A stretch of 64,000 nucleotides of DNA, taken from an uncultured Candidatus Saccharibacteria bacterium. Lineage in GTDB: Bacteria > Patescibacteriota > Minisyncoccia > Phycocordibacterales > GWA1-40-21. The DNA is taken from positions 75,336 to 139,335 of the forward strand of contig CAZEMP010000001.1 of assembly GCA_964513515.1 (NCBI GenBank). The letters are read 5' to 3'. Below the pieces are notes generated by a model. It was given only the letters and a program-made list of their open reading frames with translations, was not told the origin of the DNA and made no database searches. Position numbers and translations under genes: made by a program. This document shows, piece by piece, positions 1-64,000 of this stretch (positions within the stretch are counted from its first letter, which is position 1; each line of letters starts with the position of its first letter).

Positions 1-194
1 ATTTACTTTTACCAGTTTCTGAAGCGCTTGTAGCATCTATATTTTTATCAATAATTGCATTATTTATTCTTGGTGTAGTTGGCGCTGAAGTTTCAAGAAC
101 GAGAATTATAAAAAATGGTTTCAAAATGGTTATTGTTGGAGGGGTAGCTATACTTGTCGGTATAATCGCTGGTAACTGGTTATCTGGATTTTAA
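1..194 (+). CDS. C-terminal fragment of a VIT1/CCC1-family membrane protein (5' end outside window)
   Basis: Frame 3 is open from the window edge to TAA at 192-194. Translation ...SRTRIIKNGFKMVIVGGVAILVGIIAGNWLSGF resembles the last TM helices of VIT-family proteins. Confidence 0.45.
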   Translation, partial: LLLPVSEALVASIFLSIIALFILGVVGAEVSRTRIIKNGFKMVIVGGVAILVGIIAGNWLSGF

Positions 195-205
195 ACTATT
201 AAATA

Positions 206-403
206 GTGGTGAATTTAATAAAATTTATTAAAAAATATAGTCACGATAAACCAATAACTAGAAAAATAATTGGGGTTATTTTAATGATTGTAGGTTTAAT
301 AGCTCTTGTGACTCCATTAACCCCTGGCTCTTGGTTATTTCTTATTGGTTTTGAGTTATTAGGATTAAGAGTTTTATTTTTTCCTAAAAATAAGAAAGTT
401 TAG
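206..403 (+). CDS. small membrane protein (PGPGW-like hydrophobic hairpin)
   Basis: 65-aa ORF with a TM segment and a TPLTPGSWLF motif. Confidence 0.35.
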   Translation: MVNLIKFIKKYSHDKPITRKIIGVILMIVGLIALVTPLTPGSWLFLIGFELLGLRVLFFPKNKKV

Positions 404-435
404 TATAGTGTTACATTAATAAAATTTATATAAAT

Positions 436-756
436 ATGGAAAATAATATTTTAGAAAAGATAAGTGAAGTGAGCAGATCTGGTTTTGATACTAAAGGTGA
501 CTTTATAAAAAATGTTGGGATTTTACCGACCATAATTATAGTCGCGATTCTTGTTGGTGGTTTTTATTATTTATTAGGGTCAGTTTTTACAGCAACTAGA
601 AATTGTATTGGGTCCATAAGTGGGGCTCCAGAGTGTAGTGATTGTAGTACAAAGCTAATCAACACAACTTTAAATGGGAGATCCTTAGGAAAATGTACTG
701 CAAACCCAGGAACTGGAAAATACGATGATCAGTGTACGCTTAATTGTTCGAAATAA
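436..756 (+). CDS. hypothetical membrane-anchored Cys-rich protein
   Basis: 106-aa ORF with an N-terminal TM helix and a Cys-rich C-terminal half. No homology recognised. Confidence 0.35.
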   Translation: MENNILEKISEVSRSGFDTKGDFIKNVGILPTIIIVAILVGGFYYLLGSVFTATRNCIGSISGAPECSDCSTKLINTTLNGRSLGKCTANPGTGKYDDQCTLNCSK

Positions 757-832
757 TTTAATTATTGTATAATTTGTCAATCTAGATTTAGGTTAATTTT
801 ATTAATAAAAAATAATAATTCCAATCAAAAAG

Positions 833-1108
833 ATGGCTAAACAAGTAATAAAAAATGATGGTACAAAAGTTGCATTTGATGCAAAGAAAATTATTAGAGG
901 AATAACAAGAGCTGCAAATGATGCAAAACTATCATCAGATGAGATAAATAAATTAGTAAATGAAGTTTCAAATAAGACCATGAGCTTTGTAGACTCAAAA
1001 GACAAAGTCAAATCTAGCGAAATTAGAGATGTAATATTGGCCGAATTGGACAGATTGGCACCAAATGTATCATCAGAATGGAGAAGGTTTATGAATGCTG
1101 GTAAATAG
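833..1108 (+). CDS. stand-alone ATP-cone domain protein
   Basis: 91 aa. VIKNDGTKVAFDAKKIIRGITRAA...EIRDVILAEL matches the ATP-cone fold found at the N-termini of NrdR and RNR. Confidence 0.5.
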   Translation: MAKQVIKNDGTKVAFDAKKIIRGITRAANDAKLSSDEINKLVNEVSNKTMSFVDSKDKVKSSEIRDVILAELDRLAPNVSSEWRRFMNAGK

Positions 1109-2020
1109 TTGAATAAAACTTTAATGCAAAAAATACAAATCTATTATTTCTTATTACTAACAGTACTAGTTTTAACTTTAAGTATTTATAAATTTAATTC
1201 TAAAGTGGATAATAGATTCAGTTTTACTGATGGAACATATTTAATTAATGGAGAAAAAATAACATTAAAAAACGGACTGTCTGAAATAAAAGCCAATTCA
1301 GATTCAAAATCCAAAATAGTTACTAGATATTTTGGGAATCAAGCAAGGACTGATCTGGACAATGATGGTAGTGAGGATTTAGTATTTCTTTTGACTCAAG
1401 AAACAGGTGGAACGGGTACATTTTTCTATGTTGTTGCATTACTAAATACTTCAAATGGCCCAGTCGGATCACAAGCTTTATATCTAGGTGATCGTATTGC
1501 TCCACAAACAACCGAGATTGGGAAAAATAATATTATAGTTGTTAATTATGCAGAAAGAAAACCTGGTGAAAGTTTTGCAGTAAAGCCATCTTTCGGAAAA
1601 AGTATCTGGCTTAAACTTGATCTAGAAACTATGCAATTTGGAGAAGTTGTACAAAATTTTGAAGGCGAAGCAGATCCTGCGAGAATGAAGCTTGATATGA
1701 AAATATGGAAATGGATAAATACAATATACAATGATGGCAAAGAGATAAAACCTAGTTTAAAAGATAAATTTACTTTGATATTAAAAAATAATGGAACATT
1801 TTCAGCTACTACAGACTGTAATGGTATAGGGGGAGAATACATAATAAATGGTAGTAAAATAAGTTTTGAGAAAATGATGTCTACTTTAATGTATTGTGAA
1901 GGTTCACAAGAAAGTGACTTTAGTAAATCCCTTAACGAGGTAGATAGCTACTTCTTTACATCTAAAGGTGAGTTAATCTTTAATCTTAAGTTTGATAGTG
2001 GATCAATGATTTTTAGATAA
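1109..2020 (+). CDS. membrane-anchored/secreted protein with C-terminal META (HslJ-like) domain
   Basis: N-terminal TM segment. The C-terminal TDCNGIGGEYIINGSKISFEKMMSTLMYCEGSQ...FTSKGELIFNLKFDSG matches the META-domain pattern CN.f.G.Y...g..l.fg.lasTmMaC. Confidence 0.5.
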   Translation: MNKTLMQKIQIYYFLLLTVLVLTLSIYKFNSKVDNRFSFTDGTYLINGEKITLKNGLSEIKANSDSKSKIVTRYFGNQARTDLDNDGSEDLVFLLTQETGGTGTFFYVVALLNTSNGPVGSQALYLGDRIAPQTTEIGKNNIIVVNYAERKPGESFAVKPSFGKSIWLKLDLETMQFGEVVQNFEGEADPARMKLDMKIWKWINTIYNDGKEIKPSLKDKFTLILKNNGTFSATTDCNGIGGEYIINGSKISFEKMMSTLMYCEGSQESDFSKSLNEVDSYFFTSKGELIFNLKFDSGSMIFR

Positions 2021-2093
2021 ACATAAGATTATCTAATAAAAATAACCTTATTTTACAAGGTTATTTTTATTTATAGTTAAAGTTAAATAATAC

Positions 2094-2122
2094 TTGACAA
2101 ATATATATACTATGATATACTG
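2094..2122 (+). promoter_or_regulatory. sigma70-like promoter (TTGACA-16-TATACT)
   Basis: TTGACA at 2094-2099, a 16-nt spacer, TATACT at 2116-2121. Confidence 0.4.
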
Positions 2123-2128
2123 ACTTTG

Positions 2129-2280
2129 TTTACTAAGACGGCTCCGACGGGGGCTGTACGTGTAAATCTAGAATACAATAATTGCCCTCCCGGGAGTGGT
2201 GAAAGTTGTATGGCTCATTCTTGCAGTGTGTCTCATAACATTACCCCTCGGCTGCGTATACGCCGAGGGGTTCTTTTTTA
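2129..2280 (+). ncRNA. candidate small RNA 1 (GC-rich ~150 nt unit, unknown class)
   Basis: GC-rich structured segment between a near-consensus promoter and an intrinsic terminator. It has no credible ORF. Confidence 0.3.
2244..2280 (+). terminator. intrinsic terminator
   Basis: Hairpin CCCCTCGGCtgcgtatacGCCGAGGGG followed by TTCTTTTTTA. Confidence 0.6.
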
Positions 2281-2286
2281 TTTAGA

Positions 2287-2314
2287 TTGACAATAATTGC
2301 TAAGGTGATATTTT
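2287..2314 (+). promoter_or_regulatory. sigma70-like promoter (TTGACA-16-TATTTT)
   Basis: TTGACA at 2287-2292 and TATTTT at 2309-2314. Confidence 0.4.
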
Positions 2315-2320
2315 GGCACT

Positions 2321-2449
2321 AGTCCTACTGATGTCTTTGGCCTCCGAAACATCGGTAGGATAGAGGTTTGAGCGGCCGCTAATGGAGCCCTCCCGCTCAT
2401 ATTACTCCCCCTTCCCGTTGCGCAAGCGACCGTGGAGGGGTCTTTTTTA
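2321..2449 (+). ncRNA. candidate small RNA 2 (GC-rich ~130 nt unit, unknown class)
   Basis: Hairpin CCTACTGATGT...ACATCGGTAGG and a GAGCGG...CCGCTC stem, followed by a terminator. It has its own promoter. Confidence 0.3.
2406..2449 (+). terminator. intrinsic terminator
   Basis: CCCCTTCCCGTTGCGCAAGCGACCGTGGAGGGG followed by TCTTTTTTAT. Confidence 0.55.
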
Positions 2450-2509
2450 TTTAAAAATACACTTTAATATATGCTATACTTTTATCTATAAATAATAAAT
2501 TTTAAACAC

Positions 2510-3865
2510 ATGAAAAAAATTGTTGTACTTTCTAGTTTGATACTAGTTATTATTGTATCTCTTTATTTTTTAAATATAAAAAATAATAATAGCTTTTTTG
2601 GTACAAAAATCTCTAAACCCTGGATTGAAATAATTACTAATAATGTGTATGAACTTCGAGAGGATGGAAAAACTATTAATAAAAATCTGTTTACAGGAGA
2701 TGAACTAGATGAAAATTCAATAATAAAAACAGACATTACTGGTAAAGCTGTGGTGCACTTTTCTGATGGTTCTGTTTTACGTTTAGATAAAAACTCAACT
2801 ATTAAACTCAATGAAGCAAACTTTAATGAAAAAACTGGTAGCCTTCGTGTAAATGTAAGTCTTTTTACTGGTCGTGTCTGGTCAAAAATTATTGGACTTA
2901 CAACAGATGATTCTGTATGGCAAGTTCAAACTGGTAGCACGGTTGCTACTGTACGTGGAACCGCCTTTAGTGTTGAAGTAGATAAAAATAATAAAACCAA
3001 GATATTTGGTTCAGAAAACACCGTTTCTGTGGATCTTATAGATGAAAATAAAAATGTAATTAAAACAGATTTAAAGATAAATGAGAATGAGGTGTTAGAG
3101 ATAAATGATGAGATCATTGAGGAAGTCTCGATCATAGCAAAAGAAAGTGAAGGTGTTATTGATGAAGAAAAATTGGGAAATATTGTTTCAATAAAAGAAG
3201 CAGACGAAGATACTTTATCTGATGAATGGATAGTGGAGAGTGAATTTGAAGATAAAAGTCTTGAAGAAAAAATTGACGAACTAAAAGAAGAAGGTCTGGA
3301 AGATCGAGATTTAAGAGAGGAATTAAAAGAAGTAGTTGAAAGTGAAATTAAAGAAAGAATAAAGGAAGAAATCCTTAATAATGATGCCACACTCGATAAA
3401 ATAATCGAAACAAGAGAGGCTGATATTCAAACTACTAAAGATTTAAATACAAAAGAAACAATCACTGAAGAAAGTGTAGTAAAAGACAGTGGGACATTAA
3501 ATAGAACAGAAAATGTTCTTGTTGATTCATTAAAAGGTAGTACACTTCAAGTAAGAACTGATTCTAAATTATCTGAGTATATTGAGGGAGACAGAATTAA
3601 ATTTGATGCTGTACTCATAATGCCAGACCAGAGAGAAAAAGTGGTAACAGCTGATGCTATATGGTCTGTTGTTGGAGATATAGGAAATTTTATATCCCCT
3701 GGAATTTTGGTTGCAAGAATACCTGACAATCGATTTGAGGAAGGTATAGTTATTGGTGGTATATTAGTAAAATATAAGTACAGTGATGGAGAAATTGATG
3801 GTAAAAGTGAAATAATAACAGTAGTTGCCAAACCTCCAGTTTTGCTTGAAAATAGTGGTCAATAA
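2510..3865 (+). CDS. FecR-domain protein with signal-anchor and long acidic coiled-coil region
   Basis: N-terminal TM helix. The FecR-like block is TGKAVVHFSDGSVLRLDKNSTIKL...LRVNVSLFTGRVW. The gene sits immediately upstream of the CHASE2 cyclase. Confidence 0.5.
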   Translation: MKKIVVLSSLILVIIVSLYFLNIKNNNSFFGTKISKPWIEIITNNVYELREDGKTINKNLFTGDELDENSIIKTDITGKAVVHFSDGSVLRLDKNSTIKLNEANFNEKTGSLRVNVSLFTGRVWSKIIGLTTDDSVWQVQTGSTVATVRGTAFSVEVDKNNKTKIFGSENTVSVDLIDENKNVIKTDLKINENEVLEINDEIIEEVSIIAKESEGVIDEEKLGNIVSIKEADEDTLSDEWIVESEFEDKSLEEKIDELKEEGLEDRDLREELKEVVESEIKERIKEEILNNDATLDKIIETREADIQTTKDLNTKETITEESVVKDSGTLNRTENVLVDSLKGSTLQVRTDSKLSEYIEGDRIKFDAVLIMPDQREKVVTADAIWSVVGDIGNFISPGILVARIPDNRFEEGIVIGGILVKYKYSDGEIDGKSEIITVVAKPPVLLENSGQ

Positions 3866-3881
3866 TAGAAAATAATTTAAG

Positions 3882-5891
3882 ATGGATAAAATATTTAATT
3901 CAAAACTTACCTATTGGGCAGTTGGCATAGTTTCTGGATTAATCGTTGTTATATCTTTTAGTTTTGGATTATTTAGCGGTATTGAAAAATATTTTGAAGA
4001 TATTTTAGTCTCTCCCAAACAGATAAGCTCAGATATTGTGATTGTAGCGATTGATGACGAGTCTATTTCAAAGATTGGGCAGTGGCCATGGCCAAGAGAA
4101 GTTTTTGCTAAAGCCCTAGAATCACTTACATATTATAAACCAAAAGTTGTTGGTATAGACATTGTTTTTTCTGAAAAATCACGTCTTGGTATTGACGATG
4201 ATCAGAAGTTGGCTAAACAATTAAATAAAATTAACTTCCCTTTAATCCTAGCTTCAGAAGCTCATAAAACAGAGCGTTATCCTGATAATATATTTAAAGC
4301 ATCTGACTTTTTATTACCATTAGAAATATTTTCATCATCAGATATGGTTTATTTGAGCCATGTAAATTTGTTTGTAGACCCAGATGGTGTGGTCAGACAA
4401 TTCCCTATTAAAATTGAGTTAGAAAAAAATGATCTTAAAAAAATATTTAATAGCTTTTCATATGATTTGTCATTATTAGGCAAAGGAGAAGTCAGTCTTG
4501 ATAGTATTAGCAATATAGTAAAAATAGTTTATTCCAATGAACCAGGGAAAATCAGACGTATACCATTCTGGCGAATATTAGAAAATACCAATACCGATTT
4601 AAATCTTGATGAAAAAATAGTCTTAATTGGAGCTACGGCGCCAGATTTGCACGATGAACAACTTACACCTTTTTCAAGAGGGATACCTATGCCTGGTGTG
4701 GAAATTCAAGCTAATATTGTAAATATGTTTTTAAATAATTACAGACTGACGGATATTCCTACAAATTTCATGGTTATATTAATTTTGATTGTTGCCCTTA
4801 TTACTACAGCTATATTCAATCTTACATCTGGAATATTAAAACCGGTTTTAATAAATCTTGTTTTATTTTTTATTTATATAGTAGGGATAATTTTTACATT
4901 CGAAATAGGCGTTGTGGTTAACTTAGTTCATATTAGTTTTGCCTGGATATTATCTGTAATATCACAAATATTGTTTAGATATTTTCTTGTTGAGAAAAAC
5001 AAAAAAGAGCTGAGAGATGTTTTTTCTAAATATGTATCAAAAAGTGTTCTAGATGAAATATTAATAAATCCCAAAAATATTAAGCTTGGTGGTGAAGAAA
5101 AAGTAACAAGTATTTTATTTTCGGATATAAGAGGTTTTACGACACTTTCAGAAAAGATGTCTCCGACAGAACTTACCGATTATTTAAACAGATACCTTAC
5201 CTCAATGACAGATGTTATTTTGGCAGAACGTGGGTTGATAGATAAATACGTGGGTGATGCAATTATGGCGTTTTGGGGTGCTCCACTACCAAACCCACAC
5301 CATGCATTGGATGCTGCGAAAGCCGCCATTAGAATGATTCAGGTACTAAAAGTATTTAATAGTGAAAACAAAGCTCTTGGAAAGCCAGAGATAGAGATTG
5401 GTATAGGTATTAATTCTGGTCGTGTTGTTGCTGGAAATGTCGGATCTCGTGAAAGACTTAGCTATACACTTATGGGAGATTCTGTGAACTTAGCGTCACG
5501 TATTGAGGGTTTAAATAAAATATATGGTACGAGTATAATAGTGAGTGAGTTTGTAATAAAAAATATTGGAAAAGATGTACTATTAAATAATAAAATATTT
5601 TTTAGACTCATTGATACTGTGAAAGTGAAAGGTAAAAATCAGGGCGTTTCTATATATGAGATATTTGATAATGAAAGAAATAATAACTTGGCAGGTATTA
5701 TTGAAGACTTTAATATTCTTTTCAAGGATTATCAGTCAGGAGAGTGGAAAAAATCCCTACAAATGATAGAGAAGATACTGAAAATTAGGCCAAATGACGG
5801 TCCAACAATTTTACTAAGAGAACGCTGTGAAGAATTTATAAAAAACCCTCCAGAAAAATGGTCTGGTGTTTTTGAACTAACTTCAAAATAA
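3882..5891 (+). CDS. CHASE2-sensor class III adenylate/guanylate cyclase
   Basis: TM segment, a periplasmic CHASE2-like region, a cluster of TM helices, then the cyclase core FSDIRGFTTLSE...YVGDAIMAFWGAP...GINSGRVVAGNVGS...YTLMGDSVNLASRIE. Confidence 0.8.
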   Translation: MDKIFNSKLTYWAVGIVSGLIVVISFSFGLFSGIEKYFEDILVSPKQISSDIVIVAIDDESISKIGQWPWPREVFAKALESLTYYKPKVVGIDIVFSEKSRLGIDDDQKLAKQLNKINFPLILASEAHKTERYPDNIFKASDFLLPLEIFSSSDMVYLSHVNLFVDPDGVVRQFPIKIELEKNDLKKIFNSFSYDLSLLGKGEVSLDSISNIVKIVYSNEPGKIRRIPFWRILENTNTDLNLDEKIVLIGATAPDLHDEQLTPFSRGIPMPGVEIQANIVNMFLNNYRLTDIPTNFMVILILIVALITTAIFNLTSGILKPVLINLVLFFIYIVGIIFTFEIGVVVNLVHISFAWILSVISQILFRYFLVEKNKKELRDVFSKYVSKSVLDEILINPKNIKLGGEEKVTSILFSDIRGFTTLSEKMSPTELTDYLNRYLTSMTDVILAERGLIDKYVGDAIMAFWGAPLPNPHHALDAAKAAIRMIQVLKVFNSENKALGKPEIEIGIGINSGRVVAGNVGSRERLSYTLMGDSVNLASRIEGLNKIYGTSIIVSEFVIKNIGKDVLLNNKIFFRLIDTVKVKGKNQGVSIYEIFDNERNNNLAGIIEDFNILFKDYQSGEWKKSLQMIEKILKIRPNDGPTILLRERCEEFIKNPPEKWSGVFELTSK

Positions 5892-6009
5892 CAGAAAGAT
5901 AATTACCAGCTAATATCTTGACAAAGATTTTATCTATTATAACATTATGAACGAGTCGAATGCACATCGGCTGCCCCTCTCGAGAGGGTCGCCTGTGCCC
6001 AATACTCAA

Positions 6010-6049
6010 GACCCCGGAAGCGCGAGCTACCGGGGTCCCCTTTTTTTTA
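6010..6049 (+). terminator. intrinsic terminator
   Basis: GACCCCGGaagcgcgagctaCCGGGGTC followed by a T9 run. Confidence 0.6.
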
Positions 6050-6085
6050 TTTAAAATATCTTCTTATGATATAATTTGATTAATT

Positions 6086-6448
6086 ATGAAAAAAAATATA
6101 CTAACAAATCAAGAAGCAGGAGTTATTATAAATAAAGGAACAGAAGCGCCTTTTACCGGTGAATATGTGAACAATAAAGAAACTGGGGTTTATGTATGCA
6201 GGCAATGTGAAGCCTCGCTTTATAATTCTAAGGATAAATTTGAGTCTGACTGTGGTTGGCCGAGTTTTGATGATGAAATACCTGGAGCAATACATAAAAG
6301 TTTAGATGCTGATGGTAGAAGAACAGAAATAACATGTGCAAAATGTGGTGGACATCTTGGACATATATTTGTTGGTGAGGGTTTAACAAGCAAAAACGTT
6401 CGTCATTGTGTAAATTCTATATCCATGAAATTTATTCAGGGTAAATAA
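6086..6448 (+). CDS. msrB: peptide methionine-R-sulfoxide reductase MsrB
   Basis: SelR fold with two CxxC pairs and the GWPSF and CGGHLGHIF motifs. Confidence 0.85.
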
Positions 6449-6474
6449 GCAATATACTAAAATTTAAACTATAT

Positions 6475-6963
6475 ATGACAAGAAAAATATTACTGGCAGG
6501 GGGCTGTTTTTGGGGATTGCAAGATCTGATAAGAAAACAACCCGGTGTTACAAAAACACAAGTCGGCTATACAGGGGGAAACGTCAAAAACCCAACATAT
6601 GAGAATCATGATGGCCATGCTGAAGCTGTAGAGATTGAATATGATACAGATAAAACATCATACAAGGTGCTTTTAGATTTCTTTTTCCAAATACATAATC
6701 CTACAACACTCAATCAGCAAGGTAATGATGTGGGAACGTCCTATAGATCTGCTATTTTTTATGGAAATGAAGAGGAGAAAAAAGAGGCTTTAAATTTTAT
6801 TGAAATTGTAAATAAATCTGGTAGATGGAAAGATCCTGTAGTTACCACATTAGAATCTTTAGATAAATTTTACCCTGCTGAAAATTATCATCAAGATTAT
6901 TTGATCAAAAATCCTGGTGGATATACTTGTCATGCTATATGGTTTGATAGTTATTTAAAATAA
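6475..6963 (+). CDS. msrA: peptide methionine-S-sulfoxide reductase MsrA
   Basis: The GGCFWG active-site motif is present and the length is typical. Confidence 0.85.
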
Positions 6964-7037
6964 TGCGCCCTGTAAAGAATTTTTTAGAAATTACGTCTTT
7001 GCGAGCCTAACAAAGCAATCCAGGTTAAATAAATATT

Positions 7038-7460
7038 ATGTTAAATTTTAAACAAAGTGAAAATTCACACGGGGCAAGAAAAACATCTATAATCTTTCTT
7101 GTTTCTTTTTTGCTAAATGTGGTATGGGAAAATTTACATTCATATTTATATGCAAATTATATGGGAGAAAATATTACTCAATTTATTTTAGTTAGGGCTT
7201 CCCTATTTGATGCACTATTAATAACACTTATATCACTTCCCTTTTTATATTTTAATTCGTTAAAATATAAAGTATGGATAATACTTATTCCTGCCACAAT
7301 TATTGCAGTGATTAATGAATGGTATGGATTAGGAACTGCTCGTTGGGCATATAATGAGCTTATGCCTATAATACCTATCTTAAATACAGGAATTACACCA
7401 ACAATACAACTTGGTTTGTTGGCTTACTTTTCATTTAAAATTGAAGAGTATCTGTCTTAA
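7038..7460 (+). CDS. hypothetical integral membrane protein
   Basis: 140 aa with about 4 predicted TM helices. No family assigned. Confidence 0.4.
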   Translation: MLNFKQSENSHGARKTSIIFLVSFLLNVVWENLHSYLYANYMGENITQFILVRASLFDALLITLISLPFLYFNSLKYKVWIILIPATIIAVINEWYGLGTARWAYNELMPIIPILNTGITPTIQLGLLAYFSFKIEEYLS

Positions 7461-7502
7461 TAAATTTTTACGAAGGACTGCCCTTTGTAATTCTTCTGGG
7501 GA

Positions 7503-8573
7503 TTATTCACCTTTATCGTATTTTTCTAAATAGTTTGTAAGTTGCCTGTTTACTTTTATAAAAGTAGCTCTCTTGGGAAATTCTTTAAGCTGTCTTGCAC
7601 CAATGTATGTAGCTGTACTCCTCAAAGATCCCATAAGATCTTGTATAAAATCGTGTAAATCGCCCTTGTGAGGTATAAGCGTGTATCTTCCTTCACTTGC
7701 TCTATGACTATCTTTTTTGCCATATAGCTCTATCATTGCTTTATTTGATGATGAACCAAAATATTCTTTAAACTTTTTACCGTCTTTTATAATTGTTTCT
7801 CCACCACTTTGTTCATATCCGGAAAATAAAGATCCGCACATATTAAAATCAGCACCACCACAAAATGCCTTTGCTATATCTGAAGGATATTGCTGTCCCC
7901 CATCAGCTATTATCCTTCCCACACCCTTTTCATTCGCTATACCATGTGCAGAATCTGCACATTCAATAACAGCAGAAAGCTGAGGATATCCAACCCCAGT
8001 CATTCTTCTTGTGGTACAAGCAGAACCAGGCCCAATACCTATTTTTACAATATCTGCTCCAGCTAAAATAATTTCCTCAGTAATTTCATTTGTTACTACA
8101 TTTCCAGCAATGATTATATGTTTTGGACAAAGTTTTCTTATTAATCTTATAGTTTCTAAAAATGATTGAAGATATCCATTTGGTACATCAAGACAAATAA
8201 ATGAAAATTTCTCAAGTAAACCTTTCTTTTTCATAACTTTTAATTGCTCAATGTCTTTTTCGCGCATTCCAAGGGTGTAACAAATATAATCTGGATTATT
8301 GAAAGTCTTAAAAAAATCTTGATATTCTTTTACAGTATAATATTTATGAAAAGTAGTAATCATTTTATACTTTGAAAGTATTCTTGCCATCTCATATGTG
8401 CCACATGTTGCCATATTGGCTGTCATTATGGGCAAGCCTGTCCATTTTTTAGGTGAATTATAAAAAGTAAGTGTTCTTTCAAGTAAAACGTCTTTTCTAG
8501 ATTCTAGTGTACTTCTCTTTGGTCTTAGTAATACATCCTGATAATCCAATTTCACATCATCTATTATTCTCAT
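7503..8573 (-). CDS. guaC: GMP reductase (IMPDH/GMPR family)
   Basis: Collinear with E. coli GuaC ([26 protein letters not shown]... and GIGPGSVCTTR). It has no CBS insertion. Confidence 0.75.
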
Positions 8574-8603
8574 ATATTTAAAGTATACACTAAATTATTT
8601 TTT

Positions 8604-8648
8604 CAACAAAAGAATAGGGCCCGAGTCTCGTAAAGACGACTCGGGCCC
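8604..8648 (-). terminator. intrinsic terminator of the minus-strand GC-rich unit
   Basis: Perfect 11-bp stem GGGCCCGAGTC/GACTCGGGCCC followed on the minus strand by TATTCTTTTGTTG. Confidence 0.6.
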
Positions 8649-9385
8649 CTTGCCAAATTTTGATAGGCACATTCTTTTGTCATGCTCTCTGCAGAGCATC
8701 AAGATCTTTGTTATTTGGGCCCTTGGCGGAGCCCATAACGCGGATCAGAACATTCCTCACCGTTGGCCAGACGATACAGGTGTGGTTAGTACCCGTATTT
8801 GATGCATTTCGCAGACCACCTGAGGTATTACCTCAAGCAATCTAGATCCTCCCGGACCCCTATGGATCAGTTATCCATAGACTTGTGACAAGAAAGAAAT
8901 CGTAGAAATGAGAGCCCTTGCGGACAACTCTTCCCTAGACTTCTCAAGACTTCTAGACATTGCATATTTTGGTTGCCTTTATGGCTTCCATTTGGTCCTT
9001 GTTTAAGGGATCAATGTGAATTGTCACTACCTTAGCCTGGAGGCATGGGGTAATAACTTTCCACAATATGTTCTGTGACAACTCTTTTCCCTTTCGAGTT
9101 AAGAGTTATGGATTTGATCTGTTTAGGATCTTTTCCACATCACCTACTGTCGTTACTCTTACTCGCGTAAGTTCACGGGAAGTAGGTTGATTAGCTAGAA
9201 GTCGCTGCATCTTGTGTGACTGCCGTTCGAGCGGGTTCGAGGCCCACTTATATTTCCCTGATGGTTTCGAGGCCATCATTTCTCGTCTGTCTGCGAGAAG
9301 GAACAACAGTTTGCGTGCGCAAAATCTTTTTGCTACGCTGTGCCAACTAAATTTGTGAAAGAACTGATTTACGTTACAACTAAAA
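8649..9385 (-). ncRNA. candidate large structured non-coding RNA (~740-780 nt, class unknown)
   Basis: GC-elevated block (~45% vs ~30% background) bounded by a promoter and terminator on the minus strand. It has no ORF of 60 aa or more in the transcribed orientation. Confidence 0.35.
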
Positions 9386-9391
9386 CTTGAA

Positions 9392-9418
9392 CGTGCTATG
9401 TATACTATCGAAATTAAA
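9392..9418 (-). promoter_or_regulatory. sigma70-like promoter (minus strand TTGACA-16-TAGTAT)
   Basis: The reverse complement of 9392-9418 reads TTGACAgattttttaatttcgaTAGTAT. Confidence 0.4.
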
Positions 9419-9509
9419 AAATCTGTCAAATAATATAACTGTGGATAACTTTTTTCACCAAAATATCTTTATATTATAAGGATATTTTGGTAGAAAATTA
9501 TTATTTTGT

Positions 9510-10205
9510 GTGGATTATCAAAAATACATTTTTAATAAATTTAATTTAACTTTACATTTATTTCTAATACTTATATCATTAATGTATATGAATAAAGAAA
9601 AGACGCACAAAAATATTTTAATGATAATAAAGTGTCTTCAAATGCTTTATAAACCATTCCCTGCAGTCATCGTTGCGTGTCTTTTTTGGTATTTTATTTT
9701 TTTTAAGAATCAAATTTTTCTAAATCTTCCTATTGAAATAATAAACACTTGGATTTCTATGTTTGGTCTTTTGTATGGTCTTTTAGCTGCAGTAGTTTTG
9801 TCTACAGTATGGAATGAATACAAAACAATGCGTACAGCTGTAAAAAAATATGACTTTGAAACATTCATTGATCTTCGTGATGAGGAAATATCTCCACTAG
9901 TGCATACCTTAATGTTTGTGCTTTCAGGAATGATACTTCTTGCGTTTATGTGTCAAAAATTTAATGGCCTTTATAGTGGTTTTCTATTAATTGGTACTAC
10001 AACATATATTTTTACCCTTCTATTTCTTGTTATATACGAGATAGATGATCCGTGCACTGGTACATGGTATATCAAGAACATTCCAAAGGAATGGCTTATG
10101 ATTGATCCTAAAAAATATCGTGAGGAGATGAGACATAAAAAGGGCCGTGAAGAATTTAAAGCTGTCCTTAAATATGGAAGAAGAAAAGGAGATCTTAATC
10201 TTTAA
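9510..10205 (+). CDS. hypothetical integral membrane protein
   Basis: 231-aa ORF with several TM helices. The true start may be internal. Confidence 0.4.
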   Translation: MDYQKYIFNKFNLTLHLFLILISLMYMNKEKTHKNILMIIKCLQMLYKPFPAVIVACLFWYFIFFKNQIFLNLPIEIINTWISMFGLLYGLLAAVVLSTVWNEYKTMRTAVKKYDFETFIDLRDEEISPLVHTLMFVLSGMILLAFMCQKFNGLYSGFLLIGTTTYIFTLLFLVIYEIDDPCTGTWYIKNIPKEWLMIDPKKYREEMRHKKGREEFKAVLKYGRRKGDLNL

Positions 10206-10239
10206 TATTATTTGAAAAAAGTGTGATAGAATAATTCTT

Positions 10240-10857
10240 ATGAAATATGATAAGGTTGCAAATATAAGTTCTATTAATAAAGCTAAAGGGGCACTTGAAA
10301 AGAGAGGTTTTGAAGTTTTTGTATTAAAAAATAAGACTGAAGCATTATTAAAAATAAAGGATATTATTCCTAAAGGAGCTAGTGTAAACAATGGCTCATC
10401 TACCACTTTGACCGAAATAGGTTTTATTGATTATTTAAAATCAAATAAACATAGTTGGAATAATTTACACGCATTAGTTGTTGAGGAGAAGGATTCAAAC
10501 AAACAAGCAGAACTTCGCAAACACGCAATGTTTGCAGATTATTACTTAGGTAGTGTTCATTCACTAGCAGAAACAGGAGAAATCGTCATAGCTTCAGCTT
10601 CTGGTAGTCAGCTTGTTCCTATAGTTTATGGTTCTAGGAACTTAATTTTTGTTGTAGGTGCACAGAAAATCACCAAATCATATGAAGATGCTATGAATAG
10701 ATTAAGAAATCATGTGGTGGCACTTGAAGATATCAGAATGAAAAATGTAGGTATGGGGGGAACCACCCTTTCTAAAATATTAACCATAGAAAATGAACCG
10801 GTATTTATGGGAAGAAGTGTTAAAATTATAATTGTTCAAGAAAAACTCGGTTTTTAA
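10240..10857 (+). CDS. LUD-domain protein (LutC/YkgG-like)
   Basis: 205 aa. The overall pattern matches DUF162/LUD family members (GVSGASA-like region VIASASGSQLVP). Confidence 0.55.
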   Translation: MKYDKVANISSINKAKGALEKRGFEVFVLKNKTEALLKIKDIIPKGASVNNGSSTTLTEIGFIDYLKSNKHSWNNLHALVVEEKDSNKQAELRKHAMFADYYLGSVHSLAETGEIVIASASGSQLVPIVYGSRNLIFVVGAQKITKSYEDAMNRLRNHVVALEDIRMKNVGMGGTTLSKILTIENEPVFMGRSVKIIIVQEKLGF

Positions 10858-10881
10858 TTTATTAATTTAATAATAAGAAGT

Positions 10882-11445
10882 ATGTTAAATATAAATTCCA
10901 TAGTTCCAAATTTTGAGGCAGAAATATATCAGAATAATAAAATTAAAAAAGTAAAGCTTTCAGATTATAAAGGCAAGTGGGTAGTTTTGGTATTCTATCC
11001 TGCAAATTTTACTTTTGTCTGTCCTACAGAGCTTGAGGATGCACAAAGATACTATAAGGAAGTGAAAAAACTTGGTGGAGAAATAATTTCTGTGAGTACA
11101 GATACAGCTTTTGCTCATAAATCATGGCATGATACTTCCCCAGCTATTAGTAAAATTGAGTATCCGATGATGGCAGATCCAACCGGTAAACTTTGTAAAC
11201 TTTTTGGAACATATATTGAAGAAGAAGGGCTATCACTAAGAGGGACATTTATTATAGATCCAGATGGTATTCTAAAAACAATTGAAATTCATAACAATGA
11301 CATTGGTAGAAGTGCAAAAGAGATGGTTAGAAAAATTAAGGCCGCTAAGTTTGTAAAGGAAAATAAAGGTAAAGTGTGTCCAGCTAGCTGGGAACCTGGT
11401 GATGATACTTTGACTCCAGGAGTTAATCTTGTTGGTAAAATTTAA
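10882..11445 (+). CDS. typical 2-Cys peroxiredoxin (AhpC/TSA family)
   Basis: FTFVCPTE peroxidatic Cys motif and a C-terminal resolving Cys (KVCPASW). Confidence 0.85.
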   Translation: MLNINSIVPNFEAEIYQNNKIKKVKLSDYKGKWVVLVFYPANFTFVCPTELEDAQRYYKEVKKLGGEIISVSTDTAFAHKSWHDTSPAISKIEYPMMADPTGKLCKLFGTYIEEEGLSLRGTFIIDPDGILKTIEIHNNDIGRSAKEMVRKIKAAKFVKENKGKVCPASWEPGDDTLTPGVNLVGKI

Positions 11446-11454
11446 CAAGAATTA

Positions 11455-11928
11455 CTATCGTATAATGTCAATTTCTTCTAACCATTCCTCCCGGTATTCC
11501 TCTATCTTAATATTTAGACTCTTAGTAATATTCCTTTCCCATGTCGCTCCACGAGAACTCTGCCAATCTGGTAAAAAAAGCGCTCGACTTATATAGCCCG
11601 ATTCAAAAATCTTTCTGTAAAATACGTCTAGAATTGGTAAACAGTACCCATCTGTTTTTGGATATTTAATCATAAGTCTACTTATTGCACTCTCAAAAGG
11701 AATCAGATCAAAAACTTGTAAGCCGTTTTTATTTGCTGTTTCTATCGCTCTTTTAATACGTTCAAGGTTTTTCTCAAGACTACCAAGCCCTCCTGTTGAT
11801 ATTGGTCCACAAATTTCAACAATTGGTTCACCGGATTCATTCATCTTTTTCAAAACATCTAAAGCTACAATAGAAAGTTCCTCAAAAGTTTGAGCAGAAT
11901 CAATCTTACTTTTGTCAACCTTAACCAT
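11455..11928 (-). CDS. hypothetical protein (possible DUF4406/nucleoside deoxyribosyltransferase-like fold)
   Basis: 157 aa with an ICGPISTGG motif. The family assignment is weak. Confidence 0.3.
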   Translation of the reverse strand: MVKVDKSKIDSAQTFEELSIVALDVLKKMNESGEPIVEICGPISTGGLGSLEKNLERIKRAIETANKNGLQVFDLIPFESAISRLMIKYPKTDGYCLPILDVFYRKIFESGYISRALFLPDWQSSRGATWERNITKSLNIKIEEYREEWLEEIDIIR

Positions 11929-11943
11929 GTATTTAAATTAGTT

Positions 11944-12963
11944 TTATCTTTTCAAAACTAAAACCTTATACATATCCATCGCAGAAATAAATAACGAGAG
12001 AAGGGTTGGTCCAAATATAAAACCGAGAGGTCCAAAAAACGCTATACCACCAAGAATAGAAAACAAAATAAATGGTGCTGGGACATCTAAACCCTTACCA
12101 AAAAAATATGCTGAAAGTGTATTATCTATGAAAACAAAGATTGCCAATCCAAATATAATCATTCCTAAAGCAAAATAAATATTACTATAAAGCAATAGAT
12201 ATATGGTCGCTGGAATTATGGCAAAAGGGGTACCGAGGCCTGGTGTCATTCCTATAATTCCTCCAATACTTCCCCACAATAACGCATTTGGAATACCAAA
12301 GAAATAAAAAGCTGTAGCTATAAGCAAAAAACGAATCAGACCGACAAAAAGTGTTCCTCTAATAACAGAAGTGATTGCTCTATATACTGAATTGATTATT
12401 TGTTTATTTTGACCTTTTTCAAAAGGGCTTAGTGAGAAAAAAGTATCAAGTATCTTTTCTCCATCTTTCAAAAAGAAAAACAGAGTAAAAAGTAAGAAGA
12501 ATATTTGAAAGAAAATATAGGTAGTCTGTGAAAGAATTGATACTAAATTATTGGAAGCAAATATCTTTGCTTTATTAATAAAATCAAAAATATTAAAGTA
12601 AAAACTAGGAAAAATATTTTGTCCTAAATTATTTATATTTTGCTGTAGCGCTTGTATATATTGACCTTGACCAGCTTGATTTAATGATAGAAAGTTTTGA
12701 GCTTGTCCAAGTATTTGCAATCCGAAGAAAAAGATTGGAATAATCAAAAATACCAATGCTACGATAACTAAAAAAATAGCGACTACATTTCTACCGCCAT
12801 GAAAAAAATCAATGAGACTTTCGTATAATGGATGAAACAGAACAGACAAAACAGCAGCCAAAATAATGATGTATAAAAAGGGTCTAAAAACAAAAAAAGT
12901 GAGTGTGGATAATATAATAAATAATGCAGAGAAAAGTATAATTTCTAATCTTTTGTTTTCCAT
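11944..12963 (-). CDS. AI-2E family transporter (PerM/UPF0118)
   Basis: 339 aa, polytopic, with the conserved GMTPGLGTPFAIIPATIYLL region. Confidence 0.7.
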   Translation of the reverse strand: MENKRLEIILFSALFIILSTLTFFVFRPFLYIIILAAVLSVLFHPLYESLIDFFHGGRNVVAIFLVIVALVFLIIPIFFFGLQILGQAQNFLSLNQAGQGQYIQALQQNINNLGQNIFPSFYFNIFDFINKAKIFASNNLVSILSQTTYIFFQIFFLLFTLFFFLKDGEKILDTFFSLSPFEKGQNKQIINSVYRAITSVIRGTLFVGLIRFLLIATAFYFFGIPNALLWGSIGGIIGMTPGLGTPFAIIPATIYLLLYSNIYFALGMIIFGLAIFVFIDNTLSAYFFGKGLDVPAPFILFSILGGIAFFGPLGFIFGPTLLSLFISAMDMYKVLVLKR

Positions 12964-13107
12964 ACTATAATTCTAACACACTATTAATATTATTCTATTG
13001 TTAATACTCCAACACTTTACATTTGGCAGAATATTTGATATAAATATGAACACATAAATGCGCTTCGGCGCCTTTTAAATTTAAAGCGTGTCGCGCTAAA
13101 AGGACGG

Positions 13108-14913
13108 TTGCACGACATGATTTCGCAAAATCAAATGGATATCAGAAATATAGCAATCATAGCCCACGTAGACCACGGAAAAACGACTCTCACTGACGCA
13201 ATTTTAAAGCAAACGGGAATGGTGGAAGAGGGTGTAAGCATGGACAGCAACAAACTCGAACAAGAGAGAGGTATTACTATTTATGCAAAAAATACTTCTA
13301 TCTTTTATAAAGATACAAAAATAAATATTGTAGACACTCCCGGACACGCAGACTTTGGTTCTGAAGTAGAAAGAGTTCTAAGATCTATTGATACCGTACT
13401 TCTTGTGGTAGATGCACAAGAAGGTCCTATGCCACAAACAAGATTTGTGCTGAAGAAATCTCTAGAGCTTGGACTTAAGCCCATCGTAGTTATAAATAAA
13501 ATAGATAAGCCAGCAGCAAGACCTGATGAAGCTCATGAGGAAGTTTTGGAGTTGTTTATGGAACTTGGAGCAAATGACGATCAACTCAACTTCCCTGTTA
13601 TTTATGCAATTGGCAGAAAAGGAGTCGCCATGAAAAGTATAAAAGATGAGCAAAAAGATCTTTCTCCCCTTTTAGATATGATCTTAGAAAAAGTTCCACC
13701 TGCAAAGAAAGATGTGAACGCACCACTTGAAGCGCAAATTTTTAATCTTTCATATGACAACTTTTTAGGAAGACTTGCTGTTGTAAGAATTTATAACGGA
13801 AAAGTAAAAGATGGGCAAAATATCTTTATTAAAAAACCAGACGGAACTGTTCGAAACACAAGAATAACAAAACTCTATACTTTCAAAGGAACACAAAAAG
13901 ATGCTGTCTCCGAAGCTTTAGCTGGTGATATTGCTATGATAGCCGGTATATCAGACGCATACATAGGAGAGACTATTTGTGAAAATACAGAGCAAAACCC
14001 ACTTCCAGCTATCAACATAGATGAGCCGACTATTTCTATGAATTTCTTGGTAAATGATTCTCCTTTTGCCGGACGTGAAGGTAAATTTGTCACGGGAAGA
14101 CAAATAAGAGAAAGACTTGAAAAAGAGCTTGAAATAAATGTGGGTCTAAAAGTCAATTTTGATACTAATCCTTTTACTGTTTATGGAAGAGGTGAACTTC
14201 ATATTGCAATTCTTATTGAAAATATGAGAAGAGAAGGTTTTGAACTTCAGGTTTCTCAACCTCACGCAATCCAAAAAGAAATCAATGGCGTGCTTTCTGA
14301 ACCTTATGAAGAAGTCACTATAGACATACCTTCAGAATTCCAAGGAATTGTGATCGAAAAGCTCGGTAAAAGAAAAGGAATAATGAAAGATATGAAAGTG
14401 AAAGACAATCAACTTAGAATGTTATTTGAAATTCCAACAAGAGGACTTTTGGGATATAGAGGATCTTTCGTGGTTGATACAAAGGGTTTGGGAATACTTG
14501 CTTCAAGATTTATAGATTTTAGACCATATGCGGGAGAAATACAGAAACAAGAATACGGTTCTATGACTTCTATGATAACAGGAAAAACAATGGCTTTTTC
14601 ACTTTGGAACTTGCAAGAGAGAGGTGTTTTATATATTGATCCTGCGATAGAAATATATGAGGGAATGGTTGTTGGCCATGTTTCAAGCGGTGAAGATCTT
14701 GAGGTAAATCCAACAAAAAATAAAGCTCTTACAAATATGAGAACTTCTGGAAATGATGAGGCTCTTTATCTTGTACCACCAATGAGACTTGATATAGAAA
14801 AAGGTTTAGAAATTATGCAAGATGATGAGTATTTGGAAATCACTCCTAAAAGCGTAAGACTTAGAAAAAAACTTTTAACTAATAACGATAGGCAGAAAGC
14901 GAAAAGAAAATAA
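13108..14913 (+). CDS. typA: translational GTPase TypA/BipA
   Basis: G-domain motifs [10 protein letters not shown] and DTPGHADF, with the TypA-specific C-terminal domain. Confidence 0.9.
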
Positions 14914-14948
14914 TAAAAATAAACTGAGATTGAATCTCTGGATAATGT

Positions 14949-15839
14949 TTATATCTTAAAGTCTCCAACCTTCATCCTTTTTATATTTAAAGCTAAAGCT
15001 GGAATACCAACTTTTTCTCCGATAGCATTGGCCAAACTTCTCATGTAGGTACCGCTTGTACAATTTACCCTGATTGAGATAATAGCAAATGCAGAGTTGG
15101 TTGCGTCACATATAATTTTCTGCTGAAAATTTATGCCGACCCCGACTCCTTCACCTTCGTTCAGTCCGTCTTTGAAAAGCTCCACGTATTCGCTTTTCAA
15201 CGCTTCGCTCGCAAAGACATTATTCCATTTTTCTAATATTTCTTCTTGGCGGAAATCTCCTTTTACTAGATTAATAGATTCTTTTATATATTTATGTAAG
15301 TCTTCTTTTGATATTGTTCTTTCCTCCAAAAGTTCAATGTTTTTTATTTCTACTTCTTTTGATTCAATTTGATCACTGTCCAATTCCTCACTTCTAGCAG
15401 AATTCCAATATTTTGATGAGTATGCTGGATATTTTTGAGAATATCGACCTATAAAAGAATTTAACAATTCCTTTATAGTGTCGTTCCCGCGAAAGCGGGA
15501 ATCTAGATTTAGTAAATCCGTCTGGATTCCCGCCTTCGCGGGAATGACAAGACCCAAAACATCGTAGGTATCTGTATTAAAACCAAAAAGTACATCTACT
15601 TCATATTCTTTATCTAAACCTAAATATTTTTCCTTATTTTTACATTCCTCTCCTACCAAAACTAAAAGTAAGCCTTCTGCGAGAGGATCGAGCCTTCCTG
15701 CATATGTCATCTTTTCATTTTTATATTCTTTATTATCTGTTTTAAATCTTTCCAAACATTCAAGTGGTGTTTCTCCCCTCTTTTTGTAAAGACTCAATAT
15801 TCCTTGTTTTGGCTTCATAATTTGATAGAATACTACCAT
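14949..15839 (-). CDS. truB: tRNA pseudouridine(55) synthase TruB (carries in-frame palindromic insertion)
   Basis: AGRLDPLAEGLLLVLVGE catalytic-Asp motif and the TruB PUA-less architecture. It includes a 21-aa insertion encoded by the GC-rich palindrome. Confidence 0.7.
   Translation of the reverse strand: MVVFYQIMKPKQGILSLYKKRGETPLECLERFKTDNKEYKNEKMTYAGRLDPLAEGLLLVLVGEECKNKEKYLGLDKEYEVDVLFGFNTDTYDVLGLVIPAKAGIQTDLLNLDSRFRGNDTIKELLNSFIGRYSQKYPAYSSKYWNSARSEELDSDQIESKEVEIKNIELLEERTISKEDLHKYIKESINLVKGDFRQEEILEKWNNVFASEALKSEYVELFKDGLNEGEGVGVGINFQQKIICDATNSAFAIISIRVNCTSGTYMRSLANAIGEKVGIPALALNIKRMKVGDFKI
15484..15545. repeat. 62-bp GC-rich nested palindromic element inserted in-frame in truB
   Basis: Two hairpins, TTCCCGCgaaaGCGGGAA and ATTCCCGCcttcGCGGGAAT, flank a spacer. 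The outer inverted repeat is GGGAATCTAGA/TCTGGATTCCC. GC content contrasts sharply with the surrounding gene. Confidence 0.6.
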
Positions 15840-15858
15840 AATTCATCTTTAAACAAAC

Positions 15859-17199
15859 ATGTTCAACTTTTTCAAAAAAAAACAGAAGGCGCAAGAAATA
15901 AAATCTCAAAAGTTAAGTACGGAATCATACAAAGGTGTACGTGATTTTTATCCAGAAGATATGGCGGTGCAAAACTACATATTTGATGTAATGAGAAAAA
16001 CCGTTGAAAGTTTTGGATATGGAGAGTATGGGGCTTCAGTTTTGGAGTATTCCGATCTATACAAAGCAAAGTCTGGAGATGAAATAGTGAATAGCCAAAC
16101 CTACACTTTCATTGATCGTGGTGATAGAGAGGTTTCCTTGAGGCCTGAAATGACACCAACAGTAGCCAGAATGATAGCCGCGAGATTGAAAGAGTTCTCC
16201 TTCCCACTTCGCTGGTATTCAATTCCAAATCTTTTTAGATATGAAAAGCCACAAAGAGGGAGAACTCGTGAACACTGGCAGCTCAATGTTGATATTTTCG
16301 GAGTAAAAAATGTAAACGCAGATGTAGAGGTTATTTCGATTGCCTCAGCAATATTGAGAAAATTTGGTTTGAAAGATTCTGACTTTGAAATAAGAATAAA
16401 TAATAGAAAAATAGTAAATTATATTTTGAATGATTTATTTAAACTTGAAAAAGAAACTGCACATGCTGTTGCCAAACTCATAGATAGAAAAGAAAAAATG
16501 AGCGTTGAAGAATTTAAAGGTGCAGTACAAGAAATTGTACCAGAGAGAAGTTCAGAACTTTTAGAGCTTTTAAATAGTAAGAATTTTCTAGAATTTATTT
16601 CGAAGCTCCCTAAAAATGAAAAATTAAATGAAGGCTTGATGGAAATTAAGGAAGTAATGGAAAAACTTGAAAAATTAGGGATTACTAATGTTGTTTTTTC
16701 TCAAAATCTTATGAGGGGTTTTGACTACTATACAGGTATTGTTTTTGAGTTTTTTGATAAAAATCCAAAAAACAGCAGGTCAATTTTTGGTGGTGGAAGA
16801 TATGATGAACTATTGTCAATTTTTGGTAAAGATATAGTTCCTGCGGTTGGTTTTGGAGCTGGAGATGTAATAATCAGAGATTTACTTGAAACCTACGGCT
16901 TACTTCCAACACTTAGACCAACATCACAGCTTCATATATGTGTAATAGACGAAAGATCTATAAGCTATGCACAGGATTTGGCACAAAAAATACGTGAAGA
17001 TAATATTAAAGTCACTGTAGATTATTCTGGCAAAAAAATTGGTGATCAATTTAAATATGCAGATAAAAATAAAATTCCATATGTTCTTGTAATTGGAGAG
17101 GACGAAGTAACAACAGGCAAACTAAAAATAAAAGAACTGGCTAGTGGTATTGAAACTGAAACCACTGAAGATAAAATTGCTGGTGTGATTAACAGATAA
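15859..17199 (+). CDS. hisS: histidyl-tRNA synthetase
   Basis: Class II motifs, the GGGRYDEL motif and a C-terminal anticodon-binding domain. Confidence 0.85.
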   Translation: MFNFFKKKQKAQEIKSQKLSTESYKGVRDFYPEDMAVQNYIFDVMRKTVESFGYGEYGASVLEYSDLYKAKSGDEIVNSQTYTFIDRGDREVSLRPEMTPTVARMIAARLKEFSFPLRWYSIPNLFRYEKPQRGRTREHWQLNVDIFGVKNVNADVEVISIASAILRKFGLKDSDFEIRINNRKIVNYILNDLFKLEKETAHAVAKLIDRKEKMSVEEFKGAVQEIVPERSSELLELLNSKNFLEFISKLPKNEKLNEGLMEIKEVMEKLEKLGITNVVFSQNLMRGFDYYTGIVFEFFDKNPKNSRSIFGGGRYDELLSIFGKDIVPAVGFGAGDVIIRDLLETYGLLPTLRPTSQLHICVIDERSISYAQDLAQKIREDNIKVTVDYSGKKIGDQFKYADKNKIPYVLVIGEDEVTTGKLKIKELASGIETETTEDKIAGVINR

Positions 17200-17204
17200 C
17201 ATAA

Positions 17205-17780
17205 ATGCGCAAAATTGTTTTTGATATTGAAACTAGCAATCTTTTTCAAGATGTTGCATCAAATGATCCGGCAGCTTTAGATATGTCTGTTTGTTGTATT
17301 TATGATTACGAAACAGATAAATTTAGTAGCTATACCAAAGAGACACTTCCAGATCTTTGGCCTATTCTTGAGAAAGCAGATTTGCTTATAGGCTTTAATA
17401 GTGATCATTTTGATATACCCATATTAAATAAATATTATTCTGGTGATCTTACAAAGATAAAAAGCTTGGACTTACTTAAAGAAGTGAAAAATTCTCTTGG
17501 AAGAAGGATAAAACTTGATACTTTGGCAGAAGCAACTTTAGGAAAAAATAAAAGTGGTCACGGGCTTGAGGCTATTGTGTGGTGGAGAAATGGAGAAAAG
17601 CAAAAAGTTATCGATTATTGTATTGATGATGTAAAAATTACTAAAGAGATATATGAATATGCAGTAAAAAATAAGATCCTAAAATATTTAGATGGAAAAG
17701 AAATTAGAGATATTAAGCTTGATACTTCAAACTGGGATAAAAAGGAAAATGCGACAATGACTTTTACACTACCTTTTTAA
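17205..17780 (+). CDS. RNase H-like 3'-5' exonuclease domain protein (PolB-exo/YprB-like)
   Basis: IVFDIETSN acidic motif (ExoI) and downstream FNSDHFDIPIL and YCIDDV motifs (ExoII/III-like). Confidence 0.5.
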   Translation: MRKIVFDIETSNLFQDVASNDPAALDMSVCCIYDYETDKFSSYTKETLPDLWPILEKADLLIGFNSDHFDIPILNKYYSGDLTKIKSLDLLKEVKNSLGRRIKLDTLAEATLGKNKSGHGLEAIVWWRNGEKQKVIDYCIDDVKITKEIYEYAVKNKILKYLDGKEIRDIKLDTSNWDKKENATMTFTLPF

Positions 17781-17816
17781 AAGCTGTTAGCTATTGGCTT
17801 ATAGCTGTTAGGAAGT

Positions 17817-17860
17817 AAAAAACAAAGAGCGATTTCCTTCGGAAATCGCTCTTTGTTTTG
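17817..17860. terminator. bidirectional intrinsic terminator inside a larger palindrome
   Basis: 17-bp stem AACAAAGAGCGATTTCC/GGAAATCGCTCTTTGTT with a TTCG loop and T-runs on both sides. Flanked by AGCTGTTAG/CTAACAGCT inverted repeats. Confidence 0.6.
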
Positions 17861-17888
17861 CTAAAAGCTAACACCTAACAGCTAGAAG

Positions 17889-18908
17889 CTATTTAAGGTA
17901 CTTAAACTTATTCTCAACATGCTCATCAAACGTCGTGGCATAATACATATTTCCATCATTACCAGTTAGGAAGTAAAAGTAACCTGTTTTAATAGGGTAT
18001 ATTGTAGCTTTTATTGCCTCTAGACCAGGGTTGGATATAGGAGTTGGTGGTAATCCCCTTTTTGTATAAGAATTGTAAGGAGAATCAATTTTAAGGTCTT
18101 CTATTGTAAGCGTGGCGGTTGTCTTGCCATTTATATATTTGAAAGAAGAATCTACTTGCAAAGCCATACCTATTGATATTCTTTTCCATAATATGCCAGC
18201 AACAATTTCTCTAGACTCTAAGGTCCTGGCTTCTTCCTCCACAATAGACGCCATTTTTATGACATCAGATAATGATTTACCGAACTTTTCAATATCGAGC
18301 CTCAAGTCATTAATTTTTGCATTAAAATTATCTGTCATTATTTTAACAATGTCCTCTTCCTTAATGTCTGGTACAAAAAAGTATGTATCTGGGAAAAGAT
18401 ATCCTTCAAGTTTTTGTTTTTCAATAATACTCAAAAAAACCTTCTTATCAAACGATGGAAAATTATTTGTTATAATATCTGCAATCTCATATGAATTTAC
18501 ACCCTCAGGAATTGTGATTCTTACAGGTACTATATCTAGTTTACCGCGAGAAACTCTCCATGCTAAAGTTAAAACATTTTGTTTTTTGTATAATAAATAG
18601 TCTCCAGCGATCACTTTTTCATCACCAAGTGAAAATAAATATATAAAAGATTTAAACCAAAATTCTGATTGTATAACTCCTATATCTTTAAATTTTTCTG
18701 AAACTCCAGAAAGTGTTTCTCCGTACTTTAAATCATAGATAGATCCAACAGGAAAGTTCTTTGGGGCATTTAAGAAAAAAGCATAAAATAAAACAAAAAA
18801 AACCGCTATGATGATAGTGATCAGACCCCTTTTGTTTTCATAAAGATTATTTAAATATTCTTTACGAGGAATTACCATTGATATATAAGGATTTTCGTTC
18901 TCATTCAT
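17889..18908 (-). CDS. mltG: endolytic murein transglycosylase MltG (YceG family)
   Basis: N-terminal TM helix plus the YceG-like domain. Confidence 0.8.
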   Translation of the reverse strand: MNENENPYISMVIPRKEYLNNLYENKRGLITIIIAVFFVLFYAFFLNAPKNFPVGSIYDLKYGETLSGVSEKFKDIGVIQSEFWFKSFIYLFSLGDEKVIAGDYLLYKKQNVLTLAWRVSRGKLDIVPVRITIPEGVNSYEIADIITNNFPSFDKKVFLSIIEKQKLEGYLFPDTYFFVPDIKEEDIVKIMTDNFNAKINDLRLDIEKFGKSLSDVIKMASIVEEEARTLESREIVAGILWKRISIGMALQVDSSFKYINGKTTATLTIEDLKIDSPYNSYTKRGLPPTPISNPGLEAIKATIYPIKTGYFYFLTGNDGNMYYATTFDEHVENKFKYLK

Positions 18909-18921
18909 TTGAATTAGGATT

Positions 18922-20262
18922 TTATATAGGTAAATTTGAAGGAGCTTCTGATTTCTTTGATCCTACCCTCTTTAAAGTAGGTGTCTGAGAAACCATTCCG
19001 CTTGGAAAATGAAATACGGTTGCTAATTCCTCCGTAGTAAGTATAAAAGGCTTACACTTTCTAAAATTCTTATAAGGCCATTGGAAATAAGATCTTAGTT
19101 TGTAAGCGTAAAGAAAGCCTCTTTTCCATCTTGTTATTTTTTTATCATAATGTTTTTTCAAAAAAGGAAATATTCTCAAAAGATCTTTTTGAAAATTAGT
19201 AATATCTGCACCAGCTCCTGGCTTAAAACCATTTAAGTTATTTGAGCCAAATTGCTTAAGTCCGCCTATAAGGCCTCCGATGTTTATAGGTGTAAAAGAT
19301 TCCTTTTCGGCTATATATATACTTCTTATCATGCAGTCGAACGGTGTCTTGGAAGCGCTTCTCTCGAGTGCCGCAATAATCTCCAAATTACCTTTTGTTG
19401 GATTAGGAAATCTAACATTTTTATCATCACCCTTTTCTGGTTTGGGAAGGGTAGATTCTTTAATTTTCTTAATCTCTTCAGCAACCTCATCTTTTAGATT
19501 TTTTGATTTTCCAAAGATGGAAATAGATGCTCTCTGAAAAATATTCGCCTTTTTAGGATCAACATCTGATGTAAGTTCTCCATGGAACCAGCTTTCAGGT
19601 TCATGTTTTTGTAAAAGAATTTGTATCCATGCATTTTCTCCGGCTTTTAATGAACCAAGATATTCCAAAACTGAAGTAATTGGATCTATTTTATATTCCT
19701 CCTTCTGATCTTCATCTAGGCCGTAATCTATATATGTTTTTATTGGAAAAGCATCTTTCTTAGTGAGCGCATATTGAACTGCTGACATTTGATATTTATC
19801 CATATCAAAATAAAAATCCTTAGTATAATCATCTGCCTCAAAAATTTCTAGATTTGGATATTGAGCATACAATTGTGCTTCTACAATATTTCTAAACTTT
19901 GCTTCACTACACCAAACAAAGAAACGAACATATCCGCCAGTTGAAACGATTTCGCAAGAAAACCATGGTCTTGTTTTCCCATCTAAAAAGGCTTCGCTAT
20001 AATTTCCAGCACCACCCTGCATCAAATGAGAAAAGAATATTTCCATGGCAGCCGGAGACTTTGTTATCTCCTTGGGTAATCTTATTTCAAGTAAGCAATT
20101 CTTCTGTTTTTCTATATACTTCATTGTTACCCATCTGAATCTTACTGTCCAAAATGTATAAATGAGAGCAATAGGAATAAATATAGGTAAAATAATCAAA
20201 AGATATTTACCTATCATTACTACCGCATCTGATCTAAAAAATTCTGAGTATATATTAAACAT
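18922..20262 (-). CDS. hypothetical membrane-anchored protein
   Basis: 446 aa with an N-terminal TM helix. No nucleotide-binding motifs and no family recognised. Confidence 0.4.
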   Translation of the reverse strand: MFNIYSEFFRSDAVVMIGKYLLIILPIFIPIALIYTFWTVRFRWVTMKYIEKQKNCLLEIRLPKEITKSPAAMEIFFSHLMQGGAGNYSEAFLDGKTRPWFSCEIVSTGGYVRFFVWCSEAKFRNIVEAQLYAQYPNLEIFEADDYTKDFYFDMDKYQMSAVQYALTKKDAFPIKTYIDYGLDEDQKEEYKIDPITSVLEYLGSLKAGENAWIQILLQKHEPESWFHGELTSDVDPKKANIFQRASISIFGKSKNLKDEVAEEIKKIKESTLPKPEKGDDKNVRFPNPTKGNLEIIAALERSASKTPFDCMIRSIYIAEKESFTPINIGGLIGGLKQFGSNNLNGFKPGAGADITNFQKDLLRIFPFLKKHYDKKITRWKRGFLYAYKLRSYFQWPYKNFRKCKPFILTTEELATVFHFPSGMVSQTPTLKRVGSKKSEAPSNLPI

Positions 20263-20364
20263 TTATATATCAATTAGTATTCAATATTATAACAAAATCT
20301 TATCTTAAAAGAAAATAGTCCCTTAAACTTTTGGGACTATTTTCAGCATTTCATAAACTATAAC

Positions 20365-21399
20365 TTATTTTACTACCTCGTATTTTCCATCTTTATTTTT
20401 GTGGAAATATTTCTTATTTTGCAAATTTATAACAATAGTATTTTCTTTTACATATCTCTCCTTCATGACCTTATCCACTATTTCTTTTTTGGTCATAGGA
20501 CCATTCTTTTCAATAACTTTCTTTATAACATCTTTTACTACACCGTTCATATAACCCCATTCTGAAAGAGCATAAAGACCACGTCCAACAAGTACGAATC
20601 TAGGATCTTTTATAAGTTCATTATGAGTTGTAGCAACATGGGCCTTCTTGTTGAACACTGTTGTAATAGCCTTTGCAACTTCCTTGAAGTGTATTGGTGA
20701 TCCATGCTTTCTTATTACTAAATATGCATAATCTCTTACTCCCTTTATGCTTATGTTTGGTGACACTGTCTTTCCCCATTCACCTAATGGATTCTTAGAA
20801 ATTTTCTTTGATAGATTTAACCATCTTTTTGCAATTTCCTCTGTTCTGTACTGCTCAGAAACATCTTCAATATAACTAAGAAAAGTCTTGATCATTTCTG
20901 GCTCAACCACTAATTGATCATCTTTCAAACTTTCATATAGCTTCTTAAGAGAGTTCTGAATTTTTTCTGCAAGATTGTTGTCAATAAACCATCTGTATTT
21001 AAAATCTTCATCTTCTTTCATTTTATTGAAAGGATGACCAATAACAAGAATAAAGTTCAAACAACTTTGAGTGCTTGGATCTTTTGAAATAGCGTCGAGC
21101 AAATCTTGCTCAACAACTATACCACCCATACTTCCAATTATTTTTTCTATTTCATCAAATGTAGCTTTTTCTTCTGTGTATGATTTTGACTTTCTAATAG
21201 TATTTATAGCGTGATTTTCTATCTGTCTTACTCTCTCACGAGTAATGCCATAAGCCTTACCAATCGCATCTAAAGTCATTCGATCTGGATTCTTACCCAA
21301 GCCATATCTTTTGGTAATAATATCTCTTGATCTTTCTTGTAAAGCAACAAGAAGTTTTTTTGCAGACTGTTTTGGCTTGAAATTTAAGGCTATTTTCAT
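20365..21399 (-). CDS. protein with N-terminal sigma-70 region-4-like HTH and uncharacterised C-terminal domain
   Basis: Residues ~20-75 (RYGLGKNPDRMTLDAIGKAYGITRERVRQIENHAINTIRK) resemble sigma70 region 4. The remaining ~260 aa are unassigned. Confidence 0.5.
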   Translation of the reverse strand: MKIALNFKPKQSAKKLLVALQERSRDIITKRYGLGKNPDRMTLDAIGKAYGITRERVRQIENHAINTIRKSKSYTEEKATFDEIEKIIGSMGGIVVEQDLLDAISKDPSTQSCLNFILVIGHPFNKMKEDEDFKYRWFIDNNLAEKIQNSLKKLYESLKDDQLVVEPEMIKTFLSYIEDVSEQYRTEEIAKRWLNLSKKISKNPLGEWGKTVSPNISIKGVRDYAYLVIRKHGSPIHFKEVAKAITTVFNKKAHVATTHNELIKDPRFVLVGRGLYALSEWGYMNGVVKDVIKKVIEKNGPMTKKEIVDKVMKERYVKENTIVINLQNKKYFHKNKDGKYEVVK

Positions 21400-21463
21400 G
21401 TTCTAATATTTAATGAGTTGATACTAGCATACAATAGTAATGGCGTCAACCACCTATTGACAA

Positions 21464-24334
21464 TTATATTACAAAATTGATTATTCTGTTTTTAACAAAG
21501 ATTTTCTTAATTATTTTTACATTTTTCAACCACTTGACAACGTGTTCATTTTTTAAAGCTGTAGCTTCAACCATCTGCTCATCCGAATCTATAGGAACCT
21601 CAATAGTTGCCCTTACCTTTCCACTAATTTGAACTATTATTTTTACAATCGATGAAATTAATTTTGTATCATCATATTCAGGCCAGGCCTCAGTAACAAT
21701 AAGTTTTTTATTACCAAAATTCTTCCAAATCTCTTCGCACATATGTGGAGCAAACGGAGAAAGAATTTTTATAAAATCTAGATAAGCTTTTTTACTTATA
21801 TTTTGTTCTGATTCAAGTAGGTTTGAAAATATCATCATAGAAGATACTGCTGTGTTTGCATTGAAAGATAATATATCTTCTCCAACTTTTTTAATCGTTT
21901 TGTTTAACGATAAAATAACCCTTTCACTATCTGTAAATTTATCAATGACTTTATCTTGTAATTTCCATACTCTTTCCAAAAATCTTCTCGATCCTATCAT
22001 GCTGTCTGTACTCCATGATATCTCCTGCTCAAAAGGACCCATAAAAGATTCATAAATTCTTAATGTATCTGCACCAACATTTTTTATAACGTCATCCGGG
22101 TTAACAACATTTCCCCATCTTTTGCTCATTTTTCTTCCATCAGAGCCAAGAACTGTACCTTGATTTCTAAGTTCCTTAAATGGTTCTTTACCTGAAACAA
22201 TACCAATATCAAATAAAAACTTATGCCAAAATCTTGCATATATTAGATGTCTTGTAGCGTGCTCTGTACCACCCACATACATATCTACCGGTGACCAATA
22301 CTTTTCTTTCTTTTTATCTACAATGGCTTTATTATTTTTTGGATCAATAAATCTTAAATAATACCAAGAAGAACCGGCCCACTGTGGCATTGTGTTTGTT
22401 TCCCTTTTAGCTTTCTCTCCACAATTTGGACATTTAGTATTTACCCAACTCTTCATGTCAGCAAGAGGTGACTCTCCTGTACCTGTTGGCTCATACGATT
22501 TAACTTTTGGAAGTAAGACTGGTAAATCCTTTTCTGGCACTGGCACAACTCCGCATGTCTCACAATGAATAAGTGGTATTGGCTCTCCCCAATATCTCTG
22601 TCTTGAAAAAACCCAATTTTGGAGTTTGTATGAAGTGGTCAATTTTCCACCAGCAAATTCTGTTATGTCTTTTTTTACTTCAGTATTTTTTCTACCATCA
22701 AACCTGCCAGAATTTACCATTACTCCGTCGAGAGTATAACAATCATTGTTCAAAACTCTTTTCCACATAAGCTTTAAATCGTCACGGTTTAAAAATTTCT
22801 CCATTTCTTCTGCTGTGAGCCACTCGGTTTTGTGTAGCTTCTTTTCATGTTCTGCTATCGGAGCAGTTTCTCCATTTTTTAGTTTGTATAAAAGTGGTGT
22901 CCAGTGAGCAAGACGATTTTCATTCTTTACTGCTTGATAAAAGCTAGCATCAACTTGAAAACCTAAAGCGCGAACAAAAACTGCATTAGCATATCCAGTT
23001 TCTTCCTTTATTTCTCTGACACCAGCATCTGCTATGTCCTCATCTTCATTTACACCCCCAGTAACAAATCCTCTCCAATCATTTTTTGTCCAATGTACGC
23101 CTAAATATTTTTCTTCTGACCAATGTTTAATTATACAAACCATAACAGTTCTCTCTGTATAAGGTAAATTTTCGCGAACTGCATCATCACCAATAGTTCT
23201 TACAAATTTTGGTCTTATTACTTCTTTAATAGGAAGATTATATTTCTTTGCAAAAGCAAAATCGCGCTCATCATGAGCCGGAACCGCCATAACTGCACCT
23301 GTACCATAATGAGCAAGTACGTAGTCTGAAATATATACTGGTATTTTTTCTTTAGTAATAGGGTGCTTCACAATCACACCCTTTAAAGGGACGCCTGTTT
23401 TTTCTCTTGATTCTGATGTGCGTTCAATTTCTGATTTTGTTTTTGTAAGATTTATGTAATCTTGTACATCATTCCAATTTTCAATCTGTGGTTTTAGCTT
23501 ATCAATAAGTTTATGCTCTGGTGCTAAAACTACATAAGTTACACCAAACAAAGTATCTGGTCTTGTTGTAAAAACAATCACTTTCTCATCTGAATTGGCA
23601 ATATTAAACCATAATTCTGAACCTTCACTCTTTCCTATCCAATTCCTCTGAAGTTCTTTTATATGTTCAGGCCAGTCAAGTTCTTTTAAATCAAGAAGAA
23701 GTCTTTCTGCATAATCACGAATCTTTAACACCCATTGTCTCATTGGCTTTTTTTCAACCACTGTTCCACACCTCTCACATTTACCATCTTCCAAATCTTC
23801 ATTAGCTAGACCGGTCTTACATGAAGGACACCAATTGATCGGCTCGTTAGATTCATAAGCTAGACCCTTTTTAAAAAGTTGTAAAAAAATCCATTGTGTC
23901 CATTTGTAATATTTTGGGTCGGTCGTATTTATTTCACGATCCCAATCATAACTAAGACCAATCATCTTTATCTGCTCTTTATATCTTTTAACATTCTTCT
24001 TTACAGCAGTCGCTGGATTGATCTTCATCTTTATCGCGTATTGTTCTGCTGGTAAACCGAAAGCGTCCCATCCCATAGGATGAAGTATGTTAAAACCTTG
24101 CATTCTCTTTAGTCTAGAATATATGTCTGTTGCAATGTATCCTCTTGGATGTCCAACATGTAAACCTTCTCCAGATGGATAAGGGAACATATCCAAAACA
24201 TAGTATTTTGGATTATTATTTTTTTCAGAAGTTTTATAAACTTTTTTCTTGTCCCAAATAGCTTGCCATTTTTTCTCTATTTTTAAATGATTATATTTTA
24301 AATTCTGAGGTTTTAGTTTCATAACATTGTGCAA
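21464..24334 (-). CDS. leuS: leucyl-tRNA synthetase carrying an inserted NUDIX hydrolase domain
   Basis: HVGHPRGY (HIGH) and KMSKR motifs. The editing region TTRPDT...GTGAVMAVPAHDERD is present. An extra ~165 aa with a canonical Nudix box lies between the editing domain and the GVMVNSGRFDG block. Confidence 0.9.
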   Translation of the reverse strand: MHNVMKLKPQNLKYNHLKIEKKWQAIWDKKKVYKTSEKNNNPKYYVLDMFPYPSGEGLHVGHPRGYIATDIYSRLKRMQGFNILHPMGWDAFGLPAEQYAIKMKINPATAVKKNVKRYKEQIKMIGLSYDWDREINTTDPKYYKWTQWIFLQLFKKGLAYESNEPINWCPSCKTGLANEDLEDGKCERCGTVVEKKPMRQWVLKIRDYAERLLLDLKELDWPEHIKELQRNWIGKSEGSELWFNIANSDEKVIVFTTRPDTLFGVTYVVLAPEHKLIDKLKPQIENWNDVQDYINLTKTKSEIERTSESREKTGVPLKGVIVKHPITKEKIPVYISDYVLAHYGTGAVMAVPAHDERDFAFAKKYNLPIKEVIRPKFVRTIGDDAVRENLPYTERTVMVCIIKHWSEEKYLGVHWTKNDWRGFVTGGVNEDEDIADAGVREIKEETGYANAVFVRALGFQVDASFYQAVKNENRLAHWTPLLYKLKNGETAPIAEHEKKLHKTEWLTAEEMEKFLNRDDLKLMWKRVLNNDCYTLDGVMVNSGRFDGRKNTEVKKDITEFAGGKLTTSYKLQNWVFSRQRYWGEPIPLIHCETCGVVPVPEKDLPVLLPKVKSYEPTGTGESPLADMKSWVNTKCPNCGEKAKRETNTMPQWAGSSWYYLRFIDPKNNKAIVDKKKEKYWSPVDMYVGGTEHATRHLIYARFWHKFLFDIGIVSGKEPFKELRNQGTVLGSDGRKMSKRWGNVVNPDDVIKNVGADTLRIYESFMGPFEQEISWSTDSMIGSRRFLERVWKLQDKVIDKFTDSERVILSLNKTIKKVGEDILSFNANTAVSSMMIFSNLLESEQNISKKAYLDFIKILSPFAPHMCEEIWKNFGNKKLIVTEAWPEYDDTKLISSIVKIIVQISGKVRATIEVPIDSDEQMVEATALKNEHVVKWLKNVKIIKKIFVKNRIINFVI

Positions 24335-24400
24335 CTTTTATAAAAAATTATCTTTTAATACTACAATAAATTATCTTATTGATAAAGGGTAATAAAAAAC

Positions 24401-24428
24401 TTGACAAAAGATAGTTATGCTATATATT
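24401..24428 (+). promoter_or_regulatory. sigma70-like promoter (TTGACA-16-TATATT)
   Basis: TTGACA at 24401-24406 and TATATT at 24423-24428. Confidence 0.45.
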
Positions 24429-24468
24429 ACTAGACTTATGTTCTTTCGTTTTATATCGCAATCAATTT

Positions 24469-24660
24469 TTGTCGAGAAAACAAACCCGTAATGGAGGATC
24501 GGTGCGAGTCAGGAAGCATCACATACTCACAGGTAGGGTGATGGAGTCGTTCTGTCCCGGATTCAAGGGCTTCGACAAGAGGATGAAGGAGAGGGCGGTA
24601 CTGCGTGTGTACGACCACCTGAAGAGTCAGGGCGAGCTCGTCCACATGGGGAGGAAGTAA
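24469..24660 (+). other. GC-rich small transcription unit (structured sRNA or small basic protein; unresolved)
   Basis: Segment of ~55% GC between a near-consensus promoter and a strong terminator. The frame starting at TTG 24469 gives a 63-aa basic peptide. An internal ATG with an SD-like AGGTAGGGTG gives 40 aa. Confidence 0.3.
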
Positions 24661-24683
24661 CGCTGGGCAACCAGCAAAAAGAC

Positions 24684-24712
24684 GGCGGGGTAATCACCCC
24701 GCCTCTTTCTAT
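24684..24712. terminator. bidirectional intrinsic terminator
   Basis: GGCGGGGtaatcaCCCCGCC with T-rich runs on both strands. It also follows the rmuC stop. Confidence 0.6.
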
Positions 24713-24719
24713 TCTCATT

Positions 24720-25847
24720 TTATTCGTCTTCCCTCTCAGGTTTAGCTAATTCTAGTATTTCTAGATCTGAATCAATACCAGTGATTCTTACAACATCCTT
24801 ATCAATCTTTTTAAACTCTTTATTTGAATTATTAAAGTGACTTACCGTTGTAGAAAGTGCATTACCGAGCTTTTCTTGATATTCGCCATAGCTTCTTAAA
24901 TGTTTTTGTAAACTCTCAACGTTTTTCTTTATATCTTTTGCTGATTCTTCAATCTGAAGTGCTTTCAAACCTTGTAGAACCGTTTGTAGATATGCAAGAA
25001 ATGATGTTGGAGAAACAATAATTACATGCTTTTCTTTAAATGCGTATTCAACGAGATCTCTGGTATTTACTTTTATAGCTCCAACTTGAGATATAAGAAG
25101 ATCATAATATATAGCTTCATGCGGAATAAACATAAATGCAAAATCCATTGTCCCCTCGCCCGCCTTAACATATTTTGCCGTCTCATCTATTCTTTTCTTT
25201 AAATCTTCTTTAAAAAGTTTCTCTAATCTTTCTTTTTCAACTTGATTCTTTTCATCAACAAGACGGTTGTAATTTTCAAGAGAGAATTTGGAATCTATAG
25301 GTATTATTTTATCTTTTACAAAAACAACAGCGTCCACAATAGTTCCATCTTTAAATGAATATTGCATTTGATAGCTTCCTGTCGGTAAAACATTTTTTAG
25401 TAATGTTTCAAGATAATATTCTCCGAGAATTCCTCTTTGTTTAGGATTTTTAAGAATATCTTGCAAAGATTGAAGTTGGTCCGCAAAAGAAACTACTTGC
25501 TTATTTGTCTCATCAAGTCTTGTTAATTTTTCTGTAATATCACGAATAATATTGAAAGATTCCGTAGATTGATGTTTCAAAGATTCGTGCATTTGCTTTG
25601 AATTCTCACCTATTTTTTTATCTACAGTTCTATTAAGCTCATTGATCTGCTCTAAAATTAGCTTAAGACCAATATCTTCACCTTTGTTTTCTTTATTAGA
25701 TTCATGTTTAACTATGTAATACAGGAGAGCTGCGATTATAACTATGAGTATAAGTAAAATAATTGTTAATACTGTTGCAAAATTCATGATGTCATTATAC
25801 CAATAAATAATAAATGTGGTAATATTAAAAAGTTTAAAATTATTCAT
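24720..25847 (-). CDS. rmuC: DNA recombination protein RmuC
   Basis: N-terminal TM helix, coiled coil, and a C-terminal RmuC nuclease-like region (DFAFMFIPHEAIYY). Confidence 0.7.
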   Translation of the reverse strand: MNNFKLFNITTFIIYWYNDIMNFATVLTIILLILIVIIAALLYYIVKHESNKENKGEDIGLKLILEQINELNRTVDKKIGENSKQMHESLKHQSTESFNIIRDITEKLTRLDETNKQVVSFADQLQSLQDILKNPKQRGILGEYYLETLLKNVLPTGSYQMQYSFKDGTIVDAVVFVKDKIIPIDSKFSLENYNRLVDEKNQVEKERLEKLFKEDLKKRIDETAKYVKAGEGTMDFAFMFIPHEAIYYDLLISQVGAIKVNTRDLVEYAFKEKHVIIVSPTSFLAYLQTVLQGLKALQIEESAKDIKKNVESLQKHLRSYGEYQEKLGNALSTTVSHFNNSNKEFKKIDKDVVRITGIDSDLEILELAKPEREDE

Positions 25848-25862
25848 AATTTTGAAAAAACT

Positions 25863-26315
25863 ATGTCATTACACAAACAAATAAAGGATGGGATAAAAGA
25901 AGCTATGATAAAAAAAGATGCGCTTCGCCTTACGGTGCTTCGTAATATTTCCTCTGTTTTCACAAACGAAATGATTGCTAAAAAAATCACTACGGAAGAG
26001 CTTTCTGATGAAGATGCAATAAACATAATTAGAAGACTAGTTAAGCAAAGAAAAGATTCGATTGACCAATTTACAAAAGGAAATCGTATGGATCTTGTAA
26101 AAAATGAGGAGGATGAGATGAAAGTACTTGAAACTTTTCTTCCTAAAATGATGGAGAGAGGTGAAGTAGAAAAAATAATTAAAGCAAAAATATCAGAAGC
26201 CGGAACAATAGATAAAGCAAAGCTCGGTCAATTCATGGGAACAATAATGAAAGAACTGAAAGGAAAAGCTGATGGAATGCTTGTAAAAAATATTTTGGAG
26301 GAATTGGTAAAATAA
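25863..26315 (+). CDS. GatB/YqeY domain protein
   Basis: 150 aa with the typical YqeY helical pattern. Confidence 0.7.
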   Translation: MSLHKQIKDGIKEAMIKKDALRLTVLRNISSVFTNEMIAKKITTEELSDEDAINIIRRLVKQRKDSIDQFTKGNRMDLVKNEEDEMKVLETFLPKMMERGEVEKIIKAKISEAGTIDKAKLGQFMGTIMKELKGKADGMLVKNILEELVK

Positions 26316-26373
26316 TATTTATATATTAGACATTAAAAAGCATCTGATTTTAAAAAATTGGGTGCTTTTTAAT

Positions 26374-26401
26374 TTGACATAACTCAATATAGTGTTATAG
26401 T
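26374..26401 (+). promoter_or_regulatory. sigma70 consensus promoter (TTGACA-16-TATAGT)
   Basis: Exact -35 hexamer at 26374-26379 and TATAGT at 26396-26401. Confidence 0.5.
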
Positions 26402-26450
26402 TGAACTTGAGCTTTGTTCACCACGTCGTAAACAGAGAGGTTCTTAAACA

Positions 26451-26717
26451 GTGGCGGTAACGATCGATACGTCTCGCGTTTCGACGCAGGATGTCGCGTG
26501 CACCCGAAAATGGATCGCTATTCATGGCTTCTGCGGCCTTGCCTTCACCAAAGCGGAAGAGGAACGCAATCTCCCCTCTGGGACGATGGCGAGCTACTTC
26601 GGCAAGCGCAGACTGATGAAGAAGCGGTCTGTCGAGAGGCGCCCTTTGGAGAAGGCGCGCGTCCCCATTCCCAATTGCAGGGACTGGATGGCGGAGTGGG
26701 AGGCAAACCAGCCTTAA
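26451..26717 (+). other. GC-rich small transcription unit (88-aa GTG-initiated ORF or structured RNA; unresolved)
   Basis: ~57% GC. The ORF ends 6 nt before a strong terminator. An alternative 80-aa frame overlaps it, so coding status is ambiguous. Confidence 0.3.
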
Positions 26718-26723
26718 GAATGG

Positions 26724-26758
26724 GGGCGGGTCTAGTATAGACCCGCCCCTCTTTCATT
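26724..26758 (+). terminator. intrinsic terminator
   Basis: GGGCGGGTCTAgtataTAGACCCGCCC followed by CTCTTTCATTTG. Confidence 0.65.
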
Positions 26759-26803
26759 TGTTCAAAATATTAAAAACTGTTATATTTGTTTTTGTATTTC
26801 ATT

Positions 26804-26875
26804 GGCCTTATCGTCTAACGGTTAGGACACGGCCTTCTCAAGGCTGTAATCGGGGTTCGATTCCCCGTAAGGTCA
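26804..26875 (+). tRNA. tRNA-Glu (anticodon CTC)
   Basis: Manual fold. Acceptor GGCCTTA/TAAGGTC, D-arm GTCT..GGAC, anticodon stem CGGCC/GGCTG with loop TTCTCAA, T-arm CGGGG-TTCGATT-CCCCG, discriminator A. Confidence 0.75.
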
Positions 26876-26888
26876 CAAAAATAATAAA

Positions 26889-26926
26889 CCTGACACAAAG
26901 TATTGTGTCAGGTGATTATATTTTTG
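26889..26926 (+). terminator. intrinsic terminator after tRNA-Glu
   Basis: CCTGACACAaagtatTGTGTCAGG followed by TGATTATATTTTTG. Confidence 0.5.
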
Positions 26927-26931
26927 TAGAG

Positions 26932-26947
26932 CTTACGGGGAATCGAA
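26932..26947. repeat. 16-nt inverted copy of the tRNA-Glu T-arm/acceptor 3' segment
   Basis: CTTACGGGGAATCGAA is the reverse complement of tRNA positions 26856-26871. Confidence 0.5.
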
Positions 26948-27099
26948 AGACGAAGCGGGGCCCAAAGGAAAAACTAATAACACAATATAAAAATTATCAT
27001 TTGTAAATTGATAATAAAATATTTAAATGTTAAATTTTTTATAGAAGTACACGTCCCGTCACAGCGCGGGGCATAACCCAAAAAAGAGGTTCAAACCAA

Positions 27100-28170
27100 A
27101 TGACTCAGGAAAACGAGACGGAAGCGGTCCATCCACTCCTTTCAAAGGAGGTTGGGCCAATCCGAAATTGGCATGAATGGCTAGAGTACTGGAACAGGGC
27201 GGATAACTACCAGTGGATGGAGAGTTTGCTCCACACAGGTTTTAACGTCCCACTCGAGAAGATGTCCTCTGAAGAAAAAGAGTATGACGAGCTTGACCGC
27301 TACATATTCTACTTCTCTGTGGCAGACGGATGGGCACACCACTGGAAGTCTGAAGGTAGTTGGCGTGATGAGAAAGAATACGACATCGGTGTTCGTGGTA
27401 CAAACGGATCATCGAGAAAGTTCACGATACCTCAACTTCGCCGTCGATTGGCAACAAAAGCATTCGATATACTGTGTCTGAACCTATTCAGGGTAGAGTT
27501 GCGACTTAGTGGAGAAAGTGAATTCTACTGGAGCTGGGAGCGTCACATAGCTTCCAAAAAACTCTTCCCTGTGATTGTGAATTTCTTCAGGATAGAAAAA
27601 AGTAAGTTCGGTAGTGGTGCGGAGATTATTAACCTGTCTCAATGTTTTCATGGTGAAAAATCTCACAACGAACAACATGCCGTTAACTTTCTTCTACATC
27701 TGGTGGAATTCATGTGGGAGTGTAAGAACAACTGGATAACTTCCACTCCTGCGACTGAAAGGGATGAGATGATTATCCGCGTGAATGAGGCAAAACCGTG
27801 GATGATCGAGATCCTTGCTGAGCTCGGGAAACTCGATAAGTTACGCAGATGGATACTTGATCTTGATAAAACTTGTCTTTCCAAGATCAAGGAGATCGCA
27901 ATGCGTAACAGGCTTACTGGGTTTCGAGATCGAGGAGAGAACGAAGATCGCTTTGTCTCCTCACTTGATGAGGCCTGCTATGCCGGCTCAAAAGCAGCCT
28001 GGTTCCTCAAAGAGCATGAGCTAATGCAAAAGGAAAGCAAGCGCCTTGAGGCTATCCGCGAGTCTGAGAGAGCAAAGTGGGAAGTTGATCGCAGACGTGA
28101 AGCGATTCGTGAAGCCGAGAAGGCAAAAGCTGAAGCTGACCGCAAACTCAGAGACCTTAAGGGTCAGTGA
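27100..28170 (+). CDS. hypothetical protein, GC-rich (~48% GC), Trp-rich with C-terminal charged coiled coil
   Basis: 356-aa ORF with an AAGAGG SD. Codon usage is distinct from neighbouring genes. A terminator follows immediately. Confidence 0.5.
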   Translation: MTQENETEAVHPLLSKEVGPIRNWHEWLEYWNRADNYQWMESLLHTGFNVPLEKMSSEEKEYDELDRYIFYFSVADGWAHHWKSEGSWRDEKEYDIGVRGTNGSSRKFTIPQLRRRLATKAFDILCLNLFRVELRLSGESEFYWSWERHIASKKLFPVIVNFFRIEKSKFGSGAEIINLSQCFHGEKSHNEQHAVNFLLHLVEFMWECKNNWITSTPATERDEMIIRVNEAKPWMIEILAELGKLDKLRRWILDLDKTCLSKIKEIAMRNRLTGFRDRGENEDRFVSSLDEACYAGSKAAWFLKEHELMQKESKRLEAIRESERAKWEVDRRREAIREAEKAKAEADRKLRDLKGQ

Positions 28171-28181
28171 GTTTGTAAGAA

Positions 28182-28220
28182 CTGCGGGGTCCGACAGGAC
28201 CCCGCAGCTTTCTTTTATTT
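28182..28220 (+). terminator. intrinsic terminator
   Basis: CTGCGGGGTCCgacaGGACCCCGCAG followed by CTTTCTTTTATTTT. Confidence 0.65.
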
Positions 28221-28296
28221 TAAATATTATTCACTCTTGATATTTTTCTATTTTACATATATTATCCCCACCGGAAAACATCCCGGGAGGGTGTAA

Positions 28297-28482
28297 ATGT
28301 TGAAATGGTTTATTTCGTTCTTTGGCCACTTTGTCTTGTGGCAGTGGCTTCTTTTCACCTTTATCGTCGTCGTGGTGTGCTTCGTGTTTTGCTGCCTTCT
28401 TGGTCTTTGGTCAGTCGTGACCGTGTGGGCCAAGCAGGAAGAAGAAGCAAAACGTAACCGCGTTTGGACTATGGGCTGGTGA
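28297..28482 (+). CDS. small hydrophobic membrane protein (GC-rich)
   Basis: 61 aa with a strong SD (GGGAGGG) 6 nt upstream of the ATG. Two TM segments. Confidence 0.4.
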   Translation: MLKWFISFFGHFVLWQWLLFTFIVVVVCFVFCCLLGLWSVVTVWAKQEEEAKRNRVWTMGW

Positions 28483-28490
28483 AAAGAAAA

Positions 28491-28517
28491 GGGCCGTCGC
28501 GCAGTGCGCGATGGCCC
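28491..28517. terminator. GC-rich hairpin terminator (stronger T-run on minus strand)
   Basis: GGGCCGTCGCGCAgtgCGCGATGGCCC, with TTTTCTTTTC on the minus strand. It serves the 28528-28821 gene. Confidence 0.55.
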
Positions 28518-28527
28518 TTTCAAATTA

Positions 28528-28821
28528 TTATACAGAGACAGGTTCTCTTTCTGATCCACCTTCATTTTTTAAACTTAGTGCTTTAATAACAAACTTTGCT
28601 GCTTCATTATATTCTCCACTATTAATAAGATCTCTGACTTCTATATTTTCCGGATCATCAATAAGTTTAGCAATATTTTTTGCATTTTCTGATAACCATT
28701 TTGCTTGGTTTATTGAATCTTCAAGACTCATGTTTAATTCTTTTATTATAGCAATCTGAAGAAAATTTCTTGCTTTTGTTGAAATTTCTTTTGAATTTTC
28801 TTTTAATGTTTCTGTTACCAT
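28528..28821 (-). CDS. hypothetical protein
   Basis: 97 aa, AT-rich native composition, helical. No family recognised. Confidence 0.4.
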   Translation of the reverse strand: MVTETLKENSKEISTKARNFLQIAIIKELNMSLEDSINQAKWLSENAKNIAKLIDDPENIEVRDLINSGEYNEAAKFVIKALSLKNEGGSEREPVSV

Positions 28822-28846
28822 ATTTTTATTTTATTAAATTTCTATA

Positions 28847-30145
28847 CTACTTATTTAACCACATTTCATCTTGCCTAACAAGTAAGTCTTTTGCACTTTC
28901 AGGTTCTAACATTATTTCCTCTACCACTCTCTCCATTCTCATTGACTGAGAACCCTTTACCAGTATAGTATCTCCACTTTTTATCATATCCTGCAATTCC
29001 CTTCCGGCAACTATTGAGTTCTCATATTGAAATATTTTTTTCTCGCTCATAAGTGCATCTAATGCACCTTCTACAATTTTTCTTGATCTGATACCTACCG
29101 TAATTAATATGTCGCAAACTTCTGCGGCAATTTTTCCAGCGTTATAATGCTCTTCAGCTGAATGTTTTCCTAATTCCATCATGTCTCCAAGCACAGCAAT
29201 TCTCCTTGCGCCATCACTTATTTTTATGCGTTTTAATGAATATAAAGCAGAATTCAATGCTGCTGGAGACGAGTTGTATGTATCGTCTATAATTATACTG
29301 TTTTTAATTCCATTTAGAATTTTCATTCTTCCATTTGACGCCTCGAGTTTTAACAAAGCCTCTGCAGACTTAACAATGTTAATCTTTTGTGTCAGACCAA
29401 CTGCAATAGCCGCTAGTGGCGAATAAACACTTTTTGCACCCAAGGAACCTTTTATTACTATCGGAACAATATTACCCTTATGTTCTACCTTGAAAGTCAT
29501 ACCGTCTATGTGTCCGTTGTCACTATAATAATTATTTGTTTCGGTCGCTATTAGATCACAATTTTTATTTGTACCGTAAATAATTGATACATTTTTTGTA
29601 TTTTCTTTTATTTTGATAGAATCTTCATCATCACCATTTACAATAAGTACTCCGTCTCGCTTTAACGAATCAACTAAATATTTTTTCTCTCTAACTATTT
29701 CATCCCTATTTTTAAAAAATTCCACATGAACTGGAACTTTAGGAAATGATGTCAGAACTACAATAGATGGCTTCAGCCATTTTGTTATTGCTTTTATATC
29801 ACCAGGTCTGTCTGCACCAACTTCTAAAATAAGCCATTTTGGATATTCATTTTGAAAAATAATCAATTCAAGCCCCACTAAGATATTTCTCATCCAACCC
29901 ACAGGACTTAGCCATGGATTTCTACAACCTAAAATAGTAAGTGGGATGCCTATGTCACTATTAAAACTCTTTTCACTTTTTCGTACAAAAAAAGAAGTAG
30001 ACATCACAGCAAAAATCGCATCTTTGGTAGATGTTTTACCAACACTTCCGGTAACGGCTACTATTTGAGGTTTATATTTTTTTAAAATTAAAATTGCCTC
30101 AAATTTTATTATAGTAGCTACGATTTTTTTAAAAATTGATTTCAT
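28847..30145 (-). CDS. murF: UDP-MurNAc-tripeptide--D-Ala-D-Ala ligase MurF
   Basis: GSVGKTSTKD P-loop, the DDTYNSSPAAL motif, and its position in the dcw cluster. Confidence 0.85.
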   Translation of the reverse strand: MKSIFKKIVATIIKFEAILILKKYKPQIVAVTGSVGKTSTKDAIFAVMSTSFFVRKSEKSFNSDIGIPLTILGCRNPWLSPVGWMRNILVGLELIIFQNEYPKWLILEVGADRPGDIKAITKWLKPSIVVLTSFPKVPVHVEFFKNRDEIVREKKYLVDSLKRDGVLIVNGDDEDSIKIKENTKNVSIIYGTNKNCDLIATETNNYYSDNGHIDGMTFKVEHKGNIVPIVIKGSLGAKSVYSPLAAIAVGLTQKINIVKSAEALLKLEASNGRMKILNGIKNSIIIDDTYNSSPAALNSALYSLKRIKISDGARRIAVLGDMMELGKHSAEEHYNAGKIAAEVCDILITVGIRSRKIVEGALDALMSEKKIFQYENSIVAGRELQDMIKSGDTILVKGSQSMRMERVVEEIMLEPESAKDLLVRQDEMWLNK

Positions 30146-30173
30146 TTATATTAATATGCTTTATGACCACTCA

Positions 30174-31916
30174 TTATCTATCTGGTTCTATATTATAATA
30201 ATTTATCAGAAAATTTGTAATATCGAAAAATGGTCCAGTAAGTGTCTTTGAAGCATAATCAATGTTTTTTGGCTCGACAGTATAAAGAAAAACTAAAAAT
30301 CTTGGATTATAAGCTGGAAAATAACCGAAGAAAGAGTGAAGTATTCTGTCGGAATAGTATCCTCCGCCTTCACTTCCGGGTCTTGCGATCTGGGCTGTAC
30401 CAGTCTTTGCAGCAATACTATAATTTTTCATCTTCATTGATCCTCCGGCCAATGCTTCGTCCACAACTCTTACAAGCATTCTAGAAATTTCTTCAGAAGT
30501 CTCCTTTCTTATTACTTGTTTAGCTTCATTTACATATGATATGTTTTTAGAAAGACCAACTTTATAATCAATCCTTTTGACAATGTGTGGAATAATAAGC
30601 TTTCCACCATTTGCCAAAACAGACATAGCTTTAACGGTTATTATTGGCGTCATAGAAATACCTTGTCCGAAAGAGGCTGTGGCATATTCTATTTTTTTAC
30701 TATTATTCAAATTATTTAATAAGTTTCCAATATTTCCCGCAGCTTCAGCTGGCAGATCTATTCCTGTTTCAGAGCCTATGCCATATTTTTGTATATATTC
30801 CAAGAATTTGTCTTTTCCAAGACTGTTCATTACAAAAGTTGATCCTGTATTTAAAGAGTTATTTAAAACAGCCTGCATGTCCACTATGCCTCTATTTTTT
30901 TTATCAAAATTATAAATAGTTCTACCATCCATTTCCAAAAAACCTTTATCATTATATGTAGTTTTAGCAGTTACATCCCCATTGTCAATTCCAGCGGCCA
31001 TGGTAAGTGGTTTTATAATAGAACCCATTTCATAAGCATCAGAAATTAGTGGGTTAGAAAAAATATTTACATTGGTTTCCTTTTTAAAATTATTTAAATT
31101 AAAAGATGGAGAAACAGCCATAGAATATACCTCGCCTGTTTTAGGGTCTATGACGATGGATCCTGTTACTTTAGAATTCCATTTTTTTTGAATATCATTT
31201 ACTGTCTTTTCTACATATCCCTGAACTTCTGGATCAATTGAAGTAATAATATCTGCCTCCCTGTCTTTGTTTTGAATAAAATTTTTATTTATATTTGAAA
31301 ATATTTCTGCAAAAGCATTTACATAAAGACCATCATTATCTCTCTTCAGATTATCATTGTAATATTTCTCAAGGCCATATCTACCTTCCAGGTCTGTACC
31401 AGTGTTATTGTATCCAACAAAACCAATTACATTTGCAGCAAGATTGTCTCCAGGATAGTATCTCCAGTTTTCTTTTTCAATTATCACCCCAGGAAGATTT
31501 AATTCACTAATTTTCTTTATCTTTTCTTCGGATACCTGTCTCGCTATCTCTTCATATGGATCATTCGCTTTGGAAGCTTTTGAATAAAATGTACCCGCAT
31601 CAATTGGTAAAACGGCGGATATTTTTTTGTAATACGTTTCCATATCACCGGACATGATTTTTGTATTCAACGCCAAGATATATCCCGATTTTAAACTTGC
31701 TGCAGATATTAGATCTCCTTTTTTATCATTAAAAAAAATACTCCCTCTATTATAAGTATCTGTGGATATATTTATATACTGCCTGTCGGCTTTTTCACTA
31801 TAATTCTGCCCATAAACAATCTGCAAGAAATAAAGTCTCACAACCATTACAAATGCAAATAGAACTATAAGACAAAATATTATTCTTACTTTATTCTGAA
31901 AAGTATTAGTTTTCAT
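30174..31916 (-). CDS. ftsI: penicillin-binding protein (FtsI-type transpeptidase)
   Basis: N-terminal TM helix, a dimerisation domain, and the SIIKP (SxxK) and KTGTA motifs. Located in the dcw cluster. Confidence 0.8.
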   Translation of the reverse strand: MKTNTFQNKVRIIFCLIVLFAFVMVVRLYFLQIVYGQNYSEKADRQYINISTDTYNRGSIFFNDKKGDLISAASLKSGYILALNTKIMSGDMETYYKKISAVLPIDAGTFYSKASKANDPYEEIARQVSEEKIKKISELNLPGVIIEKENWRYYPGDNLAANVIGFVGYNNTGTDLEGRYGLEKYYNDNLKRDNDGLYVNAFAEIFSNINKNFIQNKDREADIITSIDPEVQGYVEKTVNDIQKKWNSKVTGSIVIDPKTGEVYSMAVSPSFNLNNFKKETNVNIFSNPLISDAYEMGSIIKPLTMAAGIDNGDVTAKTTYNDKGFLEMDGRTIYNFDKKNRGIVDMQAVLNNSLNTGSTFVMNSLGKDKFLEYIQKYGIGSETGIDLPAEAAGNIGNLLNNLNNSKKIEYATASFGQGISMTPIITVKAMSVLANGGKLIIPHIVKRIDYKVGLSKNISYVNEAKQVIRKETSEEISRMLVRVVDEALAGGSMKMKNYSIAAKTGTAQIARPGSEGGGYYSDRILHSFFGYFPAYNPRFLVFLYTVEPKNIDYASKTLTGPFFDITNFLINYYNIEPDR

Positions 31917-32244
31917 TTATAGACAATGATATATTTTTTTGTGTAGGATTAATAGAAGCAAATTTATCAGATTGAACAGAAACAAAACCTTTTGAATGAG
32001 CCAGGCTTAATGTAATACCATTTTTTATCGTTAGATATTGAAATTCCATTGAATTTACATCTGAACTCATAGATAATATTTCTCTTTCCATTTTTTGCTT
32101 TGAAACAGCACTCATTATTGTACTGTTAAGTAAAAAACCATAAGAAACAACAAAAAATACAAAAATAGAGAAAAGAAGCCAAAAGATTTTTCTTTCTCTA
32201 TATTCAAGTATTTCTATTTGTTTTTGTATTGCTTCTTTAACCAT
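31906..32244 (-). CDS. ftsL: FtsL-like cell division protein
   Basis: 112 aa, single TM helix plus a coiled coil, positioned between rsmH and ftsI. Confidence 0.5.
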   Translation of the reverse strand: MVKEAIQKQIEILEYRERKIFWLLFSIFVFFVVSYGFLLNSTIMSAVSKQKMEREILSMSSDVNSMEFQYLTIKNGITLSLAHSKGFVSVQSDKFASINPTQKNISLSINEN

Positions 32245-32251
32245 TTGATTT

Positions 32252-33142
32252 TTACTTTACTTTCTCAATCACTCTCAATTTTGCACTTCTTGATCTTGGA
32301 TTTTCCTTAATTTCTATATCCGTTGGTATTATCGGTTTCTTATTTATGAATCTTCCTTCTTTAAGCTTCACTTTGTCTCTAAAAAAATTCTTTACTTCTC
32401 TATCCTCAACTGAATGAAAAGACATAATTGCCATTCGTCCCCCAATTTTTAGAAAACTCCATCCTTTATCCATTCCTTCCTTTAAAGCGGTTATCTCATC
32501 ATTTACTGCAATTCGTAAAGCTTGAAATGTTTTTGTTGCAAAGTGTGTTTTACCTCTTCTGTATCCAGCTGGTACTACATTTTCTATTATTCTGACAAGG
32601 TCGTAAGTTGTTTCTATAGGTTTAGTTTTCCTTGCCAGTATAATCGCTTTTGCAATCCTTCTTGAATATCTTTCATCTGAATATCCGTATAAAATATCTG
32701 CTATCGTTTCTTCACCCCAATTGTTTACTATCACTCTTGCATCAACTTTTTGTTCACTTTCTGCAAAAGTCATTAGAAGAGGTTCATCACGTCTGAATGT
32801 AAAACCTCTACCTGAAACATCTAACTGATCGGAAGAAAGTCCTAGGTCCAAAAGTATTGCGTCTACTTTTTCAACTTTGAGATCTGCTAAAACTTTGTCT
32901 ATATTTCTGTAATCTGAGAGTACGAGGTCTGCCTTACATCCAAGATTTGATAATTTTTCTCTAGCATTTTTTATTGCCAAATTATCTCTATCTGTTGCTA
33001 TTATTCTGACTTTATTACCAAAATCTGAGCAAACTTTAGATGTGTGACCTGCTCCACCTAATGTACCGTCAAAATAAATTGCCCCTGGCTTTAAGTGAAG
33101 ATTATCTATTGATTCATGTAAAAGAACAGTCTTGTGTATCAT
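32252..33142 (-). CDS. rsmH: 16S rRNA (cytosine1402-N4)-methyltransferase RsmH (MraW)
   Basis: The FDGTLGGAGHT SAM-binding motif is present. Confidence 0.9.
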   Translation of the reverse strand: MIHKTVLLHESIDNLHLKPGAIYFDGTLGGAGHTSKVCSDFGNKVRIIATDRDNLAIKNAREKLSNLGCKADLVLSDYRNIDKVLADLKVEKVDAILLDLGLSSDQLDVSGRGFTFRRDEPLLMTFAESEQKVDARVIVNNWGEETIADILYGYSDERYSRRIAKAIILARKTKPIETTYDLVRIIENVVPAGYRRGKTHFATKTFQALRIAVNDEITALKEGMDKGWSFLKIGGRMAIMSFHSVEDREVKNFFRDKVKLKEGRFINKKPIIPTDIEIKENPRSRSAKLRVIEKVK

Positions 33143-33146
33143 TTGA

Positions 33147-33584
33147 TTAAAGTGCTCCGGCTTGTCCGAGCTTTTCTGCGAGTTGATCAGCTTTTTTCTC
33201 TACGACTTCCTTATAATCTCTCCAAGCAGATTCATTCCATATTTCTATTCTGTCTTGAACTCCAACTACCGCTATTTTATTTTTTAAAGAAGCTCTTGAA
33301 ACAAGAAATTCTGGTAAAAGTATTCTCCCGATGGTATCTACTTCTACCTCTGTAGCTGAACCAAACATATATCTGTTAAAACTTCTGTTATCTGCTTGAA
33401 GCATTGAGAAATCTGAAAGTTTTTCTGATATTTTTTTCCACTGAGCTACTGTAAAAATCCAAAGACAATTATCAAGACCAGCTGTCACAATGATTTTTTT
33501 GCCGACTTCTTTACGGAATTTAACAGGGAGAGATACTCTCTTTTTTTCATCTAATGTATGTATGTATTCTCCAATAAGCATAAT
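33147..33584 (-). CDS. mraZ: transcriptional regulator MraZ
   Basis: MLIGEYIHTLDEKKRVSLPVKFR matches the MraZ N-terminus (start taken at the internal ATG). Two MraZ repeats are present. Confidence 0.85.
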   Translation of the reverse strand: MMLIGEYIHTLDEKKRVSLPVKFRKEVGKKIIVTAGLDNCLWIFTVAQWKKISEKLSDFSMLQADNRSFNRYMFGSATEVEVDTIGRILLPEFLVSRASLKNKIAVVGVQDRIEIWNESAWRDYKEVVEKKADQLAEKLGQAGAL

Positions 33585-33609
33585 AGTTTTTGGTTGGGAA
33601 AAATTTAAT

Positions 33610-33655
33610 CCCACTTATTCCCACCTACTCTATATTTTATAACACTTTATCCCAC
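33610..33655 (-). promoter_or_regulatory. putative MraZ operator (three GTGGG boxes)
   Basis: On the minus strand GTGGG occurs at 33610-14, 33620-24 (10-bp spacing) and 33651-55, immediately upstream of mraZ. Confidence 0.35.
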
Positions 33656-33802
33656 AATACAATTTTAAAACCCACTTTCTTTTTATAGAAAGTGGGTTAA
33701 TTTCATGGCTAAAAATATAGGTTTTTCAACCGATAAATAAGTTATCAACATTTTCAAAAATTTTATTTAAAATATTGATTATTTTTAATAATATATTACT
33801 AT

Positions 33803-34468
33803 TTAAATATTCGTCTTAGGTTTTTTTCTAACAAAAAAGAATTTATTAAACATATAATAATTATAACGTCCTTTTACTCTTGCATTTCCTATATTTAATG
33901 AATCAAACCCATCAGAATATCTTTCAGGTCTTCCACTATAATAAAAAATAAACTGAGTTATACCATAATATTCAACCTTTTGATCTATGGGTTTCATAGC
34001 AACATTTATCCAATCTGGGTTATCATTATATTTCCCATTAATATATTGTGGGACAGTAAAAGGAATTGATATCGCCAAGCTAGCAGGAACAAAATCTAAT
34101 CCATTTTCTTTTGCTTTTTTTACAATATCCTTATAAGGATGAATTTCTTTGTCATTAAATAAATCTTCAGTATTAACAATTACTACATCGTAATAACTCT
34201 CCAACTTCTCACTCCAATTTACCTTATCCATCATTCTCGAAAGTTCAGAGAGCCTGTCGTATCTTGCTACCTTATATCCTTTTTCTGTGAGCTTATCGAG
34301 AGCTGTCATAGTAGAGATTATTTCTGGATCAGGAATAACTTGTTTCCAAGTTGGAAACTTTTTTTCTTGTTTTATAGATTCAGGAGTCTTTATTGAAGCT
34401 GAAAGTTTAATTCCCTCATCTGAAAATTCTGGTTTACTATATTTTTCTTTTCCAAATGGCCATTCCAT
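33803..34468 (-). CDS. MEWPFG-family paralog 1 (uncharacterised)
   Basis: 221 aa. Shares the N-terminus MEWPFGKE, the PDPEI(I/N)S block, D.H.Y.EI...GL.L.P, and a C-terminal FFFVRK with the next two ORFs. Confidence 0.5.
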   Translation of the reverse strand: MEWPFGKEKYSKPEFSDEGIKLSASIKTPESIKQEKKFPTWKQVIPDPEIISTMTALDKLTEKGYKVARYDRLSELSRMMDKVNWSEKLESYYDVVIVNTEDLFNDKEIHPYKDIVKKAKENGLDFVPASLAISIPFTVPQYINGKYNDNPDWINVAMKPIDQKVEYYGITQFIFYYSGRPERYSDGFDSLNIGNARVKGRYNYYMFNKFFFVRKKPKTNI

Positions 34469-34481
34469 ATATATTTATTAA

Positions 34482-35063
34482 TTATTTACGAACAAATAAA
34501 AATTCTTCATCAGGATTGAATTTAAAATTATTAGAACCACCTATCTGACCTAACCATAAATTATTATCAAAAGTATTTAATCCACAAGTAAATAGTAAAG
34601 TTGAGTATTTAGTCTCTATTGCCTTAGTGGCAATCACTCTATCTTTGTCTTTTTTATAATTTAAGCAAATTTCAGTCACTAAGGTGGGTGGAACAAGTTC
34701 AAGTCCGTAATCTTCTTTCGCCTTTGTTATAATTTCCCAGTAAGTGTGAAATTTGTCATCGTCAAAAAGTTCGTTTACAGAAATAGAAACGATTTTATAT
34801 GGATTTTTAGGTTTTTCTTTCCAATTTAATTCTTGTAACATTTCCTTGGCAGAATCACTTATTTTATATCCCACAGAAACTAGTTTGTTGTTTGCTATTA
34901 AGATTGAATTAATTTCTGGATCAGGAGTAATATCTTTCTTGAATAGAAATTCTGGTTTCCTTTTACTTTTTATGTTTATATTTTCTATTGGAGCAGAAAA
35001 TTGAATTCCGTTATCTAGGAATTTTTCCTTACTATATTCTTCTTTTCCAAAAGGCCATTCCAT
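34482..35063 (-). CDS. MEWPFG-family paralog 2 (uncharacterised)
   Basis: 193 aa with the same conserved blocks. 13-nt spacing to its neighbours. Confidence 0.5.
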   Translation of the reverse strand: MEWPFGKEEYSKEKFLDNGIQFSAPIENINIKSKRKPEFLFKKDITPDPEINSILIANNKLVSVGYKISDSAKEMLQELNWKEKPKNPYKIVSISVNELFDDDKFHTYWEIITKAKEDYGLELVPPTLVTEICLNYKKDKDRVIATKAIETKYSTLLFTCGLNTFDNNLWLGQIGGSNNFKFNPDEEFLFVRK

Positions 35064-35076
35064 ATATGTTTATTTT

Positions 35077-35640
35077 TTATTTACGAATAAAAAAGAACTG
35101 GTGCCAAGAACGCCAATAGTGATCATCTAGACCAGAGTCAACACCCAGAAAAGACTCACCGCCAGATTCATTACAAAAGAATAGTCTTTGATCATCATAC
35201 GCATCACTTATGGGTTCAATTGCGATAACCACTAAACCCACATCCTTAGAATAATTTTTTCTGATACTTGGAACAAGTTTTGCTGGTATTAGTTTTAATC
35301 CTTGTTTGTCTGCCTCTTCTTTTATTTCTTTATATGTATGGTCGGATTTATCTTTGAATAGTTGCTTGACCATTATTAGAGCCATGTCATATCTTTCTTT
35401 TAGTTCTTTTTTATAGTTTATATCAAATAGAAACGGTTTAGCATAATAACTTATTACGTGACCATCTTTTTCAAGTTTTTGTATAGCTGTTTCTGCAGAA
35501 ATTATTTCAGGATCTGGAGTTATTTCTTTCCATATAGGAGAATTTTCAGGTTTTTTAATAGATTCAAATGGTCTCATTTGAGTGTCACCAGTTGCTATTT
35601 CTAGTTTATTAATTTTTTCTTCTCCAAATGGCCATTCCAT
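35077..35640 (-). CDS. MEWPFG-family paralog 3 (uncharacterised)
   Basis: 187 aa with the same conserved blocks. Confidence 0.5.
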   Translation of the reverse strand: MEWPFGEEKINKLEIATGDTQMRPFESIKKPENSPIWKEITPDPEIISAETAIQKLEKDGHVISYYAKPFLFDINYKKELKERYDMALIMVKQLFKDKSDHTYKEIKEEADKQGLKLIPAKLVPSIRKNYSKDVGLVVIAIEPISDAYDDQRLFFCNESGGESFLGVDSGLDDHYWRSWHQFFFIRK

Positions 35641-35706
35641 ATAAATATATTTTTAGTATTAAATTTTCTGTGTTTTCCTTATACTTATACGAAATACTTA
35701 TACTAT

Positions 35707-37164
35707 TTATCCCTTCGGTCTCATGAAAGGGAAAATCTGACATTCACGAGCTGGCTTGTCAGAAAGAAAGCTGAAAAATCTTTCAGAGAGTCCAAAGCCA
35801 CAGGTTGGTGGCATTCCGTACTCAAGTGCTTCAACAAAGTCATTGTCCATCATTTGCGCCTCATCATCCCCTTCATCTCTCAACTTTGCTTGGTCTGTAA
35901 ATCTTCCGAGTTGATCTATTGGATCGTTTAATTCGCTAAAACCTTTACCCATTTCTGATCCGGCAAGAATCACCTGGAATCTTTCAACAAGATTTTTATT
36001 TTTATCCATTCTTTTTGCCAATGGTTCCATCATCACTGGAACATTTACCAAAAATCCTGGTCCGGCTATTTGGCGTCTACAATATTTCCACAATGAATCA
36101 ATTGCTCTATTTAAATTGAACCCTTTTCTGTCATATTCTATTTTTAAAGTTTGTAACTTCTTTTCTATCTCTGTTAATTTAGCGATAGTTACATCTATTC
36201 CTGTCTTTTCTTTTATCAAACTGACATAGTCGTATTTTTCCCATTTACCACCAAGATCTACTTCAAAATCTTTTATTTTAAATTTGAGTGTTCCAAAAGT
36301 TTTCTCTGCAATATGTTTATACATTTCTTCTACAAGCTTCATGCCGTCATTATAATCTGCATAAGCCCAATAGAACTCCATTTGAGCGTAATCCTGGAGA
36401 TGTTCAGCATCAGCCCCTTCGTTTCTAAAGATTCTTCCGATTTCGTAGACTTTTGGAAAGCCGGCAACCATAAGGCGTTTGAGCCAAAGCTCCGGAGATA
36501 TTCTCAAATAAACGTCCGTGTCATAAGCATTGTAATGAGTAACGAAAGGTCGAGCTTCTGCACCTCCGGCTGTATTTTCCAATACCGGTGTATCTACTTC
36601 CATAAAACCCCTCTCTTCAAGAAATTGTCTCATTGAGCTAAAAAACTTTGCTCTTTTTTCTATTGTATCTTTAACATCTTTGTTAAAAATAATATCCAAA
36701 TATCTTTTTCTTAGTCTGTCTTCTTCATCCTGTATACCATGCCATTTTTCAGGTAATGGTCTTAAGCTTTTTGTAAGAATTTTCCAACCAACAACTTTTA
36801 GGGTCTTTTCTCCTCTTTTTGTTATGAAAAGTGAACCGTTTATTTCTATAAAATCCCCAATATCAATTGTGTTTTGAAAAAGATCAAATAACTTTTCATC
36901 CATTTCATCTTTTTTTAGTAAGCCCTGAAATACTCCTGTACCATCATTTATATTTATAAATATCAAACCACCCTGGCCTCTTATGGCCATTATTCTGCCA
37001 ACAAGATATACAGACTCTTTCTTAGAAATCTTTTCAAAATCAGCTATAACTTCTGAAAGATAATAGTCTCTTCTTGAGGTTGCTGGAAATGAATCCATAC
37101 CAGCCTTTTCAAGGAGTTTTAATTTTTCTATTCTAATATTTTTTAATTCCTCAAAAGAAGACAT
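35707..37164 (-). CDS. lysS: lysyl-tRNA synthetase (class II)
   Basis: N-terminal OB anticodon-binding domain and class II motifs 1-3 (GAGF-like and GFGLSERF). Confidence 0.9.
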   Translation of the reverse strand: MSSFEELKNIRIEKLKLLEKAGMDSFPATSRRDYYLSEVIADFEKISKKESVYLVGRIMAIRGQGGLIFININDGTGVFQGLLKKDEMDEKLFDLFQNTIDIGDFIEINGSLFITKRGEKTLKVVGWKILTKSLRPLPEKWHGIQDEEDRLRKRYLDIIFNKDVKDTIEKRAKFFSSMRQFLEERGFMEVDTPVLENTAGGAEARPFVTHYNAYDTDVYLRISPELWLKRLMVAGFPKVYEIGRIFRNEGADAEHLQDYAQMEFYWAYADYNDGMKLVEEMYKHIAEKTFGTLKFKIKDFEVDLGGKWEKYDYVSLIKEKTGIDVTIAKLTEIEKKLQTLKIEYDRKGFNLNRAIDSLWKYCRRQIAGPGFLVNVPVMMEPLAKRMDKNKNLVERFQVILAGSEMGKGFSELNDPIDQLGRFTDQAKLRDEGDDEAQMMDNDFVEALEYGMPPTCGFGLSERFFSFLSDKPARECQIFPFMRPKG

Positions 37165-37179
37165 GTAGTGAGTATGTGA

Positions 37180-37647
37180 TTATTTTACATCTACAAGTTT
37201 ATATTCCATCTTACCACTTGGAGAATTGAATGAGAAAAATTCACCTTTCTTTTTTCCCAAAACTGCAGAGCCTATTGGTGATCTATTAGATATTTTACCA
37301 GAAGCTAGATCTGATTCTGCTGATCCAACGATCATAAGAGTCATCTTTTTAGAGCCATCCTTCTTCTCCACTACAACAGTACTACCTATCACAGCATGAT
37401 CGCCGTGCTTTTCTTCAACCATTGTTGTATTCTTCAAAATTTCTTCGAGTTTAGAAATTCTCTCTTCAATATCTGCTTGTCTATTTCTAGCTTCATGATA
37501 TTCAGCATTCTCGGAAAGATCTCCAAGATCACGTGCATAGTCTAGCGCTTCAGCAACTTCTTTTCTTTTAACATTCTTCAAATCCTTAAGCTCACTCATC
37601 AATTCTTCATATTTCTTTTTTGTAAGATATTCTCTTCTTTCTTCCAT
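37180..37647 (-). CDS. greA: transcription elongation factor GreA
   Basis: 155 aa with the N-terminal coiled coil and C-terminal FKBP-like domain typical of GreA. Confidence 0.85.
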   Translation of the reverse strand: MEERREYLTKKKYEELMSELKDLKNVKRKEVAEALDYARDLGDLSENAEYHEARNRQADIEERISKLEEILKNTTMVEEKHGDHAVIGSTVVVEKKDGSKKMTLMIVGSAESDLASGKISNRSPIGSAVLGKKKGEFFSFNSPSGKMEYKLVDVK

Positions 37648-37739
37648 ATTTTTGAGGATTTAAATTAATAAAACTTGCAAATATTTTAGCAAGTTTTTTT
37701 ACTAAAGTCAAAGATAAGATTTATTTTCCAAATTAGAAT

Positions 37740-39443
37740 TTAATCCAAATATTCTGGTCTATTCAAAAACATCCAATCTAAAACCTGTCTCATTACATAA
37801 ACACCACCAATAGTATTTTCCACTGGACCCTTCTCCATTATGACAGCAAAAGCATATCGCGGATTACTGTATGGAAAAAAGCCAGTCACCCAAGAATTAA
37901 CAAATTGTTTTTTTGATCCAAGCTCTGCTGTTCCTGTTTTAGCACCCAAAGTAAAATATCCAGTATTTAAACCAGAAGCGGTACCTTGCTCTACTGCGAG
38001 CTTCATACCCTCTCTAGCAACTTTAAAATAACTTTGATCCAAATTCAGCTGAACAAAATTATCTTTGTTACCATCAAGTAATATAGATGGTTCTAACAAT
38101 TTTCCATTATTTGCTACACTTGCTACGGCTCTAACGGCCTGTATTGGAGTAACCTGAAAGCCATACTGACCAATTGAAGTGTGGTAGGTATTTCCAATAT
38201 TCCATCTTTCCCCATCAAAATTTTTTGCCTTCCACTGCGGATCAGGAATAACTCCAGACACACCACTAAAAAAACCTTCTTTTATGTTCTGACCAAAACC
38301 AAACATACTCATATATTTATCTATTAAAGTGATACCTAAACCTTTTTGTCCCTCATAACCACCGCCAATTTCATAAAAATAGACATCTGAAGAAACGGCT
38401 ATTGCCTCTCTCATATCCACCCATCCATGCACTTTCCAATCCTTAAATACTGAAGGATGTAATGGATCATAAATATTTGGAATTGAAATGGAGCCGGTAC
38501 TTAATATTTTCTTCTTTGGGTCAATAATTTTTTCAGATAAAGCAGCAATTGATATATATGGCTTTAAAATAGAACCGGGGGTATAAAGACCATTAATCAC
38601 TCGATCTAAAAATGGATTATTCTTATTATTTAAAAAAATATTTATAGCCGATACATTTTTACCATCTGTTAATATTTGTGAATCATATTCAGGATAACTC
38701 GTCATAGACAATATTTCCCCAGTTTCTACATCCATTATTACTCCGGCTCCTCCAGTAAAACCAGTTTTTCTTGCTAGATCTAATATAACTTTATACATAT
38801 AACTCTGTAATTCAGAATCAATAGACAGTTTAATATCAGTACCGTCTTGTGCCTGTCTAACGACACTTTCAGACTGGAGTTGGCCCCTTGCATCAACCTC
38901 AACTATCCTCAAACCATTCTTGCCAGAAATAGAATTATCATAATACTTTTCGACACCATCTTTACCTATATAGTCTTCATTATAATAAAAACCCGAACTG
39001 TCCTTTGACGGATATTTTATATAACCTACAACATGTGATAATCCTGGTAAATCTAAATATTTTCTTAATGAAAAATCTGGATTGTCTTCACTTATTACGT
39101 TCCATGCTAATTTATTATTATTTCTATCATATATAATTCCTCTATTAGAAAAAACGAGTGTATTTTTTAACCTATTATTCTCACTTTTATCTAAATAAGT
39201 TTGACCATTAGTAACTTGTAAATCATATGCCCGAGCAAAAAAACCGATAAAAATTGTGAGACAAAATACTCCAAAGAAAATAAATGTATTTGAAGATATT
39301 GGCTTTTCTAGCCTACCCTCAAATTGATTCACATCAAATTTGGGAAGATTTTCTGAATCTATAAAAATTTCATCAGGATCTATGTCTTTTATCCTGCTGC
39401 TATATCGGTTATTTTTAAAATATTCTCTTAATTTATTAAACAT
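37740..39443 (-). CDS. mrdA: penicillin-binding protein 2 (elongasome transpeptidase)
   Basis: SILKP (SxxK) and KTGTAE motifs. The gene is adjacent to mreBCD. Confidence 0.8.
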   Translation of the reverse strand: MFNKLREYFKNNRYSSRIKDIDPDEIFIDSENLPKFDVNQFEGRLEKPISSNTFIFFGVFCLTIFIGFFARAYDLQVTNGQTYLDKSENNRLKNTLVFSNRGIIYDRNNNKLAWNVISEDNPDFSLRKYLDLPGLSHVVGYIKYPSKDSSGFYYNEDYIGKDGVEKYYDNSISGKNGLRIVEVDARGQLQSESVVRQAQDGTDIKLSIDSELQSYMYKVILDLARKTGFTGGAGVIMDVETGEILSMTSYPEYDSQILTDGKNVSAINIFLNNKNNPFLDRVINGLYTPGSILKPYISIAALSEKIIDPKKKILSTGSISIPNIYDPLHPSVFKDWKVHGWVDMREAIAVSSDVYFYEIGGGYEGQKGLGITLIDKYMSMFGFGQNIKEGFFSGVSGVIPDPQWKAKNFDGERWNIGNTYHTSIGQYGFQVTPIQAVRAVASVANNGKLLEPSILLDGNKDNFVQLNLDQSYFKVAREGMKLAVEQGTASGLNTGYFTLGAKTGTAELGSKKQFVNSWVTGFFPYSNPRYAFAVIMEKGPVENTIGGVYVMRQVLDWMFLNRPEYLD

Positions 39444-39445
39444 AC

Positions 39446-39709
39446 TTAATACAATGATAATCTTAAAATAGTTTTTAATCTAAACGAAATCAAATAAACT
39501 ATAAAGATAAGTAATGTTATTGAATAAGGAAAATTAATACCAAAAATACTTCCTCCGCTATATAATAAGTCTAAAATGTAAGCAAAAATTATTGACTCAA
39601 AAAAATTATCTAAAGAAAAAATAAAAAACAATATCAAAACTATTGATAAATAAATGGGGAATAAAAAAACAGCAACTAACAAAAAAATGTTTGATAAAAT
39701 TCTAATCAT
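39446..39709 (-). CDS. mreD: small polytopic membrane protein, probable MreD
   Basis: 87 aa and hydrophobic, sitting between mreC and pbp2. Confidence 0.4.
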   Translation of the reverse strand: MIRILSNIFLLVAVFLFPIYLSIVLILFFIFSLDNFFESIIFAYILDLLYSGGSIFGINFPYSITLLIFIVYLISFRLKTILRLSLY

Positions 39710-40493
39710 TTTTATTAGACAATAAAACTTCCGCCCATTTAAGTTCAGAGATATTCACAGGATTTTTAAACAATACATCTTGAAAGGAATCTGCTTCCTT
39801 AAAATCTATTTTTTCTACTACACCAAATATATTTGGTGATATTGATGGCATAACTATAGAATCTCCCTCCTTTATATCCCCTTCTCTTGGCATTTCAATT
39901 TTAAAATTACCAGCCCCAAGACCTATTGCTTCTTTTTCAACATTATTATTCCCAATCAATACCTTCACTTTCTCTCCTGGTGATGAATATAATACAACCT
40001 TGGAAGTGTTGCTATAGACTTCAGAAATATAGCCAATAAATATATTTCCATCGACTAAAACTTTGTTTCCAATACTAACCCCATCTACTTCACCAATATC
40101 TATTATTAACGTATCGTAAGGTGACAAAAAAGGTTTTACTAATATTGTGGAAAGTATAAGTTTTTGATTTGATTTATTTCTATTTAAAATATTTTTCAAA
40201 TCTTCATTCTCCTTTTTGATCAAATCGTACAAAGCATTTTTACTTTCATTCACTCGAATCTGATCTTTTAATAAAATATTTTCATTCAGAAGACTGATCT
40301 TTGAGTTCAGGATACTGATATTATCAACAAAAAAAGAACTAATGCTATTTTTTATTGCCCATACAGGAGTTCCTGTATTAAAAAGTATATTTCTTGTCCA
40401 TGAAAAGTAGAAAATAATAATAAATAGTATTGGGATAACTGACCAATATATGTTTTTATTACTATTATTTCTTTGGGGGAAGTTCGTCTTCAT
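39702..40493 (-). CDS. mreC: rod shape-determining protein MreC
   Basis: N-terminal TM helix, coiled coil and the MreC beta domain. Located downstream of mreB. Confidence 0.75.
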   Translation of the reverse strand: MKTNFPQRNNSNKNIYWSVIPILFIIIFYFSWTRNILFNTGTPVWAIKNSISSFFVDNISILNSKISLLNENILLKDQIRVNESKNALYDLIKKENEDLKNILNRNKSNQKLILSTILVKPFLSPYDTLIIDIGEVDGVSIGNKVLVDGNIFIGYISEVYSNTSKVVLYSSPGEKVKVLIGNNNVEKEAIGLGAGNFKIEMPREGDIKEGDSIVMPSISPNIFGVVEKIDFKEADSFQDVLFKNPVNISELKWAEVLLSNKND

Positions 40494-41529
40494 TTTGTAT
40501 CAATGATTCTTTATAAAGATCCATATTCTCTAGAATAATTCCAGTACCTCTAGCAACAGCAGTAAGTGGATCATCTACAAGATGTACTGGTATTTTTAAA
40601 TACTCACTCAAAAGTTGATCTAGCCCCTTTATTAATGCTCCTCCACCAAAAAGATATATTCCTTTTTGCATAATATCTGTAAGAATTTCAGGTGGCGTGG
40701 TTTCTAAAACTTCTTTAGTAGCATCAACAAGACTTTCGATAGACGCAGATACGGCTTCTCTTATATCTGAATCTGTCAAAATAACCTCTCTTGGCAATCC
40801 TGTGATTAAATCTCTACCTTTAATTGGAGACTCTAAATGATCGTCTGAAGACACTACACAACATATAGCGAGTTTTATATTCTCTGCGGTTTTTTCCCCA
40901 ATTAATATTTTAAATTCACTTCTAATGTAAGCGATAATATCATTATTTAATTTATCACCAGCGACTCTTAGATTCTTTGACTTAACAATTCCGCCTAAAG
41001 ATATAACGGCGATATCTGTAGTACCTCCTCCAATATCTATCACCATATTTCCTACAGGTGAATTTGTTGGTAAACGAATACCAATAGCTCCTGCCATTGG
41101 CTCTTCTACTATATGTACTTCGCGTGCTCCTGCATTTCTTGTTGCATCACGAACTGCACGTATCTCTACGTTTGTAACACCCGATGGAACTCCAACCACA
41201 ACGCGCGGTCCAAGCATTTTTGGAGAAGCCTCTTCTGCTTTTTTAATTAGGTATGCGATCATTTCTTCCGTAACTTCAAAATCAGAAATAACACCATCAA
41301 CAAGAGGTCTTATAGCAACTATGTGTGGAGGTGTTCTTCCCAACATTTCTTTTGCTTGTGTTCCAACAGCTACCACTCTTCCTGTCTTTTGATTTAGTGC
41401 AACAACAGAAGGTTCATTGATAACAATACCCTTACCGGAGACATAAACTAAAGTGTTTGCGGTACCGAGGTCTATACCAATATCATTGGATAAATGTTTA
41501 TTTAATTTTGCTTTTATATTTTCAAACAT
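40465..41529 (-). CDS. mreB: rod shape-determining protein MreB
   Basis: Actin-like ATPase motifs DLGTANTLVYV and DIGGGTTD. Confidence 0.9.
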   Translation of the reverse strand: MFENIKAKLNKHLSNDIGIDLGTANTLVYVSGKGIVINEPSVVALNQKTGRVVAVGTQAKEMLGRTPPHIVAIRPLVDGVISDFEVTEEMIAYLIKKAEEASPKMLGPRVVVGVPSGVTNVEIRAVRDATRNAGAREVHIVEEPMAGAIGIRLPTNSPVGNMVIDIGGGTTDIAVISLGGIVKSKNLRVAGDKLNNDIIAYIRSEFKILIGEKTAENIKLAICCVVSSDDHLESPIKGRDLITGLPREVILTDSDIREAVSASIESLVDATKEVLETTPPEILTDIMQKGIYLFGGGALIKGLDQLLSEYLKIPVHLVDDPLTAVARGTGIILENMDLYKESLIQNEDELPPKK

Positions 41530-41531
41530 TT

Positions 41532-42791
41532 TTATTTGTATTCGTTTACAAAATCAAGAATTTCTTTTTCTTTCAAACTTAAGACTTTACCGTCTTTCCT
41601 TAATTTAATTTCAAACTCACCCTTTTCCAAACCCTTATCAGAAACAACAATTCTTATAGGCATACCCATAAGATCTGAGTCATTAAACTTCTCGCCTGGA
41701 CGTGCATCTCTATCATCATATAACACCGTAACGCCCGCTTTGACAAGCATATTGTAAAGCTTTAAAGATGTATCTTGAACTTTTTTATTCGTAGAACTTA
41801 TCTCAACGATATGTACTTTAAATGGAGCAACAGAAGATGGCCAAACAATACCCTTATCGTCAGATAATATTTCTACAATAGTACCCATCAATCTTCCTAG
41901 TCCAATACCGTAACTTCCCATTATTACTAATTTTTCTTCACCTTTTTCATTTTTATATTTCAAATCAAACGGTTCAGAAAATCTAGTTCCGAGTGAAAAA
42001 ATATTTCCTACTTCAATAGACTTTTTTTCAACAAGTTTCTCTTTTTTAAGATCTAAATTTTTTAAAATCTCTTCATCATATACTTCTTTGTTTACTGCAA
42101 TCCCACTTTTTTCATCTAAATATATCGTATCTTCACCAGCATCTGTTATGGATTGAAATTCGTGAGAAAACTTTGAAAATGAACCGCCAGAAGCAAAAGT
42201 TAAATATGTTAAATCTCCTATACCAACTTTCTTGAAAATGTTTGAGTATGCTTCTTTTGCTTTTTCATAAAAATCATTATGCCCCTTTTCGTCCTTTGAA
42301 AATGAATATAGTGCTTTCCAATAAAATTCTCTTCCTCTTAATATTCCGGACTTACTTCTAGCTTCGTTTCTAAATATAGTTTTAAAATCATAAGGATAAA
42401 CTGGCAAATCTTTATACGAACTTATATATTGCTTCAAAATATTTGAATATGCCTCTTCATTTGTAAAAGATAGACCAACCTCTCCACCATTTTTTAATTT
42501 TGTTTTAAACCAATTATCTACTACTTTGTCGTCCCATCTGTCAGATTTTTCCCAAATTTCTTTATTTTGAAAAATAGATGTTTTCATTTCTATACCACCA
42601 ATCTTGTCCATCTCTTCACGAATTATATTTTCAATATTTTTCATGACCTTGAGACCTAAAGGCATATAGTCATAAACACCAGCCATTTCTTTGTTTATAA
42701 ATCCAGCACGAACAAGGAGATTCGCATTTTTTGATACTTCATCACGTGGACCCTCTTTACGGGTCTTAGTTAGCAACATTGATTGTCTCAT
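41532..42791 (-). CDS. proS: prolyl-tRNA synthetase (short form lacking INS editing domain)
   Basis: N-terminus MRQSMLLTKTRKEGPRDEVSKNANLLVRAGFI, class II motifs, and a C-terminal anticodon-binding domain. The 419-aa length implies no INS domain. Confidence 0.85.
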   Translation of the reverse strand: MRQSMLLTKTRKEGPRDEVSKNANLLVRAGFINKEMAGVYDYMPLGLKVMKNIENIIREEMDKIGGIEMKTSIFQNKEIWEKSDRWDDKVVDNWFKTKLKNGGEVGLSFTNEEAYSNILKQYISSYKDLPVYPYDFKTIFRNEARSKSGILRGREFYWKALYSFSKDEKGHNDFYEKAKEAYSNIFKKVGIGDLTYLTFASGGSFSKFSHEFQSITDAGEDTIYLDEKSGIAVNKEVYDEEILKNLDLKKEKLVEKKSIEVGNIFSLGTRFSEPFDLKYKNEKGEEKLVIMGSYGIGLGRLMGTIVEILSDDKGIVWPSSVAPFKVHIVEISSTNKKVQDTSLKLYNMLVKAGVTVLYDDRDARPGEKFNDSDLMGMPIRIVVSDKGLEKGEFEIKLRKDGKVLSLKEKEILDFVNEYK

Positions 42792-42889
42792 ATGGCTTAA
42801 ATACTACATTATTTTATAATAAAACAAAACCCTTGACCTAAGGTTGATTATTATGTTATTTATCAAAAAAATTGATTACTAAAATAAGA

Positions 42890-43987
42890 TTATAAAGTAA
42901 ATAATCTTAAAATATCTTTGTATGTAATAAATAACATCAAGGTAATAAGGAGGATGAAACCGCTTAAGTTTAACCAGTTTGCAATCGCTGGTTTTATTTT
43001 TCTTCTAATTATTATCTCTATAAATACAAATAAAACTCTTCCTCCATCAAGTGCTGGAAAAGGAACAAGATTAAGCATTGCGAGATTTATAGAAATCATT
43101 GCTATAAAACCCAATAAATATGATATGCCCATATCAGATGCTTGCCCTACCATACCAGCAATACCAACTGGTCCTGTAACACTAGATAATAAACTTCCAT
43201 CACCGACAAATGCAGCGCCGATAAAACTATAAATTCCTTTGCTAATATTTAAAGCTTCGATAAAAGTTAGTTTTGCTCCCTCATAAAATGATCGGAAAAA
43301 ACCAAACTTCACTGTACCAACCAAGCCCATAGAAATCCCTATCGCTTTTCTTCCTTCAACTACACCCTCAGTGGCAATTACATTCACAGTACTTGTAGCA
43401 TCACCTCTTTTATAATCTATTTTTATAGCATCTTTACTTTCAGCAATTACTTTTTGAACTTCTGCTACTAATGGTGAAATTATTTTTGTACTACCAGATT
43501 CAATACTTAAAATATTGTCACCTTCTTTTAATCCTGCGAGATCAGACGGTGAACCTTTTTGTACAGAAAGTATCATTACTGAAACATTTTCTGCCTTATC
43601 TCTATATTGATCTTCTATAGATGTAACAAGTCCAAAATTGAATGACATGGAAATGAGTAGCCAAGCAAAAATAATGTTCATTGAAATACCGGCTAGTAAT
43701 ACAACAATTTGTTTCCATTTTGAAGCGTTTACAAAGCTCCTCTCTGCATCTGGACCATTTAAGGATTCGTCATCTGGATCTTCTCCAAATATTTTTACAT
43801 AGCCACCGAGCGGTATCATATTCAAACTATAGTGTGTCTCACCAATTTTTTTACCAAAAATCTGTGGTGGAAAACCAATTGCAAATTCATCTACACGAAT
43901 ACCAAAAAATTTGGCTGTGGCAAAATGTCCAAGCTCATGAACAAATATGAGAAGGCCCAGTACGATTATAAAAAGAATTACCGTCAT
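42890..43987 (-). CDS. rseP: site-2 protease RseP (zinc metalloprotease)
   Basis: HELGHF zinc motif, a PDZ domain and an LDGG motif. Confidence 0.85.
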   Translation of the reverse strand: MTVILFIIVLGLLIFVHELGHFATAKFFGIRVDEFAIGFPPQIFGKKIGETHYSLNMIPLGGYVKIFGEDPDDESLNGPDAERSFVNASKWKQIVVLLAGISMNIIFAWLLISMSFNFGLVTSIEDQYRDKAENVSVMILSVQKGSPSDLAGLKEGDNILSIESGSTKIISPLVAEVQKVIAESKDAIKIDYKRGDATSTVNVIATEGVVEGRKAIGISMGLVGTVKFGFFRSFYEGAKLTFIEALNISKGIYSFIGAAFVGDGSLLSSVTGPVGIAGMVGQASDMGISYLLGFIAMISINLAMLNLVPFPALDGGRVLFVFIEIIIRRKIKPAIANWLNLSGFILLITLMLFITYKDILRLFTL

Positions 43988-43989
43988 GT

Positions 43990-44541
43990 TTATGAGTTGA
44001 TCTCTTTTTCTTTTTTAGAAAATAGTACTTCAAGACTAGAGTTTCCATCATCGACTATCTTTTGCATTTCTTTTTTATATCTAAATTTGTCGTCCTCGCC
44101 CATACCGCCTTTTTTCTCCATATCTTCTATTTCCTTCCAGGTATTATCACGAAAACTTCTTACGTTTACTTTTGCATCTTCAAGTTTTGCTTTTGCAGTT
44201 TTTATAAGAAGTGTTCTTCTTTCTCCCGTAAGCTCTGGGAAAAATATTCTCACTCCCTTATCATCTACACCTACAGATACACCAAGATTTGCAAGAGTTA
44301 TTGCTTTTTCAATTGCTTTTGATTGTGTTTTATCATATGGAGTTATTCTTATAACTCTTGCATCTTCAATACCTATACTTGCAACTTGATTTATAGGCAT
44401 GCGAGATCCGTAAACTTCAACCTGTACTGAATCCAAAATATTAGGACTTGCAATACCTGTTCTTAATCCAGAATATTCTTTCTTGAGCCATTCTTCTGAT
44501 CCTTTTATATTATCCTTTAGTTTTTTGAAATCATAAGCCAT
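43990..44541 (-). CDS. frr: ribosome recycling factor
   Basis: 183 aa that aligns with RRF along its full length. Confidence 0.9.
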   Translation of the reverse strand: MAYDFKKLKDNIKGSEEWLKKEYSGLRTGIASPNILDSVQVEVYGSRMPINQVASIGIEDARVIRITPYDKTQSKAIEKAITLANLGVSVGVDDKGVRIFFPELTGERRTLLIKTAKAKLEDAKVNVRSFRDNTWKEIEDMEKKGGMGEDDKFRYKKEMQKIVDDGNSSLEVLFSKKEKEINS

Positions 44542-44582
44542 AAAATTTGTTTAAATTATTATACGAAACATTATAACAAAAA

Positions 44583-45284
44583 TTAACTTTTAATAATAGG
44601 TAAAATAATAGCTATATGTTCCAAAAGCATTTTTAAAGATGATGATTGTTCTGAAGCATATTGTCTAATTTTTTCTAATTCTTCAAACATTTGTATTTGG
44701 TATTCATTTATATTTAAAAAATCGACATTGGATTTAAGCTCAACTTCTAGAGAATTTAAAAATTTAATAATTTCTATTTTACTTTCTTCTTCATCTGAAA
44801 TACTTTCGCATAGATTTTTCACTGCTTCCATTCTTTTCCCTACAGGACAGTTCAAAAAATCTTTTGGGTTTATTAGAGAGTTATTAATTTTGTTTGTATC
44901 GATAATAAAAAGTCTTGATCTGAAAGTAGGAATAATATTATTGAGAGTTGGTATTATTAAAAAGAAATGCGTATCACCACGAGGCTCTTCAAAAAGCTTG
45001 AGCATTGCATTTTGAGCTTTTTCAGTAATAAAATTTGCACTTACAATAAAAATCTTTTTGTCTCCCGCTGTTGGTTTATTTTGATGAGAATTCTTTATGG
45101 CTCTGCTATCTTCTATGTCCATAACATCAAAATCTCCATACAAAAAATCTGGATTGTTTTTAATTGGAAAATTCAACTTTTTTAAAAAAAGCGTTTCTAG
45201 TTGATTCATTACTTCTTCAGAATCTCCTAAAATACAATATGCGTGATGTAAAAGATTGTTACTGAAAGATAAATTTAAACTATT
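44583..45284 (-). CDS. holB: DNA polymerase III delta'-like subunit (short)
   Basis: HAYCILGD at the N-terminus (degenerate P-loop) and FLIIPTLNNIIPTFRSRLF (the SRC/sensor region). Start placed at the internal Met. The upstream 64 aa of the ORF-track call run through the GC-rich gene on the opposite strand and are not part of holB. Confidence 0.55.
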   Translation of the reverse strand, partial: NSLNLSFSNNLLHHAYCILGDSEEVMNQLETLFLKKLNFPIKNNPDFLYGDFDVMDIEDSRAIKNSHQNKPTAGDKKIFIVSANFITEKAQNAMLKLFEEPRGDTHFFLIIPTLNNIIPTFRSRLFIIDTNKINNSLINPKDFLNCPVGKRMEAVKNLCESISDEEESKIEIIKFLNSLEVELKSNVDFLNINEYQIQMFEELEKIRQYASEQSSSLKMLLEHIAIILPIIKS

Positions 45285-45329
45285 CATTAGTATGTATATT
45301 AGCAGAAAAATATAAATGAGAAAGTAAAT

Positions 45330-45374
45330 TTTAGAAAACAAAAGGCTCAGACAAAAGAGCCTTTTGTCTGAGCC
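45330..45374 (-). terminator. intrinsic terminator
   Basis: GGCTCAGACAAAAGagccTTTTGTCTGAGCC with a minus-strand T-run. Confidence 0.55.
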
Positions 45375-45376
45375 GG

Positions 45377-45610
45377 TTACGCTTCCGGTTTGGAAGTGAA
45401 AAACCCCCACGTAAAGCTGTAATGGTGCGCTTCCGCACCGCAATTCATACAGCTTGTCTTGTAATAGGATCCCCATTTCCTATCCGTGATCTTGGTCTTG
45501 AAGCTTCCACAGACCCCGCACCTACCTGCCCGAAAGGTAAAGAGTACGACGGCTCCGACACCAACCAGAACTGCTCCAGAAACCGCTGCGACTACTGCAG
45601 GCGTTGGCAT
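45377..45610 (-). CDS. small TM + CxxC...CxxC zinc-ribbon protein, GC-rich copy
   Basis: ~77 aa starting MPTPAVV. The SD is GGGAGG. One TM helix, then the CGVCGS...CMNCG motifs. ~58% GC. Confidence 0.45.
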   Translation of the reverse strand: MPTPAVVAAVSGAVLVGVGAVVLFTFRAGRCGVCGSFKTKITDRKWGSYYKTSCMNCGAEAHHYSFTWGFFTSKPEA

Positions 45611-45757
45611 TAGGACAGCCTCCCAAGAAAGTTGAATTAACAACCGGAAAAATATATACTAAATAAATATATATGTCAATATAAATAACTTATAAGAAAA
45701 CAAAAAGCCCAGAACAAAAGGCTTTTTGTCTGGACTACTAACTTCTTTGGTGTAATA

Positions 45758-46003
45758 CTATCTGCTAAAGATCCTGTTGGCAAAATGGCTTACCTTGCCA
45801 ATACCACATCTTTTGCAGATCTTCTCTACTATGATGTAGTAGACATCTCCATGATGTTGACTAGAACCCTTGGCGTGCCTAAGCTTAAGGGTGATCTTAG
45901 AGCTTTTACAAAGATCACATTTTCCTCTCAACCTAAAGAACAGCACGATTCCAACAATGAGTAGAATCGTGATGAGAAAAATCACGACTTCTAACATTGT
46001 CAT
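45758..46003 (-). CDS. small TM + CxxC...CxxC zinc-ribbon protein, AT-rich paralog
   Basis: 81 aa with SD AGGAGG. One TM helix, then the CDLCKS...CKRCG motifs. Shares the FR.RG.C..C.S.K...YY...C..CG...HF pattern with the GC-rich copy, and has a similar terminator hairpin. Confidence 0.45.
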   Translation of the reverse strand: MTMLEVVIFLITILLIVGIVLFFRLRGKCDLCKSSKITLKLRHAKGSSQHHGDVYYIIVEKICKRCGIGKVSHFANRIFSR

Positions 46004-46087
46004 AATATCGACCTCCTGAAAAATTCGTATTGACTATAAAAATAGTACATTAAATAATATACATGTGTCAAATATTAAATTAATGCG

Positions 46088-46122
46088 AAAAAAGTGTTTT
46101 TGCTTAGCAAAAACACTTTTTT
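46088..46122 (-). terminator. AT-rich perfect hairpin terminator for mreB paralog
   Basis: AAAAAGTGTTTTTGCttaGCAAAAACACTTTTT. Confidence 0.45.
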
Positions 46123-46168
46123 CACATCTAATTTATAGACTCTATAAACTTTTTACTTTCAACTTCCA

Positions 46169-47182
46169 CTATCTCTTAGCAATAATACTTTTCTTATAAA
46201 TATCCAAATGTTCCAGTGCAATACCCGTTCCCTTTGCAACACAATAAAGCGGGTCTTTTGCTACAACCGCTTTTACCCCTATTCTTCTAAATACTAGTTC
46301 TGTAAGATTTCTAAGTTGAGAAGATCCCCCTGTCATAATGATCCCATTATCAATAATATCTGCTGCAAGTTCTGGTGGAATATCCTGTAAAACATCTTTA
46401 ATAGCTTTCACCATGTCTTTCAACTCTTTTGAAATAGCTTTAACGATTTCATTTGTTTTTATTTCTGTAGAACGTGGAAGTCCAGTCAGAAAATCTCTTC
46501 CTTTTATAATAACAGAAAGTTCTTCTTCTATCGGAACAGCACTACCGATGGTTATTTTTATTTGTTCAGATGTTTTATCTCCAATAGCTAAATTGAAAGT
46601 CTTTTTAATATAGTCAGCGATAGCAGCATCTATCTTGTTTCCTGCACATTTTACTGAAGTAGAAGCAACAATACCTCCGAGTGATATAACTGCAACGTCT
46701 GTAGTCCCTCCTCCAATATCAACTATCATGTGACCCATTGGCTCATATATAGGAATACCAGCACCAATAGCAGCGAGAATCGGCTCCTTCACCACATATG
46801 CATTCTTTGCACCGGCTCTTATAGCCGCTTCAACTACAGCTCTTCTTTCTGTTGAAGTGATTCCTGCGGGAACAGACACCATAACTTCTGGCTTAAAAAT
46901 ATTCCATTTACCTAAAGCTTTGTCTATAAAATATCTTAGCATCGCTTCGGTTACACGATAGTCAGCAATAACTCCATCCTTCATTGGTCTGTAAGCAATA
47001 ATACTGTCTGGAGTTTTACCGATCATATTTTTTGCTTCAAGTCCTACTGCTAAAATCTTATTATCCTGTTCTGAAATAGCAACAACAGATGGCTCAAAAA
47101 TAACAACACCTTTTCCAGGAACGAATACGAGCGTATTTGCAGTTCCCAAATCTATACCCAATTTCTTAACAAAAAATGACAT
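46169..47182 (-). CDS. MreB-like actin homolog (second paralog)
   Basis: 337 aa with the DLGTANTLVFV and DIGGGTTD motifs. Confidence 0.85.
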   Translation of the reverse strand: MSFFVKKLGIDLGTANTLVFVPGKGVVIFEPSVVAISEQDNKILAVGLEAKNMIGKTPDSIIAYRPMKDGVIADYRVTEAMLRYFIDKALGKWNIFKPEVMVSVPAGITSTERRAVVEAAIRAGAKNAYVVKEPILAAIGAGIPIYEPMGHMIVDIGGGTTDVAVISLGGIVASTSVKCAGNKIDAAIADYIKKTFNLAIGDKTSEQIKITIGSAVPIEEELSVIIKGRDFLTGLPRSTEIKTNEIVKAISKELKDMVKAIKDVLQDIPPELAADIIDNGIIMTGGSSQLRNLTELVFRRIGVKAVVAKDPLYCVAKGTGIALEHLDIYKKSIIAKR

Positions 47183-47295
47183 ATTTATATACTATATTGT
47201 TTAGTATAAATTGCAAATTTCGGGAAAATATATTTCATAGAGAGAATTTATATTTCATATGCTATAATTTTGAAACAAATAATATTAAAACCTGA

Positions 47296-48639
47296 ATGAA
47301 ATCTGTAGAAAATAAAAAAACTGTCGGTACTTTAGGTGGCACAATTAATTTTGAAATTGAAGGAGGAAAGAAGCTTTCTGGAAGTGTAGTCACAAAAACA
47401 TCAAAAAATGGTGCAATGGGTATTATTCCTGCAACTCTTTTAAATAAAGGAAAAGCGACTTTAAAAAATGTACCCAAGATAGAGGAAGTGCACAGAATGG
47501 TAGAGGTATTGCAAAGTATTGGAGTTTCTGTGCATTGGAAGGCCAATGATTTAGAAATACAGGCTGGAAAAATAAATCTGAAAAACATAAACAGAAATTC
47601 TGCAGAAAGAACACGCAGTATCATCATGCTCATCGGGCCACTTATTCATTTTTTTAAAAAGTTTTCTCTTCCTCACTCCGGTGGCTGCAAGCTTGGAAAA
47701 AGAACTGTCACTCCTCACTTTTTTGCACTTGAAAATTTCGGTGTAAATATTGAAACCAAAACTTCTAGCTATGAGATATCAAGTAAAAAATTGAATACAT
47801 CAGAATTTGCTTTATATGAATCTGGAGATACTGTAACAGAAAATGCCCTGATGGCCGCGGCACTGATAGAAGGAAAAACAACGATCAAATTTGCTTCGGC
47901 AAATTATCAAGTACAAGATTTGTGCTTTTTTCTGGAGAAACTTGGTGTACAGATTGATGGCATTGGTACCACAACCCTTACTATACATGGAGTAAAAGAA
48001 ATAAATAAGGAAATTACTTATTTTCTTGCTGAGGATCCTATAGATACAATGTTTTTTATTTCCGTAGCAATAGTTACAAAATCTAGCATTACGATTGAAA
48101 GATGTCCGATTGATTTCCTTGAGATAGAACTTTTGAAACTTAAAAAAATGGGTTTTAAATACAAGATACTAAAAAAATATAAAGCTTTAAATGGTAAAAC
48201 AAACTTAGTAGACATTAGAACCTTTCCATCAGTACTTAATGCACTCCACGATAAAATAGAATCGAGACCTTATCCTGGACTTAACATCGACAATCTTCCC
48301 TACTTTGCTGTCATAGCAACGCAAGCGAAAGGACAAAGTCTTATTCATGATTGGGTTTATGAAAGTCGCGCTATTCATTATAAAGAATTAGATAAGCTTG
48401 GCGCCGATACAATACTTGCCGATCCACACAGGTTTTATGTAAACGGACCGACAAAATTCAAACCTGCTGAAATCATGTGTCCTCCAGCATTGAGACCTGC
48501 AGCTATAATTCTAATTGGTATGCTTGGTGCAGAAGGAAGATCTATTATAAGAAATGTCTACAATATAAGTCGTGGTTATGAAGATATAGTAAAAAGACTT
48601 AATTCTCTAGGAGCTAAAATAAAAATATTTAAAGACTAA
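47296..48639 (+). CDS. murA: UDP-N-acetylglucosamine 1-carboxyvinyltransferase MurA
   Basis: EPT fold. The catalytic Cys lies in HSGGCKLGKRTV. Confidence 0.85.
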   Translation: MKSVENKKTVGTLGGTINFEIEGGKKLSGSVVTKTSKNGAMGIIPATLLNKGKATLKNVPKIEEVHRMVEVLQSIGVSVHWKANDLEIQAGKINLKNINRNSAERTRSIIMLIGPLIHFFKKFSLPHSGGCKLGKRTVTPHFFALENFGVNIETKTSSYEISSKKLNTSEFALYESGDTVTENALMAAALIEGKTTIKFASANYQVQDLCFFLEKLGVQIDGIGTTTLTIHGVKEINKEITYFLAEDPIDTMFFISVAIVTKSSITIERCPIDFLEIELLKLKKMGFKYKILKKYKALNGKTNLVDIRTFPSVLNALHDKIESRPYPGLNIDNLPYFAVIATQAKGQSLIHDWVYESRAIHYKELDKLGADTILADPHRFYVNGPTKFKPAEIMCPPALRPAAIILIGMLGAEGRSIIRNVYNISRGYEDIVKRLNSLGAKIKIFKD

Positions 48640-48644
48640 AATAG

Positions 48645-50600
48645 TTGAAAAACATTTATATTTCTGACATTATAGGACAAATGAAAATTTTAGAGGTAAT
48701 ACCAATCGCACGCGGCATAAACAAAGATACTCTTTCATATTTTTCTGGAAATGATATTCCTGTTGGTTCTATAATTAAAGTTCCTATAAGAAAAAGGATT
48801 GTACCGGCTCTTGTTATAAACTCGACTGAAATAATAGACTCTAAAGCTGAGATAAAAAACTCAACTTTTCCACTAAAGAAAATTACAAAGGCAAAACATA
48901 CAAACCTTTTTAGTAAAAATTTTATTGATGCTACAGAGGTGACTGCTGACTATTATATAAGCTCTATTGGATCGGTTTTAAATAATATTATTCCTAAAGT
49001 ACTGTTGGAAAATATTGATAAGATTTCAACAGAAGATAAGTCTTTTCCTATGGGGAAAAAAGTAACACGAGCAGAAAAATTTGTTATTCAGTCTAATGAT
49101 GAAGATAGATACGCACAGTATAAAAGCATTATAAGAGAAGAATTTGCTAGAAACTCTTCAGTATTTTTCTGTCTTCCTACCGTACAGGATATTAAAAAGG
49201 CTAAGGAGTCATTACAAAAAGGTATAGAGAAATATACCTTTGTACTACATAGTTCAATCAATAAAAAAGAGCTCGTCGAAACTGTTAATAAAATACTTGA
49301 AGAGAAACACCCTGTACTTATCATAGCTACTGGAGGTTTTCTTTCGATTCCTAAAAATAATATAGAGGCGATAATATTAGAAAAGGAAAATTCCCGATCA
49401 TATAAAACACAAACGAGACCATATGTTGATATAAGAAAATTTGCCGAAATATTTGCAACTAAAATAAATTCAAAGATAATCTTTGGTGATTTATTATTGC
49501 GTACAGACACAATATGGAGACAAAAAACAGGAGAGCTGGTAGAACTGGCACCATTAAAATTCCGTTCTCTTACTACTTCTACTCAAGAGATTGTGGATAT
49601 GAGATCATTACAAAGTGATCCGGTAGAAAATGAAAAAAATGATAATAAAAAATCTTTTAGAATACTTAGTGAAAATCTTGAGCAAAAAATTAAAGAAAAT
49701 ATAGAGAATAATGAGCACATGTTTGTCTTTACTGGAAGAAGAGGTTTTTCTCCATCAACGGTGTGTGCTGACTGTGGCAATATAGTAAAGTGCAATTCTT
49801 GCGGCGCTCACACTGTCCTACACAAATCTGTAACAGAAAATTTCTTCCTTTGTCACAAATGCGGCGAGAGAAGATCTGCACTTGAGAAATGTTCTTATTG
49901 TAATGGTTGGAGACTTACAACTCTCGGTATTGGATCAGAACTTGTAGAAGAAAAACTGAAAGAACTTTATCCTAAAGCAAACATTTATAGAATAGATGCA
50001 GACATTACATCTACACACAAAAAAGCAGAGAGTGTGTCAGAAAAATTCTATAATTCCCCACAAGGAATCCTCATCGGGACAGAGATGGCACTTTTATACC
50101 TTACTAAAAAAGTCCAAAATACTGCTGTGGTGTCTATAGATTCTTTTTTTTCTGTTCCAGACTTCAGGATAAATGAAAGAATATTAAATATACTTCTCAA
50201 AATAAGATCTATTACTGATAAAAACTTTATAATACAAACCAGAGACATATCACAGAAAGTTTTTGATTATGCAATAAAAGGAAACCTTGTTGATTTTTAT
50301 AAAGATGAAATAACTGACAGAGAAAAACTCAATTTTCCCCCATTCAGTATATTGATAAAAATATCCATTTCTGGATCAAAAAATGAAGTGCTGGAAAGAG
50401 TAGAAAGTATACAAAAGTTAATCGAGCCTTACGAAATAGATGTATTCCCTGCTTTTATACCACAATCTAAAGGAAAATATGGAGTAAATGGTATTATTAA
50501 AATACCAAAGGAAAAATGGCCAGATAAAGATTTACATAATAAATTGAGAACATTACCACCGAATGTTTCTGTAAATGTAGATCCAGATTCTTTGATATAA
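48645..50600 (+). CDS. priA: PriA-like primosomal protein with degenerate helicase motifs
   Basis: N-terminal 3'-DNA-binding domain. The Cys-rich region CADCGNIVKCNSCGAH...CHKCGERRSALEKCSYCNGW is PriA-like. Walker A (GSGKT) and DEEH are not conserved: VIQSNDEDRY and ILEKENSRSYK occupy those positions. Confidence 0.6.
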   Translation: MKNIYISDIIGQMKILEVIPIARGINKDTLSYFSGNDIPVGSIIKVPIRKRIVPALVINSTEIIDSKAEIKNSTFPLKKITKAKHTNLFSKNFIDATEVTADYYISSIGSVLNNIIPKVLLENIDKISTEDKSFPMGKKVTRAEKFVIQSNDEDRYAQYKSIIREEFARNSSVFFCLPTVQDIKKAKESLQKGIEKYTFVLHSSINKKELVETVNKILEEKHPVLIIATGGFLSIPKNNIEAIILEKENSRSYKTQTRPYVDIRKFAEIFATKINSKIIFGDLLLRTDTIWRQKTGELVELAPLKFRSLTTSTQEIVDMRSLQSDPVENEKNDNKKSFRILSENLEQKIKENIENNEHMFVFTGRRGFSPSTVCADCGNIVKCNSCGAHTVLHKSVTENFFLCHKCGERRSALEKCSYCNGWRLTTLGIGSELVEEKLKELYPKANIYRIDADITSTHKKAESVSEKFYNSPQGILIGTEMALLYLTKKVQNTAVVSIDSFFSVPDFRINERILNILLKIRSITDKNFIIQTRDISQKVFDYAIKGNLVDFYKDEITDREKLNFPPFSILIKISISGSKNEVLERVESIQKLIEPYEIDVFPAFIPQSKGKYGVNGIIKIPKEKWPDKDLHNKLRTLPPNVSVNVDPDSLI

Positions 50601-51422
50601 CTACTTGTTAAATTCAAAATTTACTTTGTTTCCAAATCTAAGATCTATATATTTTATTTTTTTGATAGAATCTGTATCAGTCTTTATATAGCCACTATCT
50701 ATGAGGGCACGCAAATTCAAAAGTGAAGATTCAAAGCTTTTTTTGTCATTTATTAAAATTTTTCCATCACCTAAAAGATATATTTCATATTCATGTTCGT
50801 CTTTAGCTATGAAATACTTTAGTTTAAATGACATATTCTTTAACGTATCAAACAAACTGTATATGTCACTGAAATTATTCTTAAAATAAAATTGTCCAAT
50901 AGGATCCACACCTTTAATCAAACCAAAAAATTTAAAATACGTATCTGATGAAAATGTTGGTGCTTGTTCAAAAATAAATCCGCTTTTATCAATAAAATAA
51001 CAAGATTTTGAAACTACAGGGGTTCCATCACACCATAAACTTTTAATTTCTCTTTCTGTTACGTGTATTTCAATCTTATCCACGCCTTTGTATATAATTT
51101 TTACAGACGATATTTTCTTAATATTCTCCAAAATATCATTCTTGATCTGATATCTTCTTAATAAGATAATGTTATCTGTAGGAATAATCCATAAATAATT
51201 TATACCTATCTCGTCATTTACAATTTTTACTATATCTTCAGAAAAAACTGAGACATTACCACTAACGTCTATACTTTTTATCCTTGCTTTCTCTGTAGTT
51301 AAAACATATACCCCTAAGCAAATAAAAAATAATATAAAAACTAAATAAGCAAAAACTCTCTTTAAGAAACTTCTGCGTCTTTTTTTACCCAAAGATGTAC
51401 TTATATTAGATCTCTGATTCAT
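50601..51422 (-). CDS. ftsQ: cell division protein FtsQ/DivIB-like
   Basis: Basic N-terminus, one TM helix and a POTRA-like domain (IKSIDVSGNVSV). Confidence 0.55.
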   Translation of the reverse strand: MNQRSNISTSLGKKRRRSFLKRVFAYLVFILFFICLGVYVLTTEKARIKSIDVSGNVSVFSEDIVKIVNDEIGINYLWIIPTDNIILLRRYQIKNDILENIKKISSVKIIYKGVDKIEIHVTEREIKSLWCDGTPVVSKSCYFIDKSGFIFEQAPTFSSDTYFKFFGLIKGVDPIGQFYFKNNFSDIYSLFDTLKNMSFKLKYFIAKDEHEYEIYLLGDGKILINDKKSFESSLLNLRALIDSGYIKTDTDSIKKIKYIDLRFGNKVNFEFNK

Positions 51423-51521
51423 AATTAATGACTATTATACTAAATTTATAAAAAGATGGATACAAAAAGCGAGTTTTACTATGTAAAGCTCGCCCTTTGT
51501 ATTAACTTTATATTTTTTACT

Positions 51522-52799
51522 TTAAGACTTTTTGCCAATAACCTCTTTCCCCCCCATATATTTTCTCAAGGCTTCAGGAATTTTTATACTCCCATCAGCT
51601 TGCTGATAATTTTCAAGAATCTGAATAAGTATTCTTGGTGTTGCAATAGCTGTATTGTTTAGAGAGTGTGCAAATTTTAATTTTCCATCATCATCTCTGT
51701 ATTTGATATTTAGTCTTCTTGTCTGAAAATCATGGAAATAAGAACAAGAATGTGTCTCCCCGTATTTATTTTTTGATGGCATCCATGTCTCAATATCATA
51801 CTTTTTCACTTGCCCAAGTCCCAAATCTGCCCCGCAATTTACAACCACATGATATGGTAAACCCAACGCTTGAAGTATCTCTTCAGCATTTAATAAAAGC
51901 TCCTCGTGGTGCTTTACAGACATCTCATGAGACGCTTCACAAAGTATTACTTGTTCAAACTTCATGAATTCATGTACTCTATAAAGACCTTTTACATCTT
52001 TACTATAACTTCCAGCTTCTCTTCTGAATGCTGGAGAAAATGAAAGTTTCTTTATAGGTAAATCTTTTTTATTTAAAATCTTATCTGAAAAATATGACAT
52101 GGTAGCAACCTCCGCTGTACCAGCAAAATAATCATTGTCTTGAGTCTTATACATATCATCCTCTCCTTGTGGCAAATATCCAGTTCCTAGAAGTGTGTCT
52201 CTTTTTACAAGAGATGGTACAAACATGATTCCGTAATCTTGCTTTTTCTCTCTAAATAAATCCATTGTTAGTTGCCAAACAGCAAACTCTAGTTCTGCAC
52301 CTTCATTCTTCAAAAAATAACCGCGGAAACCAGATACTTTTGTACCAGTTTCAAAATCCGCAAGATCAAGTTTCTCCATAAGCTCAATATGATCTTTTGG
52401 TACAAAGTCCATTTTAGGAATTTCTCCCCAAACTTTTACTTCTTTATTTTGCTCATCACTTTCACCCTCTGGAACAGAAACATCTGGAATATTTGGAACC
52501 TGAAGCATTAGTGTCTGCCACTCCTTCATCACATCTTTCAAAGTTTCCTCTTCTTTTTGCAATCCTTCTTTGAGAATTTTCATTTCAGAAATAAGTTCTG
52601 CCTTTTTATCTGCTTCTTTAAGTTGGGTAATACGAAGAGAAGTTTCATTTTGCTCAGCTCTTTTTGCTTCTATACTAGTGAGTAGTTCTTTTCTTTTATC
52701 ATCCAACTTAATAAGCTCACTAGGATCAAATTTTATATGTTTCTTTCTAGCGCCCTCAATAATGAGTTCTTTGTTTTCTCTGATGAATTTAATGTCTAA
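51522..52799 (-). CDS. serS: seryl-tRNA synthetase
   Basis: The start is placed at MLDIKFIREN. N-terminal coiled-coil arm and class II core. The upstream 22 aa of the ORF-track call are judged to be 5' UTR. Confidence 0.9.
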   Translation of the reverse strand, partial: LDIKFIRENKELIIEGARKKHIKFDPSELIKLDDKRKELLTSIEAKRAEQNETSLRITQLKEADKKAELISEMKILKEGLQKEEETLKDVMKEWQTLMLQVPNIPDVSVPEGESDEQNKEVKVWGEIPKMDFVPKDHIELMEKLDLADFETGTKVSGFRGYFLKNEGAELEFAVWQLTMDLFREKKQDYGIMFVPSLVKRDTLLGTGYLPQGEDDMYKTQDNDYFAGTAEVATMSYFSDKILNKKDLPIKKLSFSPAFRREAGSYSKDVKGLYRVHEFMKFEQVILCEASHEMSVKHHEELLLNAEEILQALGLPYHVVVNCGADLGLGQVKKYDIETWMPSKNKYGETHSCSYFHDFQTRRLNIKYRDDDGKLKFAHSLNNTAIATPRILIQILENYQQADGSIKIPEALRKYMGGKEVIGKKS

Positions 52800-52865
52800 C
52801 ATAATTTTATTTACGAATATACGAATAAACGAATGAAACAAATGGAAACGAATAATTGAATTCAT

Positions 52866-52942
52866 TTGTAGACATTCGTATCATTCGAATAATTTGTTGA
52901 TTCGTATATTATATTAGCAACAAATGGTACAATAAACAACAA
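52866..52942. repeat. array of ~7 ATTCG(T/A)AT / ACGAATA motifs in the serS-dprA divergent intergenic region
   Basis: TTATTTACGAATATACGAATAAACGAATG...ATTCGTATCATTCGAATAATTTGTTGATTCGTAT. The motif is a near-palindromic octamer. Confidence 0.35.
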
Positions 52943-53815
52943 ATGCTACATAACTTTGGAATTGAACTCCTTCAGGGCGAAGAAATTCCAAAAATTCTTC
53001 GTGAAATTTCTGATCCACCAGAAAAACTATACGTTCAAGGCATGCTTCCTTCGGCTAGCACAAAGATACTTTGCGTTGTTGGTTCTCGCAAATATACTCA
53101 ATATGGAAAAGATGTGTGCGAGAAACTTATTTCAGGACTTCGTGGATATGATATTACAATAATCTCTGGCCTCGCTTTAGGTATCGATGCTATTGCACAC
53201 AAATCTGCATTGGATGCTGGTTTAAAGACAGTTGCTGTCCCAGGTTCTGGACTTGATCCATCGGTCTTATACCCAAGCACACATAAACAACTCGCTGAAA
53301 AAATACTTGAGGCCGGTGGAGCTCTTATTTCAGAATTTGAGCCTGAATTTCGTGCTACACCTTATAGTTTTCCACAAAGAAATAGAATTATGGCAGGAAT
53401 GTCACACGCGGTGCTTGTCATAGAAGCTGAGATAAAATCTGGAACGCTTATTACCTCCAAGTTTGCGACAGAATATAATAGAGATGTGCTTACTGTTCCT
53501 GGCTCAATTTTTTCTAAAAATTCTGTGGGTCCAAACATGCTTATCAGACTCGGTGCTACACCTATAAGAAATAGTGAGGATATATTGGAGGCACTTGGTT
53601 TCAAAATAAATGAAGTTCCTCAAAACCTCGAGCTAAAATACTCTGATTGTTCGGAAGAAGAATTGTTAGTAATAAAAATTCTGCATGAGCCCCTAGAAAA
53701 AGATGAACTGATTCGTCAAATGAAAATGTCAGTATCAAAAGCGAGTGTTGTAATTTCAGTAATGGAAATTAAGGGATTAATTAAAGAAAGTATGGGAGAA
53801 ATTTTTTTAACTTAA
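52943..53815 (+). CDS. dprA: DNA processing protein DprA (Smf)
   Basis: Rossmann-like region ILCVVGSRKYTQYG...ISGLALGIDAIAH and a C-terminal winged-helix domain. Confidence 0.8.
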   Translation: MLHNFGIELLQGEEIPKILREISDPPEKLYVQGMLPSASTKILCVVGSRKYTQYGKDVCEKLISGLRGYDITIISGLALGIDAIAHKSALDAGLKTVAVPGSGLDPSVLYPSTHKQLAEKILEAGGALISEFEPEFRATPYSFPQRNRIMAGMSHAVLVIEAEIKSGTLITSKFATEYNRDVLTVPGSIFSKNSVGPNMLIRLGATPIRNSEDILEALGFKINEVPQNLELKYSDCSEEELLVIKILHEPLEKDELIRQMKMSVSKASVVISVMEIKGLIKESMGEIFLT

Positions 53816-53866
53816 TTTAAACCCAAATTTGCACGAAATGATATTTGTGTGTAATACTAGTGAACG

Positions 53867-56026
53867 ATGAAACTTTTAATTGTTGAGTCTCCGTCAAAAG
53901 CGAAGACAATAGAAAAATATTTGGATGGTGCATATACCGTACGAGCAAGTATCGGACATATTCGCGATTTACCAAAATCCAACAAAGACGCTATCGATAT
54001 TGATGGTGGTTTTATTCCACGTTATGTGGTCAGCCCTGGGAAGGAAAAAGTAGTATCTGAAATAAAGAGCTTAGCTAAACGCGCTGATGAGGTATTGCTC
54101 GCAACCGACCCTGACCGAGAAGGAGAAGCTATTGCATGGCATGTAAAAGAAGCTGTTGGACTCAAAAATCCAAAAAGGGTTCGCTTCTATGAGATTACAA
54201 AAGATGCTGTAAAAGAAGCTTTGACTCATCCAACAGATATAGATGACAATTTAAGACGTGCGCAAGAAGCAAGACGTGTACTTGATAGACTTGTTGGCTA
54301 TGATCTTTCTGGACTTATCTGGAAAAAAGTTCGCTATGGACTTTCTGCAGGAAGAGTGCAATCCCCTGCACTCCGTATAATAATGGAACGTGAAAGAGAA
54401 ATTCGCGCATTCAAACCAGAACAATTCTGGACTATTGAGACTGACACACAAACAAAAAATGGAGTTAAAATTCTTTTGGGATGTGATGAAGAACCACGTG
54501 ATATAAAAAAGGTAGAGAAAATACTTGAAATTGGAAATAAGGAAACTTGGTCTGTAAAAAATGTAACTGAAACAGAAGCGAAAAGAAGTCCTAAAGCACC
54601 TTTCACAACTTCCACTCTTCAACAAACAGCAAGTACACGTTTAGGATTTGCACCCTCAAGAACTATGGGTATTGCTCAAAAACTTTATGAGGCTGGACTC
54701 ATAACATATATGAGAACAGATAGTACAAATCTAAGTACAACTGCCCTTGATCAAATAAGTTCTATGGTTAGTAAAAAATATGGGGCCAATTATGCAAACA
54801 GAACTATTTACAAAACTAAAAGCAAAAATGCACAGGAGGCACATGAAGCAGTAAGACCAACCGACATCAACAAAGAAAGTGCTGGACTTACTGATGAGCA
54901 AAAAGAATTGTACAGACTTATTTGGCAAAGAACTGTTGCATCACAAATGTCAGATGCAAAAATACTTAGAACAAAGATTATTGCAGGTGTTACAAACCCT
55001 GAAATTCCAACATTTTCTATTAATGGATCTCGAATGCTTTTTGATGGTTGGCTAAAGGCCGATCCAGATGCACGAGGTGAAGATGTAGAGCTTCCGAGTG
55101 TTTTAGTCGGGGATATTTTAAAATTATTAGAATTAAGATCTACGGAAAAATTTACCGAGCCACCAGGTAGATATAGCGAAGCTGGACTCATTAAAGAACT
55201 CGAAAAAAGAGGTATTGGTAGACCTTCTACCTATGCTTCTATTATGAAGACGCTAGAAGAAAGAAAATATATAGAAAAGATAAACAAAGCTTTATTCCCT
55301 ACTGACACGGGAGAAGTAGTGAGTGACTTCCTTGAGAAAAACTTTGCTGAATATATAAGTGATACTTTTACTGCAGAAATGGAAGATGAGCTTGATGAAA
55401 TCGCAGAAGGAAAAAGAGATTATGAGAAAACTTTGAAAGATTTTTACGGTCCTTTTTCAAAAGATATAAAAGCTAAAAATAAAATAGAAAAAGTAACAAA
55501 CCTTGGTGAAGCTGACCCGAGTATAAAATGCCCTGTTTGTGGTGGGCCAATGATAATAAAGCTTTCAAAAAATGGTAAATTCTTAAGCTGTGCTAAGTTT
55601 CCTGAATGTACAGGAGCAAGAAAAATAACAGGAGAAGAAATGGAGGGTCCAAAAGAAACTGGTGAAAAGTGTCCGGAGTGTAAAGACGGTAAGCTTGTGG
55701 AAAGAGACGGAAAGTTTGGAAAATTTGTTTCTTGTTCAAACTATCCAAAATGTAAATATATTAAAAAGGATGCTATACCAACAAATACTACTGGAATAAA
55801 GTGTCCTGTATGTAAGACCGGTGAGATGGCGGAGCGAAAAGGAAGATTTGGAATATTTTACAGCTGTACCAATTATCCAAAATGTAAATATGCAATTAAA
55901 GCCAAGCCAACAGGAAAGAACTGTTCAACATGTACTTCACTTATGATGGCTGGTACCAAAACTATACCAGAGCGTTGTTCAGACAAGATGTGTCCAAATC
56001 ATAACCCACACAAACTAAATAAATAA
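53867..56026 (+). CDS. topA: DNA topoisomerase I with C-terminal zinc-ribbon repeats
   Basis: Toprim MKLLIVESPSKAK, the catalytic Tyr region, and three C4 ribbons near the C-terminus. Confidence 0.9.
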   Translation: MKLLIVESPSKAKTIEKYLDGAYTVRASIGHIRDLPKSNKDAIDIDGGFIPRYVVSPGKEKVVSEIKSLAKRADEVLLATDPDREGEAIAWHVKEAVGLKNPKRVRFYEITKDAVKEALTHPTDIDDNLRRAQEARRVLDRLVGYDLSGLIWKKVRYGLSAGRVQSPALRIIMEREREIRAFKPEQFWTIETDTQTKNGVKILLGCDEEPRDIKKVEKILEIGNKETWSVKNVTETEAKRSPKAPFTTSTLQQTASTRLGFAPSRTMGIAQKLYEAGLITYMRTDSTNLSTTALDQISSMVSKKYGANYANRTIYKTKSKNAQEAHEAVRPTDINKESAGLTDEQKELYRLIWQRTVASQMSDAKILRTKIIAGVTNPEIPTFSINGSRMLFDGWLKADPDARGEDVELPSVLVGDILKLLELRSTEKFTEPPGRYSEAGLIKELEKRGIGRPSTYASIMKTLEERKYIEKINKALFPTDTGEVVSDFLEKNFAEYISDTFTAEMEDELDEIAEGKRDYEKTLKDFYGPFSKDIKAKNKIEKVTNLGEADPSIKCPVCGGPMIIKLSKNGKFLSCAKFPECTGARKITGEEMEGPKETGEKCPECKDGKLVERDGKFGKFVSCSNYPKCKYIKKDAIPTNTTGIKCPVCKTGEMAERKGRFGIFYSCTNYPKCKYAIKAKPTGKNCSTCTSLMMAGTKTIPERCSDKMCPNHNPHKLNK

Positions 56027-56136
56027 TCATAGATAGTTTTGGTAAGACGGAGCACACGAAGCGAAGCGAAGTCTGTTTTCAGCAGAAAACAGGTGTGAGT
56101 CGTGGTCAGGGAAATTTCTGAGTGTCGACGAAGAAA

Positions 56137-56208
56137 TTATCTGTGACCGAAAACAATTCCGGAAAGATGTAGCGACAAAACTTGTTTGATGCACAATCCT
56201 CACAAATT
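56137..56208 (+). pseudogene. divergent in-frame duplicate of the topA 3' end (last ~21 codons)
   Basis: Translates PKTIPERCSDKTCLMHNPHKLNK*, against the topA C-terminus TKTIPERCSDKMCPNHNPHKLNK*. Most differences are synonymous (cgt/aga, tca/agc, gag/gaa). Confidence 0.45.
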
Positions 56209-56267
56209 AAATAAATAAGCTTCGGCTCTTTAGGTACTTTATACTTTATATTAAATACTATATACTG

Positions 56268-57812
56268 TTGCCAATGGCTATAGAAGAAATAATTTCATTA
56301 TTAGATTTTCCATCACAAAAAGATAAAGAGCTTATAAAAAAAGCTTATGATTTTGCATATAAAGCTCACGAGGGACAATTACGAAAATCTGGTGAGCCTT
56401 ACTTTAACCATGTCTTTGAAACAGCAAAAATACTTTCTGGTTTAAAAATGGGTGTAACCACAATCATAGCGGGCTTACTTCACGACTCAATAAAAATTGG
56501 TAATGCTACGGAAGAATCTGTAAAGAAGGAGTTCGGAGATGAAGTATTGTTTTTGATAAATGGGGTTACTAAGCTCGGTAAATTAAAATATAGAGGAGCA
56601 GAAAGACACGTTGAAAGTTTTAGAAAATTTATTGTGGCTGTAGCACAAGATATCCGAGTACTTATCATAAAGCTTGCAGATAAACTACATAATGCACGCA
56701 CATTAGAACACGTTAACCCTGAAAAACAGCAAAGGATTGCTCTTGAGATACTTGAAATTTATGCTCCTCTAGCCGATAGACTTTCTATCAGAATGGTTGC
56801 AAGAGAACTTGAAGACTTATCTTTTAAGTACGTTGATCCAAAAGAATATAAGAAAACAATTGATCTATTAAAAGAAAAGAAAGAAAAATCTACACCAGAG
56901 CTTGAAAAGTTTATTAAACTAATTAAAAAATCTTTAGCAGAGCAAAATATAACAAATTTTAAAACTGACTATCGTCAAAAAGGTATATATAGTCTATATA
57001 AAAAATTACAAAAATTTGATGGCGACATAAGCAAAATATATGACATGCTCGCTGTTAGAATAAGCGTAGATAATGTAGCGGATTGCTATAAAATACTCGG
57101 TATTATTCACAGTATCGCTATACCAATACCCGGAAGAATAAAAGATTATATAGCCTTCCCTAAACCTAATGGATATCAGAGTCTACATACGACCGTCCTT
57201 ACAGGTGATGGTGCAACCATAGAAATACAAATTAGAACTTTTGAAATGCACTACAATTCTGAATATGGTATTGCTTCACATATTCTTTACAAAGAAAAAG
57301 GTTCTGTAAAACAAAAGGAAAATTCTGAATCTCGTTGGTTTAAGCAATTTCTACCTAAAATGATAAACTCTTTTGAAGTTTCTAAAAATGGCAGCGAGAT
57401 AACTCCAAAGTGGATTAGCGAGTTGGCAGAGTCTCAAAAAAATATAAAAACGAGTAAAGATAAGGATGTTTTTATGGAAGATGTTAGGGGGGATTTTTTC
57501 AACGAAAGAATATTTGTGCTTACACCTAAGGGTGATGTTGTAGACTTACCGGTAGGATCATGTGCACTCGACTTCGCATTTGCCATTCACTCTGATGTGG
57601 GTATGCACACTAGTGGTGCAAAAGTAAATGGAAAAATGGTGTCACTTGATACCGAACTCAAAAATAGCGATATTGTAGAAATAATAACCAATAAAACAAG
57701 TAAACCGTCTTCAAAATGGCTCGAGATGGCAAAAACAAACATGGCTAAAAGACATATAAACAATTATCTGGAAAAAAATAAACATAAAAATATAATTCCT
57801 AGACAAAAATAA
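56268..57812 (+). CDS. bifunctional (p)ppGpp synthetase/hydrolase (RelA/SpoT homolog)
   Basis: HD hydrolase motif (HDSIK), the RelA_SpoT synthetase domain and a TGS domain. It is short (514 aa), so the ACT/regulatory C-terminus is reduced. Confidence 0.85.
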   Translation: MPMAIEEIISLLDFPSQKDKELIKKAYDFAYKAHEGQLRKSGEPYFNHVFETAKILSGLKMGVTTIIAGLLHDSIKIGNATEESVKKEFGDEVLFLINGVTKLGKLKYRGAERHVESFRKFIVAVAQDIRVLIIKLADKLHNARTLEHVNPEKQQRIALEILEIYAPLADRLSIRMVARELEDLSFKYVDPKEYKKTIDLLKEKKEKSTPELEKFIKLIKKSLAEQNITNFKTDYRQKGIYSLYKKLQKFDGDISKIYDMLAVRISVDNVADCYKILGIIHSIAIPIPGRIKDYIAFPKPNGYQSLHTTVLTGDGATIEIQIRTFEMHYNSEYGIASHILYKEKGSVKQKENSESRWFKQFLPKMINSFEVSKNGSEITPKWISELAESQKNIKTSKDKDVFMEDVRGDFFNERIFVLTPKGDVVDLPVGSCALDFAFAIHSDVGMHTSGAKVNGKMVSLDTELKNSDIVEIITNKTSKPSSKWLEMAKTNMAKRHINNYLEKNKHKNIIPRQK

Positions 57813-57842
57813 TAAAACGAGCGGTCTGGGCTCGTTTTATTA

Positions 57843-58844
57843 TTATAGGCTGAAATTTTTTACGGAATATAAATCTTCACTCTCCTCTTCCTCCTTCTTT
57901 TCTATTGGACTTCTATCATCTATAAAAGGAGCTTCTTCCTCAGTTATTTTAGGTAATTTATCAATATCTTCTAGTGAGGCAATGTGTTTATCCATAAGCT
58001 CGTTAACCTTTCTCTTATCCTTTGTACTTAATAAATCTAATATTGCTCTAACATCATCATTTGAAAAGAAATCTATAGTAATTTTGCCACCCTTTTCTCC
58101 TTTTTCAATATGTACCCTTGTTCCCAAAGATTCTGCAAATTTCTCTTCGAGCGCAACTATTTCTGGATCGATCATTGTTTCTTTCTTTCTTGCTCTTTCT
58201 ACTGCTATTTTTCTCGCAATAATTTCCGCGTCACGAACTGTTATTTTTTTATAAATAATTTCCTTAAAAAGAGTTTCTTGTTCGTCTTTTCTATCTGTAA
58301 GCATTAGAAGCGGTCTTGTATGACCTTCAGATATCTTTCCCTCAGAAATAGCAAGGAGCATATGCTCAGGAAGTGCCAATATCCTCAAACTATTTGAAAC
58401 ATACTCCCTACTCTTACCCATTTTCATTGCAATTTGAGTGTGTTTAAAACCAAATTCTGTCACGAGTTGCTGAAAGGCTTTTGCTCTGTCTACACAGTTT
58501 AGATCTTCTCTTTGAAGATTTTCGATAATAGCAAGCTCTAGCTTCATCAAGTTTGATTCGTCATTAGAACGTATCACTGCAGGTATTTGTGGTATACCGG
58601 CTATTTTTGATGCACGTAGTCTTCTTTCACCAGAAATCAATTCATATTCAACAACGATACCCCCATCTTCCTTTTGAACTTCTTTTCTGGTAACAACTAT
58701 TGGTTGAAGAACACCATATTGTCTTATGGATTCAGCAAGATCATTTAATCTAGCTTCATCAAATTCTTTTCTTGGTTGAAAAGGATTTGGATTAATTTTT
58801 CCTGTTTCTATCCAAAATATTGAGTCGCTGTAAAATTGTGTCAT
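57843..58844 (-). CDS. parB: chromosome partitioning protein ParB/Spo0J
   Basis: ParB N-terminal domain with the GERRLRA motif, an HTH, and an acidic C-terminal tail. Confidence 0.85.
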   Translation of the reverse strand: MTQFYSDSIFWIETGKINPNPFQPRKEFDEARLNDLAESIRQYGVLQPIVVTRKEVQKEDGGIVVEYELISGERRLRASKIAGIPQIPAVIRSNDESNLMKLELAIIENLQREDLNCVDRAKAFQQLVTEFGFKHTQIAMKMGKSREYVSNSLRILALPEHMLLAISEGKISEGHTRPLLMLTDRKDEQETLFKEIIYKKITVRDAEIIARKIAVERARKKETMIDPEIVALEEKFAESLGTRVHIEKGEKGGKITIDFFSNDDVRAILDLLSTKDKRKVNELMDKHIASLEDIDKLPKITEEEAPFIDDRSPIEKKEEEESEDLYSVKNFSL

Positions 58845-58882
58845 GGGGCAATAATATCACACAAAAAACATACAGCAAAAAT

Positions 58883-58908
58883 TGATTTTTGTTGATAAAT
58901 TGTATACT
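58883..58908 (+). promoter_or_regulatory. extended -10 promoter for tRNA-Leu
   Basis: TGtTATACT at 58900-58908. The -35 is weak. Confidence 0.3.
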
Positions 58909-58920
58909 ATGTCCAAATAT

Positions 58921-59001
58921 GCCGGAGTGGTGGAATGGTAGACACGCACGACTCAAAATCGTGTTCCGAAAGGGGTGAGAGTTCAAGTCTCTCCTCCGGC
59001 A
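58921..59001 (+). tRNA. tRNA-Leu (anticodon CAA), type II with long variable arm
   Basis: Acceptor GCCGGAG/CTCCGGC, anticodon stem CACGA/TCGTG with loop CTCAAAA, long variable arm, T-arm GAGAG-TTCAAGT-CTCTC, discriminator A. Confidence 0.8.
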
Positions 59002-59011
59002 CAATAAAAAT

Positions 59012-59911
59012 ATGAAACCAAAAATAGTAGTGGTTCTTGGACCAACGGCTACAGGTAAAAGTGGTCTAGCGGTAAAAATAGCTCGTAAATTTCAAAGTGA
59101 AATAATAAGTGCTGATTCACGCCAAGTATATAGAGGAATGAACCTTGGTAGTGGTAAAATCACTAAAAAGGAAATGTTGGGTATTCCCCATCATCTTTTA
59201 GATATTATTAGTCCAAAAAATACCTTTTCTGTAGTCGAGTATAAAAAACAGGCAGAAAAAGAAATAGAAAAAATAATTACAAAAAATAAGATTCCTATAA
59301 TCTGTGGTGGTACAGGTTTTTATATAGACAGTATTGTGAAAAATATTGTATTACCAGAAGTAAAGATAGATAAAAAATTGAGAAAGAAACTTGAAAAATA
59401 TTCGGTAGAAAAACTATTTACTATGTTAAATAAACTTTCTTCAAGAAGAGCCGAAGATATTGATAAGAATAATAAAGTACGTTTGATAAGAGCTATTGAA
59501 ATAGCAAAAACACTTGGTGATGTTCCAGAAATAAAAGAAATGCCAAATAAATATGATTTTATTCTTATAGGTCTTGATACGAACAATAAAATATTAAAAG
59601 AAAAAATACAGAAAAGATTACTTGCCAGAATGAAACTTGGAATGGTAAGTGAGGTAAAAAATCTTCATAAAAAAGGAGTGAGTTGGAAAAGATTAGAATC
59701 TTTTGGTCTTGAATATAGACAAGTTGCCTTATTTCTTCAAAATAAAATTACAAAAGAGCAGTTGATTGAAAATTTAAAAAAAGAAATCTGGAACTATGTT
59801 AAACGCCAAAGAACCTGGTTCAAAAGAAATAAAAATATTGAATGGTTTGAACCGAAAGATAGTAATAAGATACTTGGTTATTTAAAAAATAAAATTCAAA
59901 TTTTTGAGTAA
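59012..59911 (+). CDS. miaA: tRNA dimethylallyltransferase MiaA
   Basis: P-loop GPTATGKS and the SADSRQVYRGMNLGSGK motif. Confidence 0.9.
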   Translation: MKPKIVVVLGPTATGKSGLAVKIARKFQSEIISADSRQVYRGMNLGSGKITKKEMLGIPHHLLDIISPKNTFSVVEYKKQAEKEIEKIITKNKIPIICGGTGFYIDSIVKNIVLPEVKIDKKLRKKLEKYSVEKLFTMLNKLSSRRAEDIDKNNKVRLIRAIEIAKTLGDVPEIKEMPNKYDFILIGLDTNNKILKEKIQKRLLARMKLGMVSEVKNLHKKGVSWKRLESFGLEYRQVALFLQNKITKEQLIENLKKEIWNYVKRQRTWFKRNKNIEWFEPKDSNKILGYLKNKIQIFE

Positions 59912-60411
59912 TCTTCTGAATATGATGGATGTCCTCTCTCAGCAAGTCCGAGATTAAAATTTGTTAATATATCAGCATTTCTTTTACTTAAAACCCTTGC
60001 TTTAGATATAATCGTGCTACGAATTATCTTTCCCTCCATATATAGAATAGTACCTTCAATGTACGCCGCCCAAGATCCGTCTTGTGCATTTTCTAATGCA
60101 CTTCTAAAATGATCCAGTGCGTCCTCTTTGTCTATTCGAGCAAATATCTGGCCAACATGAAACTCTGTAAAACTTAATAATGCTTTATATCCCCTAAAGA
60201 CTTCTATATTAAACTTAACATAATCTATAATTTCCTGATCATATAAAAACTTTAAATTATCTATAGCAGCAGTTCGAGAATCTGTTAGCTGATCTAAAAC
60301 TACAAGTTTATCTCTTAATTCTTCAAAAGTTATTTTACCATTTAACAATTCCTCTTTTGAAGTCATGTAAATATCTTGATTTTCTGTATTTTCATGATTT
60401 TTCATGTTCAT
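59896..60411 (-). CDS. hypothetical helical protein (possible C-terminal-domain partner of the upstream nucleotidyltransferase)
   Basis: 171 aa. No motifs recognised. Separated by 13 nt from the nucleotidyltransferase gene. Confidence 0.3.
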   Translation of the reverse strand: MNMKNHENTENQDIYMTSKEELLNGKITFEELRDKLVVLDQLTDSRTAAIDNLKFLYDQEIIDYVKFNIEVFRGYKALLSFTEFHVGQIFARIDKEDALDHFRSALENAQDGSWAAYIEGTILYMEGKIIRSTIISKARVLSKRNADILTNFNLGLAERGHPSYSEDYSKI

Positions 60412-60424
60412 ATTATATCAAATA

Positions 60425-60895
60425 TTATATTTTACTAATTTGCTTAATATCAATCTTATCAACCTCCCTTGAAAGTATCTTCTTATATTTGATCAATTCT
60501 TCCTTTACAATAATAGGGACTCTAATTCCATAGATTTCTATCATATCTGTCTTCATAAAATCTGTCTTCAAACTTAACCATTGTTTATTATTTGAGTTAA
60601 ATATCATTACATTATTTGAACCACCTATATCTATTTCTTGATTCTTATAAACAAGTGTCATAAGTTGAAGATCCCAATTTCTGTCTATATACCTTTTTGG
60701 ACCGAATATTATATATTTTTTAACTTCTGGAATAATTTCTGAAAATCTATCCTCTGGAATATCAAAATCAATATCAGCTAATTCTCTTTTTGATCCATAT
60801 ACTCTTGCTGCAAAACCACCTGCAATTTGAAATGGTATTTTATGTTTATTTAAAATATTAACAATCCACTTAAATGCCTCTTCGGTATTTTTCAT
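60425..60895 (-). CDS. nucleotidyltransferase-fold protein (pol-beta superfamily, LinB/KNTase-like N-domain)
   Basis: IAGGFAARVYGSKRELADIDFDI fits the hG[GS]x9-13Dh[DE]h nucleotidyltransferase signature. Confidence 0.5.
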   Translation of the reverse strand: MKNTEEAFKWIVNILNKHKIPFQIAGGFAARVYGSKRELADIDFDIPEDRFSEIIPEVKKYIIFGPKRYIDRNWDLQLMTLVYKNQEIDIGGSNNVMIFNSNNKQWLSLKTDFMKTDMIEIYGIRVPIIVKEELIKYKKILSREVDKIDIKQISKI

Positions 60896-60955
60896 TTTAT
60901 TTATTATAAGAGATGTGATTTGACTTACTCTCTAATCCATTCACTCTGCTTACTG

Positions 60956-61026
60956 CGGGAGATGGAGGAATCGGACCTCCGACAGCGGTTTTGGAGACCG
61001 CAGTTATACCACTTAACTAATCTCCC
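60956..61026 (-). tRNA. tRNA-Trp (anticodon CCA)
   Basis: Minus-strand fold. Acceptor GGGAGAT/ATCTCCC, D-arm GTTA..TAAC, anticodon stem GCGGT/ACCGC with loop CTCCAAA, T-arm GGAGG-TCCGATT-CCTCC, discriminator G. Confidence 0.75.
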
Positions 61027-61064
61027 GTGGTCAGATAAATATATCATAAAATAATTAAATTAAA

Positions 61065-61095
61065 AACAAAAAGCCGCCTCTCGGCGGCTTTTTCG
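61065..61095. terminator. bidirectional intrinsic terminator
   Basis: GCCGCCtctcGGCGGC with a T5 run on the plus strand and TTTTTGTTTTT on the minus strand. Confidence 0.6.
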
Positions 61096-61104
61096 ATAAT
61101 TTAA

Positions 61105-61269
61105 TTATCCGGTCATTTTAGCTTCCTTGTGTTTAGTGGTTTTTTTACACCATTTACAAAACTTCATGAGTTCAATTTTTCTCTCTACAAGTTTCTTGTT
61201 TTTTCTGCTGTAATAATTTGGTCTTTTACATACAGTACACTTTAGCCTTATTAATTGATCTTGTGACAT
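61105..61269 (-). CDS. rpmG: 50S ribosomal protein L33 (zinc-binding form)
   Basis: 54-aa ORF MSQDQLIRLKCTVCKRPNYYSRKNKKLVERKIELMKFCKWCKKTTKHKEAKMTG with two CxxC pairs and the KKNKRN..EKLELKK pattern. It is below the ORF-track length cutoff and lies in the classic position next to tRNA-Trp. Confidence 0.8.
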   Translation of the reverse strand: MSQDQLIRLKCTVCKRPNYYSRKNKKLVERKIELMKFCKWCKKTTKHKEAKMTG

Positions 61270-61415
61270 TGTTTTAAAATTAAAAGTTTTAATTGAAAAA
61301 GTTAAATTAAGACCTGATTCAATTACGAAACACTATAGCTTAAAAAAGGTCTAAATGCAACCATTTTAAAGTTCTTTTTTTATAATACTAATACTATATA
61401 CTTATACTTTTTTTC

Positions 61416-63116
61416 CTATTTCAGGTCATCAACACTCGTATCTGGAACAATAGGTCTTATCTTCCAGAACTTCTTATGAAGAGTGTCTATGGTTTCCTCA
61501 AGCTCCTGACTCTTTAATAGTTTTAAAATTACCACAAGAGAAGCTATACCAATGATTCCAGAAACAAATCCTTGCATAAAGATACCAATGAGAGTATTTA
61601 GATTAAATACATCATCAAATATACCTAAGCATAAATATGAAATAAAACCCATAATCACTGAAGCTGAAAAACTTTGAAAAAGTGTTTTATTAATAGAGGA
61701 CGAAAAACCAGGATTTTCCTTTTCAAACCAAAACCAAAGAATAATACAATCTATAATTTGAGCTAATGAAAAGCCAAGGGCCAACATGAGTATCTCTGTT
61801 CCTGGTATGTCATCAACTCTAAACAAATACTCAATAAAATATCTAAATATATTAAATTCATAAAATATTTTTATAAAAATAAAGGATAAACCTATAGATA
61901 AAATGCCTGTAATAATACCTGCGTATAGAGCTTTTCGTGTATTACCTTTTGCATAATAACCTCGAACAAAAATTAACACGAGAGACTGTGCTGTGACAGA
62001 TAATGCAAATATTGCTAATGCGGCAGCTGTAAGTTTTGTTCCATTCCATCCAAAGGCACCTGCCCCATATATAGATCTTACAATCTGCGCGCGAAGTACT
62101 ACAAAAAGAACAGTGATTGGAACTGACCAAAAAATAATATGACGAACAGCAGCAGATATGTGAGACAAAAATTCTTTATCCTGATTTTTAGAAATGAACT
62201 TTGACAACGTAGGAAAAGCGGCAAGAGAATAACTTACTCCAATAATCGAGAGTGGCACCCCTTGAAGATTACTTGAAAAATTTAAAACTGAAATTGATCC
62301 TATAGTCATAACAGAGGCCATACCCACAAGTGCAAGCATCGTTATTTGTGTCATACCTAGAGTTACTGTTCTTGGTATAGATGTTAGAAAAACATTTTTT
62401 ACTAGTTTAAAATCAAAATTGAGAGGCCACGCTCTAAAAAGATCACTCTTTACAACAAACGGTAATTGAATACTTAAATGCATAAAAGCTCCAAAAACTA
62501 CTCCATAAATTAGACCTTCAATACCAAAAATTGGATATAAGAATACAGCACCAAGTATAATGCCAATATTATAAAAAATAGGACTCAAGGCATAAACTAA
62601 AAATCTTTTTCCTACTTGTGTAATACTCGCAAGAAAATTTGATGTTCCTAGTAATATTGGTGAAAGGAGTAGAATTCTAGACATTTTTATCAGCACTGCC
62701 TGATCTGCAATTCCTGGAAAAATCTTTGGGACAAGATATGGTATAAAAATAAAAACTACCGCACATACCAAAACGATTGTCACTGAAAAAAAAGAAAATA
62801 TACTATTAATAAAATACTTTGTTTCTTCTTTTGATTTTTCTAATCTATCAGAAATAAAAGGAATTAAAACTGATATAGAAACAACGGATGCAACTGTTGC
62901 AAATATAAAATCTGGTATTTCAAACGAAGCATAATACAAATCCAAAACGTGTCCTGTTCCAAATGTACCAGCTAATACTCGGTCTCTTAATAAGGCTAAT
63001 AATTGGGAAAGTATTGCAAATGAACCAAGTAAATATGCAGCTTCTAAAAGCCCGTCTATTTCCTTATAAAAAATATTAAAAAATCTTTTTACCATCCCGA
63101 TTGTAAAATTTTGCAA
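61416..63116 (-). CDS. murJ: lipid II flippase MurJ (MviN)
   Basis: 566 aa, polytopic, with the MOP-family N-terminus typical of MurJ. Confidence 0.8.
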   Translation of the reverse strand: MQNFTIGMVKRFFNIFYKEIDGLLEAAYLLGSFAILSQLLALLRDRVLAGTFGTGHVLDLYYASFEIPDFIFATVASVVSISVLIPFISDRLEKSKEETKYFINSIFSFFSVTIVLVCAVVFIFIPYLVPKIFPGIADQAVLIKMSRILLLSPILLGTSNFLASITQVGKRFLVYALSPIFYNIGIILGAVFLYPIFGIEGLIYGVVFGAFMHLSIQLPFVVKSDLFRAWPLNFDFKLVKNVFLTSIPRTVTLGMTQITMLALVGMASVMTIGSISVLNFSSNLQGVPLSIIGVSYSLAAFPTLSKFISKNQDKEFLSHISAAVRHIIFWSVPITVLFVVLRAQIVRSIYGAGAFGWNGTKLTAAALAIFALSVTAQSLVLIFVRGYYAKGNTRKALYAGIITGILSIGLSFIFIKIFYEFNIFRYFIEYLFRVDDIPGTEILMLALGFSLAQIIDCIILWFWFEKENPGFSSSINKTLFQSFSASVIMGFISYLCLGIFDDVFNLNTLIGIFMQGFVSGIIGIASLVVILKLLKSQELEETIDTLHKKFWKIRPIVPDTSVDDLK

Positions 63117-63236
63117 CCTCTAAATATCTATCTTTCTTATTGTACTATAATTTTTAATTATCACGAAGTAATTTTATTTTAGTGTGTTCGTAATTTACAA
63201 GGGGACAAGCAATCTAAAAATTTATTTTTTGTAAAA

Positions 63237-63373
63237 CCCCCACACCTATCTTGTTATCGTTGCATTATGTTTTTAATATTAATCAATATTAATCTTTGTT
63301 TATTAAAAAAACTTACCTTAGTTATAAATCTTTATTGGCAACAAAAACACAAAAACGAGATAGGTGTGGGGGA
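63237..63373. repeat. 137-nt palindromic unit (CCCCACACCTAT...AT-rich core...AGATAGGTGTGGGG), copy downstream of rnpB
   Basis: The arms are CCCCCACACCTATCTTGTTATCGTTGC and GCAACAAAAACAC...GAGATAGGTGTGGGGG. The pattern repeats at 63512-63647, and a partial motif lies at 63928-63940. Confidence 0.55.
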
Positions 63374-63379
63374 AAAGAA

Positions 63380-63876
63380 AAGGGGGCACCTTTCGGTACT
63401 CCCTTTCCATAACCTTTATACCTATAAGCCGAATTCTGTTTGTTGTATTACTACAACAAGATAATCATCTGTCTGGGCCAAACATTACTGTTTAGCTCAA
63501 GCGGCGCTTCCCCACACCTATTCTGTTATCATTGCTATCGTGTTTTAAGATACTAGACGATATTAACTTTTATTTACTAAGTAGACTTAATATCATTTTA
63601 CAAGTCTCGCTTAGCAACAAAAACACAATAATAGAATAGGTGTGGGGACTCGGCCTTGCACCAAGGTAAGGAATTTTGCCGTTGCACCCTTATGTTGCCA
63701 TAAGGACTATCCACTAGGGATATCTCCATTCTTTCGTCTGGAGCCGTTTCTGTTCGCACCTCTCATATTGCTATGGACGGGCGTTACCCGCTACCCTTCT
63801 CCTCAACTTTAACATTGAGGTGATGTTCGGACTTTCCTCCCCAACAAAGTTGGAGCAATTATCCAATATAAAGGCA
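63380..63876 (-). ncRNA. rnpB: RNase P RNA (bacterial type A-like) containing a 136-nt palindromic insertion
   Basis: Minus-strand motifs GGAGGAAAGTCCGAAC (P4/CR-I), GGGTAGCGGGTAACGCCCGTCC, GTGCGAACAGAAACGGCTCC, GCCGCTTGAGC and ACAGAATTCGGCTTATAGG (CR-IV). P1 pairs CCTTTATA with TATAAAGG. A terminator hairpin lies at 63377-63410. Confidence 0.65.
63512..63647. repeat. 136-nt palindromic unit embedded in the P15-P17 region of rnpB
   Basis: CCCCACACCTATTCTGTTATCATTGC...GCAACAAAAACACAATAATAGAATAGGTGTGGGGA. The conserved RNase P segment GCCGCTTGAGC follows directly. Confidence 0.55.
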
Positions 63877-64000
63877 ACTAAATTATACAATAATCTTTTA
63901 TATTTATCAAGTATTGTTAGGTTATAGTAGGTGTGGGTGATATAGTTTACATGGATGTAAGGAGCGGAGTTCATTCTCTACTCCGTTGACAACTCGCGCT

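Follow-up and report, generated by a model that had tools for sequence, protein, structure and literature searches.

A candidate insertion hotspot for recombinase-less units behind a tRNA-Glu gene of an AT-rich Paceibacteria-type genome

Downstream of a tRNA-Glu(CTC) gene in an AT-rich genome of the Paceibacteria type (Patescibacteria/CPR), a first-pass annotation had noticed an inverted repeat of the tRNA 3′ end together with a GC-rich pair of genes, which it read as the scar and the foreign cargo of a decayed integrative island. The locus raises the question of whether repeat and genes are the remains of such an island or whether the tRNA 3′ end takes up units of another kind. We analyzed a window of 64,000 nt (the whole stretch of DNA under study; all coordinates given without a locus label are window positions) and compared it with L023, the closest sampled relative (RmuC 97% and YqeY 89% identical), and with 80 related loci (L024–L103) fetched around RmuC. 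The tRNA-Glu(CTC) was recovered by both ARAGORN and Rfam. The gene order MurF..tRNA-Glu..YqeY-RmuC was found again in approximately 20 related loci; from this synteny, the tRNA appears to be a native part of the locus and the anchor of a hotspot.

26752–26803, + strand: native AT-rich promoter region of the tRNA (TTTGTTCAAAATATTAAAAACTGTTATATTTGTTTT...), near-identical to L023
26804–26876, + strand: tRNA-Glu, anticodon CTC (ARAGORN call; Rfam tRNA, 60.1 bits)
26877–28234, + strand: 1358-bp segment absent from L023 (comparison with L023)

Relative to its nearest sampled relative, the window carries an insertion. The left junction of the segment lies immediately behind the tRNA (..GGTCAC|) and the right junction at ..ATTATTCAC|TCTTGATA, and TCAC therefore stands at both junctions; only these four bases recur at the right junction (28231–28234), and they could do so by chance. 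L023 presents the same gene order, reads ..GGAGTCAC|TTGACGCTTTTCTATTG.. at the empty site, and has the 3′ end of its tRNA-Glu abutting the promoter of a small peptide gene. The alternative polarity would be a loss in L023 instead of a gain in the window. Outgroups and base composition argue for a gain in the window. A homologue of the larger gene of the segment (E356) was found in 0 of the 80 related loci, and none of them has these genes beside tRNA-Glu; their general presence there in relatives would have spoken against an island. In the locus comparison that had been proposed at first pass, L023 gave the empty site, and E356 occupies tRNA-Glu 3′ flanks in five other lineages. The features of the segment and its right flank are as follows.

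26978–27036, + strand: E356 promoter region (promoter scan; −35 TTGATA at 27008–27013, −10 TAAATT at 27031–27036)
27053–27081, + strand: conserved 5′ leader, hairpin GUCCCG-UCACAGCG-CGGGGC followed by AUAACCCAA
27100–28170, + strand: E356, 356-aa orphan protein (73 homologues; model pLDDT 89.7; GC3 0.50)
28182–28207, + strand: intrinsic E356 terminator (CTGCGGGGTC...GACCCCGCAG plus T-run; terminator scan)
28237–28296, + strand: promoter and 5′ UTR of the small peptide gene (homologous to the L023 and L104 promoters)
28297–28482, + strand: F61, 61-aa single-pass membrane peptide (ORF; GC3 0.63)
about 28491–28517, + strand: GC-rich hairpin after F61 (sequence)

The 356-aa Trp-rich ORF described at first pass was recovered with 15 Trp (4.2%), and it is coding, as it has 73 homologues at 34–57% identity and a confident fold prediction (largely α-helical, with a 58-residue C-terminal helix). 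A structured RNA in place of genes was rejected, since the ORF is coding and Rfam, at gathering and E-value thresholds, found nothing besides the tRNA in 24300–28700; a scan of the whole window with Rfam 15 returned the tRNA and RNase P only. The E356 family comprises 661 cluster representatives, all about 300–385 aa and free of fusions, and its named members are Patescibacteria. E356 matched nothing in Pfam, PHROGs, PADLOC, NCBIfam, or PDB sequences, and its predicted structure gave no significant Foldseek match against PDB and BFVD. A Shine-Dalgarno sequence (AGAGG, 27085–27089) follows the leader, whose hairpin was found in all 18 of the E356 loci compared (95.4% of cells paired), with compensatory changes in three of six pairs and an observed score equalled by 0 of 500 shuffles; no Rfam family matches this leader. 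The E356 terminator has an 11-bp stem with nine GC pairs, and the stem sequence is kept after the L005 homologue. The strong terminators announced earlier were thus borne out in part: this one was called, but the scan did not pick up the hairpin after F61, whose strong stem has no T-run.

The 61-aa membrane peptide F61 is preceded by the Shine-Dalgarno sequence GGGAGG (28285–28290), just as had been described. Its identity to the product of the peptide gene that follows E356 in L104 is approximately 48%, and a protein comparison with the 64-aa peptide of L023 detected no similarity. Homologues of its promoter stand directly after tRNA-Glu in L023 and after E356 in L104, and by this comparison both position and promoter of the small peptide gene appear to be ancestral to the locus. 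The earlier view of a two-gene cargo therefore holds for the high GC3 of both genes but not for the place and promoter of the second. The GC-rich stretch ends at the hairpin after F61, and a native convergent gene follows (28528–28821, − strand; GC3 0.10).

The GC excess claimed for the segment is real, although 400-nt windows across it range from 41 to 50% (whole window, 33.1%) and not from about 48 to 55% as first estimated. GC content is 46.9% in E356 and 48.4% in F61, and GC3 (0.50 and 0.63, respectively) lies well above the 0.16–0.29 (mean 0.23) of 34 other long ORFs, a codon composition of a GC-richer relative and foreign to the window genome, in line with the reading of the genes as foreign cargo. 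Elsewhere, E356 GC3 equals that of the host in eight other genomes and is higher in five. The GC-rich region does not begin after the tRNA, as had been stated, but before it, where another GC-rich cassette is located (26402–26750, 57% GC). The segment has the location at a tRNA 3′ end, the absence from a relative, and the deviant composition of an island; a distal direct repeat (attR) and an encoded integrase or recombinase were not found in the window. The absence of an integrase was confirmed: the segment contains only E356 and F61, neither of which has a Pfam, NCBIfam, or PHROG recombinase match; a tyrosine-recombinase box-II motif was found in none of the window ORFs by a crude motif search, which is not decisive. 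Approximately 1 Mb of related loci likewise showed no autonomous element, and the search for a second direct copy of the tRNA 3′ end, suggested at first pass, found none in the 64 kb (≤3 mismatches in 18 nt).

E356 recurs in the 3′ flank of tRNA-Glu in the five other lineages (L104, L016, L005, L003, and L009). In L003 and L009 it follows tRNA-Glu(TTC) directly; L016 has the order mini-element (a short palindromic unit, described below), direct repeat, and E356. The order in L005 is tRNA, mini-element, direct repeat, E356 cassette, and second direct repeat, so that a direct repeat of the tRNA-Glu 3′ end stands on either side of the homologue; this cassette lies in the opposite orientation relative to its own tRNA and has no inverted arm. 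In L104, tRNA-Glu(CTC) is followed by a complete mini-element, the direct repeat TTTCCCCGTAAGGT, E356, and an F61 homologue. It is conceivable, though somewhat unlikely in our view, that the whole tRNA-Glu/mini-element/E356/F61 block was imported, without any site-specific mechanism in this genome, by homologous recombination from a GC-richer, L104-like relative. The left anchor of the exchange would have been the conserved tRNA and the right anchor the peptide gene or its flank, with the repeat brought along or decayed later. Such an import would fit the common gene order, a tRNA 3′ end identical in L104 and the window, the 77–87% identity of the promoter and leader windows to the homologous L104 region, the orthology of the F61 promoter in the window, L104, and L023, the high GC3 of both genes in a GC-rich stretch that stops only after F61, and the 9 of 72 positions at which the window tRNA-Glu differs from that of L023 despite 97% identical RmuC. 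However, identities of only 57% (E356) and about 48% (F61) indicate that L104 is not the donor, and the mini-element parts of the two loci differ. The tRNA promoter immediately upstream, moreover, is of the native window/L023 type, not common to more distant relatives, and import is silent on why E356 and mini-elements sit behind tRNAs in many lineages.

The inverted repeat is part of a larger structure between the tRNA and the E356 promoter.

26856–26947, no strand assigned: 92-nt palindrome (arms 81% complementary; DNA fold)
26888–26913, no strand assigned: apex hairpin with 11-bp stem and AGTA loop (terminator scan, both strands)
26926–26947, + strand: inverted arm (IRL) GTAGAGCTTACGGGGAATCGAA, reverse complement of the last 21 nt of the tRNA
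26948–26962, + strand: AGACGAAGCGGGGCC, core start of a mini-element (comparison with the elements of L061, L095, L104, L100, and L072)

As reported at first pass, CTTACGGGGAATCGAA (26932–26947) is the exact reverse complement of 26856–26871 in the T-arm/acceptor part of the tRNA; 0.03 inverted matches of 16 nt are expected per shuffled window, compared with two observed (the tRNA itself counted). The repeat is larger than described, extending to 32-nt arms (26856–26887 and 26916–26947) within the 92-nt palindrome. The left half of this palindrome runs from the T-loop, T-stem, and acceptor 3′ strand of the tRNA into an A-rich trailer, and the right half, after the apex hairpin, runs from a T-rich stretch into the inverted copy. 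Folded as single-stranded DNA, it reaches −40.4 kcal/mol (z = −12.1). The terminator hairpin noticed after the tRNA was called on both strands by a consensus scan (GC-containing hairpin plus T-run on either strand) and appears terminator-like in both directions; the palindrome would probably act as a bidirectional terminator or insulator between the tRNA and E356.

The inverted arm is exact over 16 nt, with two differences in the distal acceptor part. At 18 of 21 positions it makes a Watson-Crick pair with the cognate tRNA, and the paired positions cover the variant GTAAG, which among the tRNA-Glu genes examined was found only in the window and L104. The arm is followed by AGACGAAGCGGGGCC, the first 15 nt of a conserved core, and the window core start AGACGAAGC agrees with the family consensus GAAGRCGGAGC; the window mini-element has neither the remaining core nor a direct tRNA-end repeat. 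By comparison with complete elements, 26877–26962 appears to be the 5′ stump of a mini-element, in which the spacer, the apex hairpin, and the inverted arm are followed by 15 nt of core. Other origins of the inverted copy were considered. A tRNA or pseudo-tRNA on the minus strand was rejected because the T-stem 5′ strand is absent upstream of the fragment, and a retrovirus-like primer-binding site was rejected as well (the CCA complement is absent, and the match spans the entire T-loop). A ..CTAC ending is common to the inverted copy and to the tRNA-Glu(TTC) fragment upstream of E356 in L005 and had prompted the idea of an att fragment from a donor tRNA-Glu(TTC); this origin is weakened because the 16 exact bases contain the GTAAG variant of the window's own tRNA.

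A survey of 73 tRNAs in related loci (inverted copy defined as a 12-mer with ≤1 mismatch) identified an inverted copy of the tRNA's own 3′ end 54–77 nt downstream in 12 tRNAs and a direct copy of the tRNA end downstream in 11; upstream of the tRNAs, copies in either orientation were found in 0 of 73. The layout of the window recurs behind 11 other tRNAs of five isotypes, with the inverted end at +54 to +77. The inverted orientation, judged unusual at first, is thus regular in a family of palindromic elements behind tRNAs; the repeat is a member of this apparently undescribed family, and the 16-mer is the regular inverted arm of such an element and not the displaced attachment scar of an island. 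The island reading is otherwise supported, by the empty site in L023, the composition, and the recurrence of E356. We found no description in the literature of such tRNA-matched palindromic elements in CPR, Rfam gave no match on the mini-elements of 14 loci, and a phage origin was rejected, as both E356 and the mini-element motif were absent from IMG/VR contigs.

The mini-elements are non-coding palindromes of approximately 110–200 nt, arranged in tandem arrays in some loci, and consist of (i) a palindromic spacer (A-run...T-run) beginning precisely at the last base of the tRNA, (ii) an inverted copy (IRL) of the last ~20 nt of the tRNA, (iii) often, a CTGC-loop hairpin exactly at the acceptor/T-stem junction, (iv) a conserved multi-hairpin core, and (v) often, a direct copy of the last 14–18 nt of the tRNA. 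Inverted arms form 18–21 of 21 Watson-Crick pairs with their own tRNA and fewer with each of the other tRNAs of the set, and they are complements of the 3′ strand, not copies of the tRNA 5′ strand (GAC vs. GGC). Behind identical or near-identical tRNA-Gln genes, the number of units is zero in L055, one in L061 and L062, two in L053, and three in L069; unit boundaries are exact at ..CCCAGC|, and identical units occur in tandem. One genome (L064) carries the same core inside a Lys shell and a Gln shell, and in L040 the tRNA is followed by a small-gene cassette, a tRNA-end fragment, and a mini-element, in this order. The core is organized in three hairpin domains with 40 predicted pairs, 25 of which show compensatory changes, and its single-stranded joints are conserved. 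A covariance model found further copies; away from tRNAs, core copies lie at 56010–56150 in the window and inside an ORF at 15103–15197, where the frame is unbroken. A kissing interaction between CTGC and GCAG loops was rejected, as CTTC and GTTA loop variants occur without covariation.

The explanation that we favor, with somewhat better than even confidence, is that the 3′ flank of tRNA-Glu(CTC) is an insertion hotspot that accumulates recombinase-less units one behind another. These units would be of two kinds, palindromic mini-elements and gene cassettes with their own promoter, gene, and terminator. In the window, a mini-element stump would be joined to the E356 cassette (promoter, leader hairpin, gene, and terminator), followed by F61, and the 3′ part of the element, including the direct repeat, would have been lost. 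Units may enter by site-specific recombination at the tRNA 3′ boundary, catalyzed in trans. If the element is circular and perhaps single-stranded, its two arms, inverted and direct, could form a hairpin in which the duplex of the tRNA gene end is restored to serve as the attachment site, by analogy with integron attC or the folded CTXφ attP; the window copy would be a decayed, immobile remnant. Several observations weigh against this explanation: the segment yielded no recombinase, the window has no direct repeat, and the L005 cassette is reversed relative to its tRNA and has no inverted arm.

The same modules can be read, with equal novelty, as a family of RNAs that mimic a tRNA minihelix, an alternative that we consider unlikely. 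The modules would be RNAs and not DNA recombination sites: after transcription together with the tRNA or behind it, the inverted arm and the direct copy would pair into a mimic of the acceptor/T-arm minihelix, with a hairpin in place of the D and anticodon arms and a structured insert in place of the T-loop. The outcome would be a small tRNA-like RNA that matures through RNase P and RNase Z, or else an anti-tRNA or attenuator. For the window, this would mean that the solitary arm pairs with the tRNA 3′ half in read-through transcripts or extends the terminator, and the predicted fold of such a transcript indeed sequesters the tRNA 3′ half (z = −11). A folded unit consists of a closing "acceptor" helix, a hairpin, and a "T" helix around the core and ends exactly at the tRNA-like discriminator position, with the CTGC hairpin branching at the acceptor/T-stem junction, exactly where the D and anticodon arms leave the acceptor/T-arm helix of a tRNA. 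A folded attachment site accounts for the placement of this hairpin and for the core copies away from tRNAs no better than a structured RNA does, or a general palindromic repeat. The 25 compensatory core pairs and conserved joints also fit an RNA, but they are equally compatible with folded single-stranded DNA, and no Rfam family matches. Variable copy number behind near-identical tRNA-Gln genes, tandem identical units, and exact boundaries are insertion-like; the Lys and Gln shells around one core show both arms re-matched to a different tRNA, which needs a copying mechanism and not point mutation; gene cassettes (E356 in L005, the small gene in L040) fill the same repeat-bounded slots; and one core copy lies inside an ORF, all of which speaks against the RNA.

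Very unlikely is a one-off product of illegitimate recombination, in which, after a break beside the tRNA terminator, the folded-back hairpin primed a copy of the trailer and the tRNA 3′ end, and the inverted duplication so made was joined to incoming foreign DNA. The symmetry axis that coincides exactly with the loop of the terminator-like hairpin, the match of the arm to the GTAAG variant of its own genome, the lack of a direct repeat, and a far junction with only the 4-nt TCAC microhomology would all agree with such an event, but not the recurrence of the layout behind 11 other tRNAs of five isotypes or the family core-start motif that stands after the arm. A native, vertically inherited region, with GC due to protein or mRNA constraint and the repeat due to chance or the terminator, is hardly tenable: the named E356 members are confined to the host's own phylum, Patescibacteria, and E356 GC3 equals that of the host in several genomes, but protein constraint cannot explain a GC3 of 0.50–0.63 against 0.16–0.29, the segment is absent from L023 and E356 from loci L024–L103, and the 16-mer match is expected only 0.03 times per window by chance.

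CPR/Patescibacteria have tiny genomes, and their gene exchange is poorly understood. If the hotspot explanation is true, tRNA 3′ boundaries would be docking sites for very small recombinase-less units, among them a widespread orphan family with its own leader RNA, and would offer a concrete, testable route of gene flow in CPR. The combination of direct and inverted tRNA-end copies points to either a target-templated hairpin attachment site or a new tRNA-mimicking RNA. For annotation, GC-rich islets together with partial tRNA matches behind tRNAs in AT-rich CPR genomes would mark recent cassette traffic.

Units with both a direct and an inverted copy of a tRNA end are not known among classical integrative elements, MITEs, or integron cassettes. 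MITE-like repeats of small genomes include the Rickettsia palindromic elements and the Neisseria Correia elements. Like these, the mini-elements have a multi-copy, hairpin-rich core (~100–150 nt) that is intergenic and once lies inside an ORF; in contrast to the constant terminal repeats of MITEs, the arms here are re-matched to each tRNA (Glu, Gln, and Lys), and no fixed-length target-site duplication was evident around the units. TIGR-Tas systems, in which arrays are processed to 36-nt guide RNAs beside a Nop-domain Tas protein (PMC12045711), were considered because they are known in CPR and target both DNA strands; they were rejected, as the units here measure 110–200 nt and E356 has no Nop or other Pfam match and no significant PDB fold match. 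IS110 bridge RNA and IS200/605 ωRNA were rejected as well (no matching protein; different unit size).

Among tRNA-proximal islands, the tycheposon islands of Prochlorococcus show partial tRNAs, subsequent integrations, and remnants (bioRxiv 10.1101/2020.12.28.424599), and the ssrA-anchored islands of Dehalococcoides result from successive site-specific integrations (PMC3146451). The hotspot described here resembles them in the use of the tRNA 3′ end, the partial tRNA copies, the displacement of older arrivals outward by newer ones, the pile-up of degenerate remnants, and cargo of deviant composition. Those islands, however, are kilobases long with their own tyrosine recombinase, whereas the units here measure 0.1–1.4 kb and encode none, and the small ones add an inverted tRNA-end copy and a conserved hairpin-rich core. 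CIMEs are cis-mobilizable elements that derive from integrative elements, have flanking att sites but no recombinase, and accrete in tandem (PMC5704250); they are likewise non-autonomous, bounded by attachment-site repeats, arranged in tandem at a tRNA-type site, and in need of mobilization in trans. Unlike the units here, for which no parent element was found, they arise by decay of ICEs or IMEs that can be identified, and they have neither a target-matched inverted arm nor a conserved structured core. IMEX, the Xer-exploiting elements with a folded attP, differ in target, as they integrate at dif via the host XerCD and not at a tRNA gene end.

The remaining comparison is with folded single-strand attachment sites, namely integron attC and the CTXφ attP(+) used by XerCD (PMC4792948, PMC3442271). 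The target here is a tRNA gene end and not attI or dif, and the likeness is one of anatomy only; the R″/R′ core sites of attC (RYYYAAC/GTTRRRY) are absent, the palindrome arms being tRNA-derived, and with regard to an integron recombinase (intI), scanned ORFs gave no recombinase-type match and the crude box-II search was negative. In both cases, short recombinase-less cassettes stand in arrays, with palindromic junctions that vary in sequence and keep their structure. As derived from the published mechanism, integration of a folded single strand would leave, in order, target, spacer, inverted copy, cargo, and direct copy; this order is found in L077, L069 (three units), L053, L061, L064, and L005, and the window retains its target, spacer, and inverted target copy only. 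We tentatively suggest, at rather less than even confidence, that Paceibacteria (CPR) carry undescribed recombinase-less cassettes, both structured mini-elements and single-gene units such as E356, that insert exactly at tRNA 3′ boundaries via a folded palindromic site, built from a direct and an inverted copy of the target tRNA end and re-templated for each tRNA, forming a tRNA-anchored, integron-like array.

The window (33% GC overall) contains genes for LeuRS, RmuC, YqeY, MurF, and a PBP in an order common to many metagenomic Paceibacteria-type (Patescibacteria/CPR) contigs. A tRNA-Glu(CTC) located between YqeY and MurF is also found in approximately 20 related loci, indicating, on comparative gene order, that this tRNA gene itself is native to the locus. 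Its AT-rich promoter (26752–26803) is shared only with L023, the closest sampled relative. In L032, L037, L072, L090, L100, and L102, tRNA-Glu(CTC) is oriented differently with respect to MurF and RmuC than in L023, L040, L050, and L095, and L072 carries the gene in two tandem copies, indicating that the locus has been inverted or duplicated repeatedly.

Features at the tRNA-Glu(CTC) locus
26804–26876: tRNA-Glu(CTC), between YqeY and MurF
26877–28234: segment extra relative to L023, 1358 bp, with TCAC at both junctions
26888–26913: apex hairpin, between the two arms of a palindrome
27100–28170 (+): gene encoding E356, a 356-aa orphan protein
28297–28482 (+): gene encoding F61, a 61-aa membrane peptide

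The first-pass annotation had proposed an island with foreign cargo at this tRNA, a proposal that is supported here with corrections. L023 presents 97%, 89%, and 75% identity to the window in RmuC, YqeY, and MurF, respectively, and its gene order is MurF, a 107-aa gene, a 64-aa peptide gene, tRNA-Glu(CTC), a 98-aa gene, YqeY, RmuC, and LeuRS. The peptide-gene promoter of L023 lies directly 3′ of the tRNA end (..GGAGTCAC, followed by TTGACGCTTTTCTATTGTTCTTATATTATC), while the homologous promoter in the window starts at 28235 (..ATTATTCAC, followed by TCTTGATATTTTTCTATTTTACATATATTATC); segment 26877–28234 is thus extra, and the proposed comparison among relatives yields an empty site in L023. 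Because no E356 relative was found in any of 80 loci fetched around RmuC homologues (L024–L103), gain of this segment in the window's lineage is more parsimonious than loss elsewhere. The GC excess previously noted is real (E356, 46.9%; F61, 48.4%), and at synonymous sites GC3 is 0.50 for E356 and 0.63 for F61, as compared to 0.16–0.29 in 34 other long ORFs of the window. A promoter-like site precedes each gene; a strong terminator was found for E356, and F61 is followed by a GC-rich hairpin without a T-run.

The inverted 16-nt tRNA copy (26932–26947) is indeed the exact reverse complement of 26856–26871 (chance expectation of 0.03 per window); its length had been understated, however, as the arms span 26856–26887 and 26916–26947 and are 81% complementary. 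Arms and apex hairpin form a 92-nt palindrome with its axis at the hairpin loop (−40.4 kcal/mol folded as DNA; z = −12), and the predicted fold of a read-through transcript would sequester the 3′ half of the tRNA. The second, direct copy of the tRNA end that had been suggested as a check is absent from the window.

All 73 tRNAs of the fetched loci were scanned, downstream and upstream, for two kinds of copy: a 12-mer (≤1 mismatch) repeating the tRNA's own T-loop/T-stem in inverted orientation, and a direct repeat of its final 14 nt. Downstream, 12 of the 73 presented an inverted copy (at +54 to +77) and 11 a direct copy (at +120 to +550), involving the isotypes Glu, Gln, Lys, Ala, and Leu; neither type of copy was found upstream of any of the 73. 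The copies belong to a small non-coding palindromic unit, here termed mini-element.

Parts of the full mini-element, in order
Part 1: tRNA end, then a palindromic spacer (A-run...T-run)
Part 2: complement of the discriminator and acceptor 3′ strand
Part 3: hairpin of 6–9 bp, usually with a CTGC loop
Part 4: complement of the T-stem 3′ strand and T-loop (..GGGAATCGAA)
Part 5: core of 60–130 nt, then the tRNA end repeated in direct orientation

In every case the inverted arm forms 18–21 Watson-Crick pairs out of 21 with its own tRNA and fewer with each of the other tRNAs compared; it is the complement of the tRNA 3′ strand (GAC..), not a copy of the 5′ strand (GGC..). Identical or near-identical tRNA-Gln genes are followed by no unit (L055), one (L061 and L062), two (L053), or three (L069), with boundaries exactly after ..CCCAGC. 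Two of the three units in L069 are identical and the third has a different core. Within a single genome (L064), a Lys shell and a Gln shell enclose the same core. In L040 (4718–5343), a tRNA-bounded slot is occupied by a gene cassette that is not E356: tRNA-Glu(CTC) is followed by a promoter, a small Cys-rich ORF, the fragment CCGTGATAGGTCAC of a tRNA end, and, scoring 115 bits, a complete mini-element of type 2.

A second subtype, in which the inverted arm comprises only 4 nt (GTGA), aligns across six genomes and has three hairpin domains, with compensatory changes in 25 of 40 pairs. A covariance model built from this subtype found further copies, including two in the window, neither of them near a tRNA.

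Core copies away from tRNAs
56010–56150 (+): core copy, intergenic, after a 719-aa ORF (covariance model R1; 39 bits, E ~1e-7)
15103–15197 (−): shorter core copy (23.5 bits, E ~4e-4)

The first consists of GTAAGACGGAGC, a hairpin with a CAGCAG loop, GAGTCGTGGTCAGGG, a second hairpin, and GTGACC; AAATAAATAA flanks the copy on either side, perhaps by chance given the AT-richness of the DNA. The second lies inside an ORF (14949–15839, −) whose reading frame remains open across the copy, recalling Rickettsia genes, in which palindromic elements are inserted in frame. No Rfam family matched the mini-elements.

The window's inverted repeat is better explained, from its sequence layout, as what remains of one element of this tRNA-matched palindromic family. 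Segment 26877–26962 has the family layout and contains, in order, a spacer (AAAAATAATAA), the apex hairpin, TTATATTTTT, the inverted arm (GTAGAGCTTACGGGGAATCGAA), and the start of a core (AGACGAAGCGGGGCC, compared to GAAGACGGAAGC in L095 and AGACGGAGGC in L061). The layout then breaks off; from approximately 26956, and clearly from 26978, the window is homologous to the region 3′ of the direct repeat in L104, a 1.7-kb contig encoding the closest E356 homologue. The window thus retains a mini-element that has lost its core and direct repeat and is fused to the E356 cassette. L104 starts with a tRNA-Glu(CTC) 3′ end in which 29 nt, the GTAAG variant among them, are identical to those of the window; this end is followed by a complete mini-element, a direct repeat (TTTCCCCGTAAGGT), a hairpin, promoter and leader of E356 (77–87% identity to the window in aligned windows), E356, a terminator, and a F61 homologue.

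Other loci also place E356 behind tRNA genes. A Glu(CTC)-type mini-element with direct repeat lies immediately 5′ of E356 in L016; tRNA-Glu(TTC) is followed in L005 by a mini-element of 200 nt and then by the E356 cassette, which is reversed and stands between two direct repeats; and E356 lies directly 3′ of tRNA-Glu(TTC) in L003 and L009 and 3′ of tRNA-His in L001. In 11 other loci, the sequence fetched around E356 (no more than 5 kb on each side) contained no tRNA. In eight genomes E356 has the same GC3 as its host and in five a higher one, a pattern expected of a gene moving among Paceibacteria.

The 73 homologues of E356 (34–57% identity) include none with a functional annotation, and the few bearing a taxon name are all Patescibacteria. 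A profile search found 661 cluster representatives (274 at E ≤ 1e-30), approximately 300–385 aa throughout and without domain fusions. The AlphaFold model is confident (pLDDT 89.7) and consists mainly of helices, one of them a C-terminal helix of 58 residues, besides two small beta-hairpins; the fold had no significant match in PDB or BFVD, and the sequence none in Pfam, PHROGs, PADLOC, NCBIfam, or PDB sequences. F61 is predicted to cross the membrane once, and its sole detected relative is encoded 3′ of E356 in L104 (~48% identity). A promoter and a 5′ leader hairpin, GUCCCG-UCACAGUG-CGGGGC-AUAACC, are common to all 18 of the E356 loci examined, with 95.4% of cells paired and compensatory changes in three of six pairs (0 of 500 shuffles reached the observed score). 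We infer a cis-regulatory role for this hairpin, to which E356 itself may bind, and predict autoregulation; with its AUAACC (27053–27081 in the window, plus the 17 other loci) it is absent from Rfam and represents a candidate new cis-regulatory RNA.

Further GC-rich segments were observed in the window.

GC-rich cassettes near the locus
26374–26750: immediately 5′ of the tRNA, 57% GC
24335–24719: between LeuRS and RmuC

The first contains an 88-aa GTG-start ORF (26451–26717; GC3 0.73) and a strong terminator (26722–26750) behind a promoter conserved with L023, where the slot holds a 98-aa gene that is AT-rich and unrelated; the arrangement resembles an exchange of payload under a constant promoter. 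Searches of Pfam, PHROG, PADLOC, and NCBIfam gave no match for the cassette. The second has a consensus promoter (24401–24428), a 63-aa ORF (24469–24660; GC3 0.72) without a family match, and a terminator (24684–24703); since only 34 nt separate LeuRS from RmuC in L023, it represents a separate small insertion. Approximately 790 nt at 8591–9380 (45% GC), between two AT-rich genes, include a GC-rich hairpin (8617–8650) and no long ORF (longest 107 aa, minus strand); neighbouring fragments resemble a broken gene. No Rfam or Pfam match was found; the segment might represent a foreign gene in decay or else an RNA of unknown type. The intergenic islet 2111–2490 (up to 53% GC) has ORFs of only 40–54 aa and no Rfam match at the gathering threshold. 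A GC-rich 88-aa ORF (45377–45643, −) adjoins an AT-rich 81-aa ORF (45758–46003, −) of the same architecture (N-terminal membrane helix and CxxC...CxxC; weak Lar_restr_allev match, E 0.005), resembling a foreign paralogue beside a native copy. Compared with the Rfam consensus, one helix of the class A RNase P RNA (63409–63874, −; 125 bits) contains a ~105-nt insertion.

Units have exact boundaries, vary in number, form tandem arrays, and lie only downstream of tRNAs, and gene cassettes are also found bounded by the repeats; these features point to repeated site-specific insertion at the tRNA 3′ boundary. As no unit encodes a recombinase, the enzyme would have to be supplied in trans. A serious rival is that mini-elements act at the RNA level as tRNA-minihelix mimics: the branch hairpin occupies precisely the point at which, in a tRNA, the D and anticodon arms diverge from the acceptor/T helix, and the core has the behaviour of a structured RNA. 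For the window specifically, it is possible that the whole block was imported by homologous recombination anchored on the tRNA. Within the site-specific insertion reading, a classical double-stranded attP does not account for the target-matched inverted arm. On a circular single strand, direct arm, spacer, and inverted arm could fold into a hairpin equivalent to the duplex of the tRNA gene end, and its integration would leave tRNA, spacer, inverted arm, cargo, and direct arm, exactly the observed order.

We found no description of tRNA-matched palindromic mini-elements in the literature, and rate tRNA-anchored accretion hotspots as known and the target-matched palindromic family as not found described. 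Repeated insertion at a tRNA end follows the same logic as in tRNA-proximal islands, and cis-mobilizable elements (CIMEs) combine it with a recombinase acting in trans (PMC5704250), while folded attachment sites have precedents in CTXphi and integron cassettes (PMC3442271, PMC4792948).

Follow-up and report, generated by a model that had tools for sequence, protein, structure and literature searches.

Three consecutive genes of the window (the whole stretch of DNA that was analysed, 64 kb long and part of a 184,660-bp contig) are, on the homology of their predicted products, members of a large family of variable (target) proteins of diversity-generating retroelements (DGRs) in Patescibacteria, for which Pfam has no entry. 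We consider it likely that they are paralogs of this DGR family that lack a DGR locally, probably lectin-like binders with fixed specificities, of which the first (paralog 1) carries a retrohoming footprint; the elements of this explanation that we infer are that the domain has a lectin fold, that it binds a ligand and that paralog 1 underwent retrohoming. A sequence-only reading of the same DNA had recognized a diversifying family whose divergent copies lie in tandem, a view that holds up here in the form of a DGR target family, and had likened the copies to immunity cassettes of polymorphic toxin systems, a view that does not.

The three ORFs are intact, lie on the minus strand and all start with ATG (window ORF list): paralog 1 (P0001, p187; 187 aa; 35077..35640), paralog 2 (P0002, p193; 193 aa; 34482..35063) and paralog 3 (P0003, p221; 221 aa; 33803..34468), with 13-nt spacers between paralogs 1 and 2 (35064..35076) and between paralogs 2 and 3 (34469..34481). 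This arrangement of three consecutive ORFs with 13-nt gaps between lysS and the mraZ-side genes had been described from the sequence, and it matches the ORF list coordinates. The trio is preceded on its strand by greA and lysS (35707-37164) and followed by mraZ (33147-33614), rsmH, ftsL, a PBP gene and murF; the neighbours lysS, greA and mraZ bear out the earlier remark that no toxin gene is adjacent. Paralog 1 is predicted to consist of a ~35-aa disordered N-terminal tail, beginning MEWPFGEE, and a ~152-aa C-type-lectin-like domain (residues 36-187), an architecture that paralog 2 would share; paralog 3, by alignment, has insertions in the scaffold and 6 extra C-terminal residues beyond FFFVRK. 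No signal peptide or membrane segment was found in a hydropathy scan of the three proteins (maximum KD19 ≤ 1.04), a result that fits their earlier description as cytoplasmic.

Each gene opens with a conserved start region composed of an A/T-rich leader and codons 1-14 (MEWPFG...; copy 1 at 35599..35651, copies 2 and 3 at 35022-35074 and 34427-34479, all on the minus strand), and the three start regions make up one family of direct repeats (D2; 3 copies, 53 nt, 87% identity). The start motif ATGGARTGGCCNTTYGG has three matches in the window, all of them at the starts of the trio, compared with 0.04 expected by chance. The genes are probably co-transcribed, and a terminator-like hairpin read from the sequence 3' of paralog 3 (AACCCACTTTC-loop-GAAAGTGGGTT, then TT; 33669..33698, minus strand), which fails a simple terminator scan, probably ends the transcription unit ahead of the mraZ promoter.

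Alignment of the trio bore out the shared blocks that had been picked out from the sequence: the MEWPFG(K/E)E start (M1-G6, MEWPFG, and E8), a PDPEI.S block, the block around D..H.Y, which reads LF.D...H.Y..I...A...GL..P across all three copies (L94, F95, D97, H101, Y103, I106, A110, G114, L115 and P119), and a C-terminal F(F/L)F(V/I)RK. The copies are strongly diverged, as had been claimed, and the earlier figure of ~30% identity was slightly low, pairwise identities being 34-40% (to paralog 1, 40% and 36% in one alignment and 38% and 34% in another). Identity is 35-44% in the scaffold and lowest, at 17-24%, in the part equivalent to the variable region of DGR targets. At the DNA level, identity is 81-92% over the first 12 codons, compared with 49-55% in the scaffold; we do not invoke gene conversion at the 5' ends, because conservation of the peptide together with A/T codon bias suffices to account for the 36-nt identity. 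Synonymous sites in the trio are saturated, with a scaffold dN of 0.5-0.6, and dN/dS among the paralogs is therefore unusable; by these comparisons, the paralogs are old.

Scans of the three proteins against Pfam, NCBIfam, PADLOC and PHROGs returned nothing above noise, sequence-profile searches of the PDB with two alignments gave only chance matches, and a word-indexed search recovered only seven close relatives. An exhaustive profile search extended the family to 1425 representatives at E ≤ 1e-3, in which the ~150-aa domain is nearly always C-terminal, and a broader profile recovered 2192 clusters, every named one of which is a Patescibacteria 'hypothetical protein'. Among 150 family members, the only Pfam match was an N-terminal PcfJ-like domain, present in two long proteins, and neither the 150 members nor the trio had a Pfam match to FGE-sulfatase (PF03781) or Lcl_C/DUF1566 (PF07603). 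A profile built only from 29 verified DGR targets, and thus external to the window, aligned end to end with all three proteins (E = 4e-32 for p187, over residues 36-187; 8e-21 for p193; 8e-15 for p221). On this evidence the homology of the trio is real, and all three copies show significant homology to proteins with a verified 3' variable region. The two findings that the sequence-only reading had named as decisive against it did not materialize: no housekeeping-enzyme family was matched, and some genomes carry more than one copy of the family gene. A secreted homolog was also encountered in a cultured Bradyrhizobium (sp. CSA207; L074).

The same searches bear on whether the trio could be the immunity cassette of a polymorphic toxin system, its toxin lost or encoded elsewhere. 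The copies are tandem, divergent, small and devoid of signal peptides, as such an explanation would have it, and one homolog (P0009) adjoins a PemK-family toxin gene; PemK, however, belongs to a type II toxin-antitoxin system and is not a polymorphic toxin. No immunity or defence family was matched in the four database scans named above, no gene of the toxin, Rhs, WXG or CdiA type adjoins the family in the window or at annotated homolog loci, and what does recur beside the family genes is a template repeat together with Avd and a reverse transcriptase (RT). We regard an immunity role as extremely unlikely.

Membership in a DGR target family was assessed through the loci of homologs. In one case, the gene of homolog P0062 is immediately followed by bAvd and an RVT_1 reverse transcriptase, and a copy of its last 135 nt lies 529 nt downstream, 87% identical and with 18 of 18 mismatches at template adenines; a repeat in which every mismatch falls at an adenine of the downstream copy is a DGR signature. 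A scan of one genome per species yielded 75 loci, almost all in Patescibacteria MAGs, and a metagenome scan with an alignment of the close subfamily yielded 15 loci whose products are 41-48% identical to the 187-aa protein. An RT/Avd cassette (tblastn, with the RT and Avd of locus L007 as queries) was present at 25 of the 57 decidable broad loci and at 5 of the 8 decidable close loci. Linked loci have the order family gene, template repeat, then Avd (minus strand) and RT (plus strand), with Avd/RT usually beginning ~0.8-1.0 kb past the family gene. Self-comparison of the loci revealed variable-region/template pairs over the last ~135 nt in ~30 loci, with mismatches nearly purely adenine-directed (for example, 25/26, 16/16, 20/20 and 23/23 at template adenines); close-subfamily pairs numbered six (L086, 16/16; L087, 16/16; L088, 26/30; L089, 19/21; L090, 25/28; L094, 15/19).

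Several further properties of the linked genes provide a reference for the trio. Their templates translate to peptides rich in Asn codons (AAC/AAT; for example, IRDRDGNLKLFNCN.NGS.SWLNNNNGHDDNRWNDNNRFFFVRK), all 31 linked genes examined end in ...CGCAAGTAR, with the boundary CGCAAGTA(A/G) at the stop codon, and a hairpin follows the stop in linked genes of the broad family, the linked loci of the close subfamily being without a strong one. The adenine ratio (variable region versus the rest of the gene) of DGR-linked variable regions averages 0.49 (range 0.24-0.73). In species-representative genomes, approximately half of the family genes lack a DGR over a distance of at least 2.5 kb, and the 3' ends of such unlinked genes are often adenine-poor (for example, ratios of 0.32 and 0.50 at L004). 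At one locus (L037), two adjacent paralogs both matched a single template (15/15 and 22/25).

Within the 64-kb window, which was the scope of our DGR search, RT and Avd were not found (tblastn with the L007 queries; best E = 2.3 for RT and 0.39 for Avd), no repeat of the variable-region/template (VR/TR) type was found, and a scan allowing any mismatch opposite adenine found no template for the trio. Paralog 1 alone of the three has an adenine-depleted 3' end, which is a footprint of, and not proof of, retrohoming. Its variable-region equivalent, the last 44 codons (ISDAYDDQRLFFCNESGGESFLGVDSGLDDHYWRSWHQFFFIRK; 35080..35211, minus strand), is of canonical length, and its alignment with the peptides of close-subfamily template repeats needs no gaps. 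Adenine makes up 0.22 of these codons and 0.45 of the remaining gene (p = 2e-6), a ratio of 0.49 that equals the mean of DGR-linked variable regions, and the difference extends to synonymous third positions (A at 7 of 23 in the last 44 codons versus 74 of 109 elsewhere; p = 0.0017). The composition of the gene changes after nt 386 (shuffle p < 0.002), and the adenine-poor zone begins ~15 codons ahead of the canonical variable-region start, within a hydrophobic strand, so that the shift may partly reflect amino-acid composition. The equivalents in the other copies have ordinary composition: that of paralog 2 (34485-34619, minus strand) carries indels relative to the canonical region and differs in adenine content only non-significantly (0.34 versus 0.43; ratio 0.80), and that of paralog 3 (33806-33988, minus strand) carries insertions and does not differ (0.39 versus 0.39; ratio ~1.0).

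Given the footprint in paralog 1, this copy, or even all three, might be the currently active target of a remote DGR, hypermutated in trans. The canonical length of its variable-region equivalent and an adenine depletion at the DGR-linked mean would be expected of such a target, unlinked family genes with adenine-poor 3' ends are common, as at L004, and a break in a Logan contig falls 40 nt ahead of paralog 1. Against this stand, besides the lack of a template in the window, the 3' ends of the trio, which can be aligned with one another only with indels and therefore cannot have a common template, so that at most one copy could share one. The end of p187, CGTAAATAA, encodes the same peptide as CGCAAGTAR and differs at two synonymous sites, so the conserved boundary is altered, and its stop is followed 13 nt on by the next gene, without the hairpin of the broad family. 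No variable-region variants of paralog 1 were found among 5.8 billion proteins, in which its nearest relative is 48% identical, and an independent ENA contig is 99.98% identical to the window over 5299 nt. When the 3' end of p187 was set against foreign template repeats as DNA, identity was 41-43% at template adenines and 50-59% at the remaining positions, which is uninformative. Weighing these observations, we judge ongoing hypermutation at this locus to be unlikely.

The slot occupied by the trio differs among relatives. The closest LysS relatives (84-87% identical) are from Candidatus Paceibacterota and Gribaldobacteria; in one close relative (L106), lysS is directly followed by the mraZ promoter and the slot is empty, and in another (L105), the slot holds a membrane-anchored Lcl_C (DUF1566) gene. 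The trio is therefore best described as accessory cargo in a variable slot of a syntenic housekeeping block. Dispensability of the slot in relatives, together with the lack of a nearby DGR and the indels and ordinary composition of the variable-region equivalents of paralogs 2 and 3, would also be compatible with the copies, these two especially, being decaying, functionless relics of a lost DGR locus. In contrast to that expectation, none of the three reading frames is disrupted, the copies retain the scaffold residues that do not vary in the family, scaffold dN remains at the values given above although synonymous sites are saturated, and the start regions and the 13-nt spacing are conserved; these features argue for long-term purifying selection in a streamlined genome. 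We therefore consider decay improbable.

The structure of p187 was modelled with AF2, with a pLDDT of 83 over the full length and 94.4 over residues 36-187 (72 sequences). In the model, the first ~30 residues are disordered and the domain both opens and closes with β-strands (WKEI and FFFIRK). Foldseek searches of the model against the PDB (run twice) and BFVD gave no significant match, and the six best full-length PDB matches, themselves not significant (E = 0.11-0.78, TM 0.32-0.44), were all C-type-lectin-like, including CD23, the C-terminal domain of Bd2740, MCL, CLEC4D and a snake-venom lectin. The predicted domain is consistent with, and does not prove, a divergent lectin-like fold; if it does adopt a lectin fold, it would be an undescribed variant. 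We also considered that the domain might be an enzyme or a metal-binding module acting through D97, H101 and Y103, rather than a binding scaffold, as the ten closest proteins all have these residues. They are nonetheless replaced (L-G-F...T) in most of the wider family, DGR-verified targets included, and we accordingly rejected enzymatic function for D97 and H101; R127 is the only near-invariant polar residue across the wider family, and no enzyme family was matched by sequence or by fold; a catalytic or metal-binding function thus seems very unlikely.

The explanation that we favour, lectin-like paralogs of a DGR family without a local DGR, may be put in mechanistic terms as follows. Each protein would consist of a disordered N-terminal tail, bearing a constant peptide specific to the genome (MEWPFGxE), and a ~150-residue α/β domain resembling a lectin. 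In relatives, the variable region would comprise the ~44 residues that lead up to the invariant FFFVRK strand, and the adjoining cassette of template repeat, Avd and RT would rewrite it by adenine-specific mutagenic retrohoming, presumably retuning a ligand-binding surface. Because no DGR is in reach of the lysS-mraZ slot, the copies of the window would act as three hard-wired binding specificities; paralog 1, since it keeps a compositional footprint of retrohoming, would be a past or a remote target, and paralogs 2 and 3 would have diverged via ordinary substitution and indels.

Arrays of this kind are not confined to the window. Tandem family genes recur at six other loci (L001, L092, L085, L037, L028 and L060), three of which (L001, L092 and L085) have no DGR on the contig and an N-terminal module that is shared within, and specific to, each array; the module of L001 and L092 is a ~100-aa coiled coil, found there in fusion with HTH-like and LRR-like C-termini as well. 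A more speculative possibility, which we put forward tentatively and rate as doubtful, is that the lectin-like module is used in two ways, in a somatic-style mode of DGR diversification and in a germline-style mode of tandem, DGR-independent repertoires, with the constant N-terminal module docking exchangeable heads onto one cellular machine. Under such a scheme, the window may represent a mixed state, with one recently or remotely DGR-edited copy beside two fixed ones.

These results replace a speculative immunity reading with a concrete one, in which the trio represents the main, still uncharacterised DGR target family of Patescibacteria, a family with thousands of members, no Pfam model and no solved structure, for which a confident AF2 model (pLDDT 94) is now available. 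The finding leaves the understanding of DGRs unchanged; what the locus adds is an instance of this scaffold persisting without a DGR, as tandem paralogs in an accessory slot that varies among relatives. With fixed copies next to one that bears a retrohoming footprint, the locus could provide natural controls for what such binders recognise, and the Bradyrhizobium homolog may offer an experimental handle.

Finally, we compared the trio with known systems. DUF1566 is a common DGR-target domain, and the Lcl_C/DUF1566 (PF07603) gene of L105 occupies the same lysS-mraZ slot; it nevertheless belongs to a different sequence family, as the trio has no PF07603 match and no membrane anchor. On the DGR targets of Patescibacteria (CPR), Roux et al. 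2021 cite Paul et al. 2017. DGR clade 2 is restricted to Patescibacteria, and its targets have no recognisable transmembrane or other domains (PMC8144416); for their variable-region domains, which are uncharacterised, the suspicion is that they represent new C-Lec (C-type-lectin) variants (Roux et al. 2021, PMC8144416). The trio resembles these clade 2 targets in lineage, small size, lack of transmembrane or known domains and an extreme C-terminal variable region, and, via its homologs, in the target-TR-Avd-RT layout and adenine-specific mismatches. It differs from them in forming a three-gene array without TR, Avd or RT in 64 kb, two copies of which have lost the canonical length and composition of the variable region.

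Further afield, Bordetella phage Mtd, Treponema TvpA and Thermus TaqVP are DGR variable proteins with a C-type-lectin fold (PMC2408619, PMC6328139, PMC5006420). The likeness to these proteins lies in C-terminal variable residues within a compact α/β domain, templates rich in Asn codons and best model matches that are lectin-like, whereas sequence similarity is undetectable and no Foldseek match is significant. Immunity cassettes of polymorphic toxins are likewise tandem arrays of small, strongly diverged paralogs; in contrast to these, diversification in the family to which the trio belongs is the work of a retroelement and focuses on a defined region at the C terminus.

All 31 target genes linked to a diversity-generating retroelement (DGR) terminate in ...CGCAAGTA(A/G), and comparison of these genes and of the first ~60 nt past their stop codons also revealed two kinds of downstream sequence. 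Linked loci of the broad family have a nested hairpin 3' of the gene (for example, GGACC...GGGTC-loop-GACCC...GGTCC); in those of the close subfamily (proteins 41–48% identical to the 187-aa paralog 1 of the trio), CCTTA/CTTAT-rich sequence takes the place of the hairpin. The gene end, together with the downstream hairpin or CCTTA/CTTAT-rich stretch, probably acts in cis to define where retrohoming stops. A Wolfebacteria DGR (L024) carries two template-repeat-like copies between its target gene and Avd (6920–7045 and 7401–7526); in self-comparison, the second copy alone paired with the variable region, with 10 of 10 mismatches at adenines.

At the other end of the proteins, two tandem arrays (L001, 17–2960; L092, 1–4402) have in common a near-identical coiled-coil N-terminal module of ~100 aa (~80% DNA identity), joined in most copies to the lectin-like domain, but to an HTH-like domain instead in L001 (17–571) and to an LRR-like repeat domain instead in L092 (2969–4402). 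Longer family members (410–720 aa, among them P0042, P0043 and P0046) carry the family domain at their C terminus; in P0043 and P0046 a PcfJ-like domain (PF14284) lies N-terminal to it, and the family domain is preceded by a conserved AYIGxWNP...FPxxK(I/V)F linker.

Homologs also occur in other genomic settings. In the cultured alphaproteobacterium Bradyrhizobium sp. CSA207 (NZ_JAACFT010000001.1), a homolog of 251 aa carries a signal peptide (L074, 5794–6549), and its gene adjoins those of a histidine kinase and a LuxR-type response regulator; this locus has no DGR, and the homolog may offer a way to study the family domain experimentally. At another locus (L002), the gene of family member P0009 has a PemK-family toxin gene (76–480) ~300 nt upstream and, downstream on the opposite strand, a gene for a GspE/PilB-type ATPase.

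Within the window, self-comparison identified a 138-nt direct repeat (73% identity), one copy of which (63510–63647) falls within the RNase P RNA gene (63409–63874, minus strand) and the other (63238–63371) just past the 3' end of that gene, adjoining murJ; the repeat may have arisen when a stretch of RNase P sequence was partly duplicated. The same organism has also been assembled independently (Logan SRR8863434), and that contig ends at window position 35680, 40 nt upstream of paralog 1, a break that repeated start regions or low coverage could explain.

Directly 5' of mraZ are three (A/T)GTGGGA(T/A) boxes (33610–33660, minus strand), which are kept in a relative with an 84% identical LysS (L106, 9680–9735) and resemble the operator repeats that MraZ is known to have in other bacteria. 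The adjacent lysS–mraZ slot, which holds the trio in the window, is empty in this relative, and in another, close one (L105, 9473–10090) is filled instead by a 205-aa membrane-anchored Lcl_C (DUF1566) protein; lectin-type accessory genes seem to accumulate there. In other Patescibacteria, family genes adjoin the aminoacyl-tRNA synthetase genes leuS and alaS (L004/L005, 7001–7639 and 11522–12151; L006, 7001–7681). Such adjacency may be a coincidence of small, gene-dense genomes; its arrangement parallels that of the trio beside lysS.

Follow-up and report, generated by a model that had tools for sequence, protein, structure and literature searches.

The closest described system to the nuclease-encoding elements reported here is Ssn of Neisseria, with the layout NTS-ssnA-NTS. 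The authors who described the Ssn nucleases themselves remark on this insertion sequence (IS)-like architecture, and the repeats have not been shown to duplicate target sites or to move (Chenal et al. 2025, PMC11893778). Concerning RNase P RNA, heterocystous cyanobacteria have STRR heptamer repeats in helix P12 of rnpB (Vioque 1997, as cited in PMC2858038), and helices P16/17 are absent or variable among functional RNase P RNAs (PMC2858038, Table 3). In the stretch of 64,000 nucleotides analysed here (hereafter the window), the rnpB gene carries a hairpin unit (unit A) in the place of P16/17, and a second unit (unit B) lies behind its terminator. We propose, with a probability of about 75%, that both are non-autonomous copies of a mobile family with terminal inverted repeats (TIR) of Patescibacteria (Paceibacteria), that the full-length members of this family bear a nuclease gene, and that a copy has replaced P16 of rnpB. 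This repeat family is spread over many lineages of Patescibacteria, whose genomes are streamlined, and a literature search returned no description of it and nothing specific on such elements in Patescibacteria or in rnpB.

The rnpB gene of the window

The RNase P RNA gene rnpB (bacterial type A) extends from position 63409 to 63874 on the minus strand and measures 466 nt, unit A included. It matches the Rfam model RNaseP_bact_a (RF00010; gathering score 100 bits) over its full length (model positions 1-367) with 125 bits and an E-value of 7e-38, and contains the conserved blocks GAGGAAAGUCCG, ACAGAAA and ACAGAAUUCGGCUUAUAG. A first-pass annotation, made from the letters alone, had recognised the gene and its strand from such blocks; its extent of about 63380 to 63876 is revised here, positions 63373-63403 being the terminator hairpin and T-run. 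The rnpB genes of relatives without the unit score 106-130 bits on RF00010, and all except one are outscored by the gene of the window. Outside P16/17, every conserved region and helix is intact, including P15, P18 and P4, whereas P17 and its loop L17, the source of the P6 pseudoknot in type A, are replaced. The GGU motif of L15, which binds the 3'-CCA of tRNA, is absent from the window gene, where the strands of J15/16 read GAGU and AAGC. These strands are GUG and AGY in all relatives of the clade, likewise without GGU; the missing motif is a trait of the clade and the insertion is not its cause.

A putative promoter is located upstream (63882-63910, minus strand), called by its agreement with the consensus: a -35 box TTGATA (63905-63910), a 17-nt spacer and a -10 box TATAAT (63882-63887), which ends 7 nt ahead of the first base matched by the model. 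The intrinsic terminator (63373-63403, minus strand), as read from the sequence, is composed of GGGAGUACC-GAAA-GGUGCCCCC followed by UUUUCUUUU, and its hairpin and T-run are kept in all relatives. The next gene downstream is murJ (lipid II flippase; 61416-63095, minus strand), and PF03023 is present in all its homologues. This gene was used as the synteny anchor to find relatives, and the order rnpB-murJ is kept in every relative that was fetched with its upstream flank.

Two related units at rnpB

Unit A (63510-63647, minus strand) is 138 nt long, with arms at 63636-63647 (5') and 63510-63521 (3'). In the RF00010 alignment these arms, CCCCACAC and GUGUGGGG, fall on the P16 helix and about 105 extra nucleotides occupy the place of P17. 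The first-pass annotation had described a unit of 136 nt in the place of P15-P17 and had proposed a covariance model to define its position. With this model the hairpin unit is placed at P16-P17, P15 is retained and the length becomes 138 nt. Unit B (63237-63372, minus strand; 136 nt) has 13-bp arms at 63360-63372 and 63237-63249, is oriented as unit A and begins right behind the terminator T-run of rnpB, where a second unit had indeed been noticed. The description of the two units as near-identical does not hold, 101 of 138 columns being identical (73%; 69% without the arms); within the family, each is nevertheless the best match of the other. The fold prediction, also suggested at first pass, gives a long hairpin for both units (-50.1 and -46.9 kcal/mol for A and B, z about -7.5), and unit A is still predicted to form its own independent hairpin when the whole RNA is folded.

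The ends of the family, (C)CCCCACACCTAT, measure 12-13 bp and are perfect in both units. Exact copies of the 12-mer CCCCACACCTAT number four across the 64 kb, and these are the arms of units A and B. When up to 2 mismatches are allowed, 9 matches are found versus 1.5 expected, and none of 100 shuffles reaches 9. The same arrangement of rnpB and units is displayed by another assembly, L080, which over 12,091 nt differs from the window by 3 mismatches (99.975% identity); an assembly artefact is thereby excluded. The partial arm reported in the 5' flank of rnpB is a solo 12-mer, ACCCACACCTAC (63927-63938, minus strand), that matches the arm at 10 of 12 positions and lies upstream of the -35 box. 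No partner arm was found for it in the window, nor upstream in L080; it may be a remnant. The genome of the window has two units and one solo arm within 64 kb, all at rnpB.

Empty sites in related genomes

The closest relatives recovered are L068 and L081, with MurJ proteins 85% and 82% identical, respectively. The comparison of related rnpB genes, another check put forward at first pass, reveals a 15-nt P16 hairpin at the position of unit A in both of them and in L072, L076 and L077 (short form GUG-CCUAC-YUCGU/UUUAU-GUAGG-AGY). Of the rnpB genes compared, those of the window and of L080, its near-identical twin, are the only ones with unit A. No target duplication is recognisable at unit A, which is flanked by GAGU and AAGC. 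Since unit A lacks a target site duplication (TSD) and is swapped exactly for the 15-nt hairpin, simple insertion is insufficient as an explanation.

Concerning unit B, the filled site in the window is CTTTTC-TTTT-unit-TTTT-ACAAAAAA. The right copy of the TTTT duplication is at 63233-63236 (minus strand) and the left copy, at 63373-63376, is the end of the terminator T-run. The position is empty in L081, the closest readable relative (CTTTTC-TTTT-ATTAAAAAA), and in the more distant L078 (CTTTTC-TTTT-GTAAAAA) and L073. The sequence TTTTCCACACCCG behind the terminator of L068 was considered as a possible remnant of unit B; its similarity to the unit is not significant (reached by 16 of 500 shuffles).

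Several related lineages carry a different hairpin of about 135 nt, designated type-1, in their rnpB genes. It occupies two sites, P16/17 and the hairpin between P5 and P7, and contains many G-U pairs. The type-1 insert shares only CCnnACACCU/AGGUGU with the unit family of the window.

A dispersed family in Patescibacteria

In the GTDB genomes, 67 other loci have exact 11-nt arms with a spacing of 95-125 nt, and almost all of these loci belong to metagenome-assembled genomes (MAGs) of Patescibacteria. As many as 5 exact copies are present in one representative genome, where they lie on different contigs. The dispersed units are intergenic; none of the 67 is located in rnpB or near rnpB motifs. 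Between inverted ends of 12-13 bp, unit sizes range from 37 to 145 nt and interiors from 13 to about 120 nt, short units (37-85 nt) with the same arms having also been found. Tandem units with a 6-nt separation are seen repeatedly.

The 6-mers adjacent to the arms agree as direct repeats at 4.13 of 6 positions versus 2.46 ± 0.14 for permuted flanks (2000 permutations, maximum 2.94). About 80% of flank-repeat positions 2-5 match, and the base adjoining the 12-bp arm is C in 82% of cases on the left and G in 87% on the right. The C and G beside the 12-bp arms, together with the matching positions 2-5, indicate ends of 13 bp and a duplication of 4 bp. The arm-6 nt-arm junctions between tandem units had suggested a tyrosine-recombinase site. 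This identity, like that of an integron attC or a dif-like site, was rejected because the flank repeats vary from copy to copy; the arms do not match the R/L cores of attC (GTTRRRY) either.

The recurrent neighbours of the units are housekeeping genes (the mraZ-mraW-ftsI-mur cluster, thrS, typA and uvrC), and a tRNA gene lies beside a unit in a single case (L061). No known transposase was found near the units in the roughly 8 kb examined per locus, so that a conventional transposase was discarded among these neighbours. A REPIN/RAYT system was rejected as well, since TSDs are present and no Y1 gene occurs among the recurrent neighbours within the same 8 kb or so. The search of viral contigs for carriage by phages or plasmids gave no match. 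The Rfam search of the unit returned only chance matches resembling microRNA precursors, far below threshold. According to our own reading of the neighbourhoods, orientation relative to the flanking genes is mixed, about 6 units being co-directional and 7-9 opposite. A small-RNA gene or another strand-specific RNA function was rejected on account of this mixed orientation and of the lack of a promoter or terminator common to the flanks; G-U pairs are also not clearly above other mismatches in the variable stem. A DNA uptake sequence was discarded, only four exact arms being present in the 64 kb.

The pairing of the unit stem is maintained. Columns 13-19 of alignment A2 each display 4-5 pair types, the enclosing 20-bp end helix is 97% paired, and double-sided changes in the stem number 121 versus 37 ± 5 in shuffles. 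The 7-8 bp beside the ends thus remain complementary though their sequence is free, and the interiors are interchangeable and unrelated between subfamilies. A crossing pairing GYUUUU/AAAARC inside the units contains one co-varying pair (CG 21, UA 12); rather than a pseudoknot, this motif may reflect descent from the nuclease ORF described below, at its 5' end (CTTTATGTTCTAAAAAGC in L084).

Elements encoding a GIY-YIG nuclease

Elements of 311-323 bp share the ends of the family, and their sole gene encodes an 84-aa GIY-YIG nuclease. They were found in four independent contexts, each with direct flank repeats matching at 6 of 6 positions (ATTTAT in L011, GTTATC in L084, GTTGAC in L091 and GATAAC in L101), and the contig L110 contains an element-GATAAC-element junction. 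The arms are present on both sides of the gene in all four contexts of close nuclease homologues. The ORF consists of a single domain, PF01541 (Pfam GIY-YIG; E-values 1e-18 to 1e-20). Homologues in more than 100 clusters show 71-86% identity, and their length is nearly always exactly 84 aa. In L020, a homologue with 50% identity lies between inverted repeats of another sequence, 23 nt long. A sequence search of the PDB gives only the UPF0213 proteins 1YWL and 1ZG2 as the best solved relatives (E-values 3e-5 and 2e-4). No GIY-YIG homologue occurs within the 64-kb window, and the nuclease elements are linked to the units by their shared ends and a weak similarity of the interiors.

The 311-323 bp element is a candidate for the autonomous form of the family, and its nuclease likely recognises the family ends. 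From these shared ends we infer that the nuclease could also mobilise the units. To our knowledge, GIY-YIG enzymes are not known as transposases, and those characterised make no 4-nt staggered cuts. A bolder reading, which we hold only tentatively, is that the 311-323 bp elements form a new prokaryotic IS class whose transposase is the 84-aa single-domain GIY-YIG protein, the 37-145 nt units being its miniature derivatives. If this were true, they would be the smallest autonomous DNA transposons known. The class would have 13-bp inverted ends, a 4-bp TSD and a preference for targets that resemble its own ends (TGTGG-ATAAC), and the Ssn-type repeat-gene-repeat loci would gain a demonstrated mobile ancestry.

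Origin of the units and fate of the RNase P RNA

What the sequences establish is the membership of the units in a dispersed family, the TSDs of this family, the sites that are empty in relatives, the association of the nuclease gene with the family ends and an intact core of rnpB. On the proposed account, one copy (unit B) would have landed directly behind the rnpB terminator by an ordinary insertion that duplicated TTTT. Unit A would be a sister copy that has taken the place of the small P16 hairpin in the RNase P RNA. Its perfect, G+C-rich 12-bp ends would form the P16 helix and the remainder a long A+U-rich extension directed away from the catalytic core. As P15, P18, P4 and the conserved regions are untouched, the ribozyme most likely still works, and the long extension of P16/17 probably leaves RNase P active. 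The low copy number (no representative genome has more than 5 exact copies) counts against a mobile element. The distribution of the units, their TSDs, orientation and empty sites and the candidate autonomous partner nevertheless support the view, already offered at first pass, that a MITE-like element has invaded rnpB.

The opposite suggestion of that annotation, a lineage-specific giant helix that was later duplicated, would make unit A a native P16/17 expansion needed by the RNase P RNA and the source of unit B and the dispersed copies. The type-1 hairpin of related lineages lends it something: its many G-U pairs fit a structure at the RNA level, and its presence at P16/17 and between P5 and P7 implies that both positions tolerate or favour long helices. 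The suggestion does not fit the window, and we regard it as most improbable. Within rnpB, unit A is restricted to the window and its twin; five relatives, among them the two closest that were recovered, keep the short hairpin. Distant genomes have these arms at 67 loci, none of them in rnpB, and the arms also bound a protein-coding element. Unit B, in addition, has a TSD and an empty site in relatives. The distribution of units thus already contradicts this reading; neither an ordinary clade-wide P16-17 variation nor an absence of copies elsewhere, which the first pass had named as what would refute its own observation, was found. It is just as improbable that this rnpB is a pseudogene inactivated by the insertion, RNase P being supplied from elsewhere. 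Only 64 kb of the genome are in view, and a second rnpB or a protein-only enzyme could lie outside. Still, the helices and conserved regions outside P16/17 are intact, the score exceeds that of all relatives but one, the putative promoter and the terminator are present, the locus is 100% identical in two strains that differ elsewhere, and other functional RNase P RNAs lack P16/17 or vary in it (PMC2858038, Table 3).

Two further readings are unlikely, though less so than the preceding ones. The insert could be removed or cut after transcription, in the way that RNase III excises intervening sequences from 23S rRNA, leaving an RNase P RNA of two fragments held together by the fold. Like an intervening sequence of rRNA, unit A takes the exact place of a hairpin, and the near-perfect duplex of more than 20 bp at its base would be a plausible substrate of RNase III. 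We know, however, of no natural fragmented bacterial RNase P RNA, and such an excision would be compatible with a mobile-element origin, not opposed to it. Alternatively, the units might be recognition sites maintained by the host for an Ssn-like single-strand-specific GIY-YIG nuclease, like the NTS of Neisseria, and would modulate the fate of single-stranded DNA that enters the cell or is being replicated. The spread of the units would then be a by-product, and their copy in rnpB would have no role at the RNA level. The repeat-gene-repeat layout resembles NTS-ssnA-NTS, both nucleases are small GIY-YIG proteins of a single domain, the complementarity beside the arms is kept with a free sequence as expected of a folded single strand that is recognised, and Patescibacteria presumably depend on DNA uptake. 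Against this, each arm is one half of a long-range inverted repeat rather than a 20-50 nt hairpin of its own, copies are few per genome instead of hundreds, the best solved relatives of the protein are UPF0213 proteins and its membership in cd10448 is putative. Moreover, variable flank duplications and filled and empty sites denote real transposition, whatever other role the arms may have.

Under the mobile-element account, the locus represents a natural experiment for RNase P, in which a discrete foreign hairpin of about 140 nt stands for P16/17 in an essential ribozyme and the relatives with a short hairpin serve as controls. The insert shows which parts of RNase P RNA mobile DNA can rebuild, and unit A and the type-1 inserts together indicate that two neighbouring helices of the RNase P RNA of this clade have been repeatedly remodelled. 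The family also joins miniature elements that make TSDs to a tiny GIY-YIG nuclease gene. With flank duplications and both filled and empty sites in view, the hypothesis that a GIY-YIG nuclease can drive transposition is open to a direct test, for which an 84-aa protein and a 13-bp end suffice.

Comparison with known systems

Like the Ssn loci, the family comprises a small single-domain GIY-YIG gene between inverted repeats, which are also dispersed or clustered in intergenic regions (PMC11893778). In both systems different homologues pair with different repeats, as the L020 homologue does with its own 23-nt repeats. The NTS are self-contained hairpins of 20-50 nt present in hundreds of copies, whereas the ends described here are the halves of one long-range inverted repeat with few copies per genome: the arm CCCCACACCTAT has no internal palindrome and pairs with the arm at the opposite end of the unit. 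Variable 4-bp TSDs and empty sites, observed here, are unreported for NTS in PMC11893778.

The units resemble bacterial MITEs (Correia of Neisseria, ERIC of enterobacteria) in their size of 100-150 bp, TIRs, TSD, intergenic location and absence of an ORF, and in a transcript predicted here to fold into a long hairpin. They differ in a candidate partner that encodes a GIY-YIG nuclease and not a DDE transposase, and in the complementarity conserved next to the ends with a free sequence, the interiors being unrelated between subfamilies. With the intergenic RS/dRS3 mosaics of Neisseria (dRS3-bounded RS units), REP/BIME and REPIN-RAYT, the family has in common conserved short inverted repeats that bound variable cores and tandem arrays. 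It further shares with them a nuclease or transposase gene that is present once and lies between copies of these repeats, and a compensatory maintenance of hairpins. REPINs, by contrast, leave no TSD, while here TSDs are present and no Y1 (RAYT) gene was seen in the roughly 8 kb around each unit.

In 23S rRNA, the intervening sequences of Salmonella, Yersinia, Leptospira and others are also extended stem-loops of about 100-150 nt; each takes over a helix tip of an essential structural RNA, and they occur sporadically among close relatives. They are excised by RNase III, which yields a fragmented rRNA, a fate that would be only one possibility for unit A, and they are not known as members of a dispersed family with TSDs. 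Finally, the STRR sequences of cyanobacteria (PMC2858038) likewise place a genome-wide repeat inside a peripheral helix of a functional rnpB; there, short tandem repeats lengthen P12, whereas here a discrete TIR-bounded element stands in for P16/17.

rnpB and its two palindromic units

The rnpB gene is encoded on the minus strand (63409-63874), where the Rfam bacterial type A RNase P RNA model gives a full-length match (125 bits, E 7e-38). On the same strand a putative promoter read from the sequence (TTGATA-17 nt-TATAAT) lies 5' of the gene, and a terminator composed of a G+C-rich hairpin and a T-run (63373-63403) follows its 3' end. The first-pass annotation had reported a palindromic unit inside rnpB and a second one just downstream, and this observation is real: unit A (63510-63647, 138 nt, minus strand) is located at P16/P17 and unit B (63237-63372), in the same orientation, directly past the terminator T-run. 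In the alignment with the Rfam model P15 is retained, the P16 strands CCCCACAC and GUGUGGGG are the arms of unit A (arms being the inverted ends of 12-13 bp that bound each unit), and about 105 additional nt of the unit occupy the position of P17. The 12-mer CCCCACACCTAT has exactly four copies in the 64 kb, the arms of units A and B, and nine matches with up to two mismatches, against 1.5 expected. A short distance 5' of the -35 box, at 63927-63938, stands a solo arm without partner (10/12 match). Each unit is predicted to form a long, branched hairpin (z about -7.5), and the fold of unit A is preserved in the prediction of the complete RNA. The two units are 73% identical (69% without the arms) and each is the best match of the other within the family. 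The arrangement is the same in L080, a separate assembly differing from the window at 3 of 12,091 positions.

A dispersed, target-duplicating family

Searching a single genome for each GTDB species with the pattern CCCACACCTAT-N(95-125)-ATAGGTGTGGG recovered 67 loci, nearly all from MAGs of Patescibacteria (Nomura-, Kaiser-, Yonath-, Campbellbacteria and others), with at most five loci per MAG, on different contigs. The units are intergenic, many of them wedged between genes with few bases to spare, and no RNase P motifs were found near the units of the scan. Copies oriented by a profile built on their internal asymmetry show mixed orientation relative to the neighbouring genes. Identical arms also enclose shorter units (37-85 nt) as well as others whose interiors are unrelated, and tandem arrays with 6-nt spacers are recurrent. 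The 145-nt unit of one locus (L061, 420-635) directly borders a tRNA gene on its 3' side, and TGCGGG(C/T)A, repeated in the flanks, is the end of the acceptor stem.

Compared as direct repeats, the hexamers bordering the 12-bp arms agree at 4.13 of 6 positions, against 2.46 +/- 0.14 in permuted flank pairs. The match is about 80% at positions 2-5 and about 48% at positions 1 and 6, and the base adjacent to the left arm is C in 82% of cases, that adjacent to the right arm G in 87%. The family is therefore best described by ends of 13 bp, an A+T-rich target duplication of 4 bp and preferential insertion at G-NNNN-C. In unit B the duplication is seen by direct comparison, the site being CTTTTC-TTTT-[unit]-TTTT-ACAAAAAA in the window and empty in two relatives (CTTTTC-TTTT-ATTAAAAAA in L081 and CTTTTC-TTTT-GTAAAAA in L078). 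The dispersed loci, the target duplications and the empty sites support the earlier reading of the units as a mobile palindromic (MITE-like) element. At the unit B site of L068, the closest relative recovered, TTTTCCACACCCG (5830-5845) stands directly past the rnpB terminator; the similarity of the spacer to unit B is not significant, and the motif is either a chance or target-like sequence or a decayed arm.

Eight independent insertions adjoin CTGTGGATAAC or a close variant, a motif resembling both a DnaA box and GGTGTGG, the end of the element itself. A DnaA-like 9-mer occurs within 40 nt of 13 of the 69 units (about 1.7 expected); 4 of these 13 overlap the arm itself. The DnaA-box-like TGTGGATAA(C) abuts arms in L002 (6204), L004 (1644), L016 (5704), L054 (5872), L084 (~1473), L101 (~946) and others, two of these insertions being upstream of mraZ; the motif may serve as a favoured target, be a genuine site for DnaA or MraZ, or combine the two roles. 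The formation of tandem arrays by insertion beside existing arms is in keeping with preferential use of end-like targets.

Elements carrying a nuclease gene

In L011 a fourth arm-bounded element, beside three units, contains an 84-codon ORF encoding a protein with a GIY-YIG domain (Pfam E 8e-20), with the UPF0213 proteins 1YWL and 1ZG2 as best solved relatives. Its homologues, 71-86% identical and nearly all of exactly 84 amino acids, form more than 100 sequence clusters in Paceibacteria. Three homologues were looked up, giving three more genomic contexts, and each time the gene lies in an element of 311-315 bp bounded by family arms and by perfect 6-bp direct repeats: TCCCACACCTAT and ATAGGTGTGGGA (left and right ends) with GTTATC in L084, CCCCACACCTTT and AAAGGTGTGGGG with GTTGAC in L091, and TCCCACACCTAC and GTAGGTGTGGGA with GATAAC in L101. 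The family comprises target-duplicating elements whose sole gene is a tiny GIY-YIG nuclease, the candidate mobilising enzyme. No homologue of this nuclease was found in the 64-kb window. The conserved blocks of the units are weakly similar to the 5' and 3' ends of the nuclease ORF.

A 302-bp element of L020 (1557-1858) carries a 50%-identical 84-aa GIY-YIG gene between unrelated 23-nt inverted repeats (CCCTGTAGTAGAATTTCAGCTTG), and the same genome has five CCCACACC units. This element may be a second nuclease/end pair in one genome; since the homologue has different ends, nuclease and ends vary together. In two short contigs (L108 and L110), which come from two sample series, an element is joined through GATAAC to a second copy represented by its left end, and in L110 (1-714) the orientation of the element is reversed with respect to the flank found in L101. 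Such structures would agree with tandem dimers, with circle junctions or with a flip of the DNA between inverted ends.

Maintenance of the hairpin

Pairing was analysed in 34 oriented copies aligned with one another. Their arms do not vary, and the seven columns that follow inward display four or five base-pair types each; the 20-bp end helix that includes these columns is 97% paired, and pairing drops to 44-61% in slid registers. Double-sided changes number 121, against 37 +/- 5 in shuffles. A dedicated RNA role is disfavoured by the mixed orientation of the units, and no clear excess of G-U over other mismatches was observed in their variable stem. For these two reasons, it is more likely that DNA is where the pairing is required, in the form of a cruciform or folded single strand, or that correction between the arms preserves it. 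A GYUUUU block inside the units can also pair with AAAARC in a register crossing the main hairpin (63636-63660 and 63510-63545 in the window; columns 22-29 with 108-113 of the alignment of family units), with one co-varying pair (CG 21, UA 12). A pseudoknot or other alternative structure may account for this pairing, or the units may retain it as descendants of the nuclease ORF's 5' end.

Unit A and the rnpB of relatives

Because rnpB adjoins murJ (lipid II flippase), the rnpB loci of relatives were fetched via MurJ homologues and a clade-specific P18 pattern; the closest recovered were L068 and L081 (85% and 82% MurJ identity). These two and L072, L076 and L077 share the short form GGCC-GUG-CCUAC-(YUCGU/UUUAU)-GUAGG-AGY-GCC, where the window reads GGCC-GAGU-[unit A]-AAGC-GCC. 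These lineages share a homologous short P16 hairpin, likely the ancestral state, which unit A replaces exactly. No target duplication is recognisable in the flanks of unit A, and plain insertion is therefore insufficient: either selection on the L15/16 loop reshaped the flanks, or the unit entered by recombination.

A different hairpin of about 135 nt (type-1, CCKGGGCAUCUCACA...GUGYGAGGUGUCUGG) is present at P16/17 in L070 (5340-5486), L073, L078, L074, L075 and L079; G-U pairs are numerous in its stem when the RNA strand is considered. A type-1-like unit is located at the P5-P7 hairpin of L074, L075, L077 and L079, some RNAs having both inserts. It is these two positions that pair with each other as the P6 pseudoknot in canonical type A RNA (PMC2858038 describes how P6, P16, P17 and P5.1 are distributed across types). 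L077 has a third large insertion at or near P19, a hairpin of about 125 nt between P18 and the 3' strand of P4 (CACCATTTTGTTCACTGAAAGTG...CACTTTCGGTGAGCAAAAATGG). With inserts at several positions, the peripheral helices of the RNase P RNA have thus been rebuilt repeatedly in this clade. The rnpB-murJ spacer of relatives holds further G+C-rich palindromic units, AACCCCGCCC...GGGCGGGGGTT and others (L070 5610-5680 and 5765-5800; L079 downstream of rnpB), and appears to be a hot spot shared by several families of repeats.

Known parallels

Intervening sequences of 23S rRNA offer a parallel to the way in which unit A takes the exact place of a helix tip. The units match MITEs in behaviour, and their arrays and hairpin maintenance are like those of Neisseria mosaic elements and REPINs. 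The insertion in rnpB is a new form of an already known phenomenon, the STRR repeats in P12 of cyanobacterial rnpB being the RNase P precedent (Vioque 1997, as cited in PMC2858038), and the element family is more interesting than this insertion itself. The closest known system is the Ssn family of small single-domain GIY-YIG nucleases, which cut single-stranded DNA beside a hairpin repeat that also flanks the genes encoding them, an IS-like architecture remarked on by the authors (PMC11893778). The protein of the present family may belong to cd10448 or be UPF0213-like. Whereas Ssn repeats are self-contained hairpins, the arms described here are half-sites; the present family further differs by its clear target duplications and empty sites and by its low copy number.
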